From positions 54,436,972 through 54,467,479 of the forward strand of contig NC_057718.1 in NCBI RefSeq assembly GCF_004010195.1: DNA of 30,508 nt. The letters are read 5' to 3'. Both the position numbers and the translations under genes were made by a program. Below the pieces are notes generated by a model. That model was not told the origin of the DNA, did not search any database, and saw only the letters and a program-made list of their open reading frames with translations. Positions 1 to 30,508 of the stretch are shown here, piece after piece; the first letter of the stretch is position 1, and each line of letters starts with the position of its first letter. This stretch comes from Chiloscyllium plagiosum. Its lineage: Eukaryota.

Positions 1-12
1 AAGCTTGCATAC

Positions 13-146
13 CAAAATATTTCTGATGAATCCAAGTGGAGTTTGCTCTACGACAGAAAAGAATCTGCTCCACAACTGAAGGAAGCCTCTTCCAGTTTGT
101 AAATTCAAGTGTAAAGTTAAGCATGTTATCACTGGCAGTATTTAAC
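13..146 (-). CDS. asb3: Internal coding exon of ankyrin repeat and SOCS box protein 3 (exon preceding the SOCS-box exon)
   Basis: Minus strand reads tttgtgtttgttctacag|G TTA AAT ACT...TAT TTT G|gtatgc. Translation is (W)LNTASDNMLNFTLEFTNWKRLPSVVEQILFCRRANSTWIHQKYF, matching the recalled vertebrate ASB3 segment IFTLEFTNWKTL...AWILQQHI. Length 134 bp = 1+44x3+1, phase-compatible with the exon at 16767-17018. Confidence 0.93.
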
Positions 147-804
147 CTGTAGAACAAACACAAATGAAATATCGCTAAAATGTAGTTTTCAATTACTTAA
201 GATTTAAACATAAATCTTCTCATTGCATTCATTTCTTTTATATTGAACAAGCCAGCAATCCATAACACTTGGCATTTAAGGAACAGGCAATTCCAGGAGT
301 TGCTAGGTGTCAACATTCAATTCTACCTAGCAAGTGAAGATGGCTCATTGACAGGTTGTCAATCGGTCAATTAGGTTAGTTTAGGAATCATTGAAGAGTG
401 GTTCAATACATTATTAGACAGGAATCGAAGGTCAGCGAGTTATGACAGCAACTAAAAGGAGACTCCATATTTGTTATCTTAGCCCTCAATTTTAAGCATA
501 GTTTAATTCTAACTTTTCTGCTAATGCTGTTAACTGGACTTTGGTCAGTGTTTGTTAATAACTCAGGAATAGGTCTTCATTCTCTAGAAAAGTTGTAGCA
601 ACTAACAAAGTCATTTTGGTTTTCAACGTGTACAGTAAAATTCACCCTGAAAATTTTATCAGGTTTAACCTCAGCAACTTCCAGCACTCTTATTTCTACA
701 TGGATTACTAACCATGTAAGAGCTCTCAAATTACATTATGAAATAATCCAGACAATGAACTTTACATTTGATCCCAGCTAAGATTGCCAAATTATATTAT
801 GAAC

Positions 805-907
805 TCAAACTAAAAGGAAATTTCTGGCGAAACCTAGCAGATCTGGCAGCAACCGTGGGAAGAAAGCAGAGTTAACATTTCCAGTCTGATAATTCTTCAT
901 CAGAACT
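805..907 (-). repeat. Short Penelope-derived repeat with a degenerate minimal hammerhead motif
   Basis: Minus strand 907-870 reads AGTT-CTGATGA-(decayed stem II)-GAAA-TG-T-T-AACT. It is homologous to the opposite-orientation copy at 14065-14155. Confidence 0.6.
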
Positions 908-2014
908 GGTTTGGGACCAAGCATCTTTATCTCTACAGTGGAAGACAAGAAGCAGGAGAATAAAGCCAAATGGTTCTGCAGTTTTGAATAATCAGTAGTA
1001 CAGTAAAAGTAAAACAGTCTACAATGTAAGTATACCTAATTCTAACACCCAGAATTGATCATGGGTAATTATCCAATCATCAAGCACCCTACAGCACCCA
1101 TCAGATAGCAAATGTGATCAAGCCAGATCCCACCGATTTCTCAGTAATTCCCTCCAGATGTTCTCAAAAGTTGTTCCATCATGAACTGCAGCAAGGACTG
1201 CTGTTCTGGTTGATCACTCTCCTTTCCTGGGTCAACAGTGCCCTGCATTCCAAAAACTGAACTCCAGAACCAGAAGTAGATAAATTAGCCTCTTGAACCT
1301 GTTCTACTATTCCATAAGACCAACAACAATTGGTTTGTGTTTTGAATTCCACATTGTTTGAAATTTGCGTCACAGGGAGACAGGGTGATTAAGAAGGCAG
1401 AATGTCCTCAACCGTAGTGAGTCTATCTGCAGCTCCAGCACTCCATTTGATGAATCAGGAACTGCGGCTGAACACACTTCCATACTTCGTGTGGAAGGAC
1501 CAGACAGGGTGGAAATTTTAAAGTGCACCCAGGACAGCTTTTTGTGCCAGTACACCGTCCTACTAGAAATGGCGCAGCACCAAACCGAATCCTCAGGAAT
1601 GAAGCTGGTCAAATAGTTGAATTTTCAACGGGTGAGCATTTTGCGAATAGTAACCATAGGTTCCAAAATCATAATAGAAAGAGATAAGGCTGGGGAAAAG
1701 TTTTAGTGTCTAAATTGGGGGAAGCATGATTTCAACATAAGACAGGATCTGGCAAATATAGACTGGGAGCAGCTGTCTGCAAGTAAGTCTACATTTGGAA
1801 AGTGGGAGTCTTTTAAAAGTAGTATAGTGAAAATTCAGATCTAGCGAGGCCCTCTAATAGTTAAGGGCAAGGACAACATTGTTGAAAGAACCCTGGATGC
1901 CAGGGGATAGAGAGTTTGCTAGAGAAACAGAAGGAAGCACATGTCAGATAAAGTGCATTAAAACAAGAGAGGCCCTTCACAAGTACAGGGAGTGCAGGAG
2001 GTTGTTTAAAAAGG

Positions 2015-4404
2015 GCAGAAGTCACACAACACTAGATTATAGTCCAACAGATTTATTTGAATCATAGCCTCTTAGCACCACCCCTTCATCAGGTGAAGTG
2101 AAGAAAAGCTATAAGCACAGAAGTTAAAGGCAGAGAGATCAAAAGATCATTAAATGGTGTGAGTGGCGTGTCGAGAGGCTGAATAATAAGTCTCTGCAGG
2201 CGATCAAAAGTGACAGACAGTGTGAGTAGATTGTCAACAGCTGAATAGTAAGTGAAGGAATGACCTATAATCTGATTATAGGAGGCATAGGGATAATTAC
2301 AAAAAAATAAAAATAAGGTGCTGCTGGAGACAAACCAAACGGCTGAAATAACATGATAGATATAAGAGTCACATGTCAAGGGTCTAACCAAAGTAACAAG
2401 TAACCCACAACTGTACAAACTAATTAAGGTAGAGCAATCATAACAAGTTATCATGGTGATGGTGTCAAAACAGGACAGTGAGGAAGATTTTACAAATACA
2501 CAATGGAGTCAAGTTAGGTAAAGGGGCAGTACAGAGAGATCTGAGTGTTCTTGTACACCAGTCAATGAAGGCAAGTATGCAGGTACAGCAGGTCGTGAAG
2601 AAAGCTAATAGCATGCTGGCCTTCATAACAAGAGGGATTGAGTATAGAAGCAAAGAGGTCCTTCTGCAGCTGTACAGGGCCCTGGTGAGACCGCACCTGG
2701 AATATTGTGTGCAGTTCTGGTCTCCAAATTTGAGGAAAGACATTCTGGCTATTGAGGGAGTGCAGCGTAGGTTCACGAGGTCAATTCCTGGAATGGCGGG
2801 ACTATCTTATGTTGAAAGATTGGAGCGAATGGGCTTGTATACCCTTGAGTTTAGAAGACTGAGAGGGGATCTGATTGAGACGTATAAGATTATTAAAGGA
2901 TTAGACACTCTGGAGGCAGGAAACATGTTTCCGCTGATGGGTGAGTCCCAAACCAGAGGACACAGCTTAAAAATAAGGGGTAGGCCATTTAGGACAGAGA
3001 TGAGGAGAAACTTCTTCACCCAGAGAGTGGTGGGTGTGTGGAATGCTCTGCCCCAGAAGGCAGTGGAGGCCCAGTCTCTGGATTCGTTTAAGAAAGAGTT
3101 GGATAGAACTCTCAAGGATAGTGGAATCAAGGATTATGGAGATAAGGCAGGAACAGGATACTGATTGAGGATAATCAGCCATGATCATAATGAATGGTGG
3201 TGCAGGCCCGAAGGGCAGAATGGCCTACTCCTGCACCTATTGTCTACAACAGTATAGTGGAGTTACATGTAGCGCAACATGAACCCAAGGTCATGGTTGA
3301 GACAGTCTTCATGGGTACGGAACTTGGCTATCAGCTTCTGTTAGGCAATTCTGCTCTGTTGAATATCGTGACGGCCACCTTGGAGGATATGATACCTGAA
3401 GATTGGAGGCTGAATGTTCTTGACCACTGAAATGTTCCCTGATTGAGAGGGAATATTACTGTTTGGTGACTGTTTCAGTGTCCATTCATCTGTTGTCGTG
3501 GCATCTGCATAGTCTCACCATATACTATGCCTCAGGGCATGCTTCCCTGCAGTGTATGTATTAGACAACATTGGCTGAGTCACATGAGTACCTGCCGTGT
3601 ACATGGCAGGTTGTGTTCCCACGTGTGATGGTAGTATCCATGTCAATGATCTGACATGTCTTGCAGAGGTTGCCATGACAGGATTGTGTGGCGTTGTAGT
3701 TGATGTTTACATGAAGGGCTGGTTAAGGCAACTTTTGAGAAACACAACAATGTAGAATCGCCAAGCAGAAATTAATAGCAGAGTTCCATACCCATGATGA
3801 CAGCCTCAAGCGGAATCTTGGGTTCATGTTGAGCTATATGTAACCCCACCACATTATTCTATAATCATAAAATCTTCCTTACTGTCCTGTTTTGACACCA
3901 GCACCTTGATAATTTGCTCTGATCACTCAACCTAATTAGTTGATACAGTTTTGGATTGCTTGTTACTTTGGTTAGACCCTTGGCTCACGACTCACATCAT
4001 CATGTTATTCCAGCCATTTGGCTGGTCTCCAACACCAACTTATTTCTAATTTTTTGTACTTATCTCTCTGCCTCAATTAATCGGATTATAGATCAACCTT
4101 TCATTTACTATTCAGTTGTTGACACTTTACTCATACCTTTGACACTTTTGATCACCTGCAGAGACTTACTATTTAGCATATTAACACTCCACTCAAACCA
4201 TTTGTATGATCTTTTGATCTCTATGCCCATTGATCTCTCTGCCTATAAATTCTGTGCCTGTGTGCTTTTCTTCACTTCACCTGACGAAGAGGCAGCGCTT
4301 CAAAAGCTTGTGATTTCAAATAAACCTGTTGGACTATAACCTGGTGCCGTGTGACCTCTGACCTTGACCACTCCAGTCCAACATCAGCACCTCCACATCA
4401 TGGC
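2015..4404. mobile_element. Penelope-like element with inverted pseudo-LTR arrangement; decayed GIY-YIG endonuclease on the minus strand
   Basis: Minus strand ~3690-3480 reads CHGNLCKTCQII...GRYSCDSANVV*YIHCREACPEA*Y/GETMQMPRQQMNGH (Cys-rich linker plus GIY-YIG). Region ~3730-4361 is an inverted copy of 2015-2497 plus 3250-3380. A 9-bp TSD TTAAAAAGG lies at 2006-2014 and 4405-4413. Confidence 0.85.
2498..3247 (+). mobile_element. Young 5'-truncated CR1 LINE 3' fragment nested in the Penelope-like element
   Basis: Uninterrupted ORF to 3164 with CR1 C-terminal motifs ([45 protein letters not shown]), followed by a CR1 3' UTR tail (gaatggcctactcctgc...). Confidence 0.92.
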
Positions 4405-4878
4405 TTAAAAAGGTGATTAGAAGGGCAAGGAAAGGCCACAAATATCTTTGGCAGATGGGATCAAGGAAAACTCTAAAGCTTTTTATAAGTATATTAACAA
4501 TAAGAGAATTACCAGAAAAAGGGTGGATCCAATAGAGCACAAAGGGGCAACCTGTGCCAGTAGATGTAGACGAGATCTTAAATTAATACTTCTCATCTAT
4601 ATTCACAGAGGAGAAAGACGTTATAGCTGGTGATTCCAATTGGGATGGTGAGATTCTAGAACATATTAAAATTAATAAGAAGGAGGTATTAAATGTTTTA
4701 ATAGGTAGAGGTGCACAACTACACAGGGCCTGATGAGATACATCTCAGGCTGCTATGGGTGGCAAGGGGGTAGATTGCTGAGGCCCTGGCGAAGATGTTT
4801 AATAATTTGATGGCCACAGGTGAAGTGCCAGATGACTGGAGGATAGTTAATATGGTTAGTTGATAGCTAAGAAGGGCA

Positions 4879-5077
4879 AAAATCTTCGAGGAGAAAGTGA
4901 GGACTGCGGATGCTGGAGATCAGAGCTGAAAATGTGTTGCTGGAAAAGCGCAGCAGGTCAGGCAGCATCCAAGGAGCAGGAGAATCAACGTTTCGAGCAT
5001 GAGCCCGAAACGTTGATTCTCCTGCTCCTTGGATGCTGCCTGACTTGCTGCGCTTTTCCAGCAACACATTTTCAGCT
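4879..5077. mobile_element. Short fold-back Penelope-derived insertion with 14-bp TSD
   Basis: 72-bp inverted arms at 4924-4995 and 5006-5077 with one mismatch. AGCTAAGAAGGGCA is duplicated at 4865-4878 and 5074-5087. Same family as 22560-22689. Confidence 0.85.
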
Positions 5078-5534
5078 AAGAAGGGCAGTACGGATAGGCG
5101 AGGTAATTACAAACTAGTTAGTTCTTCATCAGTGGTAGGGAAAGTATTGAAAAATATTCTGAAATACAGGATTAATCAATACTTTGAAAAGGCAGAGATT
5201 GCTCAGGGTTATCCAATATGGATTTGTTACAGGGAGTCTGTCTCATGAATGTGGTTGAGTTTTTTTTAAAAAAGGGTGACAAAATATATTGACAAGGCTA
5301 CTGCAGTTGATGTGATTTATATGGACTTCAATAGGCCTTTGACAAGTTCCCACCTGGAAGGCTGGTTCAGAATTTATGAACCCATAGAATTCAAGGCAAG
5401 TTAACAAACTGGATGCAAAACTGGCTTACAAATTGGAGGCAAAGATGGTGGAGTGCTGGTTTTGTAATTGGAAACCTGTGACCTGTCCTTTACCAGAGGG
5501 TTTGGTGTTGGGACTCTTGCTTTTTGTTATTAAC

Positions 5535-6630
5535 AATAAGACATAGGAGCAGAAATTAAACCATTCAGCCCATCCAGTCAGCTCCATCATTTTATCGTGG
5601 CTGATAAGTTTTTCCACCCCATTCTCCCCAAAACTGTTGATCCTCTTGACAAACAAGAACCTATCTATCTCAGTCTTAAATATACTCAATGACCTGGCCT
5701 CCACAGCCTTCTGTAGCAATGAATTCCAGAGTCACCATTCTCTGGCTGAAGAATTTCTCCTTATCTCTGTTCTTAAGGGTCTTCCCTTTATTCTAAGGCT
5801 AGGCCCTTGAGATCTAGTCTCTCTTATCAATGGAAACATCTTCCCAATGTCCACACAGTCCAGGTCGTTAAGTATTCTGTAAGTTTCAATTGGTTCCCTC
5901 CCTCATCCTTCTCAACTCCATTAAGTATAGACTCAGAGTCCTCAAACGCTCCTCATATGCTGAGCCTTTCATTTCTGAGTCTCCTCTGGACCTGCTCCAG
6001 GGCCAGTGAATCCTTCTTTAGGTATCTGGCCCAAAATTGTTCACAACATTCTAAATGTGGTCTGACCAGAGCTTCCTAAAACCACAAACATACTTTTATA
6101 TTTCAGGACTCTCGAGACTAACATTGTATTTGCCGTCCTAACTACTGACTCAACCTGCACATTTAACTTATGAAAAACCCAGATTCAGACTCCCAAGTCC
6201 CTTGTACTTCAGATTTCTGAACGTTCTCCCATTCAGAAAATCGTCCATGCCTCTATTCTTCCTACCAAAGTACATGACCTCACACTTTCCCACATTGCAT
6301 TCCATCTGCCACTTTGCCCACTCTCCTAAACTGTCTAAATCTTTCAGCAGCCTCCCCACCTCCACAGTACTACTTGTCCCTTCACCTATCTTTGTATCGC
6401 ATGCAATCTTAGCCAGAATACTCTCAGTTCCTTCATCCAGATCGTTAAGGTGTAAAAAGTGAAAAGTTGTGGTCCCAACACCAACCCTTGTGGTATATCA
6501 CTAGTCACCGGCTTCCATTCTGAGAAGGATCTTTTTATCCCCAATCTCTGCCTTTTGCCAGACGGCCAATCTTCCATCCATCCTAGTACCTTGTCTCTAA
6601 CACCATGGGCCCTTATCTTACTCAGCAGCC
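5535..6630 (-). mobile_element. CR1 LINE 3' fragment (RT C-terminal part plus tail)
   Basis: Minus-strand ORF remnants SFSEWKPVTSDIPQGLVLGPQLF, EWAKWQMECNVGKCEVMYFG and LQKAVEARSLSIFKTEIDRFL. Confidence 0.9.
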
Positions 6631-6911
6631 TTTTTTCTCTCCGAAGTGTCTCGAACCAAAGTCTTACAACTCACCCTGCTACCAACAAATTTTCCATAGC
6701 ACATCTCTCGACCCTCCTGACTATTTTCTTTGGTTAGAGAAGGAGGGAAGGAAGGAAGGAAACACTACAGTGATGTCCTGCACCAGGCAGGCAACATAAC
6801 GTGGTGGACTCTCTAACCTGCTTACAAAGAATACTATCTATTTCCCTAATTATAGAGTCCCCTACAAATGCCACTTGTCTTTTTGCTCTTTTAATGACTT
6901 GGATGTAAAGA

Positions 6912-7162
6912 CACTTGGTGGCCCCCTACACTAGCCTGCTGCAGAGACTTTGGAGAGAGACTACAGTATAATGTTTGTCTTTTTAACTTGCTGATCTATT
7001 TGTGTACAGCTATAATGTAACTTTTTTTTTCATTTTTCTATTCTGCAACTAAGGATTGTACCTAGGTACCTTTCTACCTAAGATGGTGCTGCAAGTGGCA
7101 ACTTATAAGCTTTTCATTGTACTCTTTTGAATATGTGACAATAAAGCTAATTCAATTCAATT
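6912..7162 (+). repeat. 3' tail of an unclassified non-LTR retroelement
   Basis: Interrupts the host CR1 between NDLDV and the (F)ADD region. Ends in gtgacAATAAAgct followed by (AATTC)n-type short tandem repeats. Confidence 0.55.
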
Positions 7163-7641
7163 AAACATAAAAGGTATACTTACTTGCGAATGACACAAAA
7201 ATTGGTGATGCCATTGATACTGAGGGAGAACAGTCTCAGGTTACGGTCTGATATTAATCATGGGTAACCTGGGCAGAGTAATGGCAGTTGGAGTTTGACC
7301 CTGGTATGTGCAAAGTGATGAATTTTGGGAGGTCTAATAAGGGAAGGACATATACGATGAATGGGAGTCCCGAGTAACAGCGGGACTTGTGTACAAATCT
7401 ATAGATCCTTTAAAGTGTCAGCATAAGTGGATAGGGTGGTGAAGATGGCATATGAAATGCTCGCCTTCATTATCCAGGGCATAGAATATAGGTGCAAGGA
7501 ATCCTTACAACTTTATGAAACATTGGTTAGGCCATGGATGGAATACTGCGTACAATTGTGGTTGCCACACTATCAAAAGGACATGATTGTACTGCAGGGG
7601 GCGCAGAGGAGATTAATCAGGATGCTGCCTGGGATGAAAAG

Positions 7642-7988
7642 CTATCCCTAGTAGCCACACACGCAGACGACAAGCAACATGAATTCGACTGGGACAACAC
7701 TACCATTATAGGGCAAGCCAAACAAAGAACAGCCAGGGAATTCCTAGAAGCATGGCACTCATCCACAAACTCCATCAACAAACACATCGACCTGGACCCA
7801 ATATACCGGCCACTACAGCGGACAGTTGAAACTGACAACCGGAAGCGGCAGGGACAGGCCACTATAAATGCCGGAGGAAACACCATAGAAGCGCTTCACA
7901 GGAGGCTCCCAAGCACTGAGGATATCACCTAGACAGGGGATGAAACGTTTGCAACAAAAACTTCCAGCTCAGCGAACAGAACCACAGC
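7642..7988 (+). mobile_element. 5'-truncated Penelope-like element (GIY-YIG C-terminus plus 3' UTR/pLTR)
   Basis: ORF segment LSLVATHADDKQHEFDWDNTTIIGQAKQRTAREFLEAWHS...INKHIDLDPIY is typical of the PLE endonuclease C-terminus. An 8-bp TSD ATGAAAAG lies at 7634-7641 and 7989-7996. Confidence 0.88.
7913..7952 (+). ncRNA. Minimal type I hammerhead ribozyme motif
   Basis: GCA-CTGAGGA-T-[ATCACCT AGAC AGGGGAT stem II]-GAAA-CG-T-T-TGC. Both core boxes are intact, stem I is GCA/TGC, and stem III is palindromic (AAACGTTT). Confidence 0.75.
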
Positions 7989-8399
7989 ATGAAAAGTCTC
8001 AGTTATGAGGACAGACTGGATAGGCTGGGTTTGTTTTCCTTGGAGCAGAGGTGATTGAGGGATACAAAATTATGAGAGGTTAGTCAGAGTAGATTTTGAT
8101 AATTTCTTCCCCATGGCAGATGTGTCTAAGACAAGAGGACATAAGTTTAAACTGAGGAGCAAGTGGTTTAGAGATAGGAGAAAGAATTTTTTCCACCCTG
8201 ATGGTAGATATATGGAAAGTGCTGTCTGAAAGGATGGTGGAAGCAGATACTCCTGCAATATTTATAAAACACTCGGATGAGTACTTAAAATGCTGGGGGA
8301 GGTGGACCAAGCGCAGATAAAGGGGATTATTTGGTGTTTGTTTTTTGGCATAGACATAGTGGACCTTAGGACCTGTTTCTATACTTGTATCTCAATATC

Positions 8400-10880
8400 T
8401 TCCCGATCAATGTCCTCCGGCTCCACACATAGATTGTCCCCTTGGTCCCTAAAGTCTTATTCCTTCCCTGGTTATCCTCATCCCCTTGATAAACTTATAG
8501 AATATTTTGGAATTCTCTCTAATCCTATCCATTTTTTTTTCATGTCCCCCTTTGCTCTCCTACATGCTTTATTTAGATCCTTCCCTGCACTTTCTACACT
8601 CCTCTATGGCTTCTACTGATTTGCTCACTTTGTACCTTTTAAAGCCCTTTCTTTTACTTTTTATCCAATCCTGAATATTCTTGGACATCCATGGACTTGT
8701 TGCTCTTACATTTCACTCAAAAGGAAACATGTTGGGCCTGTATTCTGGCCCATTCCATTTTGAATGCCTGCACTGTTCTGCTGTAGATTTACAGAGAAGC
8801 AGCTGTTCCTAGTCTATTTAGACCAGATACTGCCTTATTTTAATAAAATTTACCTTCCTCCAATCACAACTCTTTTTTTGAGACTTTTTTTTTCCTTTTT
8901 GATAACAAACTTAAAATGTATGGTGTGGTCAGTACTGTCATTAAAATGCTGTCTCACAGCCACTTCAAACAACTGTCTGGCTCCGTTCCCCAAAATTAGG
9001 TCCAGCACTGCAATGTCCTCTGTTGAATATTCCACATGTTTACAAAAAAACCTTCTAAATACGCTTCAAGAAATCTGCACCCTCTAAACACTTTACAAGT
9101 GTCCCAAATCATACTGGGGAAGTTGAAATCCCCCAAATTATTACCCTACTATTGTTTTTAACACATCTTTGTGAATTGTCTATATATCTGCTCCACTCTT
9201 GCCTGCCAACTGGGAGTCTATAACATTCTCCCAGCAATGTGATTGTTCCCTTTTTATTTCTCAGTTTTACCTACGAAACCTCATTTTTGGACTCTTCCAA
9301 GATATCATCTCTCCTTACTGCAGTAACTGACTCCTTAAATAATAATGTGAAACCATCTCCGCTTTTACATTCCTGCCTTCTGCTACCTTAAGATCCCATT
9401 CCCCAAAATGTTGAGTTGTCAGTCCTGTCCCATCCTCAGCCACATCTGTGATGGCAATTACATGGCAATTTCACATCAATCCACACCCTTAACTTAACTG
9501 ATTTACCTACAACACTGCTAATATTAAAGTAGAAGTCATCAAACTTCGCCTCACTCCATAGAAACTCATCATGGTTGAACTCCCTTTATGAAAGTATGCT
9601 GTATCCCTCATGTAGTAACACTGTCTCCTCCTCTTGCCAAACTAGTTTAAGTTCCTTCCAGAAGCCTAAGCAAAACTATCTGCAAAGAGTTGGTCCCATT
9701 CTGGTTCAGATGAAGATCAGCCCACTTGTACAGGTCCCATCTTTTCTAGAAATGGTTCCAGAAATCCAACAGTCCAAAGCCTCCCTCCTGCACCAACTCT
9801 TGAGCCACACATTCATCTGCCCTATTCTCCCATGTCCATACTCACTAGCTCATGTCAACGGGAGTAATTCAGAGGTTACAAACTTTGAGGTGCTGCTATG
9901 TTACCTACTGCGTAACACCCTCATTTCTTGATGCAAGACCTCATCCCACAATCAAAGTATATTGTTGGTACCAATGCATACCACTGCCTCTGCCTTATTA
10001 CTCTCCCCCATTAGGATGCCGTGCAGCTTTTAGATTACTTAGTGTGGAAACAGGCCCTTCGGCCCAACAAGTCCACACCGCCCCGCCGAAGCGCAACCCA
10101 CCCATACCCCTACATTTACCCCTTACCTAACACTACGGGCAATTTAGCATGGCCAATTCACCTGACCTGCACATCTTTAGACTGTGGGAGGAAACCGGAG
10201 AACCCGGAGGAAACCCACGCAGACACGGGGAGAAAGTGCAAACTCCACACAGTCAGTCGCCTGAGGCGGGAATTGAACCCGGATCTCAGGCACTGCGAGG
10301 CAGCAGTGCTAACCACTGTGCCACCGTGCCGTCCACGGTGCTCAGTAACATTCCTGATCCTGGCACTAGGAAGGCAATACACCATCCTAGAGTCGTATCA
10401 GCAGCTGCAGAAATGCTTGTCTTTTCCCCTAACCACTGAATCTCCCATCACTATCATGCCTGCTTTCTTCTTCCTCCTGTTCTGTATTGTCAGGCTGCTT
10501 GTGGTGCCAGAAGCTTAGCACTATCTGCAATCCCTTGAGGAACTAACACCCTCATCAGCTTCCAAAATGGAAAACCAATTTGTGACAGGACCCCAGAGGT
10601 TCCTGCACAACCTGCCTGATTCTCTTTGACAGCCTTGTGGTCACCCATTCCCTTCTTTCTTCCAATCACTTGAACTGTGTTGTGACCACCTCTGTAAACA
10701 TGCTATCCATATAACTTTCAACCTCACAATGTGTCACAGTGTCTCCAGGGACAGTTCAAGTTCTAAATCATGGAGCTTAGCTTTCTGCCATTGAGATCAA
10801 ATCATAGTCACAAGGTCATCTACGATGTCAGTAGGGTCCATAACTTTCTAAATATAACAGGTTGTACATTCCAGTAGGCT
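8400..10880 (-). mobile_element. Old CR1 LINE 5' portion (ORF1 plus endonuclease domain), interrupted by a SINE
   Basis: Minus-strand remnants AVLDLILGNGA...QHFNDSTDHTIHFKFV (8850-9035) and GDFNFP (~9116-9134). The ORF1 region 9640-9990 is similar to 28150-28500. Confidence 0.78.
10030..10333 (-). mobile_element. tRNA-derived V-SINE (HE1-like shark SINE), near full length
   Basis: Pol III A box TGGCACAGTGG (10323-10313) and B box GGTTCAATTCC (10279-10269). V-domain GTGGAGTTTGCAC..TCTCCCCGTGTCTGCGTGGGTTTCCTCCGGG..CTCCGGTTTCCTCCCACA. CR1-like 3' tail (GGGCCGAAGGGCCTGTTTCC). Confidence 0.93.
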
Positions 10881-11159
10881 AACCTCACCTACTGTGACTT
10901 AAGTTGATATTACTCAGGTTACAAAGTCCTTCCAACCAATAAATCACAAAAAGACCTTACAAGCAATAAATCACAAAAGAAAGCTCTTCCCCTTTACACT
11001 GAAATCCGACTGTGCTCCAAATTCACAAACACACTCTGATTGTACCTCCCTCAGGAAGTGCTCTCGCTCCCAACTGCTCGTGTGAAGTTCACTGAAGAAT
11101 CAAGTCTAATCTCCTTGTAACAGGAAAGGTTAAAAAATGTCTGAATAGAGCTTTCCAAT

Positions 11160-11440
11160 ATAACAGGTTTTGATACAGCAAATAGGAAAGAATAATCCTT
11201 TAACAAAAGGGGCTAATAATTCAAGGTCATAAATACAAAATCATTGGAAAAAACAATACGGGGGAGAAGTTCAAGAGAAGTATTAAAATTTAAGAGTTAT
11301 CAGGATCTGAAATGCTGCTTCAGAAAACATGATGGAAATGGAAGCAGGACAGAATCTGGAGCATGAGAAATTTACAGGATTATGGACAAAGAGGCAGTGC
11401 AGAAAACAAGCTACTGGTCTACATCTGTACTGCAAACTTC
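11160..11440 (+). mobile_element. Highly decayed CR1 3' fragment
   Basis: Faint similarity to the CR1 C-terminus (GFD...GHKYKIIG...RVIRI*NA). Confidence 0.45.
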
Positions 11441-12024
11441 CCAAAACAAATTCTCTCTTCAAGTTACAAGGAACATGTTCATCTTGATCTTAGGTTCAAG
11501 CACTAACTCACAGCATTTAAAATGACTGGATGAGAAAATATTATTTAATTAACCAAATGGACTGTTTCAGAATTAATGGGTAATTCCTAACAATGATCCA
11601 TGTCCCTTTATCAAACAGCTAAGCTGACTCCTGCTAACCTGTTCCAAAAAAAAGACAAATGACAGAAAGAAAGTTTGTTTGATTGGAATAATATCAAGAG
11701 TTCCAACAGGAACACTGACTAGGCGAGTTAATACTAACTTGATCCATTGTACAGCAATAAAAGACAAAATATTACTTCCCCAGGCCTTATTTAGAGCTGG
11801 TGTCACTGAACCACCACCTAGTTAAACAGGGTTTGTCAACAGCATTTTGTTGCCTGGATGGAGAAATGCTTCCTCTCTTTCAAATAAAGCAATTTTGTAG
11901 GATAGCCTCAGATTTATTAGATCTCTGAAACTGGTCTCAATGAGTGTCAAATTAGACCAAGGGTGGATTTTATAACAATAGGCATTAGTTTCTGGTAAAA
12001 TGTAGAACAGGTATTTGGCTATAG

Positions 12025-12232
12025 TTAGAGTCATAGAGATGTACAGCATGGAAACAGATCCTTTGGTCCAATTTGTCCATGCCGATCTTATATCCCAACT
12101 TAGTAGTACCATGTGCCAGCACTTGGTCCATATCCCTGTAAACCCTTCCTATTCATATACCCATCCAAATGTCTTTTAAAATGTTGCAGTGTTTGCAGTC
12201 TGATCTCCAGCATCTACATTCCTCACTTTCTC
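12025..12232 (-). mobile_element. CR1 3' tail (12025-12190) abutting a 40-bp fragment of the Penelope-derived short repeat (~12195-12232)
   Basis: agagtcatagagatgtacagc... matches 25168 onward. tctgatctccagcatct...cctcactttctc matches 22655-22688. Confidence 0.75.
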
Positions 12233-13089
12233 ATAGGTTCAAATATCCGCCTTCAATGAACAAGATCTGTGACTATGATCTGCTGCTGTCACAGAAGCAA
12301 GCAAGCCAAAACACTTCCTACTTTCAAACATTTATTTAAAGAAACATAATCAAACATCTTTTAAATGCAGACAAACTTGGTAAATTAGAAATCCCAATGC
12401 AAACTTCATCAAGAACTCTGGCCTTTGCAGCACTCATTCCACACTCAAGTGCCATAAATATTTTTTAGAATTTAAAGCATGTTTGCAAAAAATAATCCTA
12501 ACCAAAGACTAGTTTATATTTATGTCATTAATTGCTTACAATTGCTGAAGTCTATGAAGCTCCAGAAATGTAGATACGTAGAAAGTGGAAGGAGCTATAT
12601 TATGTGCAGATGTCCCTCCTTAACTGTTACAGTACACTTAATTTGTAAGCAATACTAATTTTCCCAATCATTTTGTGTCTCAGATAAACCTGTCTGCTCC
12701 AGCCTGCTGTTTCAAGCTATTTCCATGATTCAGACCAAACAGGTACTTGGTGGGACCAAGGTCTTGTTTGAAGCAGATATTTGTTAAAATCTGCTTTGTA
12801 CCAGTCCTAAAATACATATTTTAATCTGTTCAGGCTAGTTAGCAGCATTTGGAATCATTCCTTAGTATTCTTGGGATCTGAGAACTAGTCTTCTTCATTT
12901 GTTCTTCAAGCGAGTCAGGCATGATGGATACCATATTTGGTATTCTGGATAACAGTTTCTTGAATGGATATTTACATCTTCATTTTTGCATTCTTCGAAT
13001 ATTTTAAAACTACATACATTACTTTTCTCTTTGGAAAAATCAAACAGAAGACTAAAGACCAAATAAACTGTGGACTTAGATTCTTCAAT

Positions 13090-13800
13090 GTCATAGAAAC
13101 ATAGTCATAGAGTCATGCAGCATGGAAACAGACCCTTTTCCTATTCATGAACTTACCAAATGTCTTTTAGATGTTGTAACTATACCCACATTCACCACAT
13201 TCTCTGGCAGTTCATTCCACACACGAACCAATCTGTAAAAAACATTGTCCCTCATGTCCTTTTTAAATCTTTCTCCTCTCACCTTAAAAATATGCCCTCA
13301 AGTTTGAACTTAGCCATATTAGAGAAAAGACTTTTATCATCTACCTTATCTATGCTCCTCCTGATTTTATACACCTCAATAAGGTCACCCCTCAACCTGC
13401 AGTGAAAAAAGTCCCAGTCTTTCCAGTCTACTTCTTTATCTCAAACCCTTCATTTGTGACAACATCCTTGTTAATCTCTTCCGAACACTCTCCAGTTTAA
13501 TAATCTCCTTCCTAGAACAGGATGATCAGAACTACTCCAAAAGAGGCTTCACCAATGTCCAGTATAACCTCAACATGATGCTCCAACTCCTATACTCAGA
13601 GGTCTCAGTAATTAAGCCAAGCATGCTAAAGGCCTTCTTAACCACCCTGTCTACCTGCCATGTAAATTTCAAGAAATTTTGTACCTGAAGCCCCAAGAAG
13701 TCTCTGTTCTACAACACTACCAGTGTGCTACAATTAACTGTATAAGTCCTATCCTTGTTTGTATTACCAAAATACAATACCTCACATTTATCCAAATTAA
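13090..13800 (-). mobile_element. CR1 LINE 3' fragment
   Basis: Collinear with 25165-25965, including the tail repeat catagagtcat. Confidence 0.85.
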
Positions 13801-14064
13801 CAGAAATAAATGTCTTTTTGGTGTTTAAGTATGTTAATTTTCAAGCAATTTTGATGAGTTAACAACTGCATTAAAAAAAAGATAAACATTTAACAGATTA
13901 GCTTGTTGTAAAAAAAGTACACAAAATAAACCAAATGACTGGGCCTTGAACCAAAAGGAAGATAGGATGAGCCTTCACAATAAGATTCTTAAAATAAACC
14001 CTATCAACAGACATCAACATTTTCTTTAAATGCTGGAGACTTAAAAAGAGAACCTTATCTGCCC

Positions 14065-14155
14065 AGTTCTTAAGGGTCACTGGACCTAAAAGGTTAACAT
14101 GTTTCTCTCCACAGATGCTGCCAGACTTACTGAGTTTTACCAGCAATTTGCTTTC
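14065..14155 (+). repeat. Short Penelope-derived repeat with an inactivated hammerhead motif
   Basis: Reverse-complement homolog of 805-907. Stem II GGGTC-ACT-GGACCT is retained while the core boxes are mutated. Confidence 0.6.
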
Positions 14156-15542
14156 GTGACTTTATTTGGACTCTCTGGTACACCGAGTTAGAGATATTGT
14201 TTGCAAATAAAAATGTTGAGGCTTTTCTTTATATAAGTTGCACAACGTACAGGCTCCTTCAATGTATTCCAGATACATTCTGCTATATTCCAGATACCTA
14301 GCACTTGAATCTTCTCATGACAAAGACTCATGAAAAATACAAACAAAATTTTTTAAATAAAACGGTGTCTGGAATAGATAGAGAAGAGTGAGAAATTGAT
14401 TAGAAGCCAAAAATGCCAGAACCCTGTTCCAAAAGTCGGAGGCTGGCTATTCCACCTGAAAGCAAGGGGAAGATGGACACTTTGCTTACTCCATTTGAGG
14501 CTCAACATCAATATGGAGGAGGAGTATAAGAATTACCAACCAACATCGTTGCTGACTGAGGAAACCTGGATGATACAAAATAGCTACAAAGTCACTTGAG
14601 GAACTTAAGTACACCCCACAAGGGTGTTTGGTTGATCTGAAACACCAAAGACAATGATAGACAAACACTTTAAAATTATTCCACTTATGAATTTTTCCAG
14701 AATTTTTAGATCTTAACCAGGTTTTCCTGAGTGGCTATACTGAAACCACATTTTACAGCCTACCTTCCAATGTGGATCCAAGATGTATCCATATTAGTAT
14801 GAAAATTTTCTTTCATTGAAATAATCTAACATTGGATTCTTTCACACTTCAGAGGCGTAGCATATTTGAAATCAAGCCCCACTATTCTGAGTTGTCACAG
14901 AAATTAAATATTTTTAAAAGTATGCAAAAGTTCTAAAGGACATTCTTTTAGGCTCAGGTTGCCTGAAAGAATGGGCCTGTTTCATTACCTAACAGTAAAC
15001 AGACAAAATAAATAGATCCTAGATACAGATAAGTAATTATGAACCATCGACATATAACTGTGCTAATTAAAACTCCATTTCTTATAAACTATCACTCTAC
15101 ACAATGACAAACACAACAGACGCAAAAAGAAAATGGATGTTATGGGTGGAGGGAAAAGACTGGGAAGTGGTTGTGGTCTACACGGTTGCTGAGCCGATCC
15201 TTTTGCTAATCAAACCATTGCTCCTTAATTTTCCTTTTTCAGGTACTTGCTCAAAGGAGGCACAATAATAAAAGTCTCTAACTTATTAAAGTCAAAATTA
15301 CAGCAAGTGACAAGGGGAAACAAACTGGCTGTATTCAGACTTTAGTGTTTTTTAAAATGAGAGCAGAAACACAGATCCTTCCTTTCCGAAGATCTGATTG
15401 CTTCTGACCTGAGCATTCATGCACCCAAGCTGTTTGTCTTTAGGAGCCAATTTCAGAGTTTTTGGCAGGGAGTAAACCTTCGTTGTTGTTAGATAGTCAT
15501 TAATTCACAGATCAATTACTTACTTGTTCCTGGACATACCTC

Positions 15543-15765
15543 AATGGTCGGTTCTACTGTAACGCAATAATTCCATTCTCATGCAATCCCGTGGTATAAG
15601 AAAATCACAAAATAGCAGCACCATTTAAACTAATGGGGCCAGAATCGCATTTTAACCAATACATGCTTTAAAAGTTTGTGCTTTAGAAACAGAGTCCCCA
15701 ACTCGTCAATCATGTTATAGCAAAGTTGCATTAACGAAACGTGCATTATAGCAAAACAACCTGTA
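15543..15765. mobile_element. MITE-like non-autonomous DNA transposon (Tc1/mariner-Tigger type)
   Basis: Imperfect terminal inverted repeats ggtcggttctactgtaacgca (15546-15566) and tgcattatagcaaaacaacctg (15742-15763), the latter followed by TA. Confidence 0.6.
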
Positions 15766-16766
15766 TCTGAAAACACCCTTTCGCTCTAATTTGCCTGCAA
15801 CCTGACTTTCCCCACTCTATGCACTAACAGCTAATCAAACAGCACCTACAATAATTGTCAGGTAATTTGCTTTTAAAAAGTGTGGCAATCCTTGACTTTT
15901 AGATCAGCCCTTCTCCATTTCAGTCCACAATCAAAAATATCAAAAAAAAGATACAGTCTTTATAACACTGCATAAAGTCATGGTCAAATCTCAGCCTGGA
16001 TTATAAACCTGCTCTGACACTGTTAAGAGGACTGTCTGATGAGAGTGAGCAATTTATACACCTGGATTTTCCTTTTACACACATTGCACTGACAATCTCA
16101 GAAATATCAAACTGCAGATTTGAGTTTTGATTCTTAATTGCATATTTTCCTTCTGTTATTTTCTTCTCATTGTTTTTATGCAATGTAACTGACACCAAAA
16201 ATTACCCAAAATAAGGAAATGTAACAGGTAAACCATTACTGAGACATGTATTTCAGGGTTATAACAGAAAAAGTGAGTTTTTAAATTAAGTTACCCATTC
16301 CAATGAAACAAGAGTAAAGATCAGATATTGGATTGTGAATGATGCTTAAATTTATATAAACAAAAATCTAACTATAACATGAGAAATATACTTTGTTACT
16401 GACCTGCAAAGTTACACTTCTGCTTGATCTAATGTTACCATGCATACTAAATGGTTAATACCATAATCTTAAGTTGACCACTACAAATCAACCAGACACT
16501 CCTGTATATATAGGTTTTAATCAATGCCTTTGGAATACCAGCCTCTTGTCTACAGTTAGCCTTGGCTATGTTATCCTTTACCAAATGAAGCTTATAAATA
16601 ATATAACATTATATTTAACTAAGAGCTTGAGGATACAAACAAGTGATCCTGAATGATAATATGTTGACTTGCACATCTATTTTCTGTATTATTTTAACAT
16701 TAAAGAAGTAATTTACTGTTTATTTTAAAATTAACAAGCAGATGCATCTCTGAATGTGTTACTTAC

Positions 16767-17018
16767 CACGCTTCACTAAGCAAATCAACAGGATTCAATC
16801 CAGCTAGTAATAGGTGAGGCAACCACTGCTTGTACTGATGTCCTGATAATAATCCATATTTTACAATATCAGCCAAATGAGTGCCTGATGGTAATGTATA
16901 ACCGTGTGCCAGAAGAAACTGCAGCAGATGGAAGCACTGATATTGCAGGCAATAACAATAATGAAGACCTGTTACAACAGCTCCAGCTTTAAGAAGGATG
17001 TAAACAAGTGCAAAAAAC
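16767..17018 (-). CDS. asb3: Internal coding exon of ankyrin repeat and SOCS box protein 3
   Basis: Acceptor tttattttattctctag|G and donor TG|gtaagt, 252 bp. Encodes FFALVYILLKAGAVVTGLHYCYCLQYQCFHLLQFLLAHGY...QYKQWLPHLLLAGLNPVDLLSEAW, matching the recalled ASB3 segment ILLKYGA...LHLAYCLKYE...[23 protein letters not shown]. Confidence 0.94.
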
Positions 17019-17599
17019 CTAGAGAATAAAATAAATGGAAAAATTAATCTAGCTTCTTGAATCATATGAACAACATTTTTTTTTCCCAGGACTCCAACTA
17101 TCTTCATAATTTGTCAGTTAAGCTATTCCCCAAGATTGGTTAACAATGAATAAATAAATCTACATGCAGTTAATCATTCTACATATGCACATCAAGCTGA
17201 GAAAAGTCACAACTGGCCTGTTTTGCCAGATGCTATGATAAAGCCAATGGCATCTGTCTCAAACATATGTCGAAGAAAGCAAATTTTAATTTTGGCTCTG
17301 TAACAATAAAGAGAAAACCCTGCAGTGTAAATTGTTCAATAGCATTATCAATATATCAAAAATATTAACTTTGACAACACAGACCTTTAACTTAAATGAA
17401 GAACATATTACAACAGACTGCTAATTAATCAATGAAAAATAAGATAATTGAAAGGTGTATTTCCCTCATAATAAGTGTTAAATGCTGATATTACTAATTT
17501 GGAAATAAATGTTCTGTTTCCTTTGAATAAATACCTTAAAGAAAAAAAGTGGTCAAGAGAGTAACCAGGAATCACAAGGCAAAGTGGTATATTGTACAA

Positions 17600-18540
17600 A
17601 ACTTTTCTGAGGCAGGAAGCAAAGGTTGATAGTAGAAGGGTGTTTCTGTGACTGGAAGTCTGTTTCCTGTTGGGTTCTACAGGACTCAGAGCTGTGGCAC
17701 TTGCTTGGAGTTGAATATCGGAGGTACGGTCAAGAAATTTGCAGATGACACGAAAAGTGACAGAGTGGTAAACAGTGAGGAGGATAGCCATAAAGTGCAG
17801 TAAGGCATCAATGGACTGGTCAGCTCGGCACAGCATTGGCAAACAGAAGTCAAGCTGGAAAGGTGCAAGATAATGCACTTGGAGAGGGCAAACAAGGCAA
17901 TAGATTATAGTACAAACGGTAGAATCCTGAAGAGGACTGAACATCAGAGGAGGCTTGGCATGCAAGTCCCTGAAGGTTGTAAGCCAGTTAGATAAGGTGG
18001 TTGAAGACACGTATGGGATACTTTCCTTTTATTAGATGAGGCTACAAGAGCTCAACGGTTATGCTTAAACTGTACAAAGTGATGGTTAGGCCACAACTGG
18101 AGTACTATGTGCAGTTCTGGGTCTCTGAGTATAGGATTGCATTGGAGGGGACGCAAGGATTTACCAGGATGCTACTTGGGCTGGAGCATCTGAACTATAA
18201 GGAAAGACTTGACATGTTGAAGTTGTTTTCCTTGAGCAATGATATTTGAGAGGGGAGATGATAAATGTTGAGAGACGTAGATACTCTAGGATAAGAAGGA
18301 ACTTTTTTCCCCATTTGTAGAAGGGTCAATAAGTAAGATTCAAAGTTAGAGGGAGAAGGTTAAGACTCAGGTTGAGGACAGAGAGAGCACGAGAGAGGAT
18401 CTGAGCAATATTTAGATATACATTAGCATTGCTATAGTTCCAGGGATATTTGCAAAAAGTGAGAGACAGGGATTAACGTAGTAATTTCTTTATTGACCAG
18501 TATGGACAAGATGGGCTGAATCATCTCTTCTGTGTTGCAA
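17600..18540 (+). mobile_element. Decayed CR1 LINE 3' fragment (RT plus tail)
   Basis: KFADDTK at ~17736-17756, MLKLYKVMVRPQLEYYVQFW, and tail gatgggctgaat. Confidence 0.85.
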
Positions 18541-18549
18541 ACAGCTAAA

Positions 18550-20380
18550 AGTCCCACTTATACTCTTTGCTTCCTGTCTGTTAAACTATCCTTTATAAAT
18601 GCAAGTATATCGCCACCAACCCCAAGAGCCCTTTCCTTGTGTATTAATCTTTTGTAGGGCAACTTATACCTCAGATTACAATAGGATCTTGATCAGCTGG
18701 GCCAATGGCAGATGGAGTTTAATTTAGATAAATTCCAGGTGCTGCATTTTAGGAAAGCAAATCTTCGCAGGACTTATACACTTAATGATAAGGTCCTAGG
18801 GAATGTTGCTGAACAAAGAGACCTTGAAGTGAAGGTTCATAGCTCCTTGAAAGTAGAGTTGCAAGTAGATAGGATAGTGAAGGCGGCGTTTGGTATGCTT
18901 CCCTTTATTGGTCAGAGTATCAAGTATAGGAGTTGGGAGGTCATGTTGAGGCTATGCAGGACAGTGGTTAGGCCATTTTTAGAATATAGCATCCAATTCC
19001 GGTTTCCTTCTGATCGGATGCATGTTGCAAAACTTGAAAGAGTTCAGACAAGATTTCCGAGGACGTTGCCAACGATGAAGGATTTGAGCTATAGGGAGAG
19101 GTTGAATAAGCTGGGGCTGTTTTCCCTGGAGCGTCAAAGGCTGAGGGGTGACCTTATGGAGGTTTATAAAATCATGAGGAGCATGTATAGGATAAATAGA
19201 CAAGGTCTTTTCCCTGGAGTGGGGGAATCCAGAACTAGAGGGCATAGGTTTAGAGGGAGAGGAGAAAGATGTTAAAGGGACCTAAAGGACAACTTTTTCA
19301 CACAGAGGGTGGTGTGTGTGTGGGGAATGGGATGCCAGAGGAAGTGGTAGATGCTAGTACAATTGCAATATTTAAGAGGTATCTGGATGGCTATATGAAT
19401 AGGAAGGGTTCGGAGGGATATGGGCTAGGTTCTGACAGGTGGGACTAGTTTAGGTTGGGATGTCTGGTAGGCATGAAGGAGTTGAACCAAAAGTCTGTTT
19501 CCGTGCTGTATGACTATGACTCTATATGTTTCTTGGGCTCAGAGTGCATTAAATCTCTGGTGCCCCTTTATTTACGCACTGGTTACATCCTCAAGAAACC
19601 ACAATAAATTTGTCAAATGGGATTTCCCTTTTGTTAAAACCATACTGATTTTGCATAATAGTACAATATTCTAAGTACACTGTTAAAACTGCCTTAATAA
19701 TAGTGTTCAGTCTGTTTCAGGTGACGGATATCAAACTAACTGGCCTTCAGGTCCCAGTTTTGACTATCTTTCTACACTTGAATACCAGTATTGAGTTTGC
19801 TAACTTACAATCCACTGAGGTAATTCCAAACGTAGGGAATTTTGGAAAATCATAGTCAGCACTTCTACTGTCATTGCAGCTCACCCAAGGATGTAAACCA
19901 TCATGTTCTGGGGGATCGGTCAGATTTTAGTCCGTCTGGTTTCTTCAGCACTTGTTCTCTGCTCAAATACCTTAATTTCTTTATTCAGCTCAGATTGAAA
20001 TTTTTTAACTACTCTTTCTTATATACTTACACAGGACTTAAAAGTTGTTTTAATATTTTTGGTACATTTGTGCTTATCGTACTGTTTCCCTTTTTATGAA
20101 AATTGTGATGGTCTTCTGCTGGGTTTCTAAATGCTCCTCAAACTGATTACTGTCCTTTACAACATTAGACATGTCATCTTTAAACCTAATACTATCCTGC
20201 ACTTACCTAGATTGGCACAAATAGGTCCCTTGCTAAGTTTTACGGTTCTTAATAAATGCATTTTTTGTTGAACAGTTTGAATTGTTTCTTTAAATATTTT
20301 TCATGGTTTATTTGCAGATGACCTTTAATCAATAAACTGTAACAGTCCTCCCTTCAAACCTTCGTAACCGGTTTTAGGAC
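18550..20380 (-). mobile_element. Old CR1 ORF2 fragment on the minus strand, interrupted by the plus-strand CR1 at 18668-19525
   Basis: Pieces 18550-18667 and 19530-20380 are collinear with the RT N-terminal region of the 25161-28580 copy (QYGFNKREIPFDKF / RPVSL-like remnants). Confidence 0.6.
18668..19525 (+). mobile_element. 5'-truncated CR1 LINE 3' fragment
   Basis: ORF 18712-19275 (MEFNLDKFQVLHF...RLRGDLMEVYKIM...TRGHRF) and tail ctgtatgactatgactctat. Same subfamily as 25161-26020. Confidence 0.92.
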
Positions 20381-20844
20381 CCGCTTTAACACACAGTTAA
20401 TGGGTACATACAAACTAATAAAGATGAAGCTGAAGACAAGATAATATAGTATAAGAACAGCTAGTTCCAAACAGCAGTTTAAATTACAAATATACTAAAA
20501 TGATGGCTGAACCAATTTGATGAAACGCTTCCCACCCTCCCAACTGCAATACTGCTTTCCTGGGAAAAGCAAAAGAAAAGTAAAAACATGGGGATAGAAC
20601 TGAAATCAAGAATTGCCACAAAACATTTTATACAAGTTAAATAAATATATTGGGAGAATGTAAAGGAACAAACAATTATGTACATAGATTAGACGAAGTA
20701 GAGTGGAAGGAAGCACACTGCTAAATTGGATCCAAGCTTGAAGGTGAAGCAGCTACAAGTCACAAACTTTTCTTTGAAGAGTGCTTACTAACTCTCTCAC
20801 TCTCAAGTCACAGCTATCTCAACCTTATGAAATGATTTTTAAAA

Positions 20845-21090
20845 TCAGCCTGTTCAGACATGTGACATACCAGTGTAGCAGGTGGAACTTGAAGCCAGAC
20901 CTTCTAGCCCAAGGTGAGGCTTCTGTCACTATGCCACAAGAACACCCCCACCCCTTTCCCATCACCTATTTTCCTTTCAATCATTTTTTCCCTAATCACC
21001 CTGTTCAGAGACACATCCAGAGCAGGTGAGACTTGAACCCCGACTTCCTATTCCAGAGGAACACTATTACTGCCTGACAAATGTCCTGCC
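20845..21090 (-). repeat. Two tandem decayed tRNA-derived SINE heads
   Basis: Repeated unit cctgttcaga...gcaggtg(g/a)(a/g)acttgaa(g/c)cc at ~20849-20945 and ~21000-21088. The reverse complement contains a B-box-like (G/C)TTCAAGT. Confidence 0.55.
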
Positions 21091-22237
21091 TTTTAGCCAC
21101 AATAACTTGATATTAACACCCATCACCTGTTTACTTAATTGAGTTGACATGGGCACTCTCATGGGGCATAAACACTGGTATCAACCAGTTGGGCTGAATG
21201 GTTTGAATCTGTACTATACAGTACAATCTATATAATTCTATGCATTTTTTGGCTTCATCATTCCATTAATTAGTTGATAACAATTTGTATTATTAATTAC
21301 AATAAAAACAAGACGTTCTTCCATTGTCACCTCTCCTCAATACTTGAATCAATTTTCATTTTAGATGACAGTATTCATTCTTTAATAACAGCACGTGTTG
21401 CAATTTTTGCTTGTGAATGGGCACATTTTAAAAATCCAGATTCTTGATGTCTAAACTTCAACAAAAGAATAGAAGACAAAATCAGCAAAATAGAGAGGCC
21501 AAATTACTAATTTAAATTTTAAATTATGACTTCAAATGCTATTTGACAGTATAGTTCACTTTCCCATCTAATTTCCTTTCAGTTTTGCAGATGTATCATT
21601 TTCAACCTGTAGAGTTAATTCCTGGTAATTCTTCCTTATTCTTTCCATTTTAAAAAAACTTAAATTTCAAACCTTGTGCTCTTATTTCAAAAGGCTTCTT
21701 TGAACACAAACAAACTTACTCCTCTTACTGTTAGACAGTGAACTATAATGTAAATTTGACACCAACACAAAAGAAACTTATGTTAGTGGAGCTTTAAAAA
21801 GGCACAGCTGCATGTAATTAGATCATTAAACGAAGGTACTTAAGTCTTTCAATATATTCTCATTTTCTTAAAATGCATTGCAAAGTAATGAAATCAGCAC
21901 TTTAACCAAATCTCTCCAATCAAATAAACTGTTCTTCTGCAAAACATTCCACATTCTCTGATAACTTATATTCAAGGAACAATACAGTGGGACAATGCAA
22001 TTCATTATCAAAACTATTGTAACCTCAAAAGACATTATTTTTCAGTTATACAAAGTTACATTTTGATTTTGAAATAAACACTTTTTCCCTGATGTTTGGT
22101 GATGCACTACAAATCACTCGTAGACCACATTGCTATGGCATTGTGCACTTTTACATGTATTGGTTTGGTGCTATGGTTGAGAGGATGGATGCTCAAACTT
22201 TGTTTCCAAAACAAAGATGACAAGGAGTCTCTCATAT

Positions 22238-23635
22238 CGAGTCACGGAGATGTACAGTACGGAAACAGACGCTTTCTTCCAACTCGTCCATGCCAACCAG
22301 ATATCATAAACTAATCTAGCCCCATTTGCCAGCGCCTTACCCATATCCCTCTAAACCCTTCCTATTCATATACCTATCCAGACGGCTTACAAATGTTGTA
22401 ATTGTACCAGCCTCCACTACTTCATCTGGCAGCTCATTCTGTACACACACCACTATCTGCGTGAAAAAGCTGCCCCTTAGATCCCTTTTAAATCTTTCTC
22501 CTCTCAGCTTAAACTTATGCTCTCCAGTTCTGGACTCCCCTACCCAAAGGAAAAAACCCTACATTCATGAAGGGCTTGTGCCAGAAACGTTGAATCTCCT
22601 GCTCCTCAGATGCTGCCTGATCTGCTGCGCTTTTTCAGTGCCACACTTTTCGATTCTGATCTCCAGCATCTGCAGTCCTCACTTTCTCCAAGGGAAAGAT
22701 CGTGTTTATTTACCCTAGGCATGCCCTTCATAATTTTATAAACCAGTATACAGTCACCCCTCAGCCTCCAACACTCCGGGGAAAACAGCCCCAACCTTTT
22801 CAGCCTTTCCCTCTAGCTCAAATCCTCCAACCCTGGCAACATACTTGTAAATCTTTTCTGAACCCTTTCAAGTTTCACAACATCCTTCCCATTGCAGGGA
22901 GACCAGAATTGCATACAATATTCCAAAAGTGGCCTAACTAATGTCCTGTACAGCTGCAACATGACCTCCCAACACCTATACTATGACCAATAAAGGAAAG
23001 TATATGAAAGTATCTTATCTACTGCGACTCCACTTTCAAGGAACTACGAACCTGCACTCCAAGATCTCTTTGTTTAGCAATACACCCCACTTTACCATTA
23101 AGTATTTAAGTCCTGCCCTGATTTGCCTTTCCAAAATGTAGCACCTCACATTAAACTCCATCTGCTACTCCTCGCCCCATTGACCCATCTGATCAAGGTC
23201 CCATTGTATTCTTGAAGTAATCTTCGCTGTCCACTACATTTCCAGTTTTGGGGTCATCTGCAAACTTACTAACTCTACTTCCTATGTTCACATCCAAGTC
23301 ATTTACATAAATAACTAAAAGCAGTGGACCCAACACTGATCCTTGTGGCACACTGCTGGTCACAGTCTGAAAAGCAACCCTCCATCACCACTCTCTCTCT
23401 TCTACCTTCAATCCAGTTCTGTATCTAAAAAACTAGTTCTCGCTCTATTCCATGTGATCTAATCTTGCTAACTAGTCTACCATGAGGAAACTTGTCGAAT
23501 GCCTTCCTGACGTCCATATGAATCAAATCCAACACTCTGCCTTCATCAATCCTCTTCATTACTTCTTCAGAAAACTCAATCAGATTAGTGAGACATGATT
23601 TGACACGCACAATGTCATGTTGACTATCTCTCCCA
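22238..23635 (-). mobile_element. CR1 LINE 3' ~1.3 kb (RT plus tail)
   Basis: KSCLTNLIEFSEEV...HMDVRKAFDKFPHGRLVSKIRSHGI. Collinear with 25170-26440. Confidence 0.92.
22560..22689 (+). repeat. Penelope-derived short repeat with a damaged hammerhead motif, nested in CR1
   Basis: ATTC-(CTG missing)ATGA-AGGGC TTGT GCCA-GAAA-CG-T-T-GAAT at 22563-22595. Body matches 4890-5077. An imperfect ccaa(a/g)ggaaa duplication flanks it. Confidence 0.75.
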
Positions 23636-24231
23636 TCTCCTGTGGTTCTACACATAGACTGCCTTGCTGATCTTTGATGTTGAATGACTACGAATGCCAA
23701 TCTGAACATTGACAATCAATCTGCATGACCACATTGTGAAAGGACATTCCTTAGTCATCAAGCCTTCAGTGGATTTCAAACCTGAAATTCCTGAATCACC
23801 AAGGCAGAAATTCTACTCACTGCAGCATACAACTTCCTCTCCCTTTGTTTATTGCAATAAAACAGATATTTTCCAATATTTTGACCATATTTCCATGGGA
23901 ATGATTTTGATGTTATTAACATTAATAATGCTACCTCAATTAAATATAACTTGTTAGGGATTATGTTTGCCACAGTTGCCTTCATTGGAAAGAACGTACA
24001 TAAGTTGAATAACACAAATGTTCTGAGTGAAATTTCATTACATACTTACAAATGGATCAGAATTCTAGAACTGTCTCAAAGGATGTTTGCCCTGGGTACT
24101 AGGTGTGAGAAATTTACTACTATCAGCATTTAAGCATAGGCAAGATAATAATTAATGATAATGATCAGACTATTAAAAGAACCAGAGTAGAACAAGAAAA
24201 GTTCAAAAGAGAACAGGTAATGCATTTAAAA

Positions 24232-24372
24232 CATTTTGTCATTCATTTGTGGGACATGAATGTAGTTGGCTGACCAGCATTTATTGCCTGTCCAGAGTCG
24301 CCCTTGAGCAGCTGCTTTCTTGAACCCTCATTCCACCTCCTGTGGGTTGACCCAGAATGCCATTAGGGAGGC
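24232..24372 (-). repeat. Fragment of a common shark interspersed repeat (LINE/SINE 3' end), family unassigned
   Basis: cattcatttgtgggacatg...ccagcatttattgcc...gcccttgag motif, recognised from memory as a retroposon tail. Confidence 0.4.
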
Positions 24373-25160
24373 ATTCTTCTATCTAAAATAATCATTGCGT
24401 GGATAAGAAAGGGAAATTGAAACTTGGAGAGAAGTAGTGTACAGCTAGAAGCAATAAAGGTAGAAAAGACCAAAAGATAATAAAGGTATAAAAGCAGAAC
24501 CGTATGGATTCAGGATGGAGATTTAAATTCTGATGCCCCTCATGGACGAGTTGACATCATCTAGTTAATGGTATTATAGAAGCAGGTTAAATAAAGATAA
24601 TCAAAGAATTTAAATAAATTCATAGCAAAGCATAAAATGCTGAGAGAAAGGAAAGGATGATTGGAGTTTGTGTAGAGGTGAGGCTTCCTAATTTGCGAAT
24701 TGCAAGACTTTTTTTCAATTTGCATGAGAGTGAGACATTCATTGCTGTGCTTATTTAGTTTAAAATGTTTCTTTTCTTCCATGTGTAAACCTCACTGTTC
24801 TGTACTCAAAACTAAAAAATGGTTGACTCTTTCTGGTCGATGCTTGGATGTTGCCTTAAAAGTTTCTGTTTATTCAATTCCAGTATACATTTGAATTATG
24901 CATCAGATTTCAAACAAGGTCAAACATTAAATTTCTTTTGCAGAGTTCAAGTTTTGAGGATAGAATAAAATTGGCACTTTGAGCTTTAAACACAATATAG
25001 AAATCATATTTCTAGGATGCGTAGAAATATAAAGATGTGAATTTGATTGAAGGTGTCCATGTCAACTTAAAATTGCGCACTCAAAATCCAGATTTTAATA
25101 AACAACTTGATCAAAGTCTACCCATGAAGCTATGGAGAGGAGAAATGTTCATGGAAAAGT

Positions 25161-28100
25161 TATAGTCATAGAGTCATAGAGATGTACAGCATCTTCTGTC
25201 CAACCCGTCCATGCCAACCAGATATCCCAACCCAATCTAGTCCCACCTGACAGCACCCGGCCCATATCCCTTCAAACCCTTCCTATTCATATACCCATTA
25301 AATGCCTTTAAATGTTGCAATTGTACCAGCCTCCACCAAATCCTCTGGCAGCTCATTCCATACACGTACCACTCTGTGTGTGAAAAGGTTGCCCCTTGGT
25401 CTCTTCTATATCTTTCCCCTCTCACCCTAAACCTATGCCCTCTATTTCTGGACTCCCTGACCCCAGGGAAAAGACTTTGCTTATTTATCCTATCCACGCC
25501 CCTCATAATTTTGTAAACCTCTATAAGGTCACCCCTCAGTCTCCGACACTCCAGGGAAAACAGCCCCAGTCTGTTCAGCCTCTCCCTGTAGCTCAGATCT
25601 TCCAACCCTGGCAACATCCTTGTAAATCTTTTCTGAACCCTTTCAAGTTTCACAACATCTTTCCGATAGGAAGGAGACCAGAATCGCAGGCAATATTCCA
25701 ACAGTGGCCGAACCAATGTCCTGTACAGCCGCAACATGACCTCCCAACTCCTGTACTCAATACTCTGACAAATAAAGTAAAGCATACCAAACACCGCCTT
25801 CGCTATCCTATTTACCTGCGACTCCACTTTCAAGGAGCTATGAAACTGCACTTCAAGGTTTCTTTGTTCAGCAACATTCCCTAGGACATTACCATTAAGT
25901 GTACAAGTCCTGCTAAGATTTGCTTTCCCAAAATGCAGCACCTCGCATTTATCTGAATTAAACTCCATCTGCCACTTCTCAGCCCATTGGCCCATCTGGT
26001 CCAGATCCTGTTGTAGTCTGAGGTAACCCTCTACGCTCTCCACTACACCTCCAATTATGGTGTCATCTGCAAACTTACTAACTGTACCTGTTATGCTCAC
26101 ATCCAAATCATTTATGTAAATAACAAAAAGTAGAAGCCCAGCACTGATCCTTGTGGCACTCCACTGGTCACAGGCCTCCAGTCTGAAAAACAACCCTCCA
26201 CCACCACCCTCTGTCTTCTACCTTTGAGCCAATTCTGTATCCAAATGGCTAGTTCTCCCTGTATTCCATGAGATCTAACCTTGCTAATCAGTCTCCCCTG
26301 GGGAACTTTGTCGAACGCCTTACTGAAGTCCATATAGATCACATCTACTGCTCTGCCCTCATCAATCTTCTTTGTTACTTCTTCCAAAAATTCAATCAAG
26401 TTTGTGAGACATGATTTCCCACACACTAAGCCATGTTAACTATCCTGAATCAGTCCTTGCCTTTCCAAATACATGTACATCCTGTCCCTCAGGATTCCCT
26501 CCAACAACTTGCCCACCACCGAGGTCAGGCTCACTGGTCTATAGTTCCCTGGCTTGTCCTTACCACCCTTCTTAATCAGTGGCACCACGTTTGCCAACCT
26601 CCAGTCTTCCAGCACCTCACCTGTGACTATCGATGATACAAATATCTCAGCAAGAGGCCCAGCAATCACTTCTCTAGCTTCCCACAGAGTTCTCAGGTAT
26701 ACCTGATCAGGTCCTGGGGATTTATCCACCTTTAACCGTTTCAAGACATCCAGCACTTCCTCCTCTGTGATCTGGACATTTTGCAAACTGTCACTATCTA
26801 TTTCCCTACAGTCTATATCTTCCATATCCTTTTCCACAGTAAATGCTGATCAAAATATTCATTTAGTATCTAACCCAGTTTCTGTGGCTCCACACAAAGG
26901 TGGCTCCCCTTGCTGATCTTTGAGAGGCCCTATTCTGTCCCTAGTTACCCTTTTGTCCTTAATATATTTGTAAAGCCCCTTTGGATTCTCCTTAATTCTA
27001 TTTGCCAAAGCTATCTCATGTCCCCGTTTTGCCCTCCTGATTTCCCTCTTAAGTATACTCCTACTTTCTTTATACTCTAAGGATTCACTCAATCCATCCT
27101 ATCGATACCTGACATATGTTTCCTTCTTTTTCTTAACCAAACCCTCACCTCACTTTCTCCTCAATTTCTTTAGTCATCCAGCATTCCCTATAGCTACCAG
27201 CCTTCCCTTTCACCCTGACAGGAATACACTTTCTCTGTTATCTCATTTCTGAAGGCTTTCCATTTTCCAGCCGTCCCTTTACCTGCGAACATTTGCCTCC
27301 AATCAGCTTTGAAAGTTTTTGCCTAATACCATCAAAGTTGGCCTTTCTCCAATTTAGAACTTCAACTTTTAGATCTGGTCTATCCTTTTCCATCACTATT
27401 TTAAAATGAATAGAATTATGGTCGCTGGCCCCAAAGTGCTCCCCCACTGACACCTCAGTCACCAGCCCGTCCTTATTTCCCAAGAATAGGTCAAGTTTTG
27501 CACCTTCTCTAGTAGGTACATCCACATACTGAATCAGAAAATTGTCTTGTCCACACTTAAGAAATTCCTCTCCATCTTAACCATTAACACTATGGCAGTC
27601 CCAGTCGATGTTTGGAAAGTTAAAATCCCCTATCATAACCACCCTCTTATTCTTACAGATAGCTGAGATCTCCTTACAAGTTTGTTTCTCAATTTCCCTC
27701 TGACTATTGGGGGGTCTATAATACAATCCCAATAAGGTGATCATCCCTTTCTTATTTCTCAGTTTCACCCAAATAACTTTCCCTGGATGTATTTTCAGGA
27801 ATATCCTCCCTTAGCACAGCTGTAATGCTATCCCTTATAAAAAATGCCAGTCCCCCTCCTATTTTGCCTCCCTTTCTATCCTTCCTGGAACGTTCAGCTG
27901 CCAGTCCTGCCCATCCCGGAGCCATGTTTCTGTAATTGCTATGATATCCCAGTGCCATGTTCCTAACCATGCCCTACGTTCATCTGCCTTCCCTGTTAGG
28001 CCTCTTGCATTGAAATACATGCAGTTTAATTTATTAGTCCTACCGTGTCCCTGCCTGCCCTGACTGTTTGACTCACTTCTGTTCTCAGCTGTACCCGTCT

Positions 28101-28580
28101 CAGATCAATCTCTTTCCACACTATCTCCCTGGGTCCCACCCCCCCACCTTACTAGTTTAAATCCTCCCAAGCAGTTCTAGCAAATCTCCCTGCCAGTATA
28201 TTAGTCCCCTTCCAATTTGGGTGCAATCTGTCCTACTTGTACAGGTCACTTCTATCCCAAAGGAGATTCCAATCATCCAAAAATGTGAATCCTTCTCCCA
28301 TACACCAGCTCCTCAGCCATGCATTCATCTGCTCTATCCTCCTATTCCTGCCCTCACTAACTCGTAGCACTGGGAGTAATCCAGATATTACTACCTTTGA
28401 GGACCTCCTTTTTAAAATTTCTACCTAACTCTCTGTAATCTCCCTTCAGAGTCTCAACCTTTTCCCTTCCAATGTCGTTGGTTCCAATGTGGACAATGAC
28501 CTCCTGCTGACCCCTCTCCCCCATGAGAACATTCTGCCCCCTCTCTGAGACACCAGGGAAACAACACATCATTAAATTGT
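25161..28580 (-). mobile_element. Long CR1 LINE (~3.4 kb): 3' half of ORF1 (SGNH esterase-like) plus frameshifted ORF2 (AP endonuclease, RT) plus 3' tail
   Basis: ORF1 motif VIVHIGTNDIG. EN motifs LLGLYYRPP, GDFNFPNIDW, GEHFGASDH. RT motifs GNYRPVSLTS, YMDFSKAFDKV, SGVPQGSVLG, KFADD. Tail (ctctatga)n. Several frameshifts. Confidence 0.96.
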
Positions 28581-29588
28581 TTAGCTGTGAGACACAACTT
28601 ACTTTTATGAAAACCATTTTGAAAAGGTATCTGTGGAAAAGAGCAAGGTGATAAAAATGTTTTGTATATGTTTAACTAATAACCATCAATCTGAATTAAT
28701 GCGGAATTAACATTGATCTGTTAAGTCATGAAAATATGAAGTCAACTGAAGCATTGATGAGTTTTGGATTTCAATGATACATGTGAATTTTAATTTAAGA
28801 TTGGTAGTTTTAATATTGTTTTCATATTTAATAGTGTTAATTCAAATTTGGGACTTTTGAGGTCATTCCAGTTTATATTGCGCTTGACGATATCAAAAAT
28901 CTTGGTTTGGAAATCTCCTTAAATAAGCCAAAAGTTTGGAAAGATGCAAGTTAAATTTGAAGTTCCAAATTGATTGATGTGTTTTAAGAAATTAACCAGT
29001 TTCACAGTGGATTCTTTGCTTTTACTGTTTAAAAAAAACCCAACAATCCCAGATCACTTGACATGCAGAAAGTAACTAGGTCAGCAGGCATTCAACCTCA
29101 CAGCGAATTCTACTATTTGGGTTGCCTTTCAAAGATGTGGCTTGACTTTAGAAATTAAATAATCACTCTAACAAGTAGTGCATTATCAGACGTAATCAGC
29201 AAAATTAGTTAATTTTTAAAATAAAACTGTTGTTTAAGATAAAGAACAGACAATTGACACATTAATGCCTATATCAAATGCAAATATTTGATTGTCATTT
29301 TAAAATATTATAAGAATGGTGTATTGGGCTGTATGGCTTTTTCAGAGTTATAGAACATAGAACTGGACAGGACATGAACAGGCCCTTCAGTCCACGATGA
29401 AACCTCTGGTTATTAATGGGGTATGTAACATCGAGTGAGAGGTGGTAACTGTGGATTAGATAAGAGTCAGGAAAATCACAATGCCAAATGTGAATTGAAA
29501 AATATCACCTGGATACAATTCAACAAAAGGTTTTTCTTTTTGCTTTCTCTTGTTCTACCTTTGCTAAGTAAACAAGTTTAAAGGCTAC

Positions 29589-30018
29589 TGTGAGAGACGA
29601 TTTCGGTACAAATAGTTAAGATGTGCATGACCTCAGAGTCTAAGGGGAATAGAGCCGTGGGGGTAGGGTAAAACATGCTTCTCTATAATAAAGGACGAGA
29701 CATCTGCTGCTACAGAGTAGAAAAACAAGTCCTTGATTGATAAGACCACTAACTCTGACAGAGAAGAATAAGTCCTTGACTGATAAGACTACAGGGTAGA
29801 AAAACAACTCGGGAAACTGTTGCAGACTTTGTGAGAATGTGAACCTCGTGACTCGAGCTATAGAGGGGAGGGACTTGTACTCTATTTAATCAGAAACATT
29901 GTTAGCCTGGCGCGCCTTTTTCTCAGAAGGGTGCCCAACTCTGCAGACTTGCTACTAAAACTTTGTTTTCCTGAATTTGTCTAGAGCGATTATTGAGAAG
30001 CGATTTTCGTTTCTAACA
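29589..30018 (+). mobile_element. 5' LTR (430 bp) of an endogenous retrovirus
   Basis: TG...CA termini with a 10/12 terminal inverted repeat (TGTGAGAGACGA vs TCGTTTCTAACA). U3 direct repeats, TATA-like TATTTAA at 29883-29889, and polyA-like ACTAAA at 29954-29959. A PBS follows 4 nt after the end. Confidence 0.85.
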
Positions 30019-30022
30019 AACT

Positions 30023-30038
30023 TGGGGGCTCGTCCGAT
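30023..30038 (+). promoter_or_regulatory. Primer binding site complementary to the tRNA-Pro 3' end
   Basis: TGGGGGCTCGTCCG-AT versus the canonical Pro PBS TGGGGGCTCGTCCGGGAT: 14 consecutive matches, then GG missing. Confidence 0.92.
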
Positions 30039-30240
30039 CAACACTCCGGCCGCGAGGGGGGGGCTGAGGAAGGACATCAGAGAAGGTGCACCCTGCCGAG
30101 TTCGGCAGTCCCTGATTCCTTGCTTGTCGCCCCGCGCGGCTTGAGCGAGTGATATCCGGAAGGCTCAGGAGAACAAAGGAGGGGTGTGGCCGAGGCAGTG
30201 GGGACGGTTAACGATCGAGTAATTTCGGTGCACCGAACCC

Positions 30241-30247
30241 AGGTAAG
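30241..30247 (+). promoter_or_regulatory. Putative retroviral major splice donor
   Basis: AG|GTAAG in the leader between the PBS and the gag start, the usual position of the env-mRNA donor. Confidence 0.65.
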
Positions 30248-30462
30248 AACAGACTTGCGGGAACCGTCCTCCCGGAGGACCGGGGACCTGCGGAGTGCCT
30301 GTAGATTTTTCTACAGAGACGTGGGACACAGGAATCCAAAGACCGGGGGTGCCTGCAAAGGGACCTGGGCGACCACAGGACTGAAGGTCCGGGAATTGGC
30401 TAAATAGTGATAGATTGTCACGGGATAATATAGGAATCTCCGATTTTACAAAGTCCCCGGCA

Positions 30463-30508
30463 ATGGGAAATAAGGGATCCAAGGCGAATAAGGGAAAGGT
30501 AGGCTTGA
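30463..30508 (+). CDS. gag: Putative start of retroviral Gag (matrix N-terminus), truncated by the window edge
   Basis: Strong Kozak context gcaATGG. MGNKGSKANKGKVGL fits the N-myristoylation consensus MGxxxS(K) with a basic patch. Open to the window end, ~425 nt after the PBS. Confidence 0.7.
   Translation, partial: MGNKGSKANKGKVGL

Follow-up and report, generated by a model that had tools for sequence, protein, structure and literature searches.

A retroviral provirus antisense in an asb3 intron of the shark Chiloscyllium plagiosum: a probably young copy of a simple class I family, likely gamma-related

The window, the whole stretch of DNA that was analyzed, comprises 30,508 nucleotides of Chiloscyllium plagiosum (G000, C9:54436972-54467479). 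It carries two exons of asb3 on the minus strand and, at its right-hand end, the 5' part of an endogenous retrovirus (ERV) on the plus strand. The features are listed below in window coordinates, except where a contig is named.

11..145, minus strand: next asb3 exon, ASB3 residues 412-456, edges approximate
16739..17026 (C9:54453710-54453997), minus strand: asb3 exon, ASB3 residues 324-420, edges approximate
29584..29588, plus strand: left copy of the target-site duplication (TSD), GCTAC, 5 bp
29589..30018, plus strand: 5' LTR of 430 bp with TG...CA ends; 10 of 12 positions match between its terminal inverted repeats
29710..29810, plus strand: imperfect direct repeats in U3 of the 5' LTR, 31 nt at 87% and 22 nt at 91%
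29883..29889, plus strand: TATA-like TATTTAA in the 5' LTR, putative function
29954..29959, plus strand: poly(A)-signal position in the 5' LTR, ACTAAA here and AATAAA in the 3' LTR
30019..30036, plus strand: 4-nt spacer AACT, then a 14-nt tRNA-Pro primer-binding site (PBS) at 30023-30036
30037..30462, plus strand: CpG-rich leader, CpG observed/expected 0.85
30240-30247, plus strand: splice-donor motif CAG/GTAAG in the leader, putatively used for env mRNA
30463..30508, plus strand: gag start, first 15 codons (MGNKGSK...), running on into an N stretch past the window
G000:C9:54477645-54477851, minus strand: upstream asb3 exon, ASB3 residues 261-329

The exon at 16739..17026 is 92% identical to whale-shark ASB3, all 13 of its hits are ASB3 of cartilaginous fishes, and it lies downstream of the provirus in the sense of the gene. 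Because minus-strand exons map to both sides, the provirus lies antisense in an asb3 intron, as an earlier note on this DNA had proposed; the upstream exon, which that note could not see, has now been located. The antisense orientation would likely spare asb3 from the splice and poly(A) signals of the LTR. A long, broken LINE with the look, by eye, of a CR1-type endonuclease/RT occupies 25240-28424 on the minus strand, and shorter pieces occur elsewhere in the window.

The earlier note had also described a 430-bp TG..CA LTR with a terminal inverted repeat, a Pro PBS, a CpG-rich leader between CpG-depleted flanks, a splice donor and a Kozak ATG starting MGNKGSK, all of which can be read directly at the positions above. 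The CpG observed/expected ratio, 0.07-0.42 across the 30 one-kb bins that precede 30001, rises to 0.64 in the LTR and to the leader value given above. The gag ATG at 30463 has G at both -3 and +4, and the MGNKGSK start fits the MGxxxS myristoylation motif. An N-terminally extended Gag was set aside; just 26 open codons stand upstream of this ATG. The U3 direct repeats may act as an enhancer. A search of the assembly with the LTR returned 607 candidates, which are first-look matches and not a copy number. The LTR is not a chance reading, because all 40 of the candidates that were scored match it over most of its length at 96-100%. A 4-bp deletion after GTGACTC (region of window 29841-29844) occurs, among the 32 LTR sites listed, only in this 5' LTR and in that of copy L004, and is absent from the 3' LTRs of both.

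The PBS can pair with CCA and with the 11 bases at the 3' end of tRNA-Pro genes in the same genome; beyond that, pairing stops. A tRNA-Pro 3'-end pattern has 55 matches in the genome, as compared to none for a control, and ARAGORN found tRNA-Pro in two of the five loci scanned (four genes). In the other family copies read, an identical spacer and PBS stand next to the 5' LTR. Across the family, pairing extends over 14 bases, where 18 are usual, starting 4 bases from the LTR end; the polypurine tract (PPT) stands 3 bases before TG. The leader of copy L003 (1301-1727, element sense) contains a unit of ~111 bp repeated four times, and split leader matches suggest that other copies may carry an extra ~111-bp unit too.

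The rest of the element was sought in L001, the next ~10 kb to the right, which overlaps the end of the window and holds the 5' LTR at 561-990. A 3' LTR in the same orientation lies at L001 8130-8604, preceded by the final 10 bases of the PPT of the family and followed directly by the right TSD copy, GCTAC, at 8605-8609. The provirus thus spans 8,044 bases from LTR to LTR with GCTAC at both ends. The second LTR, PPT and TSD that the earlier note had expected on this side are all present; the 4-bp TSD that it had offered conditionally, CTAC, gives way to the 5-bp GCTAC. A 4-bp TSD for the family was rejected on this locus, on 7 of 9 two-LTR copies with a 5-bp TSD (the other two lack an exact one) and on 15 solo LTRs. 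These solo LTRs, each with a 5-bp TSD, belong to 32 further LTR loci, among which six LTRs run on into a PBS, four are preceded by a PPT, six have no sign of TSD, PBS or PPT and one could not be delimited; no TSD length other than 5 bp was seen among the 32. Many insertions of the family later collapsed to solo LTRs. For the asb3 provirus itself, the direct reading covers the two LTRs, the TSD, the PPT and the host position, and the genes were read in sister copies. Two direct LTRs with TG...CA ends, TSD, PBS and PPT, with gag, pro, RT, RNase H, IN and env in the family, are the marks of a retroviral provirus.

From the end of the window onward, the interior is a run of N (L001 1481-6749, 5,269 bases), and only the 15 gag codons are readable; for this reason, we infer the provirus's own genes from sister copies. 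N runs of varied position and length also interrupt most other family copies and a second ERV family, as expected of gaps at collapsed repeats. Between the gap and the PPT, L001 6750-8120 (G000:C9:54472749-54474119) is not env. It belongs to the second ERV family, whose LTR, leader and gag start lie here in inverted orientation, and Pfam gave nothing significant for two open reading frames of this 3' visible part. Taken at face value, the assembly describes a true recombinant, env-defective, in which the inverted 5' end of the second ERV sits just before the PPT; the same piece also precedes the 3' LTR of the C4 copy (L007). We consider a true recombinant very unlikely. The 1,371-base piece shows 0 differences among C9 (L001), C37 (L006 7255-8625) and C4 (L007 7406-8776), whereas identity among other members of the second family is 91-94% and the LTRs of the three loci are not the same. 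Zero differences in 1,371 bases would have a probability of 0.002 at 0.5% divergence and of 4e-9 at 1.4%. The first base of the piece after the N run is the same in L001 and L007. At C37, the piece simply flanks a solo LTR on the left, and this LTR has a TSD of its own; L007 carries this C37-type foreign TSD where the PPT should be, and L001 keeps 10 true PPT bases. Re-use of flanks is seen at other loci of the same assembly as well. Judged from these sequences, the piece is genuine at C37 and probably a mis-filled gap chimera at C9 and C4, and a real capture of the second ERV was rejected on the identity across three chromosomes, the common start base and the foreign TSD. Apparent recombinants in this assembly need long reads, given that the interiors of young proviruses are gapped and partly mis-filled.

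Two further observations concern the assembled LTRs. The separate loci L045/L015 and L046/L003 have a common LTR and right flank at 98-99%. Such shared flanks arose either when the assembly joined loci wrongly at their LTRs or by recombination between LTRs, and given them, an assembled LTR may combine sequence from different copies. The 3' LTR of the asb3 provirus contains a fold-back at L001 8408-8510, an inverted duplication with arms of ~52 bases beside the TATA-like box. As a family trait, it was rejected, since the junction occurs once in the genome; it is either a real mutation or an assembly error.

Sister copies have an LTR or leader 96-98% identical to that of the window, some with env or gag, and four of them (L005, L019, L025 and L026) served for the gene tests. 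Pfam identified Gag_p30 (4.8e-27), RVP, RVT_1 (2.4e-29), RNase_H, rve, MLVIN_C (7.5e-12) and TLV_coat, with no match for the matrix-side gag piece or the SU piece. The capsid piece matched six sequences in the PDB, all named gag or capsid. The RT scored 221-270 bits on its top ten PDB chains, MMLV RT among them, and at most 114 bits on the rest (Pr125Pol 111, Ty3 polyprotein 79, HIV 59-82). Gag ends in one CCHC zinc knuckle. In 7 of 10 loci, gag and pro share one frame across a single stop, which is TAG in all six read; one locus is frameshifted, one runs into N and one lacks a protease start. The env contains the CX6CC motif CGKFNLTNCC, with TLV_coat in L005 and L025, and an immunosuppressive-domain region was recognized in TM by eye only; a TM with this region and CX6CC, as found in L005 and L025, characterizes a gamma-type env. 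The sister copies read have frameshifts, stops, deletions or gaps; in some, env is open as far as it can be seen. The two-LTR spans are 7.4-8.1 kb including estimated gaps, and none was read end to end. The MLV-like RT, p30 capsid and single in-frame gag/pro stop of the sister copies bear out the earlier note's class I retrovirus rather than Gypsy. A Ty3/Gypsy origin was rejected on the RT scores, MMLV-type chains versus Ty3, and on the retroviral Pfam set. An MLV-like RT and gag read-through alone do not separate gamma from epsilon.

By analogy with gammaretroviruses, the viral integrase would insert the provirus, transcription would start from the 5' LTR, and tRNA-Pro would prime reverse transcription. 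Gag-Pol would be made by read-through of the TAG, and a spliced env mRNA would arise from the leader donor.

The relationships of the family were examined with env and RT. The env search found 147 proteins, and the best 120 were listed. Among those listed, most are named ERV3-1 Env-like and come from birds, squamates, amphibians and mammals. Identity among the matches listed is 73-86% for three proteins of Chiloscyllium punctatum, 52-60% for Hemitrygon, 48% for Hemiscyllium and 42% for Narcine, and about 35-40% over full length for birds. The RT search (residues 190-490, against proteins of 875-2495 residues) found 253 proteins. Among the best 120 of these, three unnamed proteins are 68-75% identical, the rattlesnake Crotalus 65% and birds (passerine and raptor ERVs) about 55-66%, and no protein of that size range is named as a fish protein. 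Sixty proteins chosen from the 120 and four shark pieces make up the 64 rows of a quick, midpoint-rooted RT tree, which places both shark families with Crotalus and the three unnamed proteins (SH-aLRT 89), inside a bird-squamate clade (99). A similarly quick and midpoint-rooted env tree of 49 rows was built from 49 picked hits, less one, with the query added; in it, the family joins C. punctatum (88), the two then join Hemitrygon (88), and Hemiscyllium falls outside.

Because these trees contain neither named reference viruses nor a true root, a gamma relation and any direction of transfer are offered conditionally. One alternative is that pol is epsilon-related and that the gamma-type env was gained by recombination. 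Many class I ERVs of anamniotes are described as epsilon-related with a gamma-type env and without accessory genes (bioRxiv 2021.11.23.469661, in part), and lineages II and III of the elephant shark as epsilon-like (PMC4422223, in part), which would fit such an origin. The RT data run the other way: the closest named RTs among those listed are from the rattlesnake and from passerines and raptors rather than from fish, and the shark RTs fall inside the bird and squamate clade of the quick tree. An epsilon-related pol is, in our judgment, unlikely. The gamma clade is said in PMC6001957 (in part) to "exclusively" infect amniotes; the argument built on this paper, that birds have no epsilon-like ERVs and that a bird-like RT is therefore gamma, was set aside, as an epsilon-related avian group is listed in PMC12287698 (in part). 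The ERV3-type env and the bird- and snake-like RT, in trees without a named epsilon reference, favor a family that would be gamma-like rather than epsilon.

The two LTRs of the asb3 provirus differ in 2 of 402 columns outside the fold-back; a third substitution at the fold-back edge and a 4-bp indel give a divergence of 0.5-0.7%. This value compares to 1.4-4.0% in eight other LTR pairs of the family. The low LTR divergence on which the earlier note's recent provirus depended is thus borne out, and "recent" has to be qualified. At a measured shark mutation rate of 7e-10 per generation (PMC10587355, in part), 0.5-0.7% corresponds, by our own arithmetic, to about 3.6-5 million generations. At an assumed rate of 2.2e-10 per year (PMC4422223, in part), two changes correspond to 11 My, with an interval of 1.4-41 My.

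These dates also suit a different account, in which the insertion is fixed and old and the low LTR divergence comes from a slow shark clock, gene conversion or a collapsed assembly. Orthologous ERV groups between bamboo-shark species are described (46 of them in Chiloscyllium; bioRxiv 2021.11.23.469661, in part), and low LTR divergence can mislead (PMC4724089, in part). The insertion site bears on this account, and 4 of 22 listed sequencing runs (X15, X5, X19 and X20) were compared with window 28900-29620. In X15, another sample with the same species label, a 149-base contig aligns to 29531-29588 with one mismatch, and the match ends at the TSD. A further 86 letters past the TSD do not fit the LTR; these letters were not displayed, and their side was judged from how the other records are numbered. 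By its length, the contig would end just inside a repeat that starts near L001 8677, as expected of an empty-site contig. The contig, a single record, suggests an empty allele and so speaks against fixation. The X15 flank, however, shows 7 differences from the window in 464 sites (1.5%), well above the diversity of 0.002 given for the epaulette shark (PMC10587355, in part), so the individual may represent another lineage, which the account of an old, fixed insertion would allow. Over 681 bases of flank, X5, from organism B, shows 18 substitutions and one gap, a divergence several times that of the LTRs. X5 has no depth on the LTR start, and together these data also count against an old insertion, although its contig stops at 29580, 8 bases short of the junction. 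For X19 and X20, about 4 in 100 reads of each run were used, which was too shallow at the junction. We regard an old and fixed insertion as possible but doubtful. The suggestion in the earlier note that the provirus is possibly polymorphic gains from the one X15 contig that passes the TSD without an LTR, and is weakened by its being one record from a divergent haplotype.

The mode of spread was addressed through env. Eleven open env pieces give 55 possible pairs, of which 11 were too short; in all 44 pairs with at least 150 codons, dN/dS is below 1 (0.13-0.87), in a set whose pieces were chosen for openness, whose pairs are not independent and in which CpG decay can raise dS. These values suggest that the family likely spread in the germ line by re-infection, with particles that needed env.

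Taken together, the data make it quite probable that a provirus of 8.0 kb, flanked by a 5-bp TSD, occupies the asb3 intron in antisense orientation and belongs to a simple class I family with an ERV3-type env that is likely gamma-related, likely re-infecting and likely unfixed here. The provirus is real and relatively young, and its simple class I family is probably gamma-related. A wider scenario goes further: a gamma-like virus of ERV3 type, related to those of birds and reptiles, would have infected carpet sharks by means of its env until recently, with insertions still segregating, and would have passed between sharks and stingrays. The last element comes from the family env, which is closer to that of Hemitrygon than to that of Hemiscyllium. 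We hold this scenario to be speculative and rather improbable. If true, it would mean a still-invading retrovirus in cartilaginous fish that short-read assemblies have hidden by collapsing its interior into gaps, and the sharing of an env by stingrays and a carpet shark would indicate that the virus moved among elasmobranchs. As a well-marked young copy, the asb3 provirus is usable as a marker for shark population history.

Among known systems, the family resembles MLV in its tRNA-Pro PBS, MG-x-x-x-S Gag, p30-type capsid, one zinc knuckle, TAG between gag and pro, MLVIN_C and TLV_coat env. It differs in its TSD of 5 bp, where that of MLV is 4 bp, in a PBS of 14 nt after a 4-nt spacer and in an RT that resembles bird and snake ERVs more than MLV. 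Elements of this kind have been described before in bamboo sharks, and the asb3 provirus adds a member: ERVs with a gamma-type env are described from six cartilaginous fish, with ERV-GA.a-Cpu and ERV-GA.a-Ara named from bamboo sharks and a skate (bioRxiv 2021.11.23.469661, in part). The family shares with these lineages a simple gag-pol-env organization, CX6CC in env and a host among sharks or rays, which is a likeness of description; its env is nearest the three C. punctatum proteins cited above. The "little-described lineage" of the earlier note is thereby less undescribed than had been supposed. The part of the preprint consulted gives no insertion polymorphism of shark copies, no TSD length and no test of selection on env.

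The env matches, mostly named ERV3-1, recall ERV3-1 (HERV-R)/HERVERI and HERVIPADP, supergroups of human class I ERVs with avian relatives (PMC4724089, in part). HERVIPADP is described there as similar to an avian gammaretrovirus, and the RT of the shark family is likewise nearest bird and snake ERVs. The likeness to the two supergroups is one of env names, and the Pol of HERV-IP, HERV-I and HERV-3 is absent from the RT matches listed. A lemon-shark ERV is described as close to a human ERV (PMC4422223, in part). A literature search that covered few subscription journals found no paper on HERV-I in sharks. We take the lemon-shark element to be HERV-I-like. The CmiERVs of the elephant shark (PMC4422223, in part) are likewise chondrichthyan ERVs with two LTRs; unlike the asb3 provirus, they are epsilon- or SnRV-like, with an LTR divergence of 2.4-3.3%. 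The genus Epsilonretrovirus, as far as the sources consulted describe it, has accessory genes in a complex genome and an env that is not of gamma type, in contrast to the short spans and gamma-type env found here. ERVi (PMC10435555, in part) resemble the asb3 provirus as recent, possibly polymorphic insertions, but an ERVi must have an identical LTR pair together with intact genes, and the two LTRs of the provirus differ (2-3 substitutions, the indel and the fold-back). ERVi are given for 0 of 13 cartilaginous fishes in that paper. If the polymorphism and recent re-infection hold, the family would contrast with this count and with the confinement of the gamma clade to amniotes quoted above from PMC6001957.

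Further observations concern the second ERV family and nested insertions. At L006 (G000:C37:29557000-29566900), the second family is again class I, with an LTR of ~720 bp and a different env; its RT is 67-78% identical to that of the first family in the best pieces, and it has 2,704 first-look candidates. A solo LTR of the first family, with TSD CGTAT, lies inside the 5' LTR of the second at this locus. Copy L026 (G000:C37:25831300-25841200) is deleted and rearranged, having lost part of gag and most of env, and contains a third, more divergent LTR.
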